Source: a virus (lineage: Duplodnaviria; Caudoviricetes). Taken from it: DNA of 64,000 bases. Shown in pieces: positions 1 to 64,000 of this stretch. Each line of letters opens with the position of its first letter. Position 1 is the first letter of the stretch. The position numbers were made by a program, and so were the translations under genes. Below the pieces are notes generated by a model, which was not told the DNA's origin, searched no databases, and was given only the letters and a program-made list of their open reading frames with translations. The stretch is from IMG/VR virus record IMGVR_UViG_3300032116_022045; one strand, 5' to 3'.

Positions 1-866
1 GTTGAACCACTGGTAATTGTTGTTGTAACATTGATAATATCGTGTGAAAATTTACCAACCACACTATTTGTATAAATTACAGTTACAATATCATCTTCAT
101 ATGTTTCACCACTTAGTGTTATAACATTACCTGTGAATGTGTAATCTAAATTTGGTGCTAATGTTAACCCGTTTAATGTAACAATAAAATCATTAAAATA
201 TGGTGCACCAATAACAAATTCAGTTTGTCCTGATTGTGGTATTATCACTTGCTGTGTTAATTGACCAGGTGTTAATGTGTTATCGCTATTATTTATTATA
301 ACTGGTTTATCAGCTACTTTCATCGCTATAAAATAAAAATCTAAATCTTTATTATATAGGTTATATTGTTGACCAATTTTATTAATAGAAGTATCAATTG
401 TTTTACCTAATTTATTTAAAAAAGTTGTACAACTAGGGAAATCATAATAACCCTTTATTAGATACTCACCATCTAATGTTAATGCAGATACTGGTATATT
501 TTGTAATGTTGTATTAGTTGCACTAAAAGATGGATAAGATAAATTATCTGATTTATAAACTGGTGGTAATAAAAAAGCTAAGTTATTTTTATTGTATTTA
601 TATATTTCATATTTAAATGTCGCAGTATTTGCGGTGAATGTGTCAGTATTTGCAGTAAAATTAAAAGTTAATGGTATTGTTGTTGCTGTACTGATAACAT
701 AAGATGTACCTGTAACACCACTACAATCTATTTTTGATGCCCCACTAATAGTAAATTGTGGTGCATTAAAAATACAAATATCAGAACTCATATTAACATT
801 TAATAAGTCTCTATTCCTAGCACCGCTATGGGCATTTTGTATGTATATTAATTCTTGATATCTCAT
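1..866 (-). CDS. Virion structural protein (tail/baseplate), runs off the window start
   Basis: Not in the ORF track. ATG at 866-864 overlaps the upstream TAA (TAATG). I translated an open frame MRYQELIYIQNAHSGARNRD...IVTLNGLTLAPNLDYTFTGNVITL... to the window edge; T/S/N-rich beta-type composition in a structural operon. Confidence 0.8.
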   Translation of the reverse strand, partial: MRYQELIYIQNAHSGARNRDLLNVNMSSDICIFNAPQFTISGASKIDCSGVTGTSYVISTATTIPLTFNFTANTDTFTANTATFKYEIYKYNKNNLAFLLPPVYKSDNLSYPSFSATNTTLQNIPVSALTLDGEYLIKGYYDFPSCTTFLNKLGKTIDTSINKIGQQYNLYNKDLDFYFIAMKVADKPVIINNSDNTLTPGQLTQQVIIPQSGQTEFVIGAPYFNDFIVTLNGLTLAPNLDYTFTGNVITLSGETYEDDIVTVIYTNSVVGKFSHDIINVTTTITSGS

Positions 867-1108
867 TAATAATCTATTGTTATATTGATTACTGGTATGT
901 TATATTGATTTTTTAGTCCAAACTCTATTGGTTTTTCTAATAAATATATCTGTTCTGTTTTTGAAAAATTTTGTAGAAATGCCTCAAGTCCATATATGTT
1001 TATATAATCCTCTTTTTGTAAATCAGATGTTATTGATTTAACATATTTTACATTGCTATTATGGTTATCATAAAACTTAGCTTCAATACTTTTAATTAAC
1101 GTAGGCAT
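866..1108 (-). CDS. Hypothetical protein (80 aa)
   Basis: Fills the operon gap exactly, with 1 bp spacing upstream and a stop/start overlap downstream. Confidence 0.7.
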   Translation of the reverse strand: MPTLIKSIEAKFYDNHNSNVKYVKSITSDLQKEDYINIYGLEAFLQNFSKTEQIYLLEKPIEFGLKNQYNIPVINITIDY

Positions 1109-1109
1109 A

Positions 1110-3869
1110 TTAAATTATTTCAAAATCTTTAGTTATTTTACAACAAGCACTATCTGTTATTGTCACGCTATGTATACCACCAATATTAAATGTTGTCGTA
1201 CTATCTGTTGAGCCATTACTCCATTGATAAGTAACTGGTGCCGTTGCATTTATTAAATTTAAACTAGCGTTAAAACCATTAAGTATTACTGTTGCGTTTA
1301 AATCACAATTAGTTATCACTTGTTGGTTTTTAGAACATTCAGCAAAATCATTAAAGGTTTCACCATTATCAGTATTTTCATTACCTATAATTGAAACAGT
1401 ACCAATAAATTCAGAACCATGATTCATCTGAGCTAAACATATTTCTGTACAAACACTTTTTATATCATTATCAACAGTGTCTCCAGTTAAATTAATATTT
1501 GTTGTTATTACTTCTATATTATTTTTACATTGACCATTTGGTTTATTTATTGGGCTTAATACATTTGGTAATATATTAGTGTAAGGGTTTTTACATAACA
1601 ATGAACTATATGACCTATATTTAAATTTTTGTTGGTCAAAGATTGAATTTTTATAAACTTTTACACTACCCCATATTGTTGTTGATGGTACAACTTGTTC
1701 AACTATATCAAACCAATAACCATTAATTAATTCAGTAAATTTATCAATTGATACATAATTAAAGGCTGAACTTTTTGTTGAACAATAATTCAAACTATTT
1801 AAATACCTATCATATAATGCTTTTATTGTAGGGTAAGCTGATATTGTTTGTCTATTTTTAGCATCTATTAATTCAGTTGCTAATACATTAACAAATTCTT
1901 CAACACTAGTTGTTGATGATAATGGTGTTGATAATAAACTATTAAAATCTATTTTATTATCACCACAACACAATGGTGGGAATAAACCGTCATCAGTTTG
2001 AGAAAACGGTATTGGGTCCATAGAAGCATCAAAAGGAGCACAACTTGATGTTGTTATACCATCTACATCTATTGGTGGGCAACTAGTATAACATGAATTA
2101 CAATTAGTCACACCAGTTAATATACATGGATTATCCAATGTATAGCACCAAACATCAGTTTCTATTGCTGATGCTATATCTATATTTAAGTCTATTTCTT
2201 TAGTGTTAATTACTAATCTTTCATCATTGACATCATAATTTGTTTGTCTTATACTATTTGTATCGTCAATATCAGAAATTTTAAAGTTTCTATTTACTCT
2301 AGTTGTATTATTTAACCAAGACTTTTTATTATCTATTACTTTTTCTAATTCAAAACCAGGACATTTAGTTACAAATATTTCCGTTTTTTCAATTATTTGA
2401 CAAACTTTATCAAGTTTTATGTTATCAATTAAAATACATACATCACCACAAGTATGATTTATTTTTAAACCTACTTTTATTTTCTTATTAGCTATTAAAC
2501 TAATAACATTAGGGTCATTAATAATGGTTGAAAAAGATAACCAATTTGATGTAAAAGCACTATTTGATAAAGTATTTTTAAATGTGTTAAATCCATTTGT
2601 TGTTCCACTTAAACCAGATTGTGCATATAATGTTTGAATAATATTGTTAATTACTAAATTACATGATGTGTCATTTGCATAATTAAGACCTGATGGGTCT
2701 GGTATTAATTTTAAATTAAAAGGTTTGCATGATTGTCCACCACAAACATAAAAGCCGCTATTTGGATTATTTAACAAATAAGAGTATAATAATCCACTAC
2801 CAATTTCTGGGAATAAATTAGTATCTTCATAAGCTGTTTGTAAAACATTATTAGAATCAACATATTCTAATGTCATAGACACATTTAACCCTTCAAACAT
2901 ATCAATAGGGTTTGTACAAGATATCTCTGTATTTTCAGCTAATTCGTTTTCTAATTCAATTAATTCTGACTCTAATGTTGTTAATGTTTCATCACATATT
3001 TTTTTGTTTATTTCTAATAACTCTTTTTGTTTTATTAAATAATATTTTGTATTAAATGGTACTTCACATTCATATACTAAATTAGCATTAGTTGAATTAT
3101 TTTGTGATAATAAATTTGTAACATCATTACAATCAAAAGAATTTTGGTCACCATTTAAAAATGCTTGAAATCTAACAGTACCTAAAATATTTTCCCAAGC
3201 AGTTAATCCATCAGGGTCTGTTAAACAAAAAAGTTTTGTATTTAAACTTTGTTTTAGATTGCAAAAAATTGAATATGGTGTATTAGTTATTTGTGTTGTA
3301 ACTATATCTATTTCATTTTGGATTGATTCACATAATGCTTTTTGATTTTCAATCTCTGTGTTTTTTTGATTTATATCATTTTTTATTTGTGTTGATAATG
3401 AATTTTGTGTGTTATTTTGATTTAGAAAACTAGCTAAAGTTTCACATTTTATTTTAAACAAATAATCAAAATCAACTTTAACAAAGCAATTATCAGTTTC
3501 ACCCAATTCAAAAATACTACCATCATTACCAATTGGATTTAACACTATTTTAAAAGTGTTTTCTATACTACAAGGTGGTTTATCAGCCCATAAACATTTT
3601 TGTGTTTCTTTGTCAAAAACATATCCGTTTTTTAATCTTGTACAACAATATTCATTTAAAATATATGGTACTAAACCACTAGTATTCCCAATAGGATTAA
3701 CTACAAAAACACTAACAGTACCATCTGAATTTTCTTTTATTTGACCACCATTGGTTAGAATTTCTTTTTCGCTTAAACATTTAGGTAAATTAATAAAATC
3801 CACACTGACATCAGAAGAATCACCAATACCTATTTCACCATTTATGTCTAAATTTATATCTAAACCCAT
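1110..3869 (-). CDS. Cys-rich structural protein with coiled coil and C-terminal SprB/PKD-like repeat
   Basis: 919 aa ORF; coiled-coil segments; C-terminal APVTYQWSNGST...HSVTITDSACC resembles SprB/PKD repeats. Confidence 0.6.
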   Translation of the reverse strand: MGLDINLDINGEIGIGDSSDVSVDFINLPKCLSEKEILTNGGQIKENSDGTVSVFVVNPIGNTSGLVPYILNEYCCTRLKNGYVFDKETQKCLWADKPPCSIENTFKIVLNPIGNDGSIFELGETDNCFVKVDFDYLFKIKCETLASFLNQNNTQNSLSTQIKNDINQKNTEIENQKALCESIQNEIDIVTTQITNTPYSIFCNLKQSLNTKLFCLTDPDGLTAWENILGTVRFQAFLNGDQNSFDCNDVTNLLSQNNSTNANLVYECEVPFNTKYYLIKQKELLEINKKICDETLTTLESELIELENELAENTEISCTNPIDMFEGLNVSMTLEYVDSNNVLQTAYEDTNLFPEIGSGLLYSYLLNNPNSGFYVCGGQSCKPFNLKLIPDPSGLNYANDTSCNLVINNIIQTLYAQSGLSGTTNGFNTFKNTLSNSAFTSNWLSFSTIINDPNVISLIANKKIKVGLKINHTCGDVCILIDNIKLDKVCQIIEKTEIFVTKCPGFELEKVIDNKKSWLNNTTRVNRNFKISDIDDTNSIRQTNYDVNDERLVINTKEIDLNIDIASAIETDVWCYTLDNPCILTGVTNCNSCYTSCPPIDVDGITTSSCAPFDASMDPIPFSQTDDGLFPPLCCGDNKIDFNSLLSTPLSSTTSVEEFVNVLATELIDAKNRQTISAYPTIKALYDRYLNSLNYCSTKSSAFNYVSIDKFTELINGYWFDIVEQVVPSTTIWGSVKVYKNSIFDQQKFKYRSYSSLLCKNPYTNILPNVLSPINKPNGQCKNNIEVITTNINLTGDTVDNDIKSVCTEICLAQMNHGSEFIGTVSIIGNENTDNGETFNDFAECSKNQQVITNCDLNATVILNGFNASLNLINATAPVTYQWSNGSTDSTTTFNIGGIHSVTITDSACCKITKDFEII

Positions 3870-3890
3870 TTTTTATATATAATTATTTAA

Positions 3891-6545
3891 TTATTTTGTT
3901 TTTAACTCAGATTCGTCACATTTTATTTTACCAATATTTCTTTGAAAATAAATGTTGCTTATTTGACCATAAATACCTAATTGTAAATCTTGTAACCCTT
4001 TGTCTGTTAATTGACAAGCATACCCTATTTGACCTGTATATGGGTCTTTTATATTTGGTACAGGGATTGTATATGGTGATACACAATTACAACCATCTGG
4101 TGTTACTATAGCTTGTGAACCATCTTCAGTTGTGAATTGTAAGAAATTCCTAGGTATCTGTGTTTGAGTTACTGGACCAGAAACATATGGATTCATATTT
4201 ACTTTCCATTTACAAGCTAATGTACAACCACATTTACCAGTACTATCACAACAATAATAACCAGTATTTATAACTATATTGTTAAAATATTCTTTATTTA
4301 AAACTGGTGTTCCATTGTTTGATTTACAACATTCTTGTGTTGTATATTTTGTGTTATTAGTAATAAATTTTCCGTTATTATCAATTAAATAATTACCATT
4401 AATATCTTTTTGATAATATGAAAAATTTAAAAAACCTGTGTTATCTGAAGAAGGTTTACCAAATATATCAGGACACACATTTAAATTACCATTATCTGGG
4501 TTAGGATTTTTTTCCAAACAAAGACTTAAAACATTATCTGGACCAATATCTTTACAACCACATTCTGTTAATTTTAAATCATAATTAGGGTCTTGAATGA
4601 TACTTGGTTTAAAAATAACACAATCTTCAATTGCAGCACCAAATTCATCAAATATATCTACATTTGTTACTGTTTGTGCAGTTAAAGAATTATTATCAAA
4701 TGTACCATCTTCATAATTTTCATATAAATTTGTTACGTTTTCTGTTACAGTTATTGAACTTAATATTGTTGGTACAAAATTAGGTATTAAACACCTAAAC
4801 TGGTCAATATATCTAGAACCACCATCATATGGACCTAAATGCGGATTATTACCAGTTAAAATATCTATTGTTGCACCACTACCACCAGTTTCTCTATACC
4901 ATAAACCATAGTTTTGGAAATACATATCTGGTGTGTCTGGTAAAGTTCTAGGATAACCATTAGAATCTATCGGATATATAGATAAATCTAAATCTAAATT
5001 ATTTTTACTTAATACTTGTAAAAATAAATCAATATCTATTGGTGCTGTTGCTCTATATATATGTTCATTAAATTTAATTAAACCATTTGGGGTTCCAATA
5101 AAATTTAATAAAAATTCTATAGATTTTCTACTACCTTTTGATTTCCAAAGCCATGGTGAATTTAATATTATTCTTCTCCATAATTCAATATCATATTCAA
5201 CAGGTGTTAAACCATATGTTTGACCAGAAAATGATGATACTGGTGTGTTAATGTAATTCATTAATAAATCGTTTTCAACAACTGATGAAACCAATTCCCA
5301 TCCTAATACTCTAGCAATATTTTTTAAATAGATATCTGGTGTGTTATCCATTTTATTATATGTTACAGTATTCGCATACTTTATACCAGTAATATAATTA
5401 TTTATTTTATCATATGAAGCACCATATATTTGAAGTGTTTTATTCATTTTTTGACCAGTTTCATCATGGTCAATATTTGTAACATATATTGGTGAAGTAT
5501 CAAATGCGGTTATTGATTCAGCGACCAAAAACCTGTTCATTAAATCACTATTATTTATATCATTGTTTTTTGCTATATCTAATAACCTTGTGGCATAATA
5601 AACATATTCTGTTGTATCAAAATCAATATTATATCCATCACTTACTGGCCATGTTACACTATCAGTAAAATACAATATAATACCATTTTCAGTCTTAACT
5701 GGAAATGAAAATGTAGCCGTATATAAAGGTACTACTGAACGATTTAATAGATAAGCCTCAAGTTCTGGTAATGTGTTAAAAAAGCTATCATATTTAATCT
5801 TATTAGGTTTTATATGATATGTTGGGTAGGCATTTGTTAAACCAGAAAACGGATTACCTTTTACCTTAAAATATATTGAATCATTTTTTACATTAGTAGA
5901 ACCCGTAAAGTTTAAAATATCATATTCTTGGTTTTGATAAAAAATATTATAAGATAAATAATTAATATTTAAATTTCTTAAATTATTTTGTTGGTTTGTG
6001 TTATTTGTATAGTTAATACCAAATTTATTTACTAATGTATTTGTATTTACCTTAAATGTTGATGTTTCACTTAAAACATCATAAGTATAATTTTCTATTG
6101 TAAAACCAATTTGTTCACTACCAAAGATATCAATAAAAATAGGGTTTGCATATAAAGAAGCTGGCCAATTTAATATAATATTTTCTAATGAAACTCTTAC
6201 ATATTCAGTTAAAGAACCAAACAAAGCATAATAATTTAGATTTCTTTTATCTAAATTTAAATAAGCTTTTTCATTATCATTTATTATAGTTGGTGCTGTT
6301 TGTTGTGTAACACTTAATGTATTTAAAGTATAATAATTAGAAAATTTATTAGTTAAAAAAAACTTATTGTTTTTAGGCTCTAAATTTGTTGTTAAACTAA
6401 AATTACCAAATGTTAATAATGGTGTGCTACCTATACTTGTGGTTTGTAAACCAACTAAGTCAGGTGAAAAATTACGATACTCTATACCATTATCGTATAT
6501 TACCTTTTGCGCATAACCTACTACTTTTATTTTACTAGTTGACAT
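3891..6545 (-). CDS. Baseplate wedge subunit (T4 gp7 / P2 gpI-like)
   Basis: Motif LKNIARVLGWEL...WRRIILNSPWLWKSKGSRKSIEFLLNFIG is typical of gp7/gpI-type wedge proteins; baseplate context. Confidence 0.65.
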   Translation of the reverse strand: MSTSKIKVVGYAQKVIYDNGIEYRNFSPDLVGLQTTSIGSTPLLTFGNFSLTTNLEPKNNKFFLTNKFSNYYTLNTLSVTQQTAPTIINDNEKAYLNLDKRNLNYYALFGSLTEYVRVSLENIILNWPASLYANPIFIDIFGSEQIGFTIENYTYDVLSETSTFKVNTNTLVNKFGINYTNNTNQQNNLRNLNINYLSYNIFYQNQEYDILNFTGSTNVKNDSIYFKVKGNPFSGLTNAYPTYHIKPNKIKYDSFFNTLPELEAYLLNRSVVPLYTATFSFPVKTENGIILYFTDSVTWPVSDGYNIDFDTTEYVYYATRLLDIAKNNDINNSDLMNRFLVAESITAFDTSPIYVTNIDHDETGQKMNKTLQIYGASYDKINNYITGIKYANTVTYNKMDNTPDIYLKNIARVLGWELVSSVVENDLLMNYINTPVSSFSGQTYGLTPVEYDIELWRRIILNSPWLWKSKGSRKSIEFLLNFIGTPNGLIKFNEHIYRATAPIDIDLFLQVLSKNNLDLDLSIYPIDSNGYPRTLPDTPDMYFQNYGLWYRETGGSGATIDILTGNNPHLGPYDGGSRYIDQFRCLIPNFVPTILSSITVTENVTNLYENYEDGTFDNNSLTAQTVTNVDIFDEFGAAIEDCVIFKPSIIQDPNYDLKLTECGCKDIGPDNVLSLCLEKNPNPDNGNLNVCPDIFGKPSSDNTGFLNFSYYQKDINGNYLIDNNGKFITNNTKYTTQECCKSNNGTPVLNKEYFNNIVINTGYYCCDSTGKCGCTLACKWKVNMNPYVSGPVTQTQIPRNFLQFTTEDGSQAIVTPDGCNCVSPYTIPVPNIKDPYTGQIGYACQLTDKGLQDLQLGIYGQISNIYFQRNIGKIKCDESELKTK

Positions 6546-6552
6546 TTATATT

Positions 6553-7476
6553 TTAGATTGATGTAATATTAGTGAATGATTTAGTAAAATCAATATTAGT
6601 TCTTTGTTCTCTAACTTCAAATAATGGATTACCATTAAACACATCTTTAATTTCGTATAGAGTATATTGTTTGTAAATGTCATTACTAAAGTTATATATA
6701 GTATAAATACCATCTTCAAGTGATTTAGTCTGATTACCAAATAATCCAAATGCAAGTGATTCAATATCGTATTCAACCATCTCTATTTCAATCATAATAG
6801 GATTAAAAAAAGTATTAGTTATTATAACTTGTTGATTTGGTTGACCAATAAAAGGAAAAGCATTTGGTTTAACATTTGATGCAGATGATGGTGATAAAGT
6901 ACAAAATACTAATGTAGAATTATCATTGAATCTATATCTAATAGCTTTTTGATTAGAATTAGTTAAATTCTGATTTACTGGTTCTGCACGATTATTTGAT
7001 GTTACTATCCTAAATAAATTATTTATTTTAGCATCTGGTGCTGATGTATTTGTATTTAAATACTCTATCCTATATCCAACTAAATTATTATTCTCAAATT
7101 TTGATAAAAAATTACTTGGTATTGTTGCTGTATCAAATAATACACCATTTATGTCTGGATATGCCGATAAAACACCAATATCAACTATTCTTGTACGTAT
7201 TTCAACAGGTTTTATAATTATGGTATAAAAACCTTTAATACCAAATGTTGTAGCTGGTAATTTTAATGTATATAACCCACCAAAAATTTCAAAACCAACT
7301 ACATTTGATTGTGTTTTATTAGGGTTATCTACTTTTAATAACACATCATTAGAATTCAATTTTATTAAGCTGGTATTACCTATTTTATCTCTAGATGGTG
7401 TGAAATGATAAAATATTTCAACATCCTCTGGACTTACATCTGATGGTCTTACTATACCTACTGTTCCTGTTGCCAT
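6553..7476 (-). CDS. Conserved structural protein (probable baseplate)
   Basis: 307 aa ORF tightly packed in the baseplate operon. Confidence 0.5.
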   Translation of the reverse strand: MATGTVGIVRPSDVSPEDVEIFYHFTPSRDKIGNTSLIKLNSNDVLLKVDNPNKTQSNVVGFEIFGGLYTLKLPATTFGIKGFYTIIIKPVEIRTRIVDIGVLSAYPDINGVLFDTATIPSNFLSKFENNNLVGYRIEYLNTNTSAPDAKINNLFRIVTSNNRAEPVNQNLTNSNQKAIRYRFNDNSTLVFCTLSPSSASNVKPNAFPFIGQPNQQVIITNTFFNPIMIEIEMVEYDIESLAFGLFGNQTKSLEDGIYTIYNFSNDIYKQYTLYEIKDVFNGNPLFEVREQRTNIDFTKSFTNITSI

Positions 7477-7488
7477 TTATTTATTTTT

Positions 7489-8352
7489 TTAAATTGTTGT
7501 TATATTATAAAATCCATTACCATATTTAATTAAATTATCTAAATTCTTTATTTCAGATAATCTTAAATGTAAATCTATAACAGATGTTATTGTTCTATCT
7601 ATAAATACATCGTTTCTAACTTCTGGTTGAGAAATTATTCCAAATAAATATTCTTCTTTGGTTATCGCTGATAATGAAACGTTTGTATTATTTATTCCTT
7701 CAGTTGTGTATTTAAAAGTTGTTAACGGTACTAATTCTAAATTACCATCTATTAAGACTTGTCTTGATGTACCAGTATAATCGTAATATAAGAATCCTGT
7801 TGTTTGGTTATTTGTACCGACAAATAAATTATCTTCAGCGTCAATAGCATATATTTTAGGTTCTGAATTACTTGTAACTCTACTAACACCACTTATTGGT
7901 ATATTTTTATAATTTAAATATCCTTCTTTTTGTATATTTAAACCAACTTTATATCTATCATTTCTATCGTAAGATGTAACTTCATCAATTTTACTTTCAG
8001 TAAAACCAGTTAATACATTATTACCATAATTATAAAAATCAGATTCAACTTTAGATGGTAATCTGACTGTTAATTTTTCTGTTGGGTTTGTTATTTGTGG
8101 CATAGTTGGTGTAACACCAACCATAAATGGAAATGTAATACCACTAGATGATAATTTATTTGTTAATATACTATAGTTGACAGGTGTTTGACTTTTTTCA
8201 TTAAATTCAATGTCTGTAAATAACCCCATGTTATCAATATTTTGCGTTAAAAAAACATTGATATAAAAAGTATCAGCAGTTAATTTACCCCAGTTCTTAT
8301 CTGTTCTGGATATACTGTCTTCTAAATATATTTTTCTTTTAATAACCTCCAT
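7489..8352 (-). CDS. Hypothetical structural protein
   Basis: 287 aa ORF; start overlaps the upstream stop; baseplate operon. Confidence 0.5.
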   Translation of the reverse strand: MEVIKRKIYLEDSISRTDKNWGKLTADTFYINVFLTQNIDNMGLFTDIEFNEKSQTPVNYSILTNKLSSSGITFPFMVGVTPTMPQITNPTEKLTVRLPSKVESDFYNYGNNVLTGFTESKIDEVTSYDRNDRYKVGLNIQKEGYLNYKNIPISGVSRVTSNSEPKIYAIDAEDNLFVGTNNQTTGFLYYDYTGTSRQVLIDGNLELVPLTTFKYTTEGINNTNVSLSAITKEEYLFGIISQPEVRNDVFIDRTITSVIDLHLRLSEIKNLDNLIKYGNGFYNITTI

Positions 8353-9179
8353 TATAACGCTTGTATTTTAAATAAATTTATTGATACACTTGATGGGTTT
8401 TGTGTGTATGTAACGTTATTTTGTGTGGAAGGACCATTGCCTTGATATGTATCATCTATTTGATAGTAATAGCCTGTCTGGGTTCTAAATAGTTTATATC
8501 TGGTATAAACTTCTCTAATCAAAATATCTATTGGTTGTGCGTTTGGCTTAACCATTAGATTTGTTGACTTACCATCTTTAGCGTTTTTAAAACTTGCTTT
8601 CATATATAAATATTTGAACTCACCAACCTTTAATATATCTCTATAATCATATAAATAGTAACCTTCTAAGAAACCTCTCTGATTTGTTAAAGGATTTTCT
8701 AAAACAAATGTCAATGGTATTTGATTGGCTGGTTTTGGTTGACCAGGTAATCCAACAATAGTATTAAATGGTAACAAATCACTAGGTTTTAATTGAGAAA
8801 AAATAGTCTGTGTTGTTACTAATTGTTGTGTCATTGGGTTATCTGTATCATAAAAAGATAAATTTAAAAACGTTTGTTTAAAATTTAATTTTTTAAATTT
8901 AATATCATCATCACTAAATCCTATATCACCATAAGTTGTTAAACCACTTAAATCAACAACATAATTAATCTTATTTATTTGATTATTATTTAAATCAACT
9001 GGTATATATCTTGTTTTATCAAAATCTATGATAGGGTTAATCGCATTTTCTGTTTCAACATCAACAAATACTCTATCTATTAATTCTGCTTGGTCAGCTA
9101 ATTGATATTCCATAGTAAATGGAATATTAATTGTTGTTGCTGTTGTTGTACTATCTATTCTTATTTGGTATCTATTCAT
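8352..9179 (-). CDS. Hypothetical structural protein
   Basis: Start moved to the ATG at 9179 (MNRYQIR), 5 nt after the upstream stop. Confidence 0.5.
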   Translation of the reverse strand: MNRYQIRIDSTTTATTINIPFTMEYQLADQAELIDRVFVDVETENAINPIIDFDKTRYIPVDLNNNQINKINYVVDLSGLTTYGDIGFSDDDIKFKKLNFKQTFLNLSFYDTDNPMTQQLVTTQTIFSQLKPSDLLPFNTIVGLPGQPKPANQIPLTFVLENPLTNQRGFLEGYYLYDYRDILKVGEFKYLYMKASFKNAKDGKSTNLMVKPNAQPIDILIREVYTRYKLFRTQTGYYYQIDDTYQGNGPSTQNNVTYTQNPSSVSINLFKIQAL

Positions 9180-9184
9180 AATAA

Positions 9185-10891
9185 TTAACAAACATCTTCA
9201 GCAGAATTGGTATTAAACCTATCTGTAACTTTATTTTCAATAGGGTCAGCTGGAAACTTAGCATAATATAACCCCCACTCATTAAATGGGTCTTGTCTTT
9301 TAACTAAAAAACAATAATTACCATACATATAATGAGCATTGTTTGTAAAAGGATAGTCTAAGAATTCATTAGTCGTATCATTATACCCAATTGGTAATAA
9401 ATCTCTCCACAAATATCTACCATCACCCATGTTAATAGCATATGATGGTTTGTTTTCTGTAAATTCATCACCTTGCTCAATATAACTTGAAAAGTTTCTT
9501 ATTTTAATCAAGTGATGTGATTTATAATAATAACCCTCTTGTCTAGGTCCTAAATTAATTGTTGTATTTGTAACTAATTGTGGGTTAGTTTCCCTATTGT
9601 TTGTATTAAATCTATGGTAAACATCAGCTAATACCGTTTCTATAAGCTCATTTTGGTTATAATCAACTAAATCACCATAAAAATCAGTGCTACTAAATAA
9701 AACATTATTCTCTAATGGTATATGTGTAGGAAATGGTGATGACCCACCATTATGTATTTTATTTATTACTGGTATTGATGTTAAATACGTATTTGTTAAA
9801 CTAGTATTTAAATTAGATATAAATGGTGTTTCAATACCTGAAGATACATTTGTAAATAACCCATTGCTACTTGTTTTAACTATAGTTAAATATAATTCAC
9901 TTAAAGGTCTGCCAAGATTATCAACTAAATTAGATACATCAATATCCTCATTAAATGTGAATTGGGTTATAAAATCAGAAAATATATTTTGACTAAAAGC
10001 CAATTTATATATTTCGTAATCATCTGGTTCTATTACTTGTGAATTTCTTGTTTTTATTTTTCTAAAAATTCTAAAATAATATTTTGATTCAAAACCATCA
10101 GATAATCTTTTAATTCTTGAGTTACCAGATATAGCACCTGTTGGTGGTCTATTTATAACAAAATAGTTTTCTTTTAAATCACCATTATCTAAACCAGTTC
10201 TAACAACAGTATGGTCACCATCATAACCGTTTGTACCTGTTATTCTAACCGTATCTCCTATAGATAAATTATGTTTACATGGTAATCCTATCGCCACCAT
10301 TGATATTGTTGATATAGTCGCTGGTAACGCATCGCAAATTAATAACCCGTTTAATACCATAGTATGACCAGAATCAACAGCAGCTGGATATGTTATAGTT
10401 AAATCCCAATTACTGATAGGTTGTGGTACTGAAGTATTATATGGTTTAATATCTGATATAAATGAAAACCTTTCTCTTTTTGGTTCCATGTCAATAAAAT
10501 TACATAACCCAAAAGTTGTTTTATTAGGGTTATAATATCCAAACCAACCATCAATATCTTTTAAATTATTTGTTATTCTATCAAAATATGTGTCACCATT
10601 AAAAATTGTGTTATTGAAAGTACTATAAGTATACTCATCATTAACCAATGAATTATTTAAGTTAATTAATCCATTTGATACTGTTGAATTTAATGTGCCA
10701 ATAATTCTATAAAAAGAACATTTGTTTCTTTCTCTATCAAATATTTCACCAACGTCAACAATATTATTAATATCATCATTTGGTAATAATTTTTGTGTGC
10801 TATCTAAATTTATTTTTAATAACGTATCTGTATTAACAGAATTTTTTGACGTATTTACATTCAGTATTTGTTGTATTCTTTCTTCGTTCAT
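9185..10891 (-). CDS. Hypothetical structural protein (baseplate/tail)
   Basis: Start moved to the ATG at 10891 (MNEERIQQ), 2 nt after the upstream stop; ubiquitin-activating/beta-sandwich-like segment LSIGDTVRITGTNGYDGDHTV is common in phage baseplate proteins. Confidence 0.5.
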   Translation of the reverse strand: MNEERIQQILNVNTSKNSVNTDTLLKINLDSTQKLLPNDDINNIVDVGEIFDRERNKCSFYRIIGTLNSTVSNGLINLNNSLVNDEYTYSTFNNTIFNGDTYFDRITNNLKDIDGWFGYYNPNKTTFGLCNFIDMEPKRERFSFISDIKPYNTSVPQPISNWDLTITYPAAVDSGHTMVLNGLLICDALPATISTISMVAIGLPCKHNLSIGDTVRITGTNGYDGDHTVVRTGLDNGDLKENYFVINRPPTGAISGNSRIKRLSDGFESKYYFRIFRKIKTRNSQVIEPDDYEIYKLAFSQNIFSDFITQFTFNEDIDVSNLVDNLGRPLSELYLTIVKTSSNGLFTNVSSGIETPFISNLNTSLTNTYLTSIPVINKIHNGGSSPFPTHIPLENNVLFSSTDFYGDLVDYNQNELIETVLADVYHRFNTNNRETNPQLVTNTTINLGPRQEGYYYKSHHLIKIRNFSSYIEQGDEFTENKPSYAINMGDGRYLWRDLLPIGYNDTTNEFLDYPFTNNAHYMYGNYCFLVKRQDPFNEWGLYYAKFPADPIENKVTDRFNTNSAEDVC

Positions 10892-10893
10892 AA

Positions 10894-13800
10894 TTATCCT
10901 GTTATTGTTATTGTGCAACCAACATTATCTGTTATTGTTACTGTTATTGGTGAATTGCTAGTTATAGCCTGATTAATAGGGAATGGTGTGCTAGTGTATG
11001 GTGAGAACCCACCTGTTGGTGTGTTTATTGTTCTAATGTTACCACTAACAGTTATTGTAGAATTTAATGGTGCTATTGGTAGCGGCATTATGAATATAGG
11101 TATCTGTATTTCATTACTAACACATGTATAATTAGATGTATTACTAAATCTTATTCTAATATTAGAGTTTAATTGATTTGATGGTATTGTTAATGTCATA
11201 GGTGTACTTGAATTAACAAATGGCATTGTTGTTTGTATATAGGTACCACCATCTAAACTATATTCAACATACGCTGTGCTATTTGGATTTAAACCAGATG
11301 TAATCCTAAATGTTACAATATATTGATTAGGACTACATTGTTTTGTTAATTCTGCTTGTGTCCCAGCAGATATTGTTAATTGCTGATTTAATGAACTAAC
11401 AATAGTGCTAGTTGTTGCTGATGTATTGTTAGAATCAACTACGTTTGTTATATATGTACCAGATGTTAAATTCTGTAAATTTAATGACGTGCTAAAGAAG
11501 CTATTAGGTCCAGTTGTTTGAACACCATATGGTTGTGTTCCGCCATTAACTGTAATTAATATAGACCCATTACCACTATTAAAACATTGTTCATCTGTTT
11601 TAGTTGTTGTTACCGCAATTGAAGTTGGTCCACCTACTGTTAATCCGCTAATTAATGTCGTTTGTTGTGGAAGTGAATTATCAGTTATAGTTAATGAATA
11701 TCCTATAGTATTATCAACTGGTAAATTTGATAACACTAATGGTGGTGTTATGTTATTACCTGTTGAAATAATCCCACCAAGACCATTTCTTAAGATATAA
11801 GAATATGGTGGTAATCCACCACCAACAGAAGCAATAGTTATTTCACCATCATTAGCCAATACTGATGATACGTTCTTTGTTACACTAACAACACCATACA
11901 ATGGTATTGGTCCACCTACTGTTATTGTTTTATTAACTGGATAACCTAAACTATCTGTACCGCTTATTATGTATTGTCCTTGTACTAAACCATTTAATAC
12001 TACTTGATTATTACCTTGTACTGTACCAGTGTTATTATATGAATTAGGTCCAGTAACAGTATATGAAAATGGTGAATTAACACCAATAAATGAGAATGTT
12101 ATTGTACCATTATTTAAAGCTTGATTATTAACCACTGTTGATGTTGCGTCAATTGTTAAGACACTTTTTTGAACAACAGGGCAAGTTACAAAATATTTTT
12201 TTGTTAATTTTTCAACAGCTGATTTACCTGGTATAATACCAAAATAAAAATAGTAAGAATGTTTTGGTTGTGAAAAACTAGTCTGATAATTACTAGGATT
12301 AAACCCTCTAAATTCCACATATTCTTTACCATTTTCTGTTAATGAATCAACTGAAAAAGTGTTTGTATTATTTTTATTAAAAAGAGTATCTGGTATTGTA
12401 TTTAAAGAGTATGGTTTATTTAAAATTGTAAAATCATTTCTAAATTGAATACCAAAATCTGTATCAATATCGTTACTACCAATAACACCATCTGGTGCTA
12501 TTATAGTATTATTAACTGGGTCTATTTTTTGTTCATCTATATCAACACCATATTCACATATGTGTCTAATATTTGAACATTGTCTAGAATCAACATGGAC
12601 ACCACAACAATTGATAGCAAAAAATAACCCATCTTTTTTATCTGTTAAATCAATCATACCAGTTTCAACTAATATTTTATTATTGTTGTTGTCTTCAAAA
12701 TATTCTGATATATCTGGTGGTAATTTATATGTTGTTGGAATTAAAAACTGTTGTAGTTTTGGTTGTCCTTGCCAATCACAATCAAATACTGAACCTAATG
12801 ATATAATATCTGTTGCAAAGAATTTAACATCACCATTTCTTGATGTTGCGGCATAATATAAATCATCATTAAACTTTTTTACAAGCCCTTCTCTATTGTT
12901 TAGTATAAAATCTTTATATTGTGCTTGACAATCATCAAAACCACCGCCTGTTAAACCGCCTAAAGAACATGCTTGAGTATATACACTAGCTCCATTACAA
13001 TTATAACAAGTATCAATTAACTTAACATTGTTACAATTATTTTCTGAATCTCCTATACGACAATCGACATCACAAAATTTTTCTTTTTTATTTCTTCTTA
13101 TTTTTTTATATTTTAATAAAAAAGAATATAATGAACCATTAATCCAATCATTATAAAAATCAAATTCAAATAAACCTAAAGCCTTTGCAATTTGTAATGA
13201 AATACATTCATCAAGACTACATAAATTAAAGACACCATCTATACCAGTTGGACAATTTTTTCCTGGGTATACATCTATTGGTTTTCTATCATTAGCTGTT
13301 TCCCAAGTTGTTTTCCATTTTGGTTCAACATCATCAGGGAATTTTAATTTTTTATTACCTAAAATAATTGCAAATAAATTTACTATTTGACCCAATGTAA
13401 AATGTAAAATACCAGCTACAATATAAAAACTAAATTTAAAAAGTTTAATCGCCCTATTTTCAAGTATATTATCTTTTCTACAACCTGGTGCGTATACTTT
13501 TGGTGAGTCTTCACCACATTCTATTGTTAAACAACCAATATTATTGCCATCAGCGTCTTCTAATATTTTTTTAAGGGGGAAATTTTTTTCTAACTCATAA
13601 AAAGCACACCATAAGCTTTTTGTTTTAACATTTGGGTCAAAACATCTACTTTGTGAAGGGTTTACGAAATCTCTTAACTGTTGACCTAGTGATGGTGCTA
13701 ATAAGCTTATTGGTAACGAAATAGCAAATAATATTATAGATATAATACCTAAAACTATAAATAAAATAACAATTAATACTGCCAATATAGGGTTTATTAT

Positions 13801-15303
13801 ATAAGCTACAATTGTATTAACAACCCAAGTGAATATATAAAATAAAACATTTATTGGTGGTAATATAAGGTTATTTAAACCCCAAACAATTTGTCCAATT
13901 ATATTAATTAATAAACATAATACTGAAAAAATTGGATTTGTGTCTGTATGTATTTTATTATAAGGAAATGGTGTTTTATCTCCAACGCAATCATCAATAT
14001 TCTTTAACCCTGTTGAATTTCTATCTCTTGGACCAGCACCAACTTTTTGATACCTTGATATAAATGAACTTACTGTATATATCTTATTCCAATATAAATC
14101 CCTAAAACTTGTATCTTTTGTGTCTGGACCAAATTCATAATCAATTTCACTCTGGTTTTGTGGGTTATTTGGTACCAAATATTTTGCTCTTGTCCTAAGT
14201 CTACCTTCACCACCAGTATCATCCATACCTATTTTAAACCTAACACTAGCTCTTGTTGGTATTCCAACATTAGGGTCTTCTGTTAATTGTAAATTACCAA
14301 ATTCATCAGTAACAACATAATCAAGATTCATAGGTATCTGATAAGCCCAAGCACCATTTTCATCAATAACTTGTCCACCCTCAACATCAAAAGATTCTAT
14401 TGAACCATCAATAGTTTTTCTAATCATATTAATGGTTCCTTGACTTGTTTCTTGTTCACATAATAAACCTAATTTTCTTCTTGGTCTACAATTTTTATTT
14501 ACACTATTTTTATCTTGGTCACCAAATATACTACCCATAAAAATAGCATTAGGTATTAATGTATAGTTTAAATCAAAATCAACCCTTGTTATTCCTATCT
14601 CACACGTTTCAAAATTTCCCCAAAAAGGTCTGACATTAACACCAGCATTTGATGTTTTTATTTGTGGTAATTTATCTAAATTTGTACCACCTTTAAATTT
14701 TGTTGTACTTTCAAATAACTTTTCAGATGAACCTTGATTTATTAAATCATAAGGCCTCTGTGATGCGATACCAATGTCTGATATATCAGCATCAATATGT
14801 AAGGTATAAGTTCCAACAGGGACTCCAAAAAGCATAAAATCACCAGCGTGATTTGTTGTTGTGGTGAATTTATAATATTTACAATATATTTTATTTAAAA
14901 CTTCATTATTAAGTATCTCACGCTTATCAGGGAATGTTCCAACTGGTGTATAGCAATCATTACCAACATCAGCATTTTTAGGCAATAGATTATATCTTAC
15001 ACCATCAATATTCCTATCAGTAATAACTTCATAAGGATATAGACCACTAATTAATGGGTCTTCTTTATCAATATCATCAATAGGTATAAAAACACTTACC
15101 TTGGCATTAGGAACCCCAAATCCAGAGTTTATTGTTACCCTCCCAACTATTGCACCATAATCAGCACAAAAGTTCCTATAAGCCTCTTCTTGAGATATTC
15201 TTAAACTTAATATCTCAATAAAATCAAATTCTTGTTCAATAGGTACTTTTATGTACTTATCTAATCCATTTGGTGTTGTTCTTATTCTTATTGTTTTAGA
15301 CAT
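10894..15303 (-). CDS. Large baseplate/tail protein with carboxypeptidase-regulatory-like N-terminus, hydrophobic helices and SprB-like repeats
   Basis: 1469 aa; GRVTINSGFGVPNAKVSVF and FMLFGVPVGTYTLHIDAD (CarboxypepD_reg-like); central hydrophobic stretch; C-terminal repeats such as CFNSGNGSILITVNGGTQPY. Confidence 0.6.
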   Translation of the reverse strand: MSKTIRIRTTPNGLDKYIKVPIEQEFDFIEILSLRISQEEAYRNFCADYGAIVGRVTINSGFGVPNAKVSVFIPIDDIDKEDPLISGLYPYEVITDRNIDGVRYNLLPKNADVGNDCYTPVGTFPDKREILNNEVLNKIYCKYYKFTTTTNHAGDFMLFGVPVGTYTLHIDADISDIGIASQRPYDLINQGSSEKLFESTTKFKGGTNLDKLPQIKTSNAGVNVRPFWGNFETCEIGITRVDFDLNYTLIPNAIFMGSIFGDQDKNSVNKNCRPRRKLGLLCEQETSQGTINMIRKTIDGSIESFDVEGGQVIDENGAWAYQIPMNLDYVVTDEFGNLQLTEDPNVGIPTRASVRFKIGMDDTGGEGRLRTRAKYLVPNNPQNQSEIDYEFGPDTKDTSFRDLYWNKIYTVSSFISRYQKVGAGPRDRNSTGLKNIDDCVGDKTPFPYNKIHTDTNPIFSVLCLLINIIGQIVWGLNNLILPPINVLFYIFTWVVNTIVAYIINPILAVLIVILFIVLGIISIILFAISLPISLLAPSLGQQLRDFVNPSQSRCFDPNVKTKSLWCAFYELEKNFPLKKILEDADGNNIGCLTIECGEDSPKVYAPGCRKDNILENRAIKLFKFSFYIVAGILHFTLGQIVNLFAIILGNKKLKFPDDVEPKWKTTWETANDRKPIDVYPGKNCPTGIDGVFNLCSLDECISLQIAKALGLFEFDFYNDWINGSLYSFLLKYKKIRRNKKEKFCDVDCRIGDSENNCNNVKLIDTCYNCNGASVYTQACSLGGLTGGGFDDCQAQYKDFILNNREGLVKKFNDDLYYAATSRNGDVKFFATDIISLGSVFDCDWQGQPKLQQFLIPTTYKLPPDISEYFEDNNNNKILVETGMIDLTDKKDGLFFAINCCGVHVDSRQCSNIRHICEYGVDIDEQKIDPVNNTIIAPDGVIGSNDIDTDFGIQFRNDFTILNKPYSLNTIPDTLFNKNNTNTFSVDSLTENGKEYVEFRGFNPSNYQTSFSQPKHSYYFYFGIIPGKSAVEKLTKKYFVTCPVVQKSVLTIDATSTVVNNQALNNGTITFSFIGVNSPFSYTVTGPNSYNNTGTVQGNNQVVLNGLVQGQYIISGTDSLGYPVNKTITVGGPIPLYGVVSVTKNVSSVLANDGEITIASVGGGLPPYSYILRNGLGGIISTGNNITPPLVLSNLPVDNTIGYSLTITDNSLPQQTTLISGLTVGGPTSIAVTTTKTDEQCFNSGNGSILITVNGGTQPYGVQTTGPNSFFSTSLNLQNLTSGTYITNVVDSNNTSATTSTIVSSLNQQLTISAGTQAELTKQCSPNQYIVTFRITSGLNPNSTAYVEYSLDGGTYIQTTMPFVNSSTPMTLTIPSNQLNSNIRIRFSNTSNYTCVSNEIQIPIFIMPLPIAPLNSTITVSGNIRTINTPTGGFSPYTSTPFPINQAITSNSPITVTITDNVGCTITITG

Positions 15304-15312
15304 TTAACAGAA

Positions 15313-15663
15313 TTAATTTTTACTTGTTATGTCTTCAACATCCAATAATACAACATCATCTTCAGTTAATACGCTTAATTCTTCATAATCATCATCTTCC
15401 TCTGGCTCTTCATTTAATTTAACATTCATTTTCTTAGCCACAATCGCTAATAAATTTGTAATATCAATATTCTGATTAACAACAATAGTTTTAAATAAAA
15501 ACCAAATAAAAAATATATTAATAAATGGTAAACCAATTATTAATACAAATAAAAAATACATACTATTAATTAACGTATTTTTAACGTTACTAACAGAAAT
15601 TTTATTTTCATTATTACTTAAATTTGTTGGTGTTATATCACCACTTTTACATCCACAACTCAT
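15313..15663 (-). CDS. Small membrane protein (MSCGCK N-terminus)
   Basis: 116 aa with a long hydrophobic segment MYFLFVLIIGLPFINIFFIWFLF and an acidic tail. Confidence 0.7.
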   Translation of the reverse strand: MSCGCKSGDITPTNLSNNENKISVSNVKNTLINSMYFLFVLIIGLPFINIFFIWFLFKTIVVNQNIDITNLLAIVAKKMNVKLNEEPEEDDDYEELSVLTEDDVVLLDVEDITSKN

Positions 15664-15720
15664 TGTTTTTATCGTTTTATTATTAAATAATATAATTATT
15701 TTATTGTTAAAGAAAACAGT

Positions 15721-17541
15721 TTATTTGACCCTTACTTTAATATCAGTTTCAGGGAATTTAATTTCATATAAACTTGTTGGTTCCCCGAATAAAGTAAAAT
15801 CTTGTGATATATCAACTTGTCTGGTTGTTGAATCCAAATAAGGTTGTGAAATCTCATTTAAACTATATTTACCTTCACCTACTTTATTAAACACTCTTAA
15901 ATCAATTACGTTTAATACACCACCAACATTATTTATTGCCTCAATCAATTGTGACATGTATATATTATCACCCATTTCAAAATTATTGATATTCATATAA
16001 TTCTGTATGGTTATTATTACTTGTGTTACAATGCTTGATTGTGGTTGTCTCTTATCAATATATAAATCAACTTCAAACGCTAAATTTATTATCCTACCGT
16101 TAGTTACTTGAACATAATCATTTAACATTCTATATTGAGCCAAATAAGTGGCTATATTATCTCTTAATGTGCTTGTTGATGTATTGCTTAGTTTTCCTTG
16201 TGCATTTAATCCTAATATGTATATGTTTATTTTGTTTTGTTCTTCAAAGACACCACATCTAAATGGTACACCAAATCTACCAGGCATTAATGCAATTCTT
16301 GCTTGATAATCTTTAATTGTAACTGCTCTATTCTGAGAAGCAAAATTATATTTAACCAAATTCCTTAATTCATTAACACTAGGTTCATCTCTACCACCTA
16401 ACGCTGGAAATGCGTTATTGACAGTTAATGATGTTCTAACAGCACTATTTATTGTCTGGTCTGGGCCATTTACTGTCATATCTAGTAATCCTAATCCATT
16501 AATAACATTAACCCCAAGATTTGTATCAGCACCACCACCAACTCTATATTTAACAAATAATGTTGTATTTGGTTTTAGTGTTTCACCTAATGTGTTATTA
16601 TTAACGAAATCACCAATTTGATTTATTAAAGCAATATTTGAATCAAAATCACATAAACTTGTGACATCTCTTGAACCACTACCAAAAATCATTTTATAAA
16701 AACCCAAGTCAGTGTATTCTGTCATGAATTTTTTTGTTGTTTTTATCCATTTACCAACCAAAACATTTGAATTATCTGATGCTCTTGTTGTATCTTCAAC
16801 ATAAATTTTATCTTCAGCCAAAGCATCAACTTCAAACCACCTTAAATCATTATTAAAAAAGTTATCAATATTTGGTGTTGTTGGATAATTTGTGCCATCT
16901 AATGTAATTACTGAATCAATAGACAAAACATTTGTATCTGGTAATACAACTTCTAAAAAAGGAACAACATCACTAACTGTAATTGGTCTTTGATAATATT
17001 TTGTGTAACCATTAACGACCATTTCTCTCTTTACCAAATTATAATTTATAACATTGCCATTAGCATCAAAATTTGGTAGAATTAATCTATTTGGTATACC
17101 ACCAATTGTAAATGGACTTGAAAAATCAATATCTGACATAGTTTCAAATACTTTACCTGCACCAGTTACTTGTGAACCAATTCTTATTATTGGCGCATAT
17201 GAAACATCAAATGTATCACCAAATGTCGGTACTGTTACCGTGAAATCAACAATTGTTACACTAGGTCTTTTACCTGGTACCTTTAACCCAAATGTCCTTG
17301 CTAATGATAATATAGATTTTCTCTCTTGTGCATAATCTATTTGTGTCTCTTGGAACATTCTGTCAGTATTATGTGACAACATGTCACCTACAGCTGCATT
17401 GAGTTCCAGAAGCATTAGTCCGATGGATGCATCGTTAAAATCATTAAAAAACTCACTATAATATTGTCTAACCATATTAATAAGGTCAGTACGTATATCC
17501 ACAAAGTTTCTGGAAGAGTAATTAATACCTTGATTTGCCAT
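15721..17541 (-). CDS. Baseplate wedge protein (T4 gp6 / baseplate J-like)
   Basis: NYSSRNFVDIRTDL...FNDASIGLMLLELNAAVGD...GGRDEPS...NRAVTIKDY are gp6-family motifs. Confidence 0.9.
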   Translation of the reverse strand: MANQGINYSSRNFVDIRTDLINMVRQYYSEFFNDFNDASIGLMLLELNAAVGDMLSHNTDRMFQETQIDYAQERKSILSLARTFGLKVPGKRPSVTIVDFTVTVPTFGDTFDVSYAPIIRIGSQVTGAGKVFETMSDIDFSSPFTIGGIPNRLILPNFDANGNVINYNLVKREMVVNGYTKYYQRPITVSDVVPFLEVVLPDTNVLSIDSVITLDGTNYPTTPNIDNFFNNDLRWFEVDALAEDKIYVEDTTRASDNSNVLVGKWIKTTKKFMTEYTDLGFYKMIFGSGSRDVTSLCDFDSNIALINQIGDFVNNNTLGETLKPNTTLFVKYRVGGGADTNLGVNVINGLGLLDMTVNGPDQTINSAVRTSLTVNNAFPALGGRDEPSVNELRNLVKYNFASQNRAVTIKDYQARIALMPGRFGVPFRCGVFEEQNKINIYILGLNAQGKLSNTSTSTLRDNIATYLAQYRMLNDYVQVTNGRIINLAFEVDLYIDKRQPQSSIVTQVIITIQNYMNINNFEMGDNIYMSQLIEAINNVGGVLNVIDLRVFNKVGEGKYSLNEISQPYLDSTTRQVDISQDFTLFGEPTSLYEIKFPETDIKVRVK

Positions 17542-17553
17542 AATATTTTTAAT

Positions 17554-17562
17554 TATAAATAT
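17554..17562 (-). promoter_or_regulatory. Putative phage late promoter ATATTTATA (representative copy)
   Basis: The RTATTTATW motif occurs 13-60 nt upstream of starts at 17554, 17998, 18418, 19142, 20225, 22445, 27648, 30087, 34804, 49732, 53765 and 56732 (minus strand) and flips to the plus strand at 24081 before the only plus-strand gene. Confidence 0.6.
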
Positions 17563-17598
17563 ATAGCATGAAAAAAATTAATGAATAATTATTTTTTG

Positions 17599-17985
17599 TT
17601 ATATTTTAACTATAATAAAATCTCTTGCTGTAAAAACACCGTCATTAATTGTGTATTCTAATTTTATTACAGCGGTATATTCTCTTTCTTCATCTTCTGT
17701 AACTGATAAATTATCAATATTAATTGTGGGGAAATATTTTTTTACTGTTGTTGATATTTCATCTTGTAAGTCACTATATGTGATACTATCATTTGGTTCA
17801 AATATATATAATAATAAATTAGTACCAAAATCTGGATTATATAATCTCTGACCCTTTCTTGTTAATATTAAATGCATTAAATCAGCTTTAATTGCAGCAT
17901 TATCTGTTGTCGTTAAATCAAGAAAAAAACCCTCTGGACTATTCTTAAACGGAAAATTAATATTTATATATCTCTTGCTAGCCAT
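17599..17985 (-). CDS. Baseplate wedge protein gp25-like
   Basis: AIKADLMHLILTRKGQRLYNPDFGTNL...FEP is the gp25/GPW family signature. Confidence 0.9.
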   Translation of the reverse strand: MASKRYININFPFKNSPEGFFLDLTTTDNAAIKADLMHLILTRKGQRLYNPDFGTNLLLYIFEPNDSITYSDLQDEISTTVKKYFPTINIDNLSVTEDEEREYTAVIKLEYTINDGVFTARDFIIVKI

Positions 17986-18033
17986 ATATCTTTATTTTAT
18001 AAATATATTAAAACATAATTTTATATAAATAAA

Positions 18034-18061
18034 AAAACCCCTAATGTTATTTAGAGGTTTT
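18034..18061 (-). terminator. Intrinsic terminator, repeated at 18483-18510
   Basis: Minus strand reads AAAACCTCTAA-ATAACA-TTAGGGGTTTT plus a U-tract; the single mismatch is a G-U pair only on the minus strand. Confidence 0.8.
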
Positions 18062-18081
18062 ATTATTTTTGTGTGGTGGGG

Positions 18082-18399
18082 TTATTTATTAAATATTTTT
18101 TTAACTTCATCCCAAGTTTTATTCTCTAAATTTACGGCATTTATTTTAGCAATTTCATCATCTTTAATACCTATAATATTTTTTAACATTGTGATTCTAA
18201 CCCACAATGCACCATTTTCCCATTTATCATCATCGTCTTTAAAAGAATGGATTGAATTCATTCTTGGGTCGTGGAACATACCAATCTCATCTTCCTTAAT
18301 AACCCCTTCAGTAATCTTTTGTTTTCTGGTAGTTTCTGTAATAATCTTATCGATTAAATTAACCAATTCACTTTCTTTAATTCTTACAACTTTTTTCAT
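18082..18399 (-). CDS. Cassette 1: shared 33-aa leader + unique 72-aa payload (putative head-packaged protein)
   Basis: The real start is the ATG at 18399 (MKKVVRIKESELVNLIDKIITETTRKQKITEGV), downstream of the late-promoter motif; the ORF-track extension runs through promoter DNA. Confidence 0.8.
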   Translation of the reverse strand: MKKVVRIKESELVNLIDKIITETTRKQKITEGVIKEDEIGMFHDPRMNSIHSFKDDDDKWENGALWVRITMLKNIIGIKDDEIAKINAVNLENKTWDEVKKIFNK

Positions 18400-18453
18400 A
18401 TCTTTTTTATGTTTTATAATAAATACATTAAGAAAAAAAAAAACCACAAATTT
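18301..18453. repeat. Cassette head repeat copy 1 (hairpin half + late promoter + TIR + leader)
   Basis: About 153 bp direct repeat; 2 mismatches to copy 2 and 7 in the leader versus copy 3 (manual comparison). Confidence 0.95.
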
Positions 18454-18482
18454 AATTATTTTTTTATTTACTAATAAATAAA

Positions 18483-18510
18483 AAAACCCCTAATGTTATT
18501 TAGAGGTTTT
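18483..18510 (-). terminator. Intrinsic terminator, duplicate of 18034-18061
   Basis: Identical stem-loop inside an approximately 60 bp trailer repeat (18474-18536 vs 18024-18088). Confidence 0.8.
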
Positions 18511-18577
18511 ATTCTTTTTTTGTGGTAGGTTATTTAAAATAATTTTTTATTCTTAAATTTTCACTAACTTTTTGTTG

Positions 18578-19123
18578 TTAAGCTTGTGGTTTCGGTGCAT
18601 TGGGTCTTTGATTTGGATTTACCTCTCCACCCTTTCTTGTTGTTTTAGGACCTAGGGTAAGTCTGGCATAAGAATCTTTTTCTTCACCACCCCATCCGCT
18701 TCCAATCTCTATATATTCACCACTTAATCCTTTTTTTAGTTCTAGGTCTGGAAATTGCTTAGCAACTAAATTACCGTATTTTTGAGCATTAGCTTTATTA
18801 ACACCCCTAATATCAACATGTAATACATCACCATAAGCACTAATAAAAACGTTTTGATTTTTAACATCTGGACTTGTTACTTTTTTACCACCAAAATCTA
18901 GAAGTGGTGTCGCTCCTTCTTTTTTAAATAAAGAATATAATTGTTTACCGTAATTTTTTAATACTAAAGCATCTTCTTTCAAAACCATTTCTTCATTAAT
19001 AATCTGTTTTCCAGCTAAGTTTCTAACACCTTCAGTAATCTTTTGTTTTCTGGTAGTTTCTGTAATAATCTTATCGATTAAATTAACCAATTCACTTTCT
19101 TTAATTCTTACAACTTTTTTCAT
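18578..19123 (-). CDS. Cassette 2: shared 33-aa leader + unique 148-aa payload
   Basis: ATG at 19123; identical leader peptide to cassette 1, then an unrelated sequence. Confidence 0.85.
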   Translation of the reverse strand: MKKVVRIKESELVNLIDKIITETTRKQKITEGVRNLAGKQIINEEMVLKEDALVLKNYGKQLYSLFKKEGATPLLDFGGKKVTSPDVKNQNVFISAYGDVLHVDIRGVNKANAQKYGNLVAKQFPDLELKKGLSGEYIEIGSGWGGEEKDSYARLTLGPKTTRKGGEVNPNQRPNAPKPQA

Positions 19124-19199
19124 ATCTTTTTTATGTTTTATAATAAATATATTAAGAAAAAAAAAAACCACAAATTTTGTGGTTTTTTTCATTTGTGTA
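19025..19199. repeat. Cassette head repeat copy 2 with full palindrome A7CCACAAA-T-TTTGTGGT7 (19161-19189)
   Basis: Direct sequence comparison. Confidence 0.95.
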
Positions 19200-19222
19200 A
19201 TACCATTATATTCTCAATAATT

Positions 19223-20206
19223 TTACAAAATATCAGTTGATATAGAATCTTTATCAACTTCTAATTTATCGCCATTAGATTTTTTAAGTTTAAAAGTAAC
19301 TTCTTTAGTGGGTTCATCACCACTTTGAGATGTAACAATAATTGTATATTCTACACCGACTTGAAAATCTCGTTCATCCATCGACCCTTGACCATAAGAT
19401 TCTAAAGCATAAGCAAAATCTTCAGAATTTACTTCACCTAAATTATCTGGAATAATAACAGATTGAGTTCCATCTTGTCCTCTATGATAATATTCTTCTT
19501 CATTAATCATTTGTCTAATAGTTTTATTTGATTCTGTAATAATTTTATCGATTAAATTAACCAAATCACTTTCTTTAATTCTTACAACTTTTTTATTTTC
19601 ATTTATTTCTTTAGAATCAGGTATAATAACAGCATATCTTCCACCCCATTCTGATGTTCTTGGTATATTTGGGTCTCCTGGGAAAGCGGATAATACAATA
19701 TATTCATTAGGTATTGCAGTGCCTTTTTCATCTTTTTTTGGTCTAACGATTATTGTTAATTCATCTGTTCTAAATTGGTTTATTGGTGCTGTTGTTTTAA
19801 TTGCTGGTACTTTTATTTTATTAGGACCTTCAATTTTCTCAACTTCAGTTTCTTGAGCATTAGGTAATTTTTTAGCATCTTCTATTGGTAGTACCAAATT
19901 GTAACCAATATTTGGTACTTTAATATTTACTGTTCCAGTTGTATTAGCAATTTTATCAATATCATTTCTTTTATTTAATGTGTCTTGAACTATATTTAAA
20001 ACATCATCAATAGATTTAGCAAAAATAGAACCTTGACCAACTTTACCATGTACATCCTCTAATTTATCTTTTAATGACCAACCGCTAACATCTTTTGTTG
20101 GTATTGTAACGCCTTCAGTAATTTTTCTTTTTCTAGTAGTTTCTGTGATAATTTTATCGATTAAATTAACCAATTCACTTTCTTTAATTCTTACAACTTT
20201 TTTCAT
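19223..20206 (-). CDS. Cassette 3: leader + domain A + internal leader copy + domain B (two-payload fusion)
   Basis: ATG at 20206; internal KKVVRIKESDLVNLIDKIITE at 19532-19594. Confidence 0.85.
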   Translation of the reverse strand: MKKVVRIKESELVNLIDKIITETTRKRKITEGVTIPTKDVSGWSLKDKLEDVHGKVGQGSIFAKSIDDVLNIVQDTLNKRNDIDKIANTTGTVNIKVPNIGYNLVLPIEDAKKLPNAQETEVEKIEGPNKIKVPAIKTTAPINQFRTDELTIIVRPKKDEKGTAIPNEYIVLSAFPGDPNIPRTSEWGGRYAVIIPDSKEINENKKVVRIKESDLVNLIDKIITESNKTIRQMINEEEYYHRGQDGTQSVIIPDNLGEVNSEDFAYALESYGQGSMDERDFQVGVEYTIIVTSQSGDEPTKEVTFKLKKSNGDKLEVDKDSISTDIL

Positions 20207-20281
20207 ATCTTTTTTATGTTTTATAATAAATACATTAAGAAAAAAAAAAACCACAAATATTTGTGGTTTTTTGTTTGTGTT
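20108..20281. repeat. Cassette head repeat copy 3 with perfect 28-bp palindrome (20245-20272), also the nrdA terminator
   Basis: A6CCACAAATATTTGTGGT6 followed on the minus strand by a U-run, directly downstream of the nrdA-C stop. Confidence 0.95.
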
Positions 20282-20294
20282 ATTTATTATTATT

Positions 20295-21389
20295 TTAACT
20301 TGAACAACCAAAACATTCAAATTGACTGTCGGTTGGTTTTTTGGTAACGGTTATTTGTGTTGAAGCTAATTTTGTATTAGTGTCAAGCTTTGATTTTGTT
20401 CTAGTATAATAAACACCAGTTTTTAATCCACCTTTCCAAGCATACATTAATGCACTGGCAATTTTACCATATTTAGCATCAGAATGATAAACATTTAATG
20501 ACTGTGATTGGTCAACATATTTGTTTCTAATTATAGCTAAATCTAATAAAACTCTTTGTGGTATTTCCCATACATCTTTATACCTATACCTAACCTCTTC
20601 AGGTATTTCAGTAATGTTCTGTATACTTCCCTTATTCTTAATAACCTTATCAATCATTTCAACATCCCAAAGATTATTTTCAAGCAATTCATTAACAAGA
20701 TATTTGTTGATAACCAAAAACTCACCTTGACCAACACGCCTTGTAAATAAATTTGATGTTACAGGTTCAAATGATTCAAAAACACCTAATAAAATCGCAC
20801 TGGTAGCTGTAGGCATTAATCCTAATAACAAACTGTTATACAATGGTATTGGTTCTCCATTTGGTTTTGGTGACCATCCTTCAATATATGTTTCACCCTT
20901 TGAATATAAACTACCTTCCCAAGCTGGATAATTAACACCAAGTTCTTCAGCAATTGTCATTGATTCAATAATTGCTGATTTATACATTGTTTCAAATATC
21001 TTATGTGTCCATTCTTTAGCTTCTTCACTTTCAAAAGATATTTTTTTCTTTGCAAAGAAATCAGCTAAACCAGCTACACCAATTGCTAATGCTCTTTGTT
21101 CTAAACCAGCAGATTCGCTCCATTCATCACTCCATTTATTTTTATTTATAACCTCATTTAATCCTCTAACCAATATCTTTGTTGATGTTTCTATTGTATC
21201 AATATCATCATGTTCAGATAAATTAATTGATGCTAATGTGCATTGAGATGTTTTTCTTGGTGAGCTGGCCTGGAAAATTTCTGCACAGTTGTGGATAAGT
21301 ATTCCATTTGCAAAAAAATTATTATTACCATCTATCGTTAAATCATATACTGGTAATGTTGTCTCGATTTTTCTTATTTTAATCCCCAT
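20295..21389 (-). CDS. nrdA: Ribonucleotide reductase class Ia alpha, C-terminal half, fused to split intein C-part
   Basis: Starts with a 34-aa IntC (…VYDLTIDGNNNFFANGILIHN), then CAEI (radical Cys), CTLASINL, GLMPTATS, GLKTGVYY and terminal CFGCSS. Confidence 0.95.
   Translation of the reverse strand: MGIKIRKIETTLPVYDLTIDGNNNFFANGILIHNCAEIFQASSPRKTSQCTLASINLSEHDDIDTIETSTKILVRGLNEVINKNKWSDEWSESAGLEQRALAIGVAGLADFFAKKKISFESEEAKEWTHKIFETMYKSAIIESMTIAEELGVNYPAWEGSLYSKGETYIEGWSPKPNGEPIPLYNSLLLGLMPTATSAILLGVFESFEPVTSNLFTRRVGQGEFLVINKYLVNELLENNLWDVEMIDKVIKNKGSIQNITEIPEEVRYRYKDVWEIPQRVLLDLAIIRNKYVDQSQSLNVYHSDAKYGKIASALMYAWKGGLKTGVYYTRTKSKLDTNTKLASTQITVTKKPTDSQFECFGCSS
21288..21389 (-). mobile_element. 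Split intein C-fragment (34 aa)
   Basis: Block F (VYDLTIDG-NNFFANG) and terminal His-Asn followed by +1 Cys. Confidence 0.95.
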
Positions 21390-21390
21390 A

Positions 21391-22428
21391 TTATTTTATT
21401 ATTTCATTTATGTTTGTTAATACTTTTTTTAGGTATACGTATCTTATTTTATTTTCATTACAATATTTTTTAGCGGCATTAATTTTCATTTCTTCATTTA
21501 ATTTTCCTTTTACACCCCTAATAAACCCTTTAATCTCTAATAATATTTTTTCACCATTATATTCGATTAAAAAATCTGGTAAGTATAACGTACCGTTTTC
21601 CTTTTCAATATAAAAAGGTTCATAACTATATATTATATTATTTAGTTCTAAAAATTCTATTGTTTTAAATTCCCAAGAACTTCTATACCTTATTATACTT
21701 TTATTTAAACAATTCTTTACTTTAATAAAACCAGTTTTAAAGAATTTTGTTGACCCCATATTTTCATTCCTATTCATGCTAATAGTTGATATTATTGACA
21801 TCATTTTTGTGTGTATAGTATTTATATTTTCATCACATATATTAATATCATTAATTTCATTCTTAAAGTTTAAAAATATCGTTTCATTTAAATATTTATT
21901 AGATTTTAAAAAATTTTTAACCTTTTTTATCTTATATTGTTTTGATTTTCTTAAATCTGAAATTGTTAATCCATATAATTTATTTATTTCATCTTCCGTT
22001 TTTAATGTTGTATCTATGTTTTTATTATTTAAAAATTTTATTTTAAAATTAATACTAGAGTTTTGAATTTTTTTTGTTTCTCTAAACGAATCGCCTCTAT
22101 TAATACCCTTCATTTTTATTTTCATCTTTTCAGAATGTTCTGGTCTTAATTTACCTTTACTATGATAACCCTTAAAAAAATTAACGCAGTCATCAGGCCA
22201 TGCAAATCTACCGTTCTTCCATATTTTTAATATGTTGTTATTTGAGTAACAATTCTTAAAATTATCAAATGTTAATACGTTATTTAAATATAAGTTTTTC
22301 AAAGCTTTGTGTTTTTGATATACATCTTTTATTATTTTATCAATATATTTAATTAATTCTGAATCAAATAACGTTATAAAATCTTTGTTATTAATTAATT
22401 CATTTATTTTTGTGTGTTTTTTTATCAT
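21391..22428 (-). CDS. Free-standing homing endonuclease, TnsA-N/PD-(D/E)xK-like, between the nrdA halves
   Basis: C-terminal YRSSWE...YEPF...YLPDFLIE...LLEIKG; NUMOD3-like RPEHSEKMKIKMKG; basic Lys/Asn-rich composition. Confidence 0.8.
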   Translation of the reverse strand: MIKKHTKINELINNKDFITLFDSELIKYIDKIIKDVYQKHKALKNLYLNNVLTFDNFKNCYSNNNILKIWKNGRFAWPDDCVNFFKGYHSKGKLRPEHSEKMKIKMKGINRGDSFRETKKIQNSSINFKIKFLNNKNIDTTLKTEDEINKLYGLTISDLRKSKQYKIKKVKNFLKSNKYLNETIFLNFKNEINDINICDENINTIHTKMMSIISTISMNRNENMGSTKFFKTGFIKVKNCLNKSIIRYRSSWEFKTIEFLELNNIIYSYEPFYIEKENGTLYLPDFLIEYNGEKILLEIKGFIRGVKGKLNEEMKINAAKKYCNENKIRYVYLKKVLTNINEIIK

Positions 22429-22480
22429 ATAAATTGGTCTTTTTAATAAATATTTTAATTTATTAAAAAGACCAATTTAT
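22429..22480. promoter_or_regulatory. Perfect 23-bp inverted repeat abutting the endonuclease ATG and enclosing a late-promoter motif
   Basis: ATAAATTGGTCTTTTTAATAAAT (22429-22451) / 6-nt loop / its reverse complement (22458-22480); ATATTTATT at 22453-22445 on the minus strand. Confidence 0.85.
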
Positions 22481-22487
22481 GTTTAGG

Positions 22488-23969
22488 TTATTGTAATATT
22501 TTTAACATATCGTTTTCAATTAAGTCTTTAGCCATAACATACCCTCTATTAATTGTATATATTTTATGTTCTGGTGTGCATATTAGTTTTTTATTTGTTT
22601 TATCATCTATTATTTCTAAAACTTCTGCATCTTTACTAGTCATAGCTGATGCTAATAGCTGTTTGTATTCTATAATATCGTTTTCAATATTATAAGATTT
22701 AACTAATATATTCTTATTGACTTTAAATAATTCATTTAATGTTTTGATATCAACCTTATGTTCTTCATTATCTAAAATTATGTCTATTATTGAATCTTCA
22801 GATATGCATAGATTACTCATTTTAATTGGACCAATATTTGATTGCATATTTCTTTTGTTAGCGTTGTCTTTATACATAACATAAGGTCTGCCACTCTCAA
22901 CTTGAGATTTAATAATAGAGTCAAATATTTCTTTAGGATTTACTTTCTTACCTATACCTAGATTAACAGCTTTTTCATACTCTTCATTAAATTCAGTACC
23001 ATATAAATCATATAATGGTCTTAATCCAGCTTTTTTAATATCATTAGGACAAAATAAATACCAATCACCACCAGTTTCTAATCTCTCCATAAACAAATCA
23101 TTTATTACAACAGCTGTAAATAAATCACGTGTTCTTAATTGTTCATCCCCAATTGGTAATGTTAATTCTAAGAAATCAATAATATCTTTATGCCAAACAG
23201 ATAAATATAAAGCGCAACTACCAGAACGAGAACCTTGTTTATAAAATCTCATTTTTGATTGTACCATGTCAGCAAATCTAACAATACCACCAGCATTACC
23301 TTGAAAAGATTCTACAACACTTTCTTTGCTTCTTAATGGGTCAACCAATAACCCAATACCAGAACCTTCTTTAGATGCTGCTGATATCATCGTTAATGTG
23401 TTTTCTATTTCTTGAAAGCTATCCCCTTCTAAATGTGTTAAGTTACAAGAAATCATACCACCTCGTTTATCAATACCAGCATTGGTATAAATTGGTGTGG
23501 CAAAATTAATTCTTTTTAAATTAAGCTCATTTATTAAATTATTTCTTAACTCTTCATTATCACCATGTAAATGATTTGCAACCCTTTCATACATACATGA
23601 TGGTAATTCAATAGGGTTTTTATTAGAATCTCTTTTAGAATATTTAGTTAAAAAAGTTGTTGCAGCAAAAAAATCATATGTTAAATCAACTGGTTTTAAT
23701 TCTTTACCAATTAATTTAGATTGTCTACTTAATAAAATCCTACCACCAAGTAATGAATAATCTGGGTGTTGTATTATCTTGTCAGCCGCTTTAAACGCTA
23801 TTATCTCGTCAATCTCAGTTGTTGTTATGTTATCCGTTATCAATGGTATAACCTCTTGAAATAATGAATCAGAATCAATTTTTAATCCATTTGATTGACC
23901 TTTTATTCTACTTAGAATCTTATTTGGCATAAATGCCTGTGTCGTTTTATCTCTCTTTAATATTCTCAT
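22488..23969 (-). CDS. nrdA: Ribonucleotide reductase class Ia alpha, N-terminal half, fused to split intein N-part
   Basis: ATP-cone-like N-terminus, FATPIYTNAG, ISCNL, QGSRSGS, ESGRPY, KMSNL, then intein block A CISEDS and block B CTPEHKIYT. Confidence 0.95.
   Translation of the reverse strand: MRILKRDKTTQAFMPNKILSRIKGQSNGLKIDSDSLFQEVIPLITDNITTTEIDEIIAFKAADKIIQHPDYSLLGGRILLSRQSKLIGKELKPVDLTYDFFAATTFLTKYSKRDSNKNPIELPSCMYERVANHLHGDNEELRNNLINELNLKRINFATPIYTNAGIDKRGGMISCNLTHLEGDSFQEIENTLTMISAASKEGSGIGLLVDPLRSKESVVESFQGNAGGIVRFADMVQSKMRFYKQGSRSGSCALYLSVWHKDIIDFLELTLPIGDEQLRTRDLFTAVVINDLFMERLETGGDWYLFCPNDIKKAGLRPLYDLYGTEFNEEYEKAVNLGIGKKVNPKEIFDSIIKSQVESGRPYVMYKDNANKRNMQSNIGPIKMSNLCISEDSIIDIILDNEEHKVDIKTLNELFKVNKNILVKSYNIENDIIEYKQLLASAMTSKDAEVLEIIDDKTNKKLICTPEHKIYTINRGYVMAKDLIENDMLKILQ
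22491..22808 (-). mobile_element. Split intein N-fragment (106 aa)
   Basis: Begins with Cys (22808-22806); TPEH block B; ends RGYVMAKDLIENDMLKILQ*. Confidence 0.95.
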
Positions 23970-23976
23970 ATAATTA

Positions 23977-24008
23977 CAAATTTACTACTTTTTTTTAAAT
24001 ATAACAAA
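23977..24008 (-). promoter_or_regulatory. Bacteroidota-type sigma-A promoter for nrdA
   Basis: TTTG (24008-24005), 20 nt spacer, TAAATTTG (23984-23977); matches the TTTG-N19-21-TAnnTTTG consensus. Confidence 0.75.
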
Positions 24009-24080
24009 GAAACAAATAACAAATAAAATATAAAAAAAAAATTATTATTTATAAAAAATCAATACTTTTTTTCTTTTAAC

Positions 24081-24089
24081 ATATTTATT
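24081..24089 (+). promoter_or_regulatory. Putative late promoter ATATTTATT for the tail tube
   Basis: Same motif as the minus-strand copies, here on the + strand upstream of the only + gene. Confidence 0.65.
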
Positions 24090-24143
24090 ATTAACAATAA
24101 CAAAAATAAAAAAATAACAATTAACTAAAAAAAATAAATTACT

Positions 24144-24632
24144 ATGGCCGATTTACTCATGAAAATGCCACTACCTTATGAACCTAAAAGAAAAAATAGG
24201 TGGCTTATTACTTTTCCAGCAGATTTAGGTATTCAACAATGGTGGTTGTCTTCAGCTTCAAGACCATCAATAACACAAAATGAAACTGAAATAGCATTTT
24301 TAAATACCTCAACTTGGGTTGTGGGTCGTTTTAATTGGGAAGCTATTGATGTTACTTTCCGTGACCCTATCGGACCTTCAGCTTCTCAAGCTATTATGGA
24401 ATGGGTTCGTTTACACTCAGAATCAATTACTGGTAGACAAGGTTATGCAGTTGGTTATAAAAGACCTGTAGAATTGGAAATGCTTGACCCTACTGGTGTT
24501 GTGGTTGAAAAATGGTTACTTGATGGTACTATGTTAACTAACGTTAATTTTGGTGACCTTTCTTTTGAAGATGATGGTATTGCTGAAATTACAGCAACTT
24601 TAAGATTTGATAGAGCAATACTCCTTTTTTGA
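24144..24632 (+). CDS. Tail tube protein (T4 gp19-like)
   Basis: YEPKRKNRW...ASRPSI...GRFNWEAIDVTFRDPI...EMLDPTGVVVEKWLLDG...FGDLS...ITATLRFD; 162 aa. Confidence 0.9.
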   Translation: MADLLMKMPLPYEPKRKNRWLITFPADLGIQQWWLSSASRPSITQNETEIAFLNTSTWVVGRFNWEAIDVTFRDPIGPSASQAIMEWVRLHSESITGRQGYAVGYKRPVELEMLDPTGVVVEKWLLDGTMLTNVNFGDLSFEDDGIAEITATLRFDRAILLF

Positions 24633-24668
24633 TTTTTTGATTATCAACTACTTACGTATTTTTTTAAT

Positions 24669-24697
24669 AAAAACTCTTTCAAACGAAAGAGTTTTTT
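24669..24697. terminator. Bidirectional intrinsic terminator
   Basis: AAAAACTCTTTC-AAAC-GAAAGAGTTTTT between convergent genes. Confidence 0.85.
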
Positions 24698-24718
24698 TAT
24701 TTTAATATAATTAAGTGT

Positions 24719-24802
24719 ATGTCAGAATCAGAAATTATGTTATCTAGAGGTATAAATAAGATATATGATTGTGGTACTGTTAAATGGGTAATTAATTACT
24801 AA
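24719..24802 (+). pseudogene. Remnant 3' end of a phage homing endonuclease
   Basis: Translates MSESEIMLSRGINKIYDCGTVKWVINY*, matching the C-terminal E-EIM-x2-RG-x2-[RK]IYDCG-x2-KW motif I recall from Hef-like phage endonucleases; no upstream body. Confidence 0.55.
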
Positions 24803-25685
24803 ACGTGTCAAAAATTTTTCTATGGAACTCATCGTAGGTTAAATCTGGTGATATTGTTACAATAGGGTTAATTTTTATTTCTAAATTTATTGGTAGTTCT
24901 TTATTTAATATTTTTGCTGCCATATATCTATGATGACCATCTTCTATATAAAACCCTGGTTTTTTATTTTTAATTTTTAAAAATGAGACATCAATTGGTT
25001 CTGATAAGTTTATTTTTTTAGCCCATTCTTTTGGTGATAAACCGCTTTTTTCTATTTCATATACAACATTTTCCAAATCGGCTAACCATTTTAATTTTAA
25101 TTCTTTTGGTTTTAAGGTTTTAATATCTTCTTCAGAAAAACCATGTGCTAATCTATCTAATAGTTCTATTGATAAACCACCACTTCTAAGTAATTGTTCT
25201 GATGTTTCATATTTTGATAATTCTTTTTTTAAATCATTAATGTATAAATCATTTTTAAATTTAAAAACATCATTATATAATGTGTTTTCAGTTATTAGTT
25301 CGTCAAAAATAACATCCCATTTGGTTAGAGGTATCCACCCATATTTTGTTTTTATTTCTAATTTATTTACTGGGATATTTTCAAATGTTATATATTCATC
25401 ACCTTTATTATTTTTTATTCTGTTAGACAATTCAAAATCATCAGTTAAAATTGTTCTTAATATTACCATTCTATCTTTACCACCTTTAGACATGGCATAA
25501 TATTTTGCATAATCAATATCGTTTGTGAAGCTAATTGAAGGTTTTATTTCACCAACATTATTTGTTTTAATATAACCATCTTTTTTTATATTGTTTGCAG
25601 CACCTTTACTAGTCCCATGATAAAGATAAATCTGTTCATTATTATTGGTAATTTCCCTTAATAGTTTTCTTATTAGTTGTTTCAT
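24792..25685 (-). CDS. ADP-ribosyltransferase-like + ParB/Srx-like fusion with MKxLIxKLLRE leader
   Basis: LYHGT...SISFTNDIDYAKYYA...DEY (ART fold, His-type); C-terminal IEDGHHRYMAAK (ParB/Srx). Confidence 0.7.
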   Translation of the reverse strand: MKQLIRKLLREITNNNEQIYLYHGTSKGAANNIKKDGYIKTNNVGEIKPSISFTNDIDYAKYYAMSKGGKDRMVILRTILTDDFELSNRIKNNKGDEYITFENIPVNKLEIKTKYGWIPLTKWDVIFDELITENTLYNDVFKFKNDLYINDLKKELSKYETSEQLLRSGGLSIELLDRLAHGFSEEDIKTLKPKELKLKWLADLENVVYEIEKSGLSPKEWAKKINLSEPIDVSFLKIKNKKPGFYIEDGHHRYMAAKILNKELPINLEIKINPIVTISPDLTYDEFHRKIFDTFSN

Positions 25686-25700
25686 TTATCTTTTTTTTTA

Positions 25701-26210
25701 TTAAAATAAATCAATATAATATTTTTGGGTGAATTCTTCTATTTTAAATAGGGTTCTGTTCATATCATTTATTATTCTATCTAATTCGTTTTTTGGTATT
25801 TCTTCATTATTTTTTACCATTATTTCTTTATTATAAGATAGGGTTTCATTTAAACCTTTCATCGCAATAATAAAAACTCTAAATGTTAAATCATCCATTT
25901 CTTTTGGTTGCATTGTATGAAATTGATTTTTTATAATAAATTTATGAAACGTATTATCATTTATTTTATGTGGGTAATAAATGATTTCAGATGAGATGTT
26001 TAACTGTGGGAATTTTATTATTTCATCACCCATCATCATTGTTACGTTTTCATTATAAACTACTCTTTGTGCTTCTAATCTTTTTTCGTCTCTAGGGTGT
26101 TTAAATATATTATATTCTTTAAGAAAAGGGATTCTTTTAATTAATATATCTTTAATATTATTGTTTGATTCTAAGTTTTCTCTTAGTAATTTTTTAATTA
26201 ATTTTTTCAT
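25701..26210 (-). CDS. Hypothetical protein with MKKLIKKLLRE leader
   Basis: Start moved to the ATG at 26210, just after the upstream stop. Confidence 0.75.
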   Translation of the reverse strand: MKKLIKKLLRENLESNNNIKDILIKRIPFLKEYNIFKHPRDEKRLEAQRVVYNENVTMMMGDEIIKFPQLNISSEIIYYPHKINDNTFHKFIIKNQFHTMQPKEMDDLTFRVFIIAMKGLNETLSYNKEIMVKNNEEIPKNELDRIINDMNRTLFKIEEFTQKYYIDLF

Positions 26211-26214
26211 GTTA

Positions 26215-26790
26215 TTAATGGTCTCCGACAATAGCGTTAATTGGTTTTTTTAATTCTTCACCATTTATTTTAATTATTTTCACATTAGTACCTTTATTTA
26301 GCGCACATTCCCATTGGTCTTCACCATACCAAATAAATGAATGAAACCCATAAATCCAATCTATATCTTTTGGGTTAATAATAGCTTCTAATATATAAGG
26401 TTCACCCGTTTTCATCATTTTTATATTTGGGTGTCGCTCTCCGTATGCCCCAACGCCATTTTCATCAAATGACCAATGCTTACCTATATCTTTTATATCT
26501 AAATCTTTTATAGAATTTAATTTAATTAATCTATAAATTGTTATTTTATTACTGTTTTTTAATTCATTATATTTATCAACATATAGTTCTATTCTTTCTA
26601 TATAATTATCTCTAGAGTATTCTGCTTGTATATCATTTTTATCTTCTTCATACGCATCAAAAGATTCAGCAACGTCTTCTATATTTTCATAAGCGTATTT
26701 TGTCGCTGTTTCGTAGTTAGATAAAAATGAATCATATTCATTATATTCATTTAAATTTTCTCTTAATATTTTTTTAATTAAATTTTTCAC
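26215..26790 (-). CDS. Putative R-S-E type ADP-ribosyltransferase with MKNLIKKILRE leader
   Basis: GTG start; TIYRLI...IGKHWSFD...YILEAII...EDQWECAL gives the R, S and Q-x-E motifs in the right order. Confidence 0.55.
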   Translation of the reverse strand: MKNLIKKILRENLNEYNEYDSFLSNYETATKYAYENIEDVAESFDAYEEDKNDIQAEYSRDNYIERIELYVDKYNELKNSNKITIYRLIKLNSIKDLDIKDIGKHWSFDENGVGAYGERHPNIKMMKTGEPYILEAIINPKDIDWIYGFHSFIWYGEDQWECALNKGTNVKIIKINGEELKKPINAIVGDH

Positions 26791-26791
26791 G

Positions 26792-27631
26792 TTACTTTTC
26801 TTTACTCATTTTATATAAATTAATTTTTTCTGATGTTCCAATAAGATTGCCGCTATCATCATAGTTAGAAATAGTTTGATAGGTATATTTAACATATTCT
26901 GAACCTTCTTTAATTAAATTTGTACAATATTTATATAATGTATTAGACTGTGTGTCATTAGTTTCTTTAATAATTTCTTCAGCTGCTCTTAACCCACCAT
27001 TAGCTAAGTTTATACTAGCCTCACCAAATGTTTTAATGTCTTCTGGGTTAACAACACCATGTGACTCTCTTAATCTTATTAAATATATTATTGCTTTAGT
27101 TACCATGTTAGTATCTCTTAAATGTTCTGACCCTCTTTCTTTCATATCCATTATAAAACCTATGGCAATATTTATATGCATTTCACTTATTGGTTGATTA
27201 GTTGTACTAGCGTATGCTAATGAAGCTGAAATAATTAAAAAAACCATAACTAATATAGTTAAGTTAATAAGTTTAAATACTACAGGGTATTTTTCTCTAA
27301 AAGATAGAACTGTTTTTGATACCCAATTAATAAAAGTTTTTAATTTTTCTAATATTTTTAATCCTATTTTAGATGCGTTTAACAAAAAAGTGTTTAACAC
27401 TTCTATTATCTTTTGGTTTATTTTTTCAGATATATTTGAAAATATATTTTCATTAATTGTTAAATTTAATTCTTTAATATATTCTTTTTCACTTATTTTA
27501 TTTTCAATAAAATTTTTTGTTAATTTATGTTCTATTAAGAATTCTTTATTAAACTCAATTTTAGTGTGATTTTGTTGTTCTTCTAATAAGTTCTTAAACT
27601 TATTCATAAACATTCTCATTTCTTTGCTCAT
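26792..27631 (-). CDS. Membrane-anchored hypothetical protein with MSKEMR...LLEE leader
   Basis: Hydrophobic helix LINLTILVMVFLIISASLAYA; late motif at 27648-27656. Confidence 0.7.
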   Translation of the reverse strand: MSKEMRMFMNKFKNLLEEQQNHTKIEFNKEFLIEHKLTKNFIENKISEKEYIKELNLTINENIFSNISEKINQKIIEVLNTFLLNASKIGLKILEKLKTFINWVSKTVLSFREKYPVVFKLINLTILVMVFLIISASLAYASTTNQPISEMHINIAIGFIMDMKERGSEHLRDTNMVTKAIIYLIRLRESHGVVNPEDIKTFGEASINLANGGLRAAEEIIKETNDTQSNTLYKYCTNLIKEGSEYVKYTYQTISNYDDSGNLIGTSEKINLYKMSKEK

Positions 27632-27669
27632 AATATATTAATTTTTATATAAATATATTAACAATAAAA

Positions 27670-27691
27670 AAACCCACTTTAAAGTGGGTTT
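27670..27691 (-). terminator. Intrinsic terminator after nrdB
   Basis: Perfect palindrome AAACCCACTTTAAAGTGGGTTT with a minus-strand U-tract. Confidence 0.85.
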
Positions 27692-27697
27692 ATATTT

Positions 27698-28651
27698 TTA
27701 GAATTCTTCATCAAAAATACCATCCATTGTTTTTGGTATTTCAATTCTTGTGTATTCACCTTCTCTTTTTTCAAAGAAATTATTTTTTGTTGATAGACCT
27801 ATTCTTGACATAAAATCAAGTGGATTTGAGACCATAAATTCTCTTTCGCAACCAAAGTCATTTAAAACGATATCTGTAACATATTGTATATATTTTAACA
27901 TATCATTTTTTGTCAGACCTTGAAGACCATCTGGCATACTTTCTTCAACAAATGTTTTTTCTACATCATAGCAACCAAGAATTATATTTCTAATTTCTGT
28001 TTTATTTAGCTTATATTCTTCTTTTAGATAGTTTTTATATAAGTTTAATGCGAACTCGTAATGAAATGTTTCATCTCTTAATATAAGTTCATTCATAGCT
28101 GCTAAACCTTGCATTTTATTTCTACTTCTAAACCAGAACACACCAGAGAACACACTAGCAAATGAAATACCTTCAACACAAGCAAAAGCTAATAATCTAT
28201 GTGGAAATGATGGGTGTTGTATCCATTTTTCAGCCCATTCAGCTTTTTTAAATACAGCTTTGTTTGTTTCCATCGCATTAAATAAATCTTCTTTTTCTTG
28301 TAGATTTTTTATGTAGGTATCGATTAATAATGAATAACCATTTGCATGAACTTGTTCAATAAATGTTTGGTGTCCATAAAAATATTGTGCCTCTAACAAT
28401 TCAACTTCATTTAAAAAGTTTGTTGCTAAGTTATCAATAACGAGACCATCAGATACAGCAAAGAAAGCTAAGATGTTTTTAAGATATGTTTTTTCATTAT
28501 CTTTTAGTTCATCGAATTTATCTTTACTCAAATCAGTTTCTTCAGCAACCCATGTTTGGGATTCTGCTTTTTTATACATTTGCCATAAATCATTGTGTAT
28601 GATTGGGAAAATGGAATATCTTTTTTTAATTGTTGAATCTTTCAGGTACAT
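27698..28651 (-). CDS. nrdB: Ribonucleotide reductase class Ia beta subunit
   Basis: W-x2-EE-x-DLSKD, FFAVSDG, EQVHANGY, EGISF, DETFH and a KTNFFE-like NNFFEKR tail. Confidence 0.95.
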   Translation of the reverse strand: MYLKDSTIKKRYSIFPIIHNDLWQMYKKAESQTWVAEETDLSKDKFDELKDNEKTYLKNILAFFAVSDGLVIDNLATNFLNEVELLEAQYFYGHQTFIEQVHANGYSLLIDTYIKNLQEKEDLFNAMETNKAVFKKAEWAEKWIQHPSFPHRLLAFACVEGISFASVFSGVFWFRSRNKMQGLAAMNELILRDETFHYEFALNLYKNYLKEEYKLNKTEIRNIILGCYDVEKTFVEESMPDGLQGLTKNDMLKYIQYVTDIVLNDFGCEREFMVSNPLDFMSRIGLSTKNNFFEKREGEYTRIEIPKTMDGIFDEEF

Positions 28652-28657
28652 ATGTTT

Positions 28658-30067
28658 TTAATTTTCTTCTGTTGTTATGTTTAATAAATTCTTTCTATTA
28701 TTAAATATCTCGGCAACTCTTTGTTGGTTCTCTTTTTGTGTATTATTTTTTATTTCTGTTCTTGTTACACCAAAAGTAGTATTATCCATAGATACTGCTA
28801 TTCTTGAGTTATCGAATTCAACATCTTCAAATACCATTCCATCTTTACCAAATCTTGATTTAAGGATTGTTATTGTTGCTTTATGTGTTTCTCTTTGTGG
28901 TAATGATTTACCTACAGACATTATAAAGTGAGCTACTTGACCTTTTTTGATTGACCCACCCATTTTATCTGCTTCAACAATCTCTGAATTTAAGCTTTGT
29001 CTATTCCCTTGAACAGCTGTCCAACCTGCCATATCAAAATCAGATAATATCGTCTCAAATTGTCTCATTACAGCACCTTCACTTGTAAAGACATCTGTAT
29101 ATTCCTTTGAAGGGCTAACGCAGTCTATATAGTCTAATAATACGATATCTGGTCTAAAACCTTCTGATATTTTCTTTTCAATGTGTTTTCTAATCATTGG
29201 CATTGTTATACCATCGCTAGGAAGTTTTAACAAAACCAATCTACCACCATTTTTTTTCATTTCTTCAGTTTTATTGAAGACTTCTTCTTTATGGTTATGT
29301 AGTTCATTTAATTCAATACCAGTCCAACATGCCAAATGTTTTCTCTGAATTATTTTTGTTTTATCTTCAAAAAATATTTGTAATACCTTATAACCATCAT
29401 TATATGCTGTGTTAGCCATTTTGGTGATTAGAGTTGTTTTTCCGACCCCAAATGGGGCCAATATAAGCCCCAATTCACCTTTTGATAGTCCACCATTCAT
29501 TATCTCATCAAGCTTCGTTATACCTGTTCTAATTGGCTTTCTGAAGTCATCTGATAAAGCTTCTGTTATATTATGTAGAATATCTACACCATCATTTTCT
29601 GTATTACCATAACTTATAGCTGTTTTAAGAATTTCTAGACACTCATCATACTTTTCATGTTGATGTTTTGAGATTATCTTTTGTATTTGCTGTACGGCTT
29701 TATTAATTTCTTGTTGTTTAAAAAACTTTTTAGAAACATCTTGAATATAAAGCGCATCATGCACAACCAATTCTTTAATTTTGGCTATGGTTTTAATTAG
29801 ATAATTTTTCTTTAATTCTTTTAAATCTAATTCAGCTGCTCTTATTAATAAGCTATCAAAATCTGGTACAACATTATAATCTTTTTTACTTTGTTTTATT
29901 AAAGAGATTATTAATTTACTTTCATCGTTACTAAAATAATTTGGGTTAACAATATCTATAATGTTATTACCAAACTTTTGGTCTACGATTATTTGATTAA
30001 TAAGTTTCTCTTCATATTTAACACCTAAGTAATCTAAAGTTGCTTCTTTATTTATACTATCATTCAT
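28658..30067 (-). CDS. Replicative DNA helicase (DnaB / T4 gp41-like)
   Basis: Walker A APFGVGKTT; VLLDYID; WTAVQGNR; ILKSRFG. Confidence 0.9.
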   Translation of the reverse strand: MNDSINKEATLDYLGVKYEEKLINQIIVDQKFGNNIIDIVNPNYFSNDESKLIISLIKQSKKDYNVVPDFDSLLIRAAELDLKELKKNYLIKTIAKIKELVVHDALYIQDVSKKFFKQQEINKAVQQIQKIISKHQHEKYDECLEILKTAISYGNTENDGVDILHNITEALSDDFRKPIRTGITKLDEIMNGGLSKGELGLILAPFGVGKTTLITKMANTAYNDGYKVLQIFFEDKTKIIQRKHLACWTGIELNELHNHKEEVFNKTEEMKKNGGRLVLLKLPSDGITMPMIRKHIEKKISEGFRPDIVLLDYIDCVSPSKEYTDVFTSEGAVMRQFETILSDFDMAGWTAVQGNRQSLNSEIVEADKMGGSIKKGQVAHFIMSVGKSLPQRETHKATITILKSRFGKDGMVFEDVEFDNSRIAVSMDNTTFGVTRTEIKNNTQKENQQRVAEIFNNRKNLLNITTEEN

Positions 30068-30094
30068 TTATATTTAAATTATTTGTTATAAATA

Positions 30095-30586
30095 TTAAAT
30101 GCTAATATTAAGATACGTCTTGGTATAGTTTTTTTTGCTTAGTTTACTTCTAATCTCAGAGATAATATCTGGGATGATTTCTTTAATATCAACAGCGTAT
30201 CTAAATTTTTGGTGGAATGATGTTCCAGAAAAAATAGATTTAGCAACTGTTTTTCTATCTATTTTAATTTCAAAACTGAAATTATCTTCTTTATCTGAAG
30301 GTTGTTTAACAGCCTGTTCAGATTGATTCATAAAATAATGAGAGTTGGCCAACATAAATTCGATTGTTTTATTCTTAAGATATGTTGGGATAATACCCAT
30401 ACTCCCATATTGACCATTATTCATACCACAAATATTATCCATTAATTCTTTAATCTCATAAGACTTTACTGAATTAGGATTAAAGTTATTTATTGGAAAA
30501 TAACGTTGACAAATAATGTTGTCATTGATGTAGAGTACGAACTCAAATCTTTCTTGTTCAATTTTTTTTGCTTCTTCTTTTTTCAT
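30095..30586 (-). CDS. Hypothetical protein in the replication module
   Basis: 163 aa ORF between the exonuclease and helicase genes. Confidence 0.75.
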   Translation of the reverse strand: MKKEEAKKIEQERFEFVLYINDNIICQRYFPINNFNPNSVKSYEIKELMDNICGMNNGQYGSMGIIPTYLKNKTIEFMLANSHYFMNQSEQAVKQPSDKEDNFSFEIKIDRKTVAKSIFSGTSFHQKFRYAVDIKEIIPDIISEIRSKLSKKNYTKTYLNISI

Positions 30587-30605
30587 TTTATTTATTTATT
30601 TAAAT

Positions 30606-31658
30606 TTAATTCATATTACAATCACGATTCGCTAATTTTTTAAATGGTATTAGAAAATCGTCATATCTTGATGCACCCATTGCTTTATCTAATCCATCTC
30701 TTTTCATCAAACCCAATATTGTTTTAAGTGAAAAATCAGTATAATCAAAGTTACCGTTTATTAGTTCATTTAATTCATCCATGGCTTTTTCAGTAATCAT
30801 AGGTTTTTTTAAATTAACCAATCTTTCATTTATCTCGTAAATGTTTTCTTTTTGAACCCCATCAGTAACTTTATTTATTATATTATTTAATACTTTAAGT
30901 GGTTTTTTCTTTTCAGATAAACGTTGGTTTTGTCTAGCGTTAGCCAATTCAATTACTTCATCAATAGTTAATTTTCTTTCATTCAACTCAGGGATTAATT
31001 TTAATAATGTTTTTTCACGCAATCCTTTAATACCTTTTATCGTATCACTATTATCTCCAAGTATTGTTTTCAATAACATTGCGTTTTCTTGTATATAACA
31101 AAAATACGAAGAATAATTACTAATTTCAACATATTGTCTTAAATCAAGAAAATAAATTTTTATATCATTGGAAATCAGCTGTAAAAAATCTCTGTCTGTT
31201 GATGCTATGGTGATAGTTTCATTTTCTTTTTTGTTTAGACAATAATAACCTATAAAATCATCACTTTCTACGATTTCATCTGTTAATTGTCTAACGTTTA
31301 ATGCATTTAGATAATCCCATATCTTTTTTCTTTGTTCTAGTTCAGCTAAGTCTATTGGGTGTGTACCATTTTCATAGTCTTTACCTCTAGAACTTTTGTA
31401 TGGTTTATATATTTCATATCTTAACTTACCGCTAAGTTTACCGTCCCAAAAAACAAATACTTTATGGTATAAATCTTCATTCAATAATTTTCTCATAATA
31501 ACTAAAAATGAGTATAACCCACCGATGTGTTCACCGTTTGTGTTATACTCATTCTTAGCACCAAGATATGAGAATTTAAATAAAGCATTACCATCTATAA
31601 GTAATGTATTTGTTTTTTTTATTTTATTTTCTCCGTTTTTTGGTGGTCTTCTATTCAC
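30606..31658 (-). CDS. 5'-3' exonuclease / flap endonuclease (T4 RNase H, Pol I N-domain-like)
   Basis: LLIDGN, FVFWDG, ESDDFIG, STDRDFLQL, GDNSDTIKGIKG. Confidence 0.92.
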   Translation of the reverse strand: MNRRPPKNGENKIKKTNTLLIDGNALFKFSYLGAKNEYNTNGEHIGGLYSFLVIMRKLLNEDLYHKVFVFWDGKLSGKLRYEIYKPYKSSRGKDYENGTHPIDLAELEQRKKIWDYLNALNVRQLTDEIVESDDFIGYYCLNKKENETITIASTDRDFLQLISNDIKIYFLDLRQYVEISNYSSYFCYIQENAMLLKTILGDNSDTIKGIKGLREKTLLKLIPELNERKLTIDEVIELANARQNQRLSEKKKPLKVLNNIINKVTDGVQKENIYEINERLVNLKKPMITEKAMDELNELINGNFDYTDFSLKTILGLMKRDGLDKAMGASRYDDFLIPFKKLANRDCNMN

Positions 31659-31660
31659 AA

Positions 31661-32755
31661 TTACGCTTTGAAATCGTTATCGCTTAAATTACTTTCTTCT
31701 TTTTCGATGATAAAGTCATCATATTCAGTATTTAAACGGGTTTTAATATACTCTTTATGAATTTCTTTATATTCGTTTAATCTATCTGGGTTCCAATAAC
31801 CATGTGGTGTTGATGCTAATCTACCTTTTTGCTCAATACCGTTAACTTGGTTTTTTTCACATCTAATTTTAGTTTCAACACCAAACTGATATTCTTCACC
31901 ATTTAGTGTTGCTTTTAATTTTTCTGTTGAATGTGTTAAAATACCGCCAAAATGGAAAATTAATCTTGGGGAATAGAAAAACGCTTCACCGCCTTTATGT
32001 TTAATGACTTTATTTTCATTATCTAACCATATTTGTTGAACTACAGCAAATGTAGCAGTATACTCTGAAGTTTCACGTCTTGTTGATGGTATTCTATAGT
32101 TAATTAAACTTTTAAAAGAATTAGCTAACGCACCTGCTGTCCACTGATTATTGCTTGTTTTTGATGTTGCAGATTTAAAACAATTAACGCTACCAACAGA
32201 ATCCCATAAGAAACAAACATTTTTTTGTAAGCTACCATTTTTTTGTGCATCCAATATAGAATGCATATGTAAAGCAATATCTTCAACAACTGGTTCATCT
32301 CTTAATGGTTTTGTACCCATTTTACTATGTTGGTGGTCGTAATTTGCGTACATAGTTACTAAATCATAACCAGAAATGTAAATAAAATCACCAACATATT
32401 TTTCTTTATTTGTTTCTTCATCATAAACAATACTATAATCAATACCAATATTTCTAGCGTGTTCCCAATTAAAATTAGTTTCTGTATCATATATAATCGG
32501 TAAAATACCTAATTTTTGACAGCCAACTATCGTTTCAATTATAGCTGTTGATTTACCAGTGTTTGAATATCCTCTAAATGATGTGAAATACCCAATAGGG
32601 ATACCTGGAACTTTAACAGCTTCATGAAATGCTTCAGACATTGGAATCCATGCTAATTCTTTTTCTTTTACATTAAAATCAAGACCCATTTGTTTTTTAA
32701 ATGCTTCTAAATCAAATTCTTTTTTTTCAATTTCTTTTTGTGGTTTTTTTGCCAT
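31661..32755 (-). CDS. RecA/UvsX-like recombinase
   Basis: Walker A GYSNTGKST; IYDTE; FLWDSVGS; KGGEAFFY; KIRCEKNQVNG. Confidence 0.88.
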   Translation of the reverse strand: MAKKPQKEIEKKEFDLEAFKKQMGLDFNVKEKELAWIPMSEAFHEAVKVPGIPIGYFTSFRGYSNTGKSTAIIETIVGCQKLGILPIIYDTETNFNWEHARNIGIDYSIVYDEETNKEKYVGDFIYISGYDLVTMYANYDHQHSKMGTKPLRDEPVVEDIALHMHSILDAQKNGSLQKNVCFLWDSVGSVNCFKSATSKTSNNQWTAGALANSFKSLINYRIPSTRRETSEYTATFAVVQQIWLDNENKVIKHKGGEAFFYSPRLIFHFGGILTHSTEKLKATLNGEEYQFGVETKIRCEKNQVNGIEQKGRLASTPHGYWNPDRLNEYKEIHKEYIKTRLNTEYDDFIIEKEESNLSDNDFKA

Positions 32756-32795
32756 ATATCTATTTTTATTTATTTACTTTATTTATTTTTTTAAT

Positions 32796-32825
32796 AAAAA
32801 GGGATAGTTTTAACTACCCCTTTTT
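32796..32825 (-). terminator. Intrinsic terminator after SSB
   Basis: Minus strand AAAAAGGGGTAGTT-AA-AACTATCCCTTTTT with one G-U pair. Confidence 0.8.
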
Positions 32826-32847
32826 ATTTTGTTAAACATTTTTTATA

Positions 32848-33765
32848 TTAAAATGGAAGGTCATCATCTTCATCTTCTTCTTCAGAAGGTTCTTCAATTT
32901 TTGTTGATGGTTTTGATTTACTTGCCAACATGTTAGATTTAACTGTTTCCAAACTTGTATTGATTTCTCCATTTAATTCAACTGATTCTTCTTCAGTGGA
33001 AGTCAACGAATCTTTATCAACATATTTGTTTTGGTTAGAATCCCAAGCTGGTGTACCACCTTTTACAATGATTTCAAGATAATCATAATTCTTAACAGCA
33101 TACACATCTTCCCATGTTCTGGTATCTGACAACCAAAGTTCAGCTTCTGCTGAATCTTCGCTCAATGGTGATGGGTCGCCAGCTGCAATTGCGGATACAA
33201 CGATAGCGTTATTTTGGTTTCTATTAATAGTTACCACAAGGTCTCTACCATTTTCAACGTCTGTAATATCTTTATTCTTTTTAAGTGCATTCATAGCACC
33301 AATGATTTTATCATAGATACCTTCTTTTCTATAATCATGATTAAATCTCCAGAACTTAACACCATCTTGTTCGTTATCTCTATCGATAACTTTAACAACA
33401 TACATAAGTCTTGCTTTATAGTTTTTAGAAAGTTCTTTGTCTGTTTCTGTACCTGTTTCTAATAAGGCTTCACGTGCTTCACAAAAAGGGCAAGGTTCTT
33501 CTCTTTCGTGTTTTAAGCAAGCAAATGTTTTCCATTCTCCATTAACTTGGATTTTATGACCCCAAACTTCAGTAAATGGTGAACCATTTTCAGATGGTAA
33601 AACCCTAATAGTTTTTGTTGCTGACTTAACACCTTCTTTAATGTAAGTAGAGAAATAGTTTTTTAAGTCATAAACTTTCTCACTTTTCTTTTCGTACAGT
33701 GGTTTACTGTTTTTTTCGTACTGTGCCAGAATTGCTTCTAAGCTGTTTTCACTTGTTTTACTCAT
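32848..33765 (-). CDS. Single-stranded DNA-binding protein (T4 gp32-like)
   Basis: TIRVLP, C-x8-CPFC Zn motif, YVVKVIDR, GRDLVVT and an acidic tail ending DDDLPF. Confidence 0.88.
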   Translation of the reverse strand: MSKTSENSLEAILAQYEKNSKPLYEKKSEKVYDLKNYFSTYIKEGVKSATKTIRVLPSENGSPFTEVWGHKIQVNGEWKTFACLKHEREEPCPFCEAREALLETGTETDKELSKNYKARLMYVVKVIDRDNEQDGVKFWRFNHDYRKEGIYDKIIGAMNALKKNKDITDVENGRDLVVTINRNQNNAIVVSAIAAGDPSPLSEDSAEAELWLSDTRTWEDVYAVKNYDYLEIIVKGGTPAWDSNQNKYVDKDSLTSTEEESVELNGEINTSLETVKSNMLASKSKPSTKIEEPSEEEDEDDDLPF

Positions 33766-33810
33766 TTTTAATATATTTAAAATTTAACGTTATTTACTAA
33801 CCTATATTTA

Positions 33811-33841
33811 CAAATATACTAAATTAAAACACGTTTATCAA
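33811..33841 (-). promoter_or_regulatory. Bacteroidota-type sigma-A promoter for SSB
   Basis: TTG (33841-33839), 20 nt spacer, TATATTTG (33818-33811). Confidence 0.7.
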
Positions 33842-33859
33842 GTATTTTAAATATTTTTT

Positions 33860-34588
33860 TTAAATATCTTCTTCTTCGTATGAATTATCGTCAACACTAA
33901 ACGATTGTCTTATGTTGTTGTCGCTATAATCATAATTAATATCATCAGTAGTTAATGTATATTCTTTATTAGTGTCACTAGTGACTTCATAACCATCGTG
34001 TTTTTGACCCCAAAAATCAGTTAATTTTTGATTATATGGGAAAGAGCTTAAAGACCTTAATTCTAATTTTTCAACTGGTGTTGGGTTTCTTTTAACCATT
34101 TCTCTTTCTAAGTCATCGATTTTATTGGTTATGTTATCCATTTTTGCCAATCTACTTTCCAAATCAGCCAATTTACTTATTAAGGTTTCAGTATTTCTTG
34201 TTGCTTCTTCTGCTGACCTTTTAGCTTCTTCAGAGCCTTTAACTAATTCTGTGACATCTATTTCAACATCTTCTTCTCCACCACCCATGTCAGCAGGTTG
34301 TTCCATACCCATATCAGCACCCATATCACCAGCCATATCAGTAGGTTGTTCTGTTCCCATATCAGCACCAGCATCAATAGGTTGTTCTGGAGTTTCTTCA
34401 GCACCAGTGTCAGCAGGTTGTTCTGGAGTTGCTTCAGCACCTGGTTCTGGTTCTTCGTCTTGTTCTGATAATGAGCCTAATATAACATCTTTTTCATCTT
34501 TTTCTTCATTATAAAAGTCATATTCTAATAATAACTTAAATCTTTTAAGTTCTTCGTTTAATAGTTGTTTGTTAATATTTTTTTTCAT
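33860..34588 (-). CDS. Acidic low-complexity protein with LLNEELKRFKLL N-terminal motif (head/scaffold-like)
   Basis: 242 aa; PEQPADTG/ADMG repeats; coiled coil. Confidence 0.6.
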   Translation of the reverse strand: MKKNINKQLLNEELKRFKLLLEYDFYNEEKDEKDVILGSLSEQDEEPEPGAEATPEQPADTGAEETPEQPIDAGADMGTEQPTDMAGDMGADMGMEQPADMGGGEEDVEIDVTELVKGSEEAKRSAEEATRNTETLISKLADLESRLAKMDNITNKIDDLEREMVKRNPTPVEKLELRSLSSFPYNQKLTDFWGQKHDGYEVTSDTNKEYTLTTDDINYDYSDNNIRQSFSVDDNSYEEEDI

Positions 34589-34589
34589 A

Positions 34590-34784
34590 TCAAATCAATA
34601 GTTGTCTACCATCTTCAGTAATTATTTTTTTATTAATTCTTTCTACGATGCTTTTATCACCTTTAATAACGCATACGCCAGAGGAACAGTCTAAATTAGG
34701 GTCTTGATTGTTTTCATCAATCATTAAATCAAGAGCTTTGTTTAAATCTTTTTTGTTGTTCTGATTATTAGTATTATTTTCCAT
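34590..34784 (-). CDS. Small hypothetical protein
   Basis: 64 aa, packed against the next gene; late motif at 34804-34812. Confidence 0.75.
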   Translation of the reverse strand: MENNTNNQNNKKDLNKALDLMIDENNQDPNLDCSSGVCVIKGDKSIVERINKKIITEDGRQLLI

Positions 34785-34811
34785 AATATAAATTTATTAT
34801 ACTAATAAATA

Positions 34812-35441
34812 TTATGTTTTATAAAAAAAGTTTAATTTATCTTCTACTTTATTAAAAATGAAATATAAAAATGGTATATATTTTACATTATTGTTAATAT
34901 ATTCTATATATTGTTTATATTGTGAAATAATATCATTACCTATTAAGTAGGTATTACTAATATTTTTTATTTTTTGTTTTATTTTATTTATATTTATACC
35001 TATGTATTTTAATAGATTTAAATCAACACCGAATATTAAGTTATCTGAATATATATAAATCATATTATTTTTTTCATATGATATAATATTATTTAGTGAA
35101 TATATTTTATTGATTATCTTTTTAATTGTTTTTTTATTTTGTTGTATTGGGTCTATAATGATATATTTAACATTTGTTATTAATTCGTTATATAACTTAT
35201 GTTGAAACCAATTCAAATCGTCTTGGAATTTATCTCTATCTTCTGTTTTTTTAACTGTCCAATATAAATTAGGTTTGATTTCTCTGTTTAATATATCAAA
35301 GTCTTTAAACAATTTTTTTGTTAAATCATATCCAACAATAAGTGTTGGTAGGTTATCTATTATGTCATCTATTGATGAAACAATATTAAATTGTTCAGGT
35401 AATGAAATATTCGAAGTAGAAACTATATTTGCTATTTTCAT
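34812..35441 (-). CDS. Hypothetical protein
   Basis: 209 aa ORF preceded by TATATTTG. Confidence 0.7.
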   Translation of the reverse strand: MKIANIVSTSNISLPEQFNIVSSIDDIIDNLPTLIVGYDLTKKLFKDFDILNREIKPNLYWTVKKTEDRDKFQDDLNWFQHKLYNELITNVKYIIIDPIQQNKKTIKKIINKIYSLNNIISYEKNNMIYIYSDNLIFGVDLNLLKYIGININKIKQKIKNISNTYLIGNDIISQYKQYIEYINNNVKYIPFLYFIFNKVEDKLNFFYKT

Positions 35442-35445
35442 ACTA

Positions 35446-35453
35446 CAAATATA
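35446..35453 (-). promoter_or_regulatory. TAnnTTTG -7 box 4 nt upstream of an ATG
   Basis: TATATTTG-TAGT-ATG; no clear -33 box. Confidence 0.45.
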
Positions 35454-35462
35454 CTATTTTTA

Positions 35463-35936
35463 TTAATTATATTTGTAATAAGCTTGTTTATATAATAATA
35501 ATGTTTTATCAGGTTTAAATTTATTTAAAGAAGTCCAAGTAGTTTTTAATTTATTGCTTACTTCAGTCATTTCAGCTTCATTAGTAATGTTAAAATCAAA
35601 ATTTTGACCTAATATTCTTTTAATTAATTTTAACGCTGCATTATCTTGATTTACTTTAGTCATAGGTGCGTTTATTTTATTATTCATTTCTTCCCAAGTT
35701 GACCCAATAAATTGATACCTACCAGCGGCTGTAGTGAATAATGTTTTATCTTTGTTTATAGCGACTTTCCATTTTTCTTTACCATGTATAATTGTTGTAT
35801 CTTCAGTCCAATTATTTATTACTCTTAACTCACTGGGTTTTGCTGAATATAAAACATCGTAACCATTTTTACTTTTACCATATGTTCCCTCACAATAAGA
35901 CAATAAATCTAAGAAAGCTTTTTCGTAATTTGTCAT
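35463..35936 (-). CDS. Lysozyme / lytic transglycosylase (lambda R-like)
   Basis: AFLDLLSYCEGT...TAAGRYQF...TW...QDNAALKLI...TWTSL. Confidence 0.88.
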   Translation of the reverse strand: MTNYEKAFLDLLSYCEGTYGKSKNGYDVLYSAKPSELRVINNWTEDTTIIHGKEKWKVAINKDKTLFTTAAGRYQFIGSTWEEMNNKINAPMTKVNQDNAALKLIKRILGQNFDFNITNEAEMTEVSNKLKTTWTSLNKFKPDKTLLLYKQAYYKYN

Positions 35937-35942
35937 AAAATT

Positions 35943-38900
35943 TTATATTTTTATTTGTTTATCTCCAATACTTGGTAATGTTTGTGCTGGTAAAATTGCT
36001 ATATCACCAATTACTTCTGGTTTTTTTCTACCTAAAGGTAAACAAGTATCAACATTTACTACTTCACCACTAAAAAATTCAAAACCTTGTTGTTGTCCTC
36101 GTCTTATCTCAAAATGTAAATGCGCACCACTTGATTCTCCTTCCATAGGTAGTTTTAAATCACCACCTAAATATGATGGATTATTATCATCACCACCACT
36201 TTTTGCTATTATTTGATTTTTAATAACATTTATACCTGGATTCCAATATTTACTTAAAATTTTTGTTTTTAAATCTTGTGTTAAATTATTATTTGATACA
36301 TTAGCAACTATATTTGATTCTATATCTGATAAATGACCATATAATGATTTATAATAAAAACCATCACTTAATAAACCATGGTTTATAATTAAATAAAGAC
36401 CATACCCTGAACCAGACCCTTGATATGCTATTTTCTCTATTGTACCATTATAGATAGCATACAAATCGGAACCCTTTTTAGCTGGTATATCAATACCTTT
36501 ATGTACATCACCTTTTTCATGAAATAAATTAACACCTCTACCTAAGCGTATATAACTTCTTATAGGGTCATCGAACCCTAAATCTTTTTCTGGTATTGCA
36601 CCAGATTCACCTGCACTGCTATTACTTATAAACTCACTTGGTGTACTATAACCTAACGCTTTACTTATATTTACAAATAAAGATTGTCTATCAACTAGAG
36701 GTAATTGAGAATATTTAATTCTTTGACCAGTAAATGATGTTGTCATGTAATTAGGTTTTATATTATGTGATACATTTGTTATTAAATAAGCACCATGAAA
36801 CATTGGTATATTATTTAATTGAAAATACATCATTGGTTGTATCATAGGGTTACCTAACATGCTTACTTTTGCGGAATAACTTCTAACATTATATACGTTA
36901 TATAAATTTTGTCCAATAAATGTTCTATTATTTTCAGATTTATTATCGACCAAATCTGAAGTAGTTCTAAGTGATTCATCAGTTTCTTTAAATTCGCTTT
37001 GGTCTAATTCAATATCTGTAAATATACTTTGATTTTGTTGGCTATAATTAACTTTAAAAACAGCTAAACCATTTTCAGTTCCAGTGTTATCAAAATCTGA
37101 TGGTATAGTACTATTATTTGATGGACATATAAAATCAAAACCATCATTTTTTAAATTAGCCGAATCACTTAAATCTAACGCTCTAGACTTTTCTCCAGAA
37201 TAAATACAAATAAATGTTGGTCCACATGTTGGTGTTTTATCATACCAATCTGGAAACGTTTTAAAAACCGATTTTAATTCTTCTTCATCACGATAATTTA
37301 TAAATGTTGGTAATGGTATAAAATCAAAATTATTATCAGTTAATAACTTAGCATAAAAATTATAAAAACTTATATTAGGGTTTGTGTTTATAGTGTTTGG
37401 TATTTCAGAAGGGTTTATATAAAAAACATCACCAATATCTCTAAAACTTCTAGAAACAAATCTAAAACTATCTAATAATGTCGCACCATTAGTTTTATTA
37501 AATGATGCATAATCACCAGTACATTTATAAATTATTTTATTTTCATCTTCAGAACTTGTAACCCATTTATCATTTATGTTTTTACAAAATTTATATAAAT
37601 TTAACTTAATTATATTTAAATCAGCCGTACCAAAAGTTTTTTGTAGTGCTTGTTTATCTTCATTAGCTAATTCTTCTTTTTTTACATTTAATAAATCATA
37701 TATTGTTTTTATATATAATTCTAAATTTTCTTTTTTAGATGTTATTTCAGAATATCTAGTATTAGCTAATTTTGGGTCTAACCATATTTTATAACTAGTG
37801 TTAGCAATAACAACTTCTTCCTTTAACCCATCAATAATAAGAGTTACTGGTGTTGTTTCTCCATTAATAATTGTATTATATTTACCTTTTAATTCTAGTT
37901 CTATAAAATATTTAGTATTTTGTTCTACATTATTAATTATAATATTGTTATAATATGTTAGATTGAATGTTTTTTCTAATGTTGTTTTGCTAACATTTGT
38001 TAGTGTTGTTAACAAATCTACTTTTGATTTAAACGTTACCACATCACCATTATGTATTTCTAATTTTGTTTTAAAATCTTGCCAATCGTTATTAACAAAA
38101 TCAAAAAAAATTTTTTTAAATTCTTCTTTAACTTGAGCTGGTAATGATTCTAATATTTCATCATAATCTTTTTTAAATGTTATGTTTGAAATTAATGGAA
38201 CAAATTTATTGAGTACTATAATACTAAATAAATCGTTTCTATTAGGTGTCCAAACATCACCTTGACTAAATAACTCTGACCAATTTATTGGGTCTATACT
38301 ACCAGAACCACCACCAACTATTCTTAGATTATTGTCTAAAGTATAAAGTGATTTATCATTTCTCCAAATTAAACCACCTATAAAAGCACACCAAAGTTTT
38401 GGTACATGTATAAAAGAAGCTTTTTTATTAAAAAGATTTAAAACTTCGGTTGTGAATATATTTATTGTGTCTTGAAAAACACCTTCTTTATAATAAGTGA
38501 AAGGTAATGTATTTAAAAATAATAATGCCTTGCTATAATTACCAACTATTTTTCTATATGGTGTTGTGTCTTCTTGTGAATAATAAAAAGAAGAACCAAA
38601 TAAACTAAAACCATAATAATTAGAAAAAGCGTTTATAAACAAACTAATAGGATTATTTACACGTACACCATCTTCACCTCTAAAAATTTGTTTTACAAAA
38701 GGATATGTTATATCAGTTTCATTTTCAATTAAAAAGTTCCTTATTTTACCAAATGATTTATCATCTTTATACATTGGTGTGTTTTGTTTTGCAGTTACTA
38801 TATCAGAATAATCAGTTACTATTGGTATAACATTATTACTTAAATCATAAGGACTTTTATCATCATTAGTTCTAGGTTTACAAATTGAGTTAAAACTATT

Positions 38901-41432
38901 TGAATGATAAAACATATATTTTAAATCTGATTCACCCAAATTTTCATCATCAAAATTCATTTTAACAAATTCTTGAATACCATAACTACCACCAAAAGAA
39001 TTAAGTCCAGCACTATTTGCACTTGAATCTTTTAACCCAGATAAAGAAATAACATTATCAGTTGGAACTTCATATTTTAATTCTTTTAAATTTGCTTGAT
39101 TATAAAAATCATCTAAATTAAATATCTTAATATAAACACCACCATTTAAACCTTTTAATAAACTATTTTCAGCACTATAATTAGTTAAAAAAACGCTAGT
39201 TTCTGATTTAACATTTAAATCTTTTATTATTTCACTGCTTTGTTTTTTTGGTGATGGCCATTTTGTAAATGAAGTTGTTTCATTAGGGTTAAAATCATTT
39301 TGTATTGGTAATACTTTATATGGTGAATCATTTGCATCACGATATTGTATAAAATCATATTTATAATTTTGACCGTCATCAACAATAATAGGTTTATTAA
39401 AACCAAATGTACCTTTTGTATTTGTTATAAATGTATTAGGGGTTGCTAAATCATTTATTAATGCTATAATCAATTGTTTATCTTGGATTTCACTTAACAA
39501 ACTAGCCTCAGCTTCAGCCATTTTTGTTATTTCATCATTTGTTAAATTAGTTTCATTGTTACTATAACCTAAAAAAGTTATAGCTCGCATTAAAAGTAAT
39601 GTTTTTAATGAAGCAAAATCATTTGATTGTGTGTCCAATCTAGAATAAGGTGTTTTATCAACACCAAATAATATAGTGTCAGCTGGATTAACAGGTATCC
39701 AATTTTTTTCTAAATTAGAAGTTGCTATTTCTTCAAGCCTTTTTTGTTTCTCTCTCTCTATAAACGCTTGTAATAAATTTTCAACAAATAATAACTCATC
39801 TATTTTACTTTCATTATTACCTTTTATGTTTTGAGCTGACCCTAAATATTTTTCAACATATGAATCACCTTGGTTAGTACCTTTTTCAAAATAAGAAGGC
39901 CAAGGATAATAATTATTATTTTTATTATCGTTGTTACTATAATCATTTTTGTAGTAATCACTAGAAAAAGTTTCTTTTAATATATTTTTTCTTTCTTGGT
40001 TTTTTTCAGCACTAACTGAAACTTTAAAAATAACTTTTAAAAAAGTTTCAATAGCTTTAGTGAAAATTGATGTAACATATTTTATAGTAGGTGTAAAATT
40101 TGAATTACTTGCTAAGTTTTCTATTTGTTGATTAAACTCTATCGTATTTTTATCTTTAGCTAAATTTATTTCTGATGTTATTTCATTTAAAGCACTTATT
40201 GCTACTCTTGTATCAATATAAAAAAATTCTTGAGTGTCTGTTAATGTTGATTTATTTTTAATTAAATCAATAAGTTCTTGTTTTTTTACTTCTATTGATG
40301 AACTAGTAATAGGACCAAAACTTATAGCACCATTTTTAATATCGTTTATCGTTATTTTTTTACTAAATTCTAAGGATAAAAGATTTTCATTTAATTTTAT
40401 TGTGTTATCGGTATTAAAAGTATTTATTAAATCTTTAATTGAGTTATTATATATATCTATTTGTGTTTTATCATCATTACCAGATAATATTATTTTATAA
40501 AAATCCAATAAATCGTTGGTGTTATTAGGTTTTTTATCTTCAACAACAAAAGTTGTTTCTACTGTTGAACCTAAAGTAGTTATTTGGTCTTTAATTTGAT
40601 TTATTATATTTTCACAATCTTCTAATTTTTCTTTTGTTTTTGAAGCTTCAGTGTTTTGCGATAATTTAGTTAGGTCATTATTAAAATCTTGTACTTGTTT
40701 TATAAATTCATCAATTGTTGGTATATTACTGTTTTTATATTCTTCTTTACCTAAATCAGTATAATTAATAACCGATAAATAACCTAGTAACATATCAGCT
40801 AACATTGCATAAGTATAACCAATAAATTTAGCCGTTATTTCAAAATTACCTGTTTGTGAATTAAATTTAGAAGAAAAATTTGTCATGTGTAGACAATATT
40901 TAACAGGTTTACCAAAATAACCTTTAATAGTTAATTCATATAATGGATATGGAAAATCAAATAATACACGATATTTGTTCTTATTTAATTGATAATCATT
41001 TTGAAATATAGCACTACCTCTAATATCAACAAAGTTAATTGTTACCATAGGATGGTAAGAAGTATCGAATTCAATATTAATATCAGTTATACCAAAATTT
41101 TCATCATTATCTCTTTCATTATTATCAAATGATGTTGTTAATAATGTATAGTTTGTCGTTAATGATTTATTTTTACTTTCTATACTATCATCACCAATAA
41201 ATGAAATAGTGACACCACCTGTCTCTTCAGTTGTTTGTTGTTGTCCTGACGCTCTGAAAATTGTTCTACCTCTTGTAGTAGTTCTTAACTGAACTGATAT
41301 GTTTAATTCTTCATTTTGAATAGGAACATTATTAGTTGAATCCAAAAAATCTCTACCATCATTAGGGTCAATTATTGTTATTCCATTTACAGAACAACCA
41401 GTTTTATTTTTATTAATAGATTCAGATGCCAT
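35943..41432 (-). CDS. Baseplate hub/spike-like protein with C-terminal M23 peptidase
   Basis: 1829 aa; GNPMIQPMMYFQLNNIPMFHGAYLITNVSH (gp27/hub-like); HKGIDI...YGHLS...GAHLHFE (M23). Confidence 0.8.
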   Translation of the reverse strand: MASESINKNKTGCSVNGITIIDPNDGRDFLDSTNNVPIQNEELNISVQLRTTTRGRTIFRASGQQQTTEETGGVTISFIGDDSIESKNKSLTTNYTLLTTSFDNNERDNDENFGITDINIEFDTSYHPMVTINFVDIRGSAIFQNDYQLNKNKYRVLFDFPYPLYELTIKGYFGKPVKYCLHMTNFSSKFNSQTGNFEITAKFIGYTYAMLADMLLGYLSVINYTDLGKEEYKNSNIPTIDEFIKQVQDFNNDLTKLSQNTEASKTKEKLEDCENIINQIKDQITTLGSTVETTFVVEDKKPNNTNDLLDFYKIILSGNDDKTQIDIYNNSIKDLINTFNTDNTIKLNENLLSLEFSKKITINDIKNGAISFGPITSSSIEVKKQELIDLIKNKSTLTDTQEFFYIDTRVAISALNEITSEINLAKDKNTIEFNQQIENLASNSNFTPTIKYVTSIFTKAIETFLKVIFKVSVSAEKNQERKNILKETFSSDYYKNDYSNNDNKNNNYYPWPSYFEKGTNQGDSYVEKYLGSAQNIKGNNESKIDELLFVENLLQAFIEREKQKRLEEIATSNLEKNWIPVNPADTILFGVDKTPYSRLDTQSNDFASLKTLLLMRAITFLGYSNNETNLTNDEITKMAEAEASLLSEIQDKQLIIALINDLATPNTFITNTKGTFGFNKPIIVDDGQNYKYDFIQYRDANDSPYKVLPIQNDFNPNETTSFTKWPSPKKQSSEIIKDLNVKSETSVFLTNYSAENSLLKGLNGGVYIKIFNLDDFYNQANLKELKYEVPTDNVISLSGLKDSSANSAGLNSFGGSYGIQEFVKMNFDDENLGESDLKYMFYHSNSFNSICKPRTNDDKSPYDLSNNVIPIVTDYSDIVTAKQNTPMYKDDKSFGKIRNFLIENETDITYPFVKQIFRGEDGVRVNNPISLFINAFSNYYGFSLFGSSFYYSQEDTTPYRKIVGNYSKALLFLNTLPFTYYKEGVFQDTINIFTTEVLNLFNKKASFIHVPKLWCAFIGGLIWRNDKSLYTLDNNLRIVGGGSGSIDPINWSELFSQGDVWTPNRNDLFSIIVLNKFVPLISNITFKKDYDEILESLPAQVKEEFKKIFFDFVNNDWQDFKTKLEIHNGDVVTFKSKVDLLTTLTNVSKTTLEKTFNLTYYNNIIINNVEQNTKYFIELELKGKYNTIINGETTPVTLIIDGLKEEVVIANTSYKIWLDPKLANTRYSEITSKKENLELYIKTIYDLLNVKKEELANEDKQALQKTFGTADLNIIKLNLYKFCKNINDKWVTSSEDENKIIYKCTGDYASFNKTNGATLLDSFRFVSRSFRDIGDVFYINPSEIPNTINTNPNISFYNFYAKLLTDNNFDFIPLPTFINYRDEEELKSVFKTFPDWYDKTPTCGPTFICIYSGEKSRALDLSDSANLKNDGFDFICPSNNSTIPSDFDNTGTENGLAVFKVNYSQQNQSIFTDIELDQSEFKETDESLRTTSDLVDNKSENNRTFIGQNLYNVYNVRSYSAKVSMLGNPMIQPMMYFQLNNIPMFHGAYLITNVSHNIKPNYMTTSFTGQRIKYSQLPLVDRQSLFVNISKALGYSTPSEFISNSSAGESGAIPEKDLGFDDPIRSYIRLGRGVNLFHEKGDVHKGIDIPAKKGSDLYAIYNGTIEKIAYQGSGSGYGLYLIINHGLLSDGFYYKSLYGHLSDIESNIVANVSNNNLTQDLKTKILSKYWNPGINVIKNQIIAKSGGDDNNPSYLGGDLKLPMEGESSGAHLHFEIRRGQQQGFEFFSGEVVNVDTCLPLGRKKPEVIGDIAILPAQTLPSIGDKQIKI

Positions 41433-41745
41433 ACAATGTTTTATGGTTATTAACTTGTGTTACATACCTAGATAAACCAGAACTATATGGAAAAGGAATC
41501 CTTAATACTGTCATATCTGGTATATTAAATTCTAACCCACCAAATTGTGGATTAGCTAACAAAATTAACCAACCGCTATAAGGATTATTATAATACTCAT
41601 TACTAACATTGTCAAGTCTTGTATTGCCTTTTTTATATAAAGCATATTTATCATTAGGGTCTTCTGGGATTACAATACCAGGTACTGGTTTTATGATATT
41701 ATCACCAATCTTAAAGTCTGAATATCTATCAAAATATTGTGCCAT
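41422..41745 (-). CDS. LysM-like baseplate protein (T4 gp53 / P2 gpX-like)
   Basis: RLDNVSNEYYNNPYSGWLILLANP...LRIP. Confidence 0.8.
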   Translation of the reverse strand: MAQYFDRYSDFKIGDNIIKPVPGIVIPEDPNDKYALYKKGNTRLDNVSNEYYNNPYSGWLILLANPQFGGLEFNIPDMTVLRIPFPYSSGLSRYVTQVNNHKTLYGI

Positions 41746-44700
41746 TATTTTAAGTTTAAAAATGGGTTAGTTAAATTTTTATTACCTATATTATTATTAT
41801 TATATTTTACTATAAGTTTATAATCTTTTTTATAATTATTTTCTAATGTATCCTTATTTATTATTTCTATTATATTACCATTTAACAATATTTTTTTTAT
41901 ATTTTCACTATCTGTGAATACATTACTATAAATTGTTTTAATATCAGTTATATTTGTTTCTTGTTCACCAAAAATTGTTATTTGATTTGGGTCTGGATAA
42001 GTTATTTCTTCATTTATTGTTATATTAACACCTTTTTTTATTAATTTATTAAATTTATCGTCATTCATTCCAGTAACAAAATTACCATTAGCATCAAATA
42101 TATTTTGACTTTCTAATTTTATTTTAAGTAATAAATTAGTTATATTGGATTGTTCAATAAGCCAATCAGCTTCTTGTATCCTTGTTATTTTAGGTTCACT
42201 TGTTGTACCTGATTGTGATGGTACTTCTCCATTAAGTTGTTTATCAGCTTCTTGAGTTTGATTTGATGGGTTATAACTTAAAGATTTACCAATATCACTA
42301 CCACTGCCACTACCACCCTTAAATTTATCATCTGTAGTAGAAAATGGTTCAAATGAATCATTTGCATTTTTAATACCATTCTTAATCGTACCATTTCCAC
42401 TAGTATCAATTTCTATGTAATCAGCCCTTGGGTCATAAACTTCAGTATTTGCATAATAATTAAAAGATAATGCGTTTTGTAATTTATTTAAAGGACCATT
42501 TAATGATGAACCACCAATAATCTTAAGACCTAATGTAACTTTTGCAATCATTGGTTGAACACCAATACCTTCTGGGTTTAAATCCCAAACTAATGGTTCA
42601 TAATCAATACTTAAACTATCAATAGCTATTTTTGTGTGAAAGAAATCACCAATTCTTAATATACATATAGGTGCTCTACCAAAAGCTAAGTTATCAGCTC
42701 CTTGTTCTTCTTTTGTCGCCCCTTGTCTAGTGCATTGATGTAAAAATGTTAACCTAGAATTTAAACCTTCTGGTGTTGTTGAATGGAACGCTGGATGAAA
42801 ATATTTTATCTTTTCTCTAAAACTATCAAAAATAAACGAACCACCTTCATTATTACAATCACCTTTTTCTAACTTTTCAAAGAAATTAAGTTCATTGTAA
42901 AAATTATATCTACCATCAGTATCTTTTATAGTTTCAGTTATTGTTGTTGTTGTTGTTGTTGTGTTATCTGGTTTAACTTCTTCTGATGCCTTTTCTGGGT
43001 TTGTGTTGAAAGTAATTGTTACATATCTACCTTCTTTACAGGCTTTAGCATCTGGTCTGGTTGGGTTTAAGTTGGTTGGAGTTATTTTTGGTTTACAGCT
43101 TTCACTTTCAACTACTTGACCACTTATAATTTTAATATCGTTAGTTATACCTACAGTATTTTTTAAATAATATTCAACCGCTTGAGACCTATAATTAGTT
43201 AATTCTGTTTGGTCTCTATTGCCTTTTTCTTTATCAACACCACCTTGTATTGTTGCAAATCCTTGAATTGTTATAGTGCAAGTTTTACATTTATCATCTA
43301 AATGTTTTTTTAAATCTGTAAAAAAATTAGGGTCTTGCAACGTATATGGTTTACCATCAATAGATAATTTTTGGTTTACACCATTTAAACCAAAATTAGT
43401 TTTATCCGTAAAATCTGTGTTTGATGTATAACCACCATCAAAATTACCTATACCACCCCATTTTGAAGTCGGGTCATTAACACCTGGTGGATATCCTTCC
43501 ACACCAGCTGCATTAATAGTATAATCTATTGGTGTATTTAAATTAAACCCAGATTCATATTTGTTTGTTGTACTACCAATGCCACCATTTAAAATCTTAT
43601 CAACTGAAACATTTATATCATTTTGACTAGGATAGTCATTAGGAAAATAAATTTTAAATGAATTCATTGGTACTTTTTCTTCACTAGCTGTTTTTTGTTC
43701 TTCTGATGTTGCTGAACTATTTTGAGTTTGTTCTGTTTTTTGTGTTATTTTTTCTCTTATTTTTGTTGCTATTAATTCATTAGTTAATGTTTCATCAGGT
43801 AAAATACAACAACCAGCAAAAAATGACGCTATATAATTATCATCAGGTCTGTTATTTTTATTTTTAAACGCATTAGCATATGTAGGATGGTCAACTATAA
43901 TAGAAAATGATAATGTACCTGTTCTTTCTGTATTATTATATGTATATATTGGTTCGCCTCTCCCGATAAAATTTGTTGATTCCCATTGAACTGATACACT
44001 TTCAGAAAAATTAATATCATATGGTGGAAACCACATTATTCTACCTTTTCTATTTGTTGTTGTGTCACCTGGTCCTCTTTCACCAGCAGGTAAATCAGGA
44101 TAATTATCATTCCAAGCTAAATTTTCAATAGAAAACATATAATTTTTAACATTAGCTTTTCTTGTTATGATAGGTCCATTTTGGTCAAAATCACTTGTAT
44201 ATGGTGCTATCTTAACAAATCCAGTATCTTCTAACACAGATAAATTAGGATTGAATTTATCATTTCTATAAGGCATATTATCTTTAAGTAATGCACTTCT
44301 TCTGATTAAATTACCTATACTATCATATCTATTAGTTGCAACCCAACTCCTACAAAATATATCATCAGCACTACCACCAACACCATTAAACGTATAATTA
44401 GTGAATTGACCACTTTTTAGCACAGCACTACCCTTAGACGTGGCATTACCATTAGCTGTACTTATTTGAGTTGAATCTCTTAATTCTGTATCACCTTTAA
44501 CAGACACTATATTTCTATTACTAGAACTATTAAATAATTTTTGTGTCTTTTTTAATAATGTTTTCTTTAAATTCTTACCATTATACTCATCTGGGAAAAC
44601 ATTAGAAACAGGTAAAAAAGGTATTGTTGTTGTGCTATCATTTACTCTATTTAATGGTCCTGTTTGTAATGGAGATGGTGTGTCTTGACTTTGGTTATCA

Positions 44701-46103
44701 CTTACCCAAGTAAATGTTGTTGTTTTAGGTGTTCTACCATTATATTTCGTTATATTAGGTAAAACATCTTCAAAACCATAAAAACCATATTCATCTATTT
44801 TTCGTTTATTATAATTTAAATCTGGTATTATTCTATCATTAATACTTAAAGGATTTATTAATGTACCATTACCATTATAATAAGCGTATATATTATAGTC
44901 ATTTGATTTAATATCTCTATCATTAGTATAACCAGCAGCATAACCACTTCTAAATGTCGCTAAACTAGGGTTATCAATACCATATATACCTTGCAAACTA
45001 CCGTTAACGTTTGTTATTAAGGCTTTTATCTGACCTTTACCAGTGTTATCTAACATAGCATTAGCTCTTGCTATATTTTCGCTATTACCGTTTTCATATT
45101 GAAAAATAGAGCCGCTATCTTGTAGATAACTTTTAGGTAAAGTAAATCCTAATATTCTTGATGTATAATCAGCTACTCTACCTAATGTATCACCAGGTAC
45201 AGTAATCTTATAGTTAGGTCTAAATACTGGTGATGTACCTTCTTTTATTAAATTTAATATATTTTCACCAACATTTAAACTACCTAATATCTCTTGTTGA
45301 ACATTAAACGCTGCGTTATTTCCTAATGCAACTGCAAGTTGTTGTGCACCAATAATACCTAATTCAGTATCATTTAATACACCTGTCAATCCCAATGCTC
45401 TACCAGCTAATGTTGACCTTAAATCAAAATTTGTTACTAACCCTTCATTTGAAAAACCTAATCCTTGGCCATTCAATAAACTACCAATAACATTAGAAGC
45501 TTGAACAGCACCTCCTTGTCCTAAATTTAAAGCACCGTATTCATTTAAATAACCATTTATTTGTTTAGTTATTTGTGACTCTGTTTGGATTTGAGCATCT
45601 GTTTGTTCAGACGCATCCAAATATTCATTCTTTGCCGTATTAAACTCTCTATAACCAGCGTTATTTGTTTTACCTATAATACCATATTGACTAACCTCAT
45701 CTGTTGCTGATTCAGGGTATTGTTGCGTACCATGTGGCCATTCAGCATCACCAAATTGTGGATTATTTATATCTTGAATATAATCTACCGTTACATAAGG
45801 ATTTGTTCTTGTATCTTGGTCTGGTCTAAATGTATTTCTACCAAAACTATCTTGTGCATTATTGGCACTATATTCTTCAATAGGTGAAAAATCAGGTGTT
45901 ATATTTGAATTAGTACCAACTACAGTATCTAATACAGGTTCACCTATTCTTGGTGAACCATTAACATTTGTTGATATTTGTGGGTATCTTGGTTGTAATT
46001 TTTTATTTAATAAAAAATCTCTAATACCAAAATTAGTAGCAATATCTGTTATGGTATTTTTATTACCTGGTGTTGGTTCAGATGTATTATAAAAAATTGG
46101 CAT
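41745..46103 (-). CDS. Baseplate hub/tube-initiator protein with OmpA-like domain
   Basis: 1452 aa; IMWFPPYDINFSESVSVQWESTNFIGRGEPIYTYNNTER (gp48/54-like); IYFPND...ITIQGFAT...YRSQAVEYYL...RYVTI (OmpA-like). Confidence 0.7.
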   Translation of the reverse strand: MPIFYNTSEPTPGNKNTITDIATNFGIRDFLLNKKLQPRYPQISTNVNGSPRIGEPVLDTVVGTNSNITPDFSPIEEYSANNAQDSFGRNTFRPDQDTRTNPYVTVDYIQDINNPQFGDAEWPHGTQQYPESATDEVSQYGIIGKTNNAGYREFNTAKNEYLDASEQTDAQIQTESQITKQINGYLNEYGALNLGQGGAVQASNVIGSLLNGQGLGFSNEGLVTNFDLRSTLAGRALGLTGVLNDTELGIIGAQQLAVALGNNAAFNVQQEILGSLNVGENILNLIKEGTSPVFRPNYKITVPGDTLGRVADYTSRILGFTLPKSYLQDSGSIFQYENGNSENIARANAMLDNTGKGQIKALITNVNGSLQGIYGIDNPSLATFRSGYAAGYTNDRDIKSNDYNIYAYYNGNGTLINPLSINDRIIPDLNYNKRKIDEYGFYGFEDVLPNITKYNGRTPKTTTFTWVSDNQSQDTPSPLQTGPLNRVNDSTTTIPFLPVSNVFPDEYNGKNLKKTLLKKTQKLFNSSSNRNIVSVKGDTELRDSTQISTANGNATSKGSAVLKSGQFTNYTFNGVGGSADDIFCRSWVATNRYDSIGNLIRRSALLKDNMPYRNDKFNPNLSVLEDTGFVKIAPYTSDFDQNGPIITRKANVKNYMFSIENLAWNDNYPDLPAGERGPGDTTTNRKGRIMWFPPYDINFSESVSVQWESTNFIGRGEPIYTYNNTERTGTLSFSIIVDHPTYANAFKNKNNRPDDNYIASFFAGCCILPDETLTNELIATKIREKITQKTEQTQNSSATSEEQKTASEEKVPMNSFKIYFPNDYPSQNDINVSVDKILNGGIGSTTNKYESGFNLNTPIDYTINAAGVEGYPPGVNDPTSKWGGIGNFDGGYTSNTDFTDKTNFGLNGVNQKLSIDGKPYTLQDPNFFTDLKKHLDDKCKTCTITIQGFATIQGGVDKEKGNRDQTELTNYRSQAVEYYLKNTVGITNDIKIISGQVVESESCKPKITPTNLNPTRPDAKACKEGRYVTITFNTNPEKASEEVKPDNTTTTTTTITETIKDTDGRYNFYNELNFFEKLEKGDCNNEGGSFIFDSFREKIKYFHPAFHSTTPEGLNSRLTFLHQCTRQGATKEEQGADNLAFGRAPICILRIGDFFHTKIAIDSLSIDYEPLVWDLNPEGIGVQPMIAKVTLGLKIIGGSSLNGPLNKLQNALSFNYYANTEVYDPRADYIEIDTSGNGTIKNGIKNANDSFEPFSTTDDKFKGGSGSGSDIGKSLSYNPSNQTQEADKQLNGEVPSQSGTTSEPKITRIQEADWLIEQSNITNLLLKIKLESQNIFDANGNFVTGMNDDKFNKLIKKGVNITINEEITYPDPNQITIFGEQETNITDIKTIYSNVFTDSENIKKILLNGNIIEIINKDTLENNYKKDYKLIVKYNNNNIGNKNLTNPFLNLK

Positions 46104-46150
46104 TTATATAATATTATAATATTATTATTTATTTAATAATAAATAGATTG

Positions 46151-46254
46151 TTTTTATATTTTTTATATAAATTATTTATTATTATTAATATTATATATTA
46201 TATATTATTAATATTATATATTATATATTATTTATTATTATTTATATATATAAA
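46151..46254. repeat. 104-bp tract with no G or C, containing a 23-bp tandem duplication
   Basis: ATTATTAATATTATATATTATAT x2 at 46181-46226. Confidence 0.95.
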
Positions 46255-46285
46255 CAAATATACTGATTTTTTCTGACAAAATCAA
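46255..46285 (-). promoter_or_regulatory. Bacteroidota-type sigma-A promoter firing into the AT tract
   Basis: TTG (46285-46283), 20 nt spacer, TATATTTG (46262-46255). Confidence 0.65.
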
Positions 46286-46326
46286 GTTTTTTTATAAAAA
46301 AATTAACTATTTTTCAATAATTATCA

Positions 46327-48762
46327 TTATAATTTACCGTTAATATTCTCAGAAATTTGAATATTAACCAATCTTGTCATATTTTTAATGAATGTTGGGT
46401 CACTTATTAATCCAGTTGATATATTATTTCCACCAGGTAAAGATATTTTAATATCACCACTAATTTTTAATTCATCAAATCTATGTATCATATTACCATT
46501 ACTATTCATAGCTTCAGCTAATGCTCTATTACCACCAGCATCTGTTCCAGCAATCATAGTAGCGTCATTTAACTTCATAAATTTATCTTTTGGGTTAAAT
46601 TTTATTATACCATCATTAATAGTAACATCACTTGCATCATCAACAATATCACTCGTATAATCATTTGGATTACCCCTAATGTCTGAAAATAAATCTTTAT
46701 TAGGTATAACAGTTGGTGCATTAGGGTATTTTTTTCTATAAATTGCTCTAGCATTAGCTAAATTGTCTGTACCCATGTTTTCAACACTTAACCCGATTTT
46801 CTTATTTACATATTTAAGAGGGTTGAAACTATCCTCACCCACACTTTCAAGTAATGACATACCTGAACCTCCAAATGACTCAAAAAAACCACCAAATCCT
46901 GTGTTTCTAGTTTTTTCATCACTCGCAAAATCAAATATATCTTTAGCTGCACCGAGTATTGCCGCTATACCTGCTAACGTACCAGCAAGTCTAGTTAAAC
47001 CACCCAATAAAGGCTTAACAAAAGAAAATGCACCTTGTATCATAGGTCCAAGATTTTTCATTGTAGCTAAATTAAAACCAGCACCAAAAGATAAACCAGA
47101 TGCAAACCATTTAGCCCCTTCAAGTAAACCTATACCAAGAATTGCACTTCCTATACCCAAACCTGGATTATCAATAAACCATTTAACATACCCACCAATT
47201 GTTTCAGCAAAACTAACTAATTTTTTCGCATAGTCTTCAAATTTTACGTTTTTAAGATAATATGCTAATTTTTCTACTGCTGGTTTAAAACTTTTAACTA
47301 ATTCTTTAGCAAAAACATCCAAAACTGGCATAATGGGTAAAAATAATTCTTTTACACCATTTATAAAATTAGTTATTGTTTCATCAAATGTTTGTGCACT
47401 TTCAGCTCTTTCAGCTAATGATTTTTTTTCTTCCATTTGTTTTTTAATAAATTCATTACCTGATTTACCAAGTGCACTTAAAAATTTCTTTTCACCATTA
47501 ACTTCAATATAAGCTTTACCGTTTTTATCTAATTTAGCGGTATTCATCAAAAATTCTTTTTCTTCATCACCAATACTAAACGAAACTTGGCCTTCTATCA
47601 TACTGAATTTTTTTGCGTTTTTTCCAGCTGTAACCAAATCTTCAAAAGCGATACCAGTTTGTTCAGCAATTTTTCTTAATCTATGTAATTCAAGACCTGA
47701 CATATCAAATTCACCAGTCTTACTATTAAATTCGACTGATTGTTCAACAGCTTTACCTATTTCTTCAGTTAATCCAGCAACATCATTTCTTGCCATATAC
47801 ATTAAATGAAATGGGTCAGCCAAATTTGAAAATGAACCACCCAAAACTTGCAATTGAGCAGACATTTGAACAGCACCTTCAATATCAAATAACTTTTCAG
47901 CCATACCAGTTGCAAAGTTCATATCAACACCAAGTCTTGTTGTTGTTTCAGCCATTTTCTTTAAACCAGCTACACCACCTTTAAAATTATATTTATTTAA
48001 TAATTTAATGTTATTTGATATTGCTTTTACAACTTTACTAGCATTTAAACCCATTTTACTAGAATCATTCATCGTTTGGTCAATAAATTCACCAGTTCTT
48101 TCAGCACTATAACCTATAAGTTCAAAATCAGCAGCCATTTTAGCTGCACCTTCAGCACCTAAACCAGTTGCAGCAGCCATAGCACCGATAGCCACCAATC
48201 CATCTTTACCTAACATTACTGTTCTACCCATTTCTTCAGTGTATGCCGCTTGCATCTCAGCTAATTGACCTTGGTTTATACCAAATTCATTTGTGATTCG
48301 ACCAGCATCAGCTAATGACTTTCTAAAAGATTTTGTTTGTGTATCTAAAATGCCCATGTTTAAAGCAGACATTTTAATTTTTTTGTCTATTTCAGCTAAA
48401 TATCGTGTATAAGAAACTATACTACCATATGCGCTAGTAATACCACCTAATAAATTTTTTGACGTTTGTAGAGCTGATGCAGAAAATTCTTGTGCTTTGA
48501 CTATATTAGACGTTTCTTTTGCTATGCGCTTATATCTTACTTCTAATTCTTTTACTTGCCTTAATTCTTCTTCTAAAATATCCTTTTGTTCGCCAGTAGC
48601 TTTTGATATTTGTTTTTCTAAATAAGCTATATTACTCTTAATAGCTTTAATCTTTTTTACAAATTCAATATAACCGCCAGTATCTTCGTTTATTCGTCTT
48701 ACTAACTCTGCTTCATCTCTTAATTGTTCTAAAAGTTTTTCTCTTTCTCTTTCTCCAGCCAT
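46327..48762 (-). CDS. Tape measure protein
   Basis: 811 aa helical, A/G/L-rich, with hydrophobic C-proximal segments; downstream of the chaperone pair and upstream of the hub genes. Confidence 0.85.
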   Translation of the reverse strand: MAGEREREKLLEQLRDEAELVRRINEDTGGYIEFVKKIKAIKSNIAYLEKQISKATGEQKDILEEELRQVKELEVRYKRIAKETSNIVKAQEFSASALQTSKNLLGGITSAYGSIVSYTRYLAEIDKKIKMSALNMGILDTQTKSFRKSLADAGRITNEFGINQGQLAEMQAAYTEEMGRTVMLGKDGLVAIGAMAAATGLGAEGAAKMAADFELIGYSAERTGEFIDQTMNDSSKMGLNASKVVKAISNNIKLLNKYNFKGGVAGLKKMAETTTRLGVDMNFATGMAEKLFDIEGAVQMSAQLQVLGGSFSNLADPFHLMYMARNDVAGLTEEIGKAVEQSVEFNSKTGEFDMSGLELHRLRKIAEQTGIAFEDLVTAGKNAKKFSMIEGQVSFSIGDEEKEFLMNTAKLDKNGKAYIEVNGEKKFLSALGKSGNEFIKKQMEEKKSLAERAESAQTFDETITNFINGVKELFLPIMPVLDVFAKELVKSFKPAVEKLAYYLKNVKFEDYAKKLVSFAETIGGYVKWFIDNPGLGIGSAILGIGLLEGAKWFASGLSFGAGFNLATMKNLGPMIQGAFSFVKPLLGGLTRLAGTLAGIAAILGAAKDIFDFASDEKTRNTGFGGFFESFGGSGMSLLESVGEDSFNPLKYVNKKIGLSVENMGTDNLANARAIYRKKYPNAPTVIPNKDLFSDIRGNPNDYTSDIVDDASDVTINDGIIKFNPKDKFMKLNDATMIAGTDAGGNRALAEAMNSNGNMIHRFDELKISGDIKISLPGGNNISTGLISDPTFIKNMTRLVNIQISENINGKL

Positions 48763-48776
48763 AATTATTTATTTTA

Positions 48777-49715
48777 TTAGTTATTAGGTACAATATAACC
48801 ATAATTATCTCCAGAACCAGGTATCATTGTTAATATGTTATTATTAGTGTCGTTATCATTATCAACTAATTCACCAGTTCTTTTATCTCTAACTTTTGTT
48901 ATAAACGTATTGTCACGAACATTATATGTTTTAATTATTGTAAATATATATTTATTTGTATCTAATTTAATTTCTTTATAATCATTTATTACTTTACCAG
49001 TATATTTTTGATTATCATATTTAAATTCAGCATTTTTGTTTGATATAAAATTTTTATTATTTGGAACAGATTTAAGTTTATAATTAATACTATTTCTTAA
49101 ATCACGTGTTAAATCATCCAATTTAATTATACCCTTACCTTCTCTAGCTTTATTACCTTTTATAACATTAAATAACCTACCAAATAAATTAGGTGCCTTA
49201 TAAAAAGATTGTCTTAATAATGGGTCATCCAATAATTTATTATAATCTATACTATCTGCACTAACACTTTCACCACCTTGTTCACCACCTTGTTCACCAC
49301 CTTGTTGATTACCTTGTTGATTACCTTGTTGATTAGAATTTGTAGGTCCGTCAATAGTATCAACAACATTACTACCTCTAACTAATTGAATTGGTGACAT
49401 CATATTAAATTCTTCTATATCCCATATTTTAGGGTTATTTAATTTAAATTTGTCTTTAACTGTATCAGCAATTCTTAATCTTAATTTATCATTGATAACA
49501 CCATCAATGTAATACAACTTATCTTTGTGTTTTGGGTTTTGGTTTTTAAAAATTTTTTTTGTTAAATCAAAAACTGATAGTTTAACATCTTTGTTTTCTA
49601 TTTTAAATGTTATGACATCATTCTTTTTCAATTTTGATATAAAATCTTTAACTGTTGATTCTATCAAATTATTTTTAAGTGTTTTATATTGATTTTCAGT
49701 GATTATTATTTTCAT
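48777..49715 (-). CDS. Hypothetical protein with MKIIITENQ...LIES leader and QQGN/QGGE repeats
   Basis: 312 aa; 12-bp tandem repeats at about 49269-49334; late motif at 49732. Confidence 0.75.
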   Translation of the reverse strand: MKIIITENQYKTLKNNLIESTVKDFISKLKKNDVITFKIENKDVKLSVFDLTKKIFKNQNPKHKDKLYYIDGVINDKLRLRIADTVKDKFKLNNPKIWDIEEFNMMSPIQLVRGSNVVDTIDGPTNSNQQGNQQGNQQGGEQGGEQGGESVSADSIDYNKLLDDPLLRQSFYKAPNLFGRLFNVIKGNKAREGKGIIKLDDLTRDLRNSINYKLKSVPNNKNFISNKNAEFKYDNQKYTGKVINDYKEIKLDTNKYIFTIIKTYNVRDNTFITKVRDKRTGELVDNDNDTNNNILTMIPGSGDNYGYIVPNN

Positions 49716-49754
49716 AAAGCTAATTATATAATATAAATATAGAAAAAATAAAAA

Positions 49755-49774
49755 AACCCAAAATTAATTGGGTT
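49755..49774 (-). terminator. Intrinsic terminator after the gp51-like gene
   Basis: AACCCAA-AATTAA-TTGGGTT with a minus-strand U-tract. Confidence 0.7.
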
Positions 49775-50036
49775 AATTATTTGGTATTTCACCGCTTTTT
49801 AATTTTGATTTTAGTGCTTCACCACTTATTTTTGTTGTTCTACCACTTTTACCGCTTGATTTATTTTTCATTTCTTCATATTGTTCTTCACGTTGTCTTG
49901 CTTGTTTTGTTAATAATGATAAATAATATCTTCTTTCATAAATTGGTAAATTAAGAATATCAGAATAAGTAAAACCTTTTAAATGTTGTGTACAAATAAA
50001 TATTTCCTCAAGTAGTGATGGTTTAAATTCTGGCAT
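49773..50036 (-). CDS. gp51-like tail/hub assembly chaperone (second ORF of a G/GT-type pair)
   Basis: EEIFICTQHLKGFTYSDILNLPIYERRYYLSLL resembles T4-type gp51; overlaps the 3' end of the upstream gene in the +1 frame. Confidence 0.7.
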   Translation of the reverse strand: MPEFKPSLLEEIFICTQHLKGFTYSDILNLPIYERRYYLSLLTKQARQREEQYEEMKNKSSGKSGRTTKISGEALKSKLKSGEIPNN

Positions 50037-51165
50037 CAGGCCAAAAAAACTTGATGTTAAGTGGAAGAAAGGTATCAATTGACCCACCTCTAGGAGTCGG
50101 AACACTGATATTTAAATCAATACCTGGTTCAATCGTAGATATATATTTTAATAAAGCTTTTGAATCACCAATTCTCATTGATTTTGATAAATTTGAAATA
50201 AGATTTCTATCTCTATCACCATCAATCTCAACAATCATTTTTTCTAATGTATATGTGTTTGTATTATTAACAGCCACATTATCTTCTTTTTCTTTAGCTA
50301 TAATTTGTTCAATAACATCAACATCACCACAAGTTAATAATTTAAATTTAATTACTGATTTACTAATTGGTAATGTAAAAGTAAATAAACCTTCATCGTC
50401 AGGGTCAACTTCTAATTTTTTAATTTTTAAATCATTTAAATTAACTTCAGTATCAAATGGGTCATCTAGTTCATCTAGTAACGTTACAGGATACATTTCA
50501 CCATAACTAGTTGCCCTTAACCAAATCATAATAGCATTTCTATCACCAATTAATAAATCTTCATATCTTAATTCGGTATCTAAAATTTTTCTATTAATTA
50601 ATATTTTTAAAAACTCACCGCTTTGTAATAGATTAGGACTCGTCAAAATATTCTCATCAGCAGTTGTCATATAAGAAACTTTAATATTTGGTTTTCTATT
50701 TCGATATACTTTACCTTGAGATGGTAATGGAATAACATCAAATGCTGAATTAAAATCTGGTTGACTTAATTCTATAATTTGTGAATTTAAATTTGATGGT
50801 AATTCACCATAATTTTCTGGTTTGTTTTTAGTTGTCATATTAGTTTTAATTGTATTATAATTTTTATTTTCTACTTTATTTTGATTAATTGTTGTATCTA
50901 CAACCTTATTTACTTTTTTAACCTCACTTAAATTATCTTCAACAACAACACCAGTGTTATTCTTTAAATTTAATTGTTCTTGTGTTCTTTTCATCATCGC
51001 CTCTACAGCAGAAGCATAATTTTGATTTACTTCATTTGAATTTTTAGTGTTTTCATAAATTTCTTTTGCTACATCAATTTTTTCTCTATGATATTTTTCT
51101 TCTTCAGCTTTTCTTTTTGCTGCTTCCATATCTTCATTTGAAGGTATTACATTAAGTTTACTCAT
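50023..51165 (-). CDS. gp26-like baseplate hub / tail assembly chaperone
   Basis: IPLPSQG...VSYMTTADENIL...GDRNAIMIWLRATSYG...PGIDL...FFWP. Confidence 0.8.
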   Translation of the reverse strand: MSKLNVIPSNEDMEAAKRKAEEEKYHREKIDVAKEIYENTKNSNEVNQNYASAVEAMMKRTQEQLNLKNNTGVVVEDNLSEVKKVNKVVDTTINQNKVENKNYNTIKTNMTTKNKPENYGELPSNLNSQIIELSQPDFNSAFDVIPLPSQGKVYRNRKPNIKVSYMTTADENILTSPNLLQSGEFLKILINRKILDTELRYEDLLIGDRNAIMIWLRATSYGEMYPVTLLDELDDPFDTEVNLNDLKIKKLEVDPDDEGLFTFTLPISKSVIKFKLLTCGDVDVIEQIIAKEKEDNVAVNNTNTYTLEKMIVEIDGDRDRNLISNLSKSMRIGDSKALLKYISTIEPGIDLNISVPTPRGGSIDTFLPLNIKFFWPDARI

Positions 51166-51216
51166 AACAATTACTTTATATTAAATATAATTAGTTATAT
51201 TTTTATGTAAATAAAA

Positions 51217-51242
51217 AAAAACCTAACATAAGTTAGGTTTTT
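51217..51242. terminator. Intrinsic terminator
   Basis: AAAAACCTAAC-ATAA-GTTAGGTTTTT. Confidence 0.85.
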
Positions 51243-51249
51243 ATTGTTT

Positions 51250-53742
51250 TTAGTATTTTATTAATTTCTTTATCTTTTCTATTTCATTTTCTATTAAAAC
51301 TTCTTTTGGAATAACTTTCCTTTCAAAAATTTGTGGTCGATTAGCCTGTTGGTTATTGTTACCACCAGCTTGTTGTTGTGGTTGTTGTTGTTTTTGTTGT
51401 TGTTGTTGATTATTACCACCTTGTGTTTTTAATTTATATAGATATTGAAAAAGACCAATTAATGTTTTTAAGAAATTAGCCAAATTCTTTTTAAATGCTG
51501 TTCTACTTTGAGCATCTTTAGAAAATGATTTATTAGGCATTGAAGCACCATAACCAGCTTCAACCTCTGCAATTTTATTTATATTACCACCACCTAAACC
51601 TTTCATTTTACCAACCATACTATTATCTTTAGTATATTGATTATTAGGGTCTAAATTCTTTATTTTACCTGAGAAAGCGTTACTAACTGTTTTATAATCC
51701 GTAGAATAAACTGTATTTAAAGTTTCTTTTATAAATGTTAAAAGTTGTCTCATATCTTGTTCATTGTCAGGATTAGCATTAGTTAAAGCTTCAAAATTTG
51801 TCATCATAATAGGGTTTGAATCTAATTGATTTAAGAAACCCTTAATAACATTATCATTTGTTTTAGCTAAACTTTTCCTTAAAGTATTTCTAACATACTC
51901 TATTCTTTTTAACAACTCTTCAAATTTTTGTAATTGGTCAACTTTTAAATTTTTTGATAAATAAGTAATAACTCTTTTATCTTTAAAAAATTTGCCTTCG
52001 TATAACATTTCTTCACCTTCTCTTACATAATTTTGATTAGCAAAAAATCTTTCTCTACCACTTTGTGTTTGCCCACCAGCTTGTGCTCTATTACCACCTT
52101 TCATTATTTGACCACCTTGATATGTTCTACCACCTAAACTATCTCTAGCTGAAGAACTTTGAGATTTAGAAGGTGATTTAGCACCAGTACCCATTGTACC
52201 TCTATTATTAACTATAAATTGAAAAAGACTTTTTAAATCATTAAATAAACCATCTGTAGAACCACTATCTTGTGATATTTTTTTCGGGTCTTGAGCTTGA
52301 GCTACAGAAATTGGTGGTTCATCTGGTTTTATAACACCATCCCCACCTTCAATATTTCTAATTGATTGATATAACGCATTAAGTGTTGCAGCTCTTGAAG
52401 ATTTTTGGCCTTTCATTCGCATAAGTTTAACCAAAGCACCAGTAGCTATTAAACCAACACCAATAGGTCCTAATAAAGCACCTAAACCTTTTGCAACAAG
52501 ATAACCAGCACCAACCTTAAGACCAGTTTTCATAACAATTGTTGGTACCATTTTTACTATAGCATTGACAACAAGACCTTGTAAACCACCACCAGTTTGT
52601 GTTACCAATAAATCACCAACACTTTTACCTGTTCCAGCCCAACTACCTTGGAACATTTCACCTAAATTTTTACCATAACTATTAGGGTTTTTAGCAATTT
52701 CTTCAAGAACTTTTTTAGCGTTATCAGGGTCCATAAATATACCACCTTTAGCTGATAATGCATCAATACCAGCTTGTAAATTACCACCACCAAGTTGTTT
52801 TACAGCATTTACAAAATCTTGTGGTGAAGAATTTGGACTTAAGTTTAATCCCATAGCCCTATTCATTATTTGTGTCATACCTTCACCTGGTTTTATTGAC
52901 GCAAAAATTGAAGATTTTTCTTTTACTATTTGTCTAACATATTCAATAGAAGGGTTTTTGGTTATTTCAAGAAATAAACTTTTAAACCATTCTGTATTAA
53001 CTAACCAACTAAAAGCACCTAAAGAAGAACCAACACCAGCTAATGTTAAAGGTAATCTATTTGATTTAAGAGTGTCCATTCTTGTACTAGCAAAATCATC
53101 ACCACCACCTCTTTTTGCAGCTAAACTTTGTCTAACGGCTTTATCATCATAAACCTTACCAGCATCTGATGGTTCTTGTTCAGATAAACCAAATTCTTCA
53201 TCTATTTGAGCCATTTGCTCATCAGTTATATCATACTCTTCATTCATTAAATCTTGTTCAGATTCATTAACCACTGAATATACTGCTGTTAAATCAATAT
53301 CTAAGAATTTTTTAACGTATTCTCTTAAATCATTTATAACACCATTAGCTGCATCAACAGATAGATATCCTTCTTCATTAGGATTTTTTGTTGTAGCATC
53401 AATAATAGAATCATAAACAGCTGCTATTGACATAACAGTTGATAAAAATTGTTGTGGGTCTTTATTATTTGGGAATTGTGGGTTTTCTTCTTTAATTTTA
53501 TCGTTAAGATTTTTAATTAATGTGTTAGATGCTTTATCAATAATTTGTTGTATCTTAGCACCAGCTTCTTGGTCAATTTTACCTCTACCAAAAATTTTAC
53601 CACCAACTTTATATCTACCTAATTTAGACAAACCGTATTTAATTGTATCCATTAAACCTTCATCCAAATGTTTACCTTCATTTAATAAGAAATTTTCTAA
53701 CATTTCTTTTTGTTCTTTTGTAATCTTAATTCTATTTTTCAT
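51250..53742 (-). CDS. Large putative ejection/internal head protein with Gly-rich hydrophobic helices
   Basis: 830 aa; N-terminal KITKEQ...LLNEG; hydrophobic LPLTLAGVGSSLGAFSWLV and GAGYLVAKGLGALLGPIGVGLIATGALV; C-terminal LIENEIEKIKKLIKY; late motif at 53765. Confidence 0.55.
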   Translation of the reverse strand: MKNRIKITKEQKEMLENFLLNEGKHLDEGLMDTIKYGLSKLGRYKVGGKIFGRGKIDQEAGAKIQQIIDKASNTLIKNLNDKIKEENPQFPNNKDPQQFLSTVMSIAAVYDSIIDATTKNPNEEGYLSVDAANGVINDLREYVKKFLDIDLTAVYSVVNESEQDLMNEEYDITDEQMAQIDEEFGLSEQEPSDAGKVYDDKAVRQSLAAKRGGGDDFASTRMDTLKSNRLPLTLAGVGSSLGAFSWLVNTEWFKSLFLEITKNPSIEYVRQIVKEKSSIFASIKPGEGMTQIMNRAMGLNLSPNSSPQDFVNAVKQLGGGNLQAGIDALSAKGGIFMDPDNAKKVLEEIAKNPNSYGKNLGEMFQGSWAGTGKSVGDLLVTQTGGGLQGLVVNAIVKMVPTIVMKTGLKVGAGYLVAKGLGALLGPIGVGLIATGALVKLMRMKGQKSSRAATLNALYQSIRNIEGGDGVIKPDEPPISVAQAQDPKKISQDSGSTDGLFNDLKSLFQFIVNNRGTMGTGAKSPSKSQSSSARDSLGGRTYQGGQIMKGGNRAQAGGQTQSGRERFFANQNYVREGEEMLYEGKFFKDKRVITYLSKNLKVDQLQKFEELLKRIEYVRNTLRKSLAKTNDNVIKGFLNQLDSNPIMMTNFEALTNANPDNEQDMRQLLTFIKETLNTVYSTDYKTVSNAFSGKIKNLDPNNQYTKDNSMVGKMKGLGGGNINKIAEVEAGYGASMPNKSFSKDAQSRTAFKKNLANFLKTLIGLFQYLYKLKTQGGNNQQQQQKQQQPQQQAGGNNNQQANRPQIFERKVIPKEVLIENEIEKIKKLIKY

Positions 53743-53788
53743 ATTATAAAATTTTTTTTATATCTATAAATATATAAATTAATTAAAA

Positions 53789-53831
53789 AAAACAAAAAAG
53801 CTGTTAATTATCTTAACAGCTTTTTTGTTTT
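53789..53831. terminator. Strong intrinsic terminator after the tail sheath
   Basis: Perfect 19-bp arms AAAACAAAAAAGCTGTTAA / TTAACAGCTTTTTTGTTTT with a 5-nt loop. Confidence 0.9.
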
Positions 53832-53850
53832 ACGTTTTAACTAATATAAA

Positions 53851-56691
53851 TTAGATATTATCAAAAGACGCTCCTGTATTCATCACCACAAATTCAATTT
53901 TTATAAATTCTAGTGAACGGGTTGGTTTTAAGAAAATCTGTCCAGATAATTGATTTCTATCAATATCTTCAGGGTCATTTGAAAGAACAACACGGAAATC
54001 AGTTAAACCTCTTTCACTTCTAATGTTATCCAATATTGGATTAACAAGAGCTAAGAATTGGTTTCTAACCACTGAATCATTTTGTTCGAACAATAATCTA
54101 ATAGCAACAGCAGATATAAGTTTTCTTGCTTGTAATAAAAGTCTTCTAACGTTTATTCTATTAAGAGCAGTTTCTTTAACCTGCATTGTTTTATTACCCC
54201 AAATTTTAATACCATCACTTGTGAATGTTGCAATAGGGTTAATTCTATTTTCATAAAGTGTATCTCTTTGAGATAATGTTAATTTTGTTCTTGCTTGAAT
54301 AGCATCAACATCACCACGCTGAACACCTGCAACAGCAAACCAAGGGAATGCAATGTTATCAGTTAAAGCGATATTTCTAACAACATCTCTTGTAGGTGGA
54401 ACGAAAATTAAAACATTATTTTCAGTGTCATTTATTTGAACCCATGGCCAATAAGTACAAGAGTAGTTACTATCATACATATCACCTATGTTATCAACAA
54501 CATCATCAACAGTTAATAATGTTTCATTATAGTAATCAGGAGTTGTCATGATATACAATGAATCTGCTCTTTCTTGTTCAACCATTTCAATTGTTGCTTC
54601 AACAAGATTAGTGTTATCAAAGTTATCAATACCTGGTGTTGCAAATACGTTAACATTCACAGCTTCAGGGTTTCTAAATGTCCAGATACCTTCTAAGTAA
54701 GCGTAATAATCAGAAGTTATACCTAAATCACCATTAGATAATGTTCTATTAGAAAACGCACCACTAGTTAAACCAGCAGAACCATAAACACCGTTAATTA
54801 AGAATCTATCAGTATTACTTCTTCTTGTTCTGTAAACATCCCAACCATCAAAACCACCATAAGGAACTAAAGTAAACTTACGTGCAAATACTTTTTCGTA
54901 TGGACCACCAATTAAACCAGCTTCAGTTCTAAATTGAGCCACACCAGTGTCAAATAAGAACACTGGACTATATGTACCACCACTGTTATTTATAACTACA
55001 ACAACGTTATCTATTGTAGCACCAGTAGCACCAATATCCATATGGAAACCATTAGTTAAACCAGTCCAAATATCAACACCAGTAATGTTAGGAACACCTT
55101 TGTAATCAAAGAAGTCAGCGTCTACACCAACAATATTTGAAATACCTAAGAAAGCTCTTCTTTTATTTTCAAAAGTACCATAAGATTTTTTATAACTTAA
55201 TACTGGGTCAATAACTGTTGTGTTACCATTTTCTTGGTAATCACGTATTGGATAACCAATAAAACCAGCAGGGAAAGCTTCACTAGTATCTGAAGTGTCA
55301 TCTAATTCAGCTAAAACATATACAGAATTAGAAACATAAACACCATCTAATGTACCTATTCTTCTTGCAATATAATTTGCTGAAGTTGGGTCCATCGTAC
55401 AACGTGTGAAACTTTCTAATACAACTGGATTTGCATCAGTATCATAGAAAGACCTGATAACAACATCAAATTCTCTTGTATCTGGTTTAATGTTTGTTAT
55501 AGAGATTTTAAATTGCTCGTTAGCAGCATTACCATCAGAAATTGTCCAGAATCTAAATAATCTTAATACTTTATTACCACGTAATTCAGATACGACATAA
55601 GGTGTAACTGCTGGACTGTATTCTTTAAGATAATTATAGAATTCTCTATCGTAACTAATTAAAGATTGTTTAATACCTCTGATTTTACCATCAGTATTTA
55701 AATTTCTAAATAAATTATCATACAATTCTTCAACAAATAAAGCTGTTTTACCATCTTGTGCTGTTCTTCCCAATACTTTAGGTAAATAATTTCTTTGTGT
55801 TCTATCCATAGAAACATTGTAATTAAAATTACCTTGTAATGTAGAATTACCGCTTAATGAGAATGTACCAAGTGGGTCTGTAGTAGCACCACTAAACGTT
55901 GGGTCAAAAATAACACCTGTTGCACCAGTTACTTCAAAAGAAGGTAATTGAGTATTAACGTTTATTGTACCTCTAGAACGAAGTAAAGCGACTAATTGAT
56001 TTTCTACACCAGAATATACAGTACCAGAATAATATACTGTAACACCAGAGGTTGTACCAGTATTTGTGGTTGTTGTTGCACTACCAGCAGCTGTAACATA
56101 AAGATTAAATGATACACCACTAAAATTACTACCAGTTTTTTGATATACTGGTCCGATTGTAGATGTAGCACCAGTTGTTGCTGTACCTAAAAATGCTAAT
56201 TGGGTAGTTAATAAACCATCATTATATAATGTTTGAACAAATGTATCATTAGATACAACATTAGTTACTGTACCAGCAGTTGTTGCCGTATACTCAATTA
56301 AAGTTGCATATGATGAACCTGTTTGTGTGATAGTAACACTGGCTGGGTCTAAAGCAGCATCTAATGTTATACCCCATGCTAGACCAGCATCATAACCTGA
56401 AAACCCTAATACTCTTGTTACGAATAATTGGTTTGATTGAGAAAGATAAGATTTAGCTATATATGGTAATTCATATAATGGTGCGTTATTATCTTTTACT
56501 TTTGTTGCATTTAAGCCACCAAAAAATGATTGAAATTCACCATAATTTGATACAAAAATAGGTTGAAAAGCAGGTCCTTTAGTCGTTTCACCAACTAAGC
56601 CCAATGTAGTTACACCGACTTGTCTGGTAATAAAGGTTAAATCTTTTTCTGATGTATAAACACCTGGACTTACGAATACTTGTGTTGACAT
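53851..56691 (-). CDS. Tail sheath protein (T4 gp18-like)
   Basis: FVSPGVYTSEKDL...GETTKGPAF...FATPGID...YWPWVQ...WFAVAG...WGNKT...RINVRRLL...IFLKPTRSLEFI. Confidence 0.97.
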   Translation of the reverse strand: MSTQVFVSPGVYTSEKDLTFITRQVGVTTLGLVGETTKGPAFQPIFVSNYGEFQSFFGGLNATKVKDNNAPLYELPYIAKSYLSQSNQLFVTRVLGFSGYDAGLAWGITLDAALDPASVTITQTGSSYATLIEYTATTAGTVTNVVSNDTFVQTLYNDGLLTTQLAFLGTATTGATSTIGPVYQKTGSNFSGVSFNLYVTAAGSATTTTNTGTTSGVTVYYSGTVYSGVENQLVALLRSRGTINVNTQLPSFEVTGATGVIFDPTFSGATTDPLGTFSLSGNSTLQGNFNYNVSMDRTQRNYLPKVLGRTAQDGKTALFVEELYDNLFRNLNTDGKIRGIKQSLISYDREFYNYLKEYSPAVTPYVVSELRGNKVLRLFRFWTISDGNAANEQFKISITNIKPDTREFDVVIRSFYDTDANPVVLESFTRCTMDPTSANYIARRIGTLDGVYVSNSVYVLAELDDTSDTSEAFPAGFIGYPIRDYQENGNTTVIDPVLSYKKSYGTFENKRRAFLGISNIVGVDADFFDYKGVPNITGVDIWTGLTNGFHMDIGATGATIDNVVVVINNSGGTYSPVFLFDTGVAQFRTEAGLIGGPYEKVFARKFTLVPYGGFDGWDVYRTRRSNTDRFLINGVYGSAGLTSGAFSNRTLSNGDLGITSDYYAYLEGIWTFRNPEAVNVNVFATPGIDNFDNTNLVEATIEMVEQERADSLYIMTTPDYYNETLLTVDDVVDNIGDMYDSNYSCTYWPWVQINDTENNVLIFVPPTRDVVRNIALTDNIAFPWFAVAGVQRGDVDAIQARTKLTLSQRDTLYENRINPIATFTSDGIKIWGNKTMQVKETALNRINVRRLLLQARKLISAVAIRLLFEQNDSVVRNQFLALVNPILDNIRSERGLTDFRVVLSNDPEDIDRNQLSGQIFLKPTRSLEFIKIEFVVMNTGASFDNI

Positions 56692-56780
56692 ATTTTTTTC
56701 CGTTTAATATTTATTTTTATAATTTCTTTATTATAAATATTGATTTTTTAACAAAAGTTATAATAATGGAAAAAAATATT

Positions 56781-57047
56781 CTACAACTCTAAATAACCTT
56801 CATATCTATTTTGCATTTGTTCACCATTTATTCTATAATTATGAACACCTGAATATTCATTATTATACCAATAAATGTCAAAACTTATGTTTTTAAAGTT
56901 ATCTGGTTCTGGTGATGGCCAGTTATTTTTTCTAACTTCTTCAATTTTTACCAAAACATCATCTGGTATTTTCCAATCACCATCAATAGTTGAAGCTTCC
57001 CAATTATATCTATAAAAAAAATTAATGTTAAAATTATATTGTTCCAT
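56781..57047 (-). CDS. Small hypothetical protein (88 aa)
   Basis: Start moved to MEQY at 57047, 4 nt after the fibre stop; possible fibre chaperone by position. Confidence 0.6.
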   Translation of the reverse strand: MEQYNFNINFFYRYNWEASTIDGDWKIPDDVLVKIEEVRKNNWPSPEPDNFKNISFDIYWYNNEYSGVHNYRINGEQMQNRYEGYLEL

Positions 57048-57051
57048 ATTA

Positions 57052-60000
57052 TTAAATATTTGCATCTATTACATTATAAGGGGTTGTTACAAAATTTGTT
57101 ATACCAGAAAATGGTGTTGTATTAAAAGCACATAGATAAGTTGACGCACTAACAGTTGTTGTTGCATTTAAACTAAGACCAGAACCTGTTGATATAGCTC
57201 TTATACCAGTTAATTTAGCATTATTTTGTATTTGTGTTATTGCACTTTGATTTGCACCTAAAGCAATAAATTCACTATCTCTAACATAACCAGAAACTCT
57301 AGCTGTCCATTGACCTGTTTTATTAATTCTTAATCCAGTACCTGAAAAACCATTAGCGGTTGAACCACCAAAAGTTCTTTGTTCTGAACCACTTGATGTT
57401 GTGGCTTCACAATTAATAAAAATACCAGTAGCTGAACCATGTGAAAAACCACCAAAAGATGTTATTGCACCACTATTTGACCTAGCCATACAATTTATAA
57501 ACCTACCTGATGCTGTATTTGACCCATTAAAACCACCTTGATTACCACCAAACGAAGCATTTGCACCACCACCAGTAGATATTGCTGTACAATTAATAAA
57601 TTCACCTGACGCATTACCAGAACTACCACCACCAAAAGACCTATTAATATTAGATGATGAAGTCATAATACAATTTAAAAATCTACCGCTAGCTGTTTCA
57701 GTTGCAATTGAAACGGCTGTACCAAAACAATATATGTTTTCAAAATAACCAGATGATGTATTAAAACCACCGTCATTAACATTACCACCAAAACCATTTA
57801 TCTGAGCTAAGTTATTTACGTTAATATTTTTAAATGTACCTGATACAGTAGCACCAGCAATACCAAAAATATTTAAACCTGGGTAATTACTATGTCTTGT
57901 GACAACATTAATATTGTTAAATACACCAGTTATAGTTGTTGAGATACCACCAATGTCAATTCTATTTGGAAATACTGGATTTACTGCACCTATTTCAGTA
58001 AAAGTATTATAATTTATATTTGTAAACGTACCAGATAAAGTTGTTGCATTAAAAAGATTATATGTTATACAATTAAAAATACTATTACTATTTGGGAAAA
58101 AACAAACCAAATCAATATTATTAAACGAACCAGATAATGTACCAGCAGCAGTTGTTCCAGTAGCACTAAATAAATTCATTATAACGTGGTCAGTAGGATA
58201 AGTAGACCCAACACCAACAGCTAAAGTTAATAATTGTATTTGACTATATCTACCAGAAAAAGTAAAACTATTATTATGTATTCTTGTATTAACACCAGCA
58301 TTTGGTCCATATTTAAAAACAATATTGTTCCATTCTTCATTAGACCTAGTTGTAGTGTTAACACCATCAATACATAATCTAGCTGTAGTATTAGCATTAT
58401 TCTCTATTGTTAAATTTTTTAACCTATAGTTAGTAATTGAACCTAATGTAACAACTGTCGCACCTGAAGAGTAAATAACAGCTAAATTAGGGTCAGATGA
58501 TAAACCAATTATATCAATAAAATTGTTTGATAATGTGAATGTTGTTGAACCTATATCATAAACACCTGGTTGTAATATAATACTATATCTATTACTATTA
58601 GATAAAGCACTACCATATGGTGTTCTTGTTGTAGCATAAGTATATGCAGCTTTTAAATTGTTTCCGTTAGTCACTTGATTAGAACCAACAGTAACAATTA
58701 AAAATGATTCACCGCTATAAGCTAAACCATCTTGATAACCACTAATTGTAAACGTTCCGCCAGTATTATTTATAAAAGTCGTTACACCATTAGCGTAAGT
58801 ACCACCTGTAACAAACACATCACTTCCGCTACCAGTGCTTGTGCTAAAACCACTAACTGAAAATGTACCACCTGTATTATTTGTAAACACAGCTGTACCA
58901 GCAGAATAGGTACCACCTGTTACAAATACATCAGTATTTCCTGTAAATAAACCTGTTACATTAAATGTACCACCAGTATTATTCGTAAACAATATATTAC
59001 CATTAGAATAAGTACCACCAGTTACTGTAACATCTATTGGTAAATTCTGATATGTTGTTGCTGATATTGTATTTGAAAATAATGTACCACCAATTGTTGT
59101 GTTTCCAGTTATCGTATATGAACCATTAAGTGTTTTTGTATTAACCCAAACATCATAACCATTATAAGCACTATAAACCAATAAATCACCATATGTAGCA
59201 CCAGTTGCAATTACATTATGCAATTCATCTAATTCATAACCATTTTGTGGTTTAACATATAATTGACCATTACCAGCATTAGCTCTTTGAACAACACCGA
59301 TAAAAACAAGATGATATGGGGCATATTGTTTTGTTTTTGTAAAACCACCTGGAGTTGAATCAAGCCAAACAATATCACCTTCTGTGTAAGAACCCAAATT
59401 TAACCCATCAAGTGTACCTTGTGTAATTACATAACCTAAACCATTTACTGCTATTGTTTCTGCAACAACACCTAAAGTTTTTGAAGATGTTGTATCACCA
59501 GTATTTGATGCTCTTTTTACAGATAGTTTATCACCACTAGCACCAAAAATATAAACAACATCACCTTTATTTAACGTAACAGAATCAACGTTTTTAACAT
59601 AAGAAAAAACAGTTTCCCCAATTTTTTGTATGACATTACCACCAGTCATTGTCACTTGAGGAACACCAAAATCAGAATTCCAAGATATTTCACCAACATT
59701 TGGTGTTCCAGTATATGATGTGTTAAAACCTAAATAATTTATATTAGAAACACTTGTTGCTGTTACTGCATTAAAATTTGAATTACCAGTGACAGATAAA
59801 TTACCGTTAATTGTTAACCCTGTTAATGTATTAAATAAAACATTAAATGTACCACCAGTATTATTTCTAAATGTGAATGTATTATTAGAATATGTACTAC
59901 CAGTAACATTTACATCTATTGGTAAACCATAATAAGTTGTTGCAGAGACACTAGAACCACTAAATCCACCAGCAGCAGTAATAAATGATGTTATTACACC

Positions 60001-63000
60001 AGCAGTATTTTGACCTTCTAATAAATGTGTTGTTAAATCTGGACTTCCAGTACCATTTTGAATTGTTAACGCACCTAAAGTTGAATTTATTACGATTTCT
60101 GGAGTGGGACTATTATTATATGCTTGTTGAAGAGTAGTTGTTGATAAACCAGCTGTACCACCAAGAGCTTCACCAAATTTAGAAACTAATGTAAATATAG
60201 CATCATTTGTATTTGATAAATCAGTAGCACCATCTTTAACAGTTAAAAAACCAATAAGTATACCATTATCTCTATTATTGGAATATTCCACAAAAACTTC
60301 ACTTTGTATACCAGCTAAAGCTTTAGCTAATGTTGGATAATGAGTTTGACCATATTGTATTCTAATTAAACCTGTTGGAAATAAATAAATTCTTTGTGTT
60401 GTAAAAGCACCAGCACCTGGTACATCTGTAACGACTCCATTAACGTCATACTTTGTAGTATCAATTGTTGTTGTATCACCTAATGTACCACCTGTTTGAG
60501 TCCTATATGCAAATGTTGCAGGTGAACTACCAGATATAGTAACACTATTAGGATTAAGTTGGTCAGCATACCAATTAATACCATTACCCCATAAAACACC
60601 AGATGAAATGTTTATATTTAAATTAGCACCGTTAGGGCTAGGTATTACACCAATGTTTATTAATTTAAAAGATGTCCACATATCACGTAAAGCAGACATT
60701 GGACTAACATCAAAATCAGTTGTATTGTTTACATTAAGTATTGTTGTTCTACTAGGATGAACTACCTTACCTAAATATATATTTTGTCTTCTCTGTTGAG
60801 GTGTTGGAAAACTATTTTGTAAAGAAACTGTTGATGCGCTATTAATTAAAACATATGTTGCATCAGATGAACTTAAATAAGGTGTTGTTATCCCAGTCGT
60901 ACCACTATATATAATATTTATTACTTCTGGTAATGTAGCTTTTTCATATGTATTATTGACTATCCATCCTTTTAAAGGTGCTATTGAAAATAATGTATTG
61001 GAAACTTTTGTTAACCCAGTAAATTCATAAACCCCAGTTGATATTACATTACCTTCAAGTATATTTCTTTCAATACTAGTTAATGATAAGCTATTATCTT
61101 CATTATTAATATTAACATATATCTTACCTGTTGTTGAACCAGTTTCAATCACATAACCTATTTCATTAGTCCTAGAATTAAAAGATAAAGAAGAAGTAGT
61201 TGAAACATAATCACCATCATTATCATCAGATAAATATAATATATCACCGTTTGAAAAATTATTAAGGGTTATACCACTTAAAATACCATTATTTATGATT
61301 AAACCTTCTGAATTATTGGGTATGTTTTCAGCGGATAAACCAACGGGTCTTCTAGCATAAATAGTATTAATATTTTTAGCTAATGCGATACTTGGCAATC
61401 CATTTGATGTACCTGTTATTGTTACAACCTTACCTTTATTAATTTGGCTACCAGTGCTATTATAAACTCTGGTATATAGTTGTTGACCCATAGCAATAGG
61501 TACATTATTATTTAATATATCATAATAAGATAATGCTTTAGAACCATTATCAAAAAATACTCTACCACCAATTGCTATTGGGTTTGTTGTTCCAGTATTA
61601 AAATCAATATAATTAGTTACATTAATTGTATTAGCTGTTAAACCAGAATTAAATATAGTAGCACCAGTAACCGTACCACCACTTAATGGTAAATAAACAC
61701 CATTAAAACTATTTTGTGTTGTAAAACCAGTTAATGTAAATGTACCACCAGTATTATTTATAAAATTTGCAATACCAGTGTTTGAATTATAAGTACCTCC
61801 TGTAACAAACACATCAGTAGCACCAGTATAAAAACCATTTATTGTAAACGTACCACCAGTATTATTTCTGAAAGTAGCTGAACCATTAGAATAAGTACCA
61901 CCTGTAACAAACACATCAGTATTTCCTGTGAATAAACCTGTTACATTAAAAGTACCACCAGTATTATTTATAAATAATATATTACCATTAGAATAAGTAC
62001 CACCTGTTACAAATACATCAGTAGCACCAGTATAAAAACCAGTTAATGTAAACGTACCACCAGTATTATTTCTGAAAGTAGCTGAACCATTAGAATAGGT
62101 ACCACCAGTAACGAATACATCAGTAGCACCAGTATAAAAATTATTTACAGTGAATGTACCACCAGTGTTATTTGTGAAAGTGGCTATACCAGTATTTGGG
62201 TTATACGTACCACCTGTTACAAATACATCAGTATTTCCTGTAAATAAACCTGTTACGTTAAACGTACCACCAGTATTATTTGTAAATAATATGTTACCAT
62301 TAGAATAAGTACCACCTGTTACAAATACATCTGTAGCACCAGTATAAAAATTATTTATTGTAAATGTACCACCAGTATTATTTGTAAATGTTGCAACACC
62401 AGTACTTGGATTGTATGTCCCACCAGTAACAAACACATCTGTATTTCCTGTAAATAACCCAGTTATATTAAACGTGCCCCCAGTATTATTTGTAAACAGT
62501 ATATTACCATTAGAATAAGTACCACCTGTAACAAACACATCTAAAGGTAAGTTTTGATATGTGGTTGCTGATATTGTATTTGCAGTTATACCACCAGTAA
62601 AATTTGTTGCACCAGTTACTGTACCACCAGTAAATTGTGTTGAAGTACTAAAACCACTTAAAGTAAATGTACCACCAGTATTATTTGTGAAAATAGCTAT
62701 ACCAGTATTTGAATTATAAGTACCACCAGTAACAAATACATCTGTATTTCCTGTGAATAAACCATTAATTGTGAATGTACCACCACTATTATTTATTAAT
62801 GTTATAGAACCATTAGAATAAGTACCACCAGTAACAAATATGTCTGTAAAACCGCTTATACTTATGTTAGAACCATTTTTTAAACCTAATGATAATGTTT
62901 GACCGTTATAAGTTCCACCAGTAAGTGAATTACTATCAATAATATCACTTAATTGTGTTGAACCGCTAAAATAATTTGATGCCGTTATGTTATTAGCGTT

Positions 63001-63180
63001 TATATTATTATTTGTGAATATATCACCAATAACTGAAACTGTACCTACACCTAACAATATGCTTGTATTACCACTACAAGATAATATAGCGTTTGAATAA
63101 ACGCCAGTACAAGCTGTAAATGTTGGTTCAAGATTATCTACTGTTTGTATTATAAATGTTTCGTTTATATTATAACTCAT
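57052..63180 (-). CDS. Long modular tail fibre / receptor-binding protein
   Basis: 2042 aa, T/G/N-rich, about 14 copies of DVFVTGGTY...NNTGGTF, and a C-terminal beta-helix-like region with FGG repeats. Confidence 0.8.
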   Translation of the reverse strand: MSYNINETFIIQTVDNLEPTFTACTGVYSNAILSCSGNTSILLGVGTVSVIGDIFTNNNINANNITASNYFSGSTQLSDIIDSNSLTGGTYNGQTLSLGLKNGSNISISGFTDIFVTGGTYSNGSITLINNSGGTFTINGLFTGNTDVFVTGGTYNSNTGIAIFTNNTGGTFTLSGFSTSTQFTGGTVTGATNFTGGITANTISATTYQNLPLDVFVTGGTYSNGNILFTNNTGGTFNITGLFTGNTDVFVTGGTYNPSTGVATFTNNTGGTFTINNFYTGATDVFVTGGTYSNGNILFTNNTGGTFNVTGLFTGNTDVFVTGGTYNPNTGIATFTNNTGGTFTVNNFYTGATDVFVTGGTYSNGSATFRNNTGGTFTLTGFYTGATDVFVTGGTYSNGNILFINNTGGTFNVTGLFTGNTDVFVTGGTYSNGSATFRNNTGGTFTINGFYTGATDVFVTGGTYNSNTGIANFINNTGGTFTLTGFTTQNSFNGVYLPLSGGTVTGATIFNSGLTANTINVTNYIDFNTGTTNPIAIGGRVFFDNGSKALSYYDILNNNVPIAMGQQLYTRVYNSTGSQINKGKVVTITGTSNGLPSIALAKNINTIYARRPVGLSAENIPNNSEGLIINNGILSGITLNNFSNGDILYLSDDNDGDYVSTTSSLSFNSRTNEIGYVIETGSTTGKIYVNINNEDNSLSLTSIERNILEGNVISTGVYEFTGLTKVSNTLFSIAPLKGWIVNNTYEKATLPEVINIIYSGTTGITTPYLSSSDATYVLINSASTVSLQNSFPTPQQRRQNIYLGKVVHPSRTTILNVNNTTDFDVSPMSALRDMWTSFKLINIGVIPSPNGANLNINISSGVLWGNGINWYADQLNPNSVTISGSSPATFAYRTQTGGTLGDTTTIDTTKYDVNGVVTDVPGAGAFTTQRIYLFPTGLIRIQYGQTHYPTLAKALAGIQSEVFVEYSNNRDNGILIGFLTVKDGATDLSNTNDAIFTLVSKFGEALGGTAGLSTTTLQQAYNNSPTPEIVINSTLGALTIQNGTGSPDLTTHLLEGQNTAGVITSFITAAGGFSGSSVSATTYYGLPIDVNVTGSTYSNNTFTFRNNTGGTFNVLFNTLTGLTINGNLSVTGNSNFNAVTATSVSNINYLGFNTSYTGTPNVGEISWNSDFGVPQVTMTGGNVIQKIGETVFSYVKNVDSVTLNKGDVVYIFGASGDKLSVKRASNTGDTTSSKTLGVVAETIAVNGLGYVITQGTLDGLNLGSYTEGDIVWLDSTPGGFTKTKQYAPYHLVFIGVVQRANAGNGQLYVKPQNGYELDELHNVIATGATYGDLLVYSAYNGYDVWVNTKTLNGSYTITGNTTIGGTLFSNTISATTYQNLPIDVTVTGGTYSNGNILFTNNTGGTFNVTGLFTGNTDVFVTGGTYSAGTAVFTNNTGGTFSVSGFSTSTGSGSDVFVTGGTYANGVTTFINNTGGTFTISGYQDGLAYSGESFLIVTVGSNQVTNGNNLKAAYTYATTRTPYGSALSNSNRYSIILQPGVYDIGSTTFTLSNNFIDIIGLSSDPNLAVIYSSGATVVTLGSITNYRLKNLTIENNANTTARLCIDGVNTTTRSNEEWNNIVFKYGPNAGVNTRIHNNSFTFSGRYSQIQLLTLAVGVGSTYPTDHVIMNLFSATGTTAAGTLSGSFNNIDLVCFFPNSNSIFNCITYNLFNATTLSGTFTNINYNTFTEIGAVNPVFPNRIDIGGISTTITGVFNNINVVTRHSNYPGLNIFGIAGATVSGTFKNINVNNLAQINGFGGNVNDGGFNTSSGYFENIYCFGTAVSIATETASGRFLNCIMTSSSNINRSFGGGSSGNASGEFINCTAISTGGGANASFGGNQGGFNGSNTASGRFINCMARSNSGAITSFGGFSHGSATGIFINCEATTSSGSEQRTFGGSTANGFSGTGLRINKTGQWTARVSGYVRDSEFIALGANQSAITQIQNNAKLTGIRAISTGSGLSLNATTTVSASTYLCAFNTTPFSGITNFVTTPYNVIDANI
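61720..62844. repeat. Ten near-tandem 34-36 aa (about 102-108 bp) fibre repeats; further copies at about 59830-59916 and 58735-59034
   Basis: Counted from the translation; copies are highly similar at the DNA level. Confidence 0.9.
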
Positions 63181-64000
63181 GATGTTGTAGTTCCGTTTAA
63201 AACAAATTTTCCAGTTGTTAAATAATTTTTAAATACTTGTATATCTATTAAATCATTATTACTGAAAATTAATGGGGTTGTCAATACTGTACCATCAAAT
63301 ATTACAGAATTATTTCTTCTTATAATTATTCTACTAATATTTTCAATAGTATCTAAACTATTTAATATGGTTTCGTATTGAGCATTAAAATTAAATCTTG
63401 GGAATGATTTTGGTTTAAAAACGAATGTTAATTGAATAGTATTACCAACTCTTAATGGTTCAAATATAACGTCATTATATAATAATCTTTCATCTGTTTC
63501 AAGTGTTGTTACAACTCTATTTAATGTTGGAACAACTTCAAAATCATCTTCATTAACCAAATAACCTAAAAGTTTAATTTCAAATGATTGAACATAAAAA
63601 CGAGTTTCTTCAAATTCGTTAATATTACTTTCATCACTAATACCTTCTAATAAAAGTGGCATTGGATGACCTTTAACATTTATATAACATTGTCTAGATT
63701 GGAAAGCTCTTTGAATTAAACCATTAAATTTATTAAGGTCTTTCATTCTATTTGTAAATATTCTAACATTGTATGTTATATCAACAGAAACTGGTTGTGG
63801 TATCTTATATAAATCGACACCTTTCCTTACACCATCCCATGTTGGTACTTTCATATAGGTATATGTTCTATATGGTGGGATATTATATAAACCAGCTTGA
63901 TTTTGACCTTGTTGAATATCTGGTTGTCTAACAACAGTTATAAATGGTAAATCTATATTTCTGTATTCATCAGCAAATTGCCAAGTTTTTGTGAATTCAC
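63177..64000 (-). CDS. Tail terminator / sheath stabiliser (T4 gp15-like), 5' end outside the window
   Basis: The frame stays open upstream of 63854 to the edge (EFTKTWQFADEYRNIDLPFITVVRQP...); PQPVSVDITYNVRIFT motif. Confidence 0.65.
   Translation of the reverse strand, partial: EFTKTWQFADEYRNIDLPFITVVRQPDIQQGQNQAGLYNIPPYRTYTYMKVPTWDGVRKGVDLYKIPQPVSVDITYNVRIFTNRMKDLNKFNGLIQRAFQSRQCYINVKGHPMPLLLEGISDESNINEFEETRFYVQSFEIKLLGYLVNEDDFEVVPTLNRVVTTLETDERLLYNDVIFEPLRVGNTIQLTFVFKPKSFPRFNFNAQYETILNSLDTIENISRIIIRRNNSVIFDGTVLTTPLIFSNNDLIDIQVFKNYLTTGKFVLNGTTTS

Follow-up and report, generated by a model that had tools for sequence, protein, structure and literature searches.

What one short leader peptide does in front of a series of unrelated proteins, and how those proteins come and go between close relatives, are the questions raised by a minus-strand gene array flanked by nrdA (ribonucleotide reductase) on one side and by a gp25-like baseplate gene on the other. 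The array lies in a 64,000-nucleotide stretch of viral DNA (the window). It is hypervariable, probably codes for cargo, and belongs to an uncultured freshwater myovirus of ca. 290 kb, AT-rich (28% GC) and a member of the wider T4 superfamily. The phage is abundant at freshwater sites; the stretch was present in 20 runs from 14 studies. A 293,501-bp contig, k141_1999487, is 100% identical to the window over their 5,364-nt overlap. The phage is distant from cultured ones, with 29% as the highest identity of its gp6-like protein to any of them, and neither a DNA search with the array region nor a tblastn search with the leader gave a match among 50,697 phage records. Degenerate leader patterns gave nothing confirmed among IMG/VR and JGI metagenome contigs, and the lineage is seemingly absent from both collections.

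Shared heads in front of unrelated payloads, as claimed in the first-pass annotation, were recovered by repeat search as three copies of 166 nt, with copies 2 and 3 96% and 92% identical to copy 1 (Table 1). The three leader copies counted at that time are real, but a fourth, in frame inside the 327-aa ORF3, was overlooked; the repeat search places it in a head-repeat copy of 61% identity. A leader HMM run over the window found no copies beyond these four, and a 26-mer of the leader occurs four times in the window against an expectation of zero. The nucleotide counts given earlier also hold. The two differences between copies 1 and 2 comprise one in the 45 nt upstream and one in a Gly codon, with none in the first 93 coding nt, while the seven leader differences between copies 3 and 1 change a single amino acid, Q to R.

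A hairpin in every head had been described. Heads 2 and 3 do have one (that of head 3 folds at -12.3 kcal/mol, z -4.35), but in head 1 the CCACAAA/TTTGTGG hairpin is represented by its right half only, a second terminator type lying between the two halves. Six terminator-like hairpins were found in 3.3 kb, where 0.7 would be expected, with folding z-scores of -2.8 to -4.4. The stem-loop is directly 5’ of a promoter box, a ribosome-binding region and a start codon, and this unit is repeated around the variable ORFs. The late-promoter motif reported earlier was correct in that a promoter-like box is present, but T4’s TATAAATA is not the motif. The conserved box is (T/G)TATTTAT, ca. 27 nt before the ATG of the leader genes, and it also precedes baseplate genes, 21–32 nt upstream. 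Sigma-70-like sites are at chance level (21, with 22.9 expected).

A cassette is made up of a hairpin terminator, the promoter box common with baseplate genes, a leader of 31–44 aa and a payload, and often closes with a conserved 3’ tail and terminator. The 3’ tail module had been missed in the earlier account. After ORF2 it contains a remnant of a conserved C-terminal peptide, QQKVSENLRIKNYFK, behind the stop codon and out of use, with a type 2 terminator beyond it.

Table 1. Features of the cassette array and its flanks (window positions)
Feature	Position	Strand	Content	Evidence
Upstream flank	20295–21389	-	C-terminal piece of split nrdA (intein C part and C-extein)	PHROG 84, E 1.5e-62
Head 3	20107–20272	-	Hairpin terminator 20245–20272, GTATTTAT box at -27, A-rich translation start region, 33-codon leader 20108–20206	
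ORF3, 327 aa	19223–20206	-	Two payload domains and internal leader copy	
Domain A of ORF3	19619–20113			
Internal leader copy/linker of ORF3	19499–19618			
Fourth head-repeat copy	19498–19663			Repeat search
Head 2	19024–19189	-	Hairpin terminator 19161–19189, TATATTTAT box, leader	
ORF2, 181 aa	18578–19123	-	Leader, alpha/beta payload, disordered tail	AF2
3’ tail module after ORF2	18474–18577	-	Copy 2 of 78-nt direct repeat; QQKVSENLRIKNYFK remnant 18530–18577; terminator type 2 at 18483–18510	Repeat search, hairpin prediction
Head 1	18300–18465	-	Half hairpin, GTATTTAT box, leader	
ORF1, 105 aa	18082–18399	-	37-aa leader ending IKE, 68-aa payload	
Copy 1 of 78-nt repeat	18025–18102	-	Terminator type 2 at 18034–18061, then TATATTTAT box of gp25-like gene	z -3.8
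Downstream flank	17599–17985	-	gp25-like baseplate wedge gene	PHROG 261, E 1.3e-22; PF04965
Second, short leader family	24792–26790	-	MKxLI[KR]K[LI]LRE on three neighbouring genes	T4 gp24-like in style

The payloads behind these heads are unrelated, in agreement with the first reading of the locus: no BLASTP pair was found at E < 0.25. Pfam and PHROGs searches with ORF1–ORF3 gave nothing above threshold, Foldseek gave no match at E ≤ 0.001 for ORF3 against PDB and viral structures or for ORF2 against PDB, and matches among AlphaFold DB clusters were to uncharacterised proteins only. ORF3 consists of a leader (aa 1–31), domain A (aa 32–196), the internal leader copy or linker (aa 197–236), which keeps the peptide without a promoter, and domain B (aa 237–327). 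In its AF2 model (pLDDT 83) domains A and B are confident, the leader and linker are low, and disorder falls at aa 24–30 and 231–234. Domains A and B occur in shuffled orders in more than 237 homologues. RelE/ParE/CdiA-type toxins recur among the VIA-align matches of domain A, at Z ≤ 6.6, which is below the trusted level and a lead only. ORF2 has a leader of 44–50 aa ending INE/LKE, an alpha/beta payload (aa ca. 51–160) and a disordered Pro/Gln-rich tail; its payload is found elsewhere behind at least four other leader types. This payload has a weak fold likeness to tail-terminator (gpU-like) proteins (Z 8–9.4; Foldseek probability 0.85 against lambda gpU), and so would suit a structural role in the tail or neck. 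Several payloads have glycine-rich hydrophobic segments, of a kind seen more often in ejected or membrane-active proteins. If T4 internal proteins are a guide, the payloads may act early in the host.

Recombination that swaps, adds or deletes payloads had been proposed for this locus, and a comparison across relatives bore this out: payload number and content vary, with breakpoints at the repeated modules. In relatives L002 and L003/L004 the flanks are 93–97% identical to the window and the cassette sets are different, with ORFs of 37, 150, 181 and 181 aa in L002 and of 37, 150, 130, 280 and 173 aa in L003. Only one of the payloads in these relatives also occurs in the window. The nrdA flank is 97.2% identical to L002 and L003 up to 20280, where homology ends; this and the other breakpoints (19194, 18464 and 18103) are at hairpins and terminator repeats. 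The L002 orthologue of the ORF2 cassette is 95.7% identical, with homology starting at 19194 and ending at 18464. A 449-nt unit with ORF1, between two copies of terminator 2, is missing from L002 and from one contig of run X18. Metagenome contigs have cassettes bridged or replaced at these same breakpoints, although several of the joints have short sides (<30) or were matched at 88% likeness and are consistent with cassette replacement rather than proof of it. Relative L007 has its leader-gene array between the sheath and the baseplate hub, and the window site matching its three leader genes has an 830-aa protein with tape-measure-like hydrophobic glycine-rich segments.

The 45 nt upstream of the three heads in the window are 98–100% alike and are different from the head of the orthologous L002 cassette. 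Promoter parts are, by this comparison, homogenised within each genome in concerted evolution, and the very high nucleotide identity of heads within a genome is attributed to gene conversion. The comparison of relatives shows payloads being added, deleted and replaced, and heads homogenised, by homologous recombination between repeated heads and tails. An integron-like reading was dropped because the exchange is explained by homology; there is no integrase among the annotated ORFs of the window, and the repeats are terminator hairpins and coding sequence.

The common leader is likewise real, but its conserved part is usually 44 aa, not 33 codons, and ends in a fourth [IL]xE. The (I/L)-x-E sites noticed earlier – IKE, ITE and I(T/S)E – are present, and a further [IL]xE marks the junction. 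In 18 of 18 leader proteins [IL]xE closes the conserved part, with spacers of variable length. Domain A, whether N-terminal or internal and whichever of many leaders it follows, has [ILVM]xE before it in all of its 119 occurrences. Seven of the eight [IL]xE motifs in ORF3 are in the leader or linker (P 1.5e-4), and the density in leaders is far above the background rate of 0.011 per residue (P about 1e-3 per protein). In the AF2 models of ORF3 and ORF2 the payload domains are confident and the leaders are low-confidence and detached, with disordered stretches that coincide with the junction sites. Selection on the peptide, suggested from the three copies, is upheld by at least 18 unrelated payloads behind a leader that is 80–100% identical, with more synonymous changes than replacements. 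Changes in more distant leader copies are mostly synonymous or V/I swaps, and the [IL]xE layout recurs in other leader families that differ in their DNA. Part of the [IL]xE recurrence is due to shared descent.

The leader is limited to one phage lineage, and that lineage has an S77 protease. On k141_1999487, a T4-type head module (L028) is found ca. 47 kb from the array and has the T4 gene order: terminase, a T4-type portal with an intein, Peptidase_S77 of the gp21 type (237 aa, L028:10001–10711; PF03420, E 3.6e-25), scaffold (407 aa), and a Gp23-type capsid protein (PF07068, E 3.4e-72). Small core proteins of 260, 73, 111 and 152 aa are also encoded. The capsid protein has a gp23-like N-terminus with LYE and LTE just before the conserved core; BLASTP gave no exact alignment of this LTE with T4 LTE65.

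Motif positions, structure models and the T4 analogy together suggest that the leader is probably a capsid-targeting propeptide, removed by a protease, on exchangeable cargo. The leader would direct its protein to the prohead's scaffold core, and the gp21-type S77 protease would cleave behind the Glu of each [IL]xE: three such sites are internal to the leader and the fourth marks its boundary with the payload. Mature proteins would be expected to start behind ITE31, IKE37 or INE/IKE44. The payload would be freed inside the head and then ejected with the DNA. ORF3, with its second leader copy between domains A and B, would be cleaved into two cargo proteins. Several observations stand against a propeptide. 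The leader genes are placed with the tail and baseplate genes, away from the head module; the leader is 3–4 times the length of T4 targeting sequences, with no sequence homology to them detected; the ORF2 payload has its weak tail-terminator likeness; and [IL]xE is built of residues common in an AT-rich proteome, with the capsid LTE not exactly aligned with LTE65.

Some of these observations would fit a leader that stays uncleaved as a virion anchor. Its short strand and amphipathic helix would give accessory proteins a common docking site, whether on the baseplate, the neck, the tail or the surface of the capsid. Exchangeable receptor-binding or decoration proteins have conserved N-terminal adaptor domains of this kind. 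The payloads would be surface or structural modules. The arrays are indeed between nrdA and gp25 or, in L007, between sheath and baseplate hub; the promoter box is common with baseplate genes; the ORF2 payload resembles tail-terminator or neck proteins; and AF2 gives the ORF3 leader a short strand and helix, as in strand-augmentation docking. An anchor is nevertheless rather unlikely: it does not predict an invariant [IL]xE at every junction despite variable spacers, it leaves unexplained the leader copies that act as internal linkers between freely ordered domains, and the glycine-rich hydrophobic segments of several payloads fit ejected or membrane-active proteins better. The tail-module position of the locus could also mean that the leader is a signal for loading cargo into the tail tube or the baseplate, from where it would be injected in the first wave. 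Cargo of extracellular contractile injection systems has N-terminal packaging signals and is the analogue here, and both the tape-measure-like segments of some payloads and the 830-aa window protein that bears them at the site of L007’s three leader genes are in keeping with it. We know of no phage precedent for such a tail-lumen signal, which would leave the protease-type motifs unexplained and is highly improbable.

The remaining alternatives do without a virion signal. The leader proteins could be late proteins that stay out of the virion, the leader being an oligomerisation, regulatory or localisation helix and [IL]xE arising from a composition rich in I, L, K, N and E. The heptad-like hydrophobic pattern of the leader and the AT bias of the proteome are compatible with this. 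It is an improbable explanation of a motif density so far above background, of a motif position fixed at domain borders (119/119), of a leader confined to one lineage bearing an S77 protease, and of a promoter box common with virion genes. Conservation could, finally, be for the nucleic acid only, with the head kept as promoter, translation start and recombination substrate and the peptide as a passenger. The very high nucleotide identity that gene conversion gives the heads within a genome is in its favour. It is scarcely credible for distant copies that change mostly synonymously or by V/I swaps, for an internal copy that keeps the peptide without a promoter, and for leader families that have the same [IL]xE layout in other DNA.

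The locus has known counterparts. The combination of a shuffling element with a targeting signal had been thought undescribed; this novelty claim is unsupported, since T-even internal-protein loci already join a targeting sequence to promoter-stem-loop elements (PMC2839356, PMC3012670). Arbiol et al. 2010 (PMC2839356) attribute to Repoila et al. 1994 the finding of PeSL-like promoter/stem-loop elements at the two hypervariable T-even internal-protein loci, and suggest that such elements cause the plasticity of these loci. T-even internal proteins are a diverse set with only the capsid targeting sequence in common (PMC3012670). As with IPI, IPII, IPIII and Alt of T4 and the T-even phages, unrelated small proteins have a common N-terminal peptide ending (L/I)xE, in a genome with a gp21-type protease, scaffold and gp23-type capsid protein. 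Strong variation among close relatives, with promoter and stem-loop elements thought to drive shuffling, is another likeness to the T-even loci as portrayed in the literature (PMC2839356; PMC3012670; PMC9026906). T4 capsid-targeting sequences (PMC9026906) are a precedent of 10–19 aa with one site, whereas the leader here has 31–44 aa and 3–4 sites, has no detected similarity to them, and serves again, in frame, as a linker between domains. The promoter is also different – a structural-gene box here, while the T-even elements are described as based on early promoters.

PeSL cassettes of T4-type phages (Arbiol 2010; Comeau 2014) similarly have a stem-loop, promoter, ribosome-binding region and start codon repeated around small ORFans, with breakpoints of insertion, deletion and replacement at the elements. 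They end at the start codon and have sigma-70-like early promoters; the repeat here extends over the first 100–130 nt of coding sequence, and sigma-70-like sites do not exceed the number expected by chance. The giant phages SPN3US and phiKZ are a precedent for long N-terminal propeptides with several protease motifs, a gp21-related protease, identical or conserved N-termini on diverged paralogues, and cargo numbers that vary between phages (PMC5694885). Their motifs are (A/S/G)xE and their cargo is in paralogue families, whereas the payloads here are unrelated and in exchangeable cassettes. The principle is known from T-even phages, and new here are the long multi-site leader, the putative polyprotein cargo and the distant jumbo phage. 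For phages and conjugative elements, Iyer et al. reportedly described in 2017 a cargo of polyvalent proteins or polyproteins, with several unrelated effector domains per chain, said to be delivered with the DNA, sometimes processed, very large and often equipped with its own peptidase domains. The chains here, unlike that cargo, are small, with one to four domains joined by leader-like linkers.

A wider proposal, offered tentatively, is that [IL]xE leaders and linkers are a combinatorial grammar of many aquatic T4-superfamily phages, in which conserved domains, shuffled in any order behind several lineage-specific leader families, would be loaded into the prohead and cut by S77 proteases into an injected effector cocktail. 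Domain A (with its weak RelE/CdiA-type RNase toxin likeness) and domain B may be part of the cargo, as may an HD domain and membrane-active segments; synthesis would be as separate proteins or as polyproteins. The present locus may be one hot spot of a much larger, so far undescribed repertoire for effector delivery by phages. If the leader is indeed a cleaved targeting propeptide, the T4 internal-protein principle – a single address tag on many injected proteins that can be exchanged, with rapid turnover by recombination at repeated regulatory modules – would reach far beyond T-even phages, to abundant uncultured freshwater jumbo phages. Two features would be new relative to T4, namely the length of the leader with its multiple sites and the release of cargo from polyproteins at leader-like linkers. 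A simple rule for finding virion-delivered effectors in metagenomes would also follow: the leader is lineage-specific, domain borders have [IL]xE, and the genome encodes an S77 protease. Effectors found by this rule, which gives at least 18 candidate cargo proteins, would probably include proteins for anti-defence and host takeover.

The leader has no likeness by eye to the N-termini of T4 gp24 and Alt, peptides too short for statistics. The second, short leader family of the window resembles gp24 (which starts MAKINELLRE) only in style. This second leader type is also found on the 280-aa cassette inside the L003 array.

Each of the three cassette genes is preceded by a head, and the heads are 92–96% identical in a repeat search. 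The head hairpin is CCACAAA/TTTGTGG followed by a T run and is predicted to be a terminator in both orientations; terminator-like sites number 6, where 0.7 are expected, and hairpin folding has z = −2.8 to −4.4. The first-pass annotation placed a hairpin in every head, which holds for heads 2 and 3, but head 1 has only half of one, with a second terminator type (CCTCTAAAT...TAGGGG) between the two hairpin halves. Next come the box (T/G)TATTTAT, 27–28 nt 5' of the ATG, an A-rich stretch, and the leader MKKVVRIKESELVNLIDKIITETTRK(Q/R)KITEGV. The nucleotide and amino acid differences counted earlier between heads were correct on recount, and pairwise comparison confirmed that the payloads are unrelated. 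A fourth leader copy, in frame within ORF3 (aa 205–236), had been overlooked. The minus strand is the coding strand of every gene in the region.

Features of the cassette region and of other loci in the window
Feature	Position	Strand	Remarks
gp25-like baseplate wedge gene	17599–17985	minus	then gp6-like gene
78-nt direct repeat, two copies	18025–18102, 18474–18551		brackets ORF1 cassette; contains second terminator type
ORF1	18082–18399	minus	105 aa
Heads, ca. 166 nt	18300–18465, 19024–19189, 20107–20272		one before each of ORF1–ORF3
ORF2	18578–19123	minus	181 aa
ORF3	19223–20206	minus	327 aa
Split nrdA, C-terminal piece	20295–21389	minus	
Endonuclease-like ORF	21391–22428		free-standing
Split nrdA, N-terminal ORF	22488–23969		
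Genes with short leaders	24792–26790		three, adjacent, unrelated
830-aa ORF	51250–53742		

A C-terminal peptide that homologues translate, QQKVSENLRIKNYFK, survives only as an unused remnant 3' of the ORF2 stop. At 18530–18580, the stop TAA is CAA (Gln) in homologues, and the next 15 codons still encode the tail. The nonsense codon is also found in the relative L002, and comparable tail remnants lie behind other cassettes.

Comparison with related metagenome contigs, proposed earlier as a check for payload variation, revealed differing cassette sets with breaks at the hairpins and the repeat. In L002 and L003/L004 the flanks are close to the window (97.2% identity for nrdA, 93–97% for gp25 and gp6) but the cassettes differ. 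ORF lengths in the L002 array are 37, 150, 181 and 181 aa, of which the final one is the ORF2 orthologue (95.7% identical); those in L003 are 37, 150, 130, 280 and 173 aa. Every one of these ORFs begins with the leader, except those of 37 and 280 aa. Between the window and L002, homology is interrupted at 20280, 19194, 18464 and 18103, positions that correspond to the hairpins and to the beginning of the 78-nt repeat. What L002 lacks is precisely the 449-nt segment enclosed by the two copies of the repeat. The same deletion (18079 joined to 18528) is found in one contig from sequencing run X18. In contigs from run X16, 19189 is joined to 20284, removing the ORF3 cassette, and 18590–18975 is bridged by other sequence, so that the payload is swapped and the leader and tail are retained; contig joints with short sides are weak, and those from X16 and X18 serve as corroboration only.

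The 45 nt 5' of the ATG are 98–100% identical among the three window heads. The head of the ORF2 orthologue in L002 departs from them, an indel included, and is 96–98% identical to its own L002 neighbours. Such a pattern is the hallmark of heads converting one another. A cassette array with recombination-driven turnover is well supported and very probable. In a further relative, L007, three leader genes make up a second array, located between sheath and baseplate hub (L007:10001–11508), where the window has the 830-aa ORF. The N-terminus of the 830-aa protein is rich in [IL]xE and its C-terminus in Gln, and it contains hydrophobic segments rich in glycine. L002 also carries, between its gp25-like and gp6-like genes, a 588-aa gene on the opposite strand (9830–11596) that is absent from the window and has weak Mom-like and DUF7487 matches.

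The sequence TATATTTAT is located 21–32 nt 5' of the gp6-like, gp25-like, 830-aa, 312-aa and 279-aa genes. The box of ORF2 (at −27/−28) is identical to that of these genes; those of ORF1 and ORF3 deviate at a single base. Because the box is common to cassettes and baseplate-type genes, and sigma-70-type sites occur at chance frequency, we infer that the cassettes may be co-expressed late with the virion genes.

A search of 5.8 billion protein clusters found the leader on 19 clusters of 100–317 aa; with window and locus ORFs, at least 18 unrelated payloads carry it, at 80–100% leader identity. Most changes between copies either are synonymous or exchange V and I, in keeping with the earlier proposal that the peptide is under selection. 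The leader is restricted to this phage lineage, while payloads range wider. At least four further leaders (MATKKITLNELRSIVKQIIKEE, MKQLNEQFLRMQKLAGIITES, MKQQINEIRRMQFLAGLINES, MKSTELRQLIRESINEYIRD) also precede the ORF2 payload, and domains A and B of ORF3 have more than 237 homologues, in which they are found singly, in both possible orders, or combined with an HD domain and further modules. Many polar residues of domain A are invariant, and its structural matches are weak, mostly to RelE/ParE/CdiA-type toxins (Z up to 6.6). The ORF2 payload weakly resembles tail-terminator/neck proteins in structure (Z 8–9.4; Foldseek probability 0.85 to lambda gpU), and several other payloads have glycine-rich hydrophobic segments.

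The short leaders at 24792–26790 (MKQLIRKLLRE, MKKLIKKLLRE, MKNLIKKILRE) form a second family resembling the T4 gp24 N-terminus MAKINELLRE; the first of these genes has a possible ADP-ribosyltransferase-like part and a ParB-like DGHHR motif. Among aquatic-metagenome proteins (P0040–P0158), many end in a conserved basic C-terminal helix, e.g. VNEALAKFRKNKK or LDEIVDRVLAKIRN, and the linker xRMQ(K/Q)LAGI(I/L)xE also recurs in many of them; both could be further sorting or processing signals.

The T4 prohead protease gp21 recognizes (L/I)xE and cuts after Glu. The three such sites first noticed in the leader are present, at residues 7–9, 20–22 and 29–31. An extra [IL]xE lies precisely at the end of conservation in every leader protein, and is kept despite a variable spacer (RNLAGKQIIKE, RNLNKFNKKVIKE, RKLTSKKINE, RNLNE). 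Before domain A, [ILVM]xE is found in 119 of 119 occurrences, N-terminal or internal, with invariant E and diverse upstream sequences. In ORF3, 7 of 8 motifs fall within 71 leader/linker residues and none in the 165-aa domain A (P = 1.5e-4); the background rate in window proteins is 0.011 per residue. AlphaFold2 predicts confident payload domains and low-confidence leaders (strand at residues 4–8, helix at 9–25), with disordered stretches at 24–30 and 231–234 that coincide with junction motifs; in the models the leaders stand apart from the payloads. The best explanation of the leader, and a reasonably probable one, is a capsid-targeting signal that would be removed by a protease; its main rival is a leader that stays in place as an uncleaved virion anchor.

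Exact-protein look-ups assigned the window to several long metagenome contigs, including L001 (190 kb; 100% identity over 12.4 kb) and L016, part of the 293,501-bp k141_1999487 (100% identity over a 5.4-kb overlap with the window end). Contig k141_1999487 has a head module in T4 order, ca. 47.5 kb beyond the window end: terminase, an intein-containing T4-type portal, four small ORFs, Peptidase_S77 (gp21-type protease, E 3.6e-25), a scaffold-like protein (407 aa, acidic, many [IL]xE) and a Gp23-family capsid protein (E 3.4e-72). Both nearest cultured relatives also encode S77 proteases. The capsid protein N-terminus is gp23-like (BLASTP E 2e-6), with LYE and LTE a short way ahead of the conserved core; in the BLASTP alignment this LTE does not superpose exactly on T4 LTE65. 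Small neighbour proteins in the head module (L028:289–13960, about 44–54 kb beyond the window end) have [IL]xE-rich leaders, e.g. MKKLILTETERKAILAEKERIIIE, which matches the leader family on some domain-A homologues (P0052–P0058).

In T4, gp21 removes targeting sequences of 10–19 aa from internal proteins, Alt and gp24, and fusion to such a sequence leads to packaging and injection of foreign proteins (PMC9026906). The long propeptides of the giant phage SPN3US contain several protease motifs, and paralogues that have otherwise diverged begin with identical N-termini (PMC5694885). The first-pass annotation took the combination of shuffling element and targeting signal to be undescribed; it is already in the literature, since Arbiol et al. 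state that both hypervariable IP loci are accompanied by PeSL-like elements, which may be the source of the plasticity there (PMC2839356). Compared to the known systems, the leader here is longer, with several cleavage-type sites, and is reused as an in-frame linker; the cassettes have a conserved 3' tail and a different promoter type, and lie in the tail module. The phage is also far removed from T4.

The window has a GC content of 28% and was present in 20 public runs from 14 studies, with mostly freshwater labels. Its gp6-like protein has at most 29% identity to anything among 50,697 phage records, the nearest matches being a 484-kb uncultured phage, Microcystis phage Mel-JY01 and Flavobacterium phage immuto. 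The fractured nrdA appears to hold a split intein, with the homing endonuclease encoded separately: its N-terminal ORF ends in an intein N part, its C-terminal ORF starts with an intein C part ending in HN before C, and the endonuclease-like ORF lies between them, a layout kept in relatives. From 0–19 kb beyond the window end (L015/L016) are genes for DNA polymerase B, a T4 gp13-like neck protein, an intein-bearing SNF2 helicase and a Peptidase_S74 fibre protein. Farther out, L018 and L021 carry a ca. 17-kb glycosyltransferase and methyltransferase island whose content varies among relatives.
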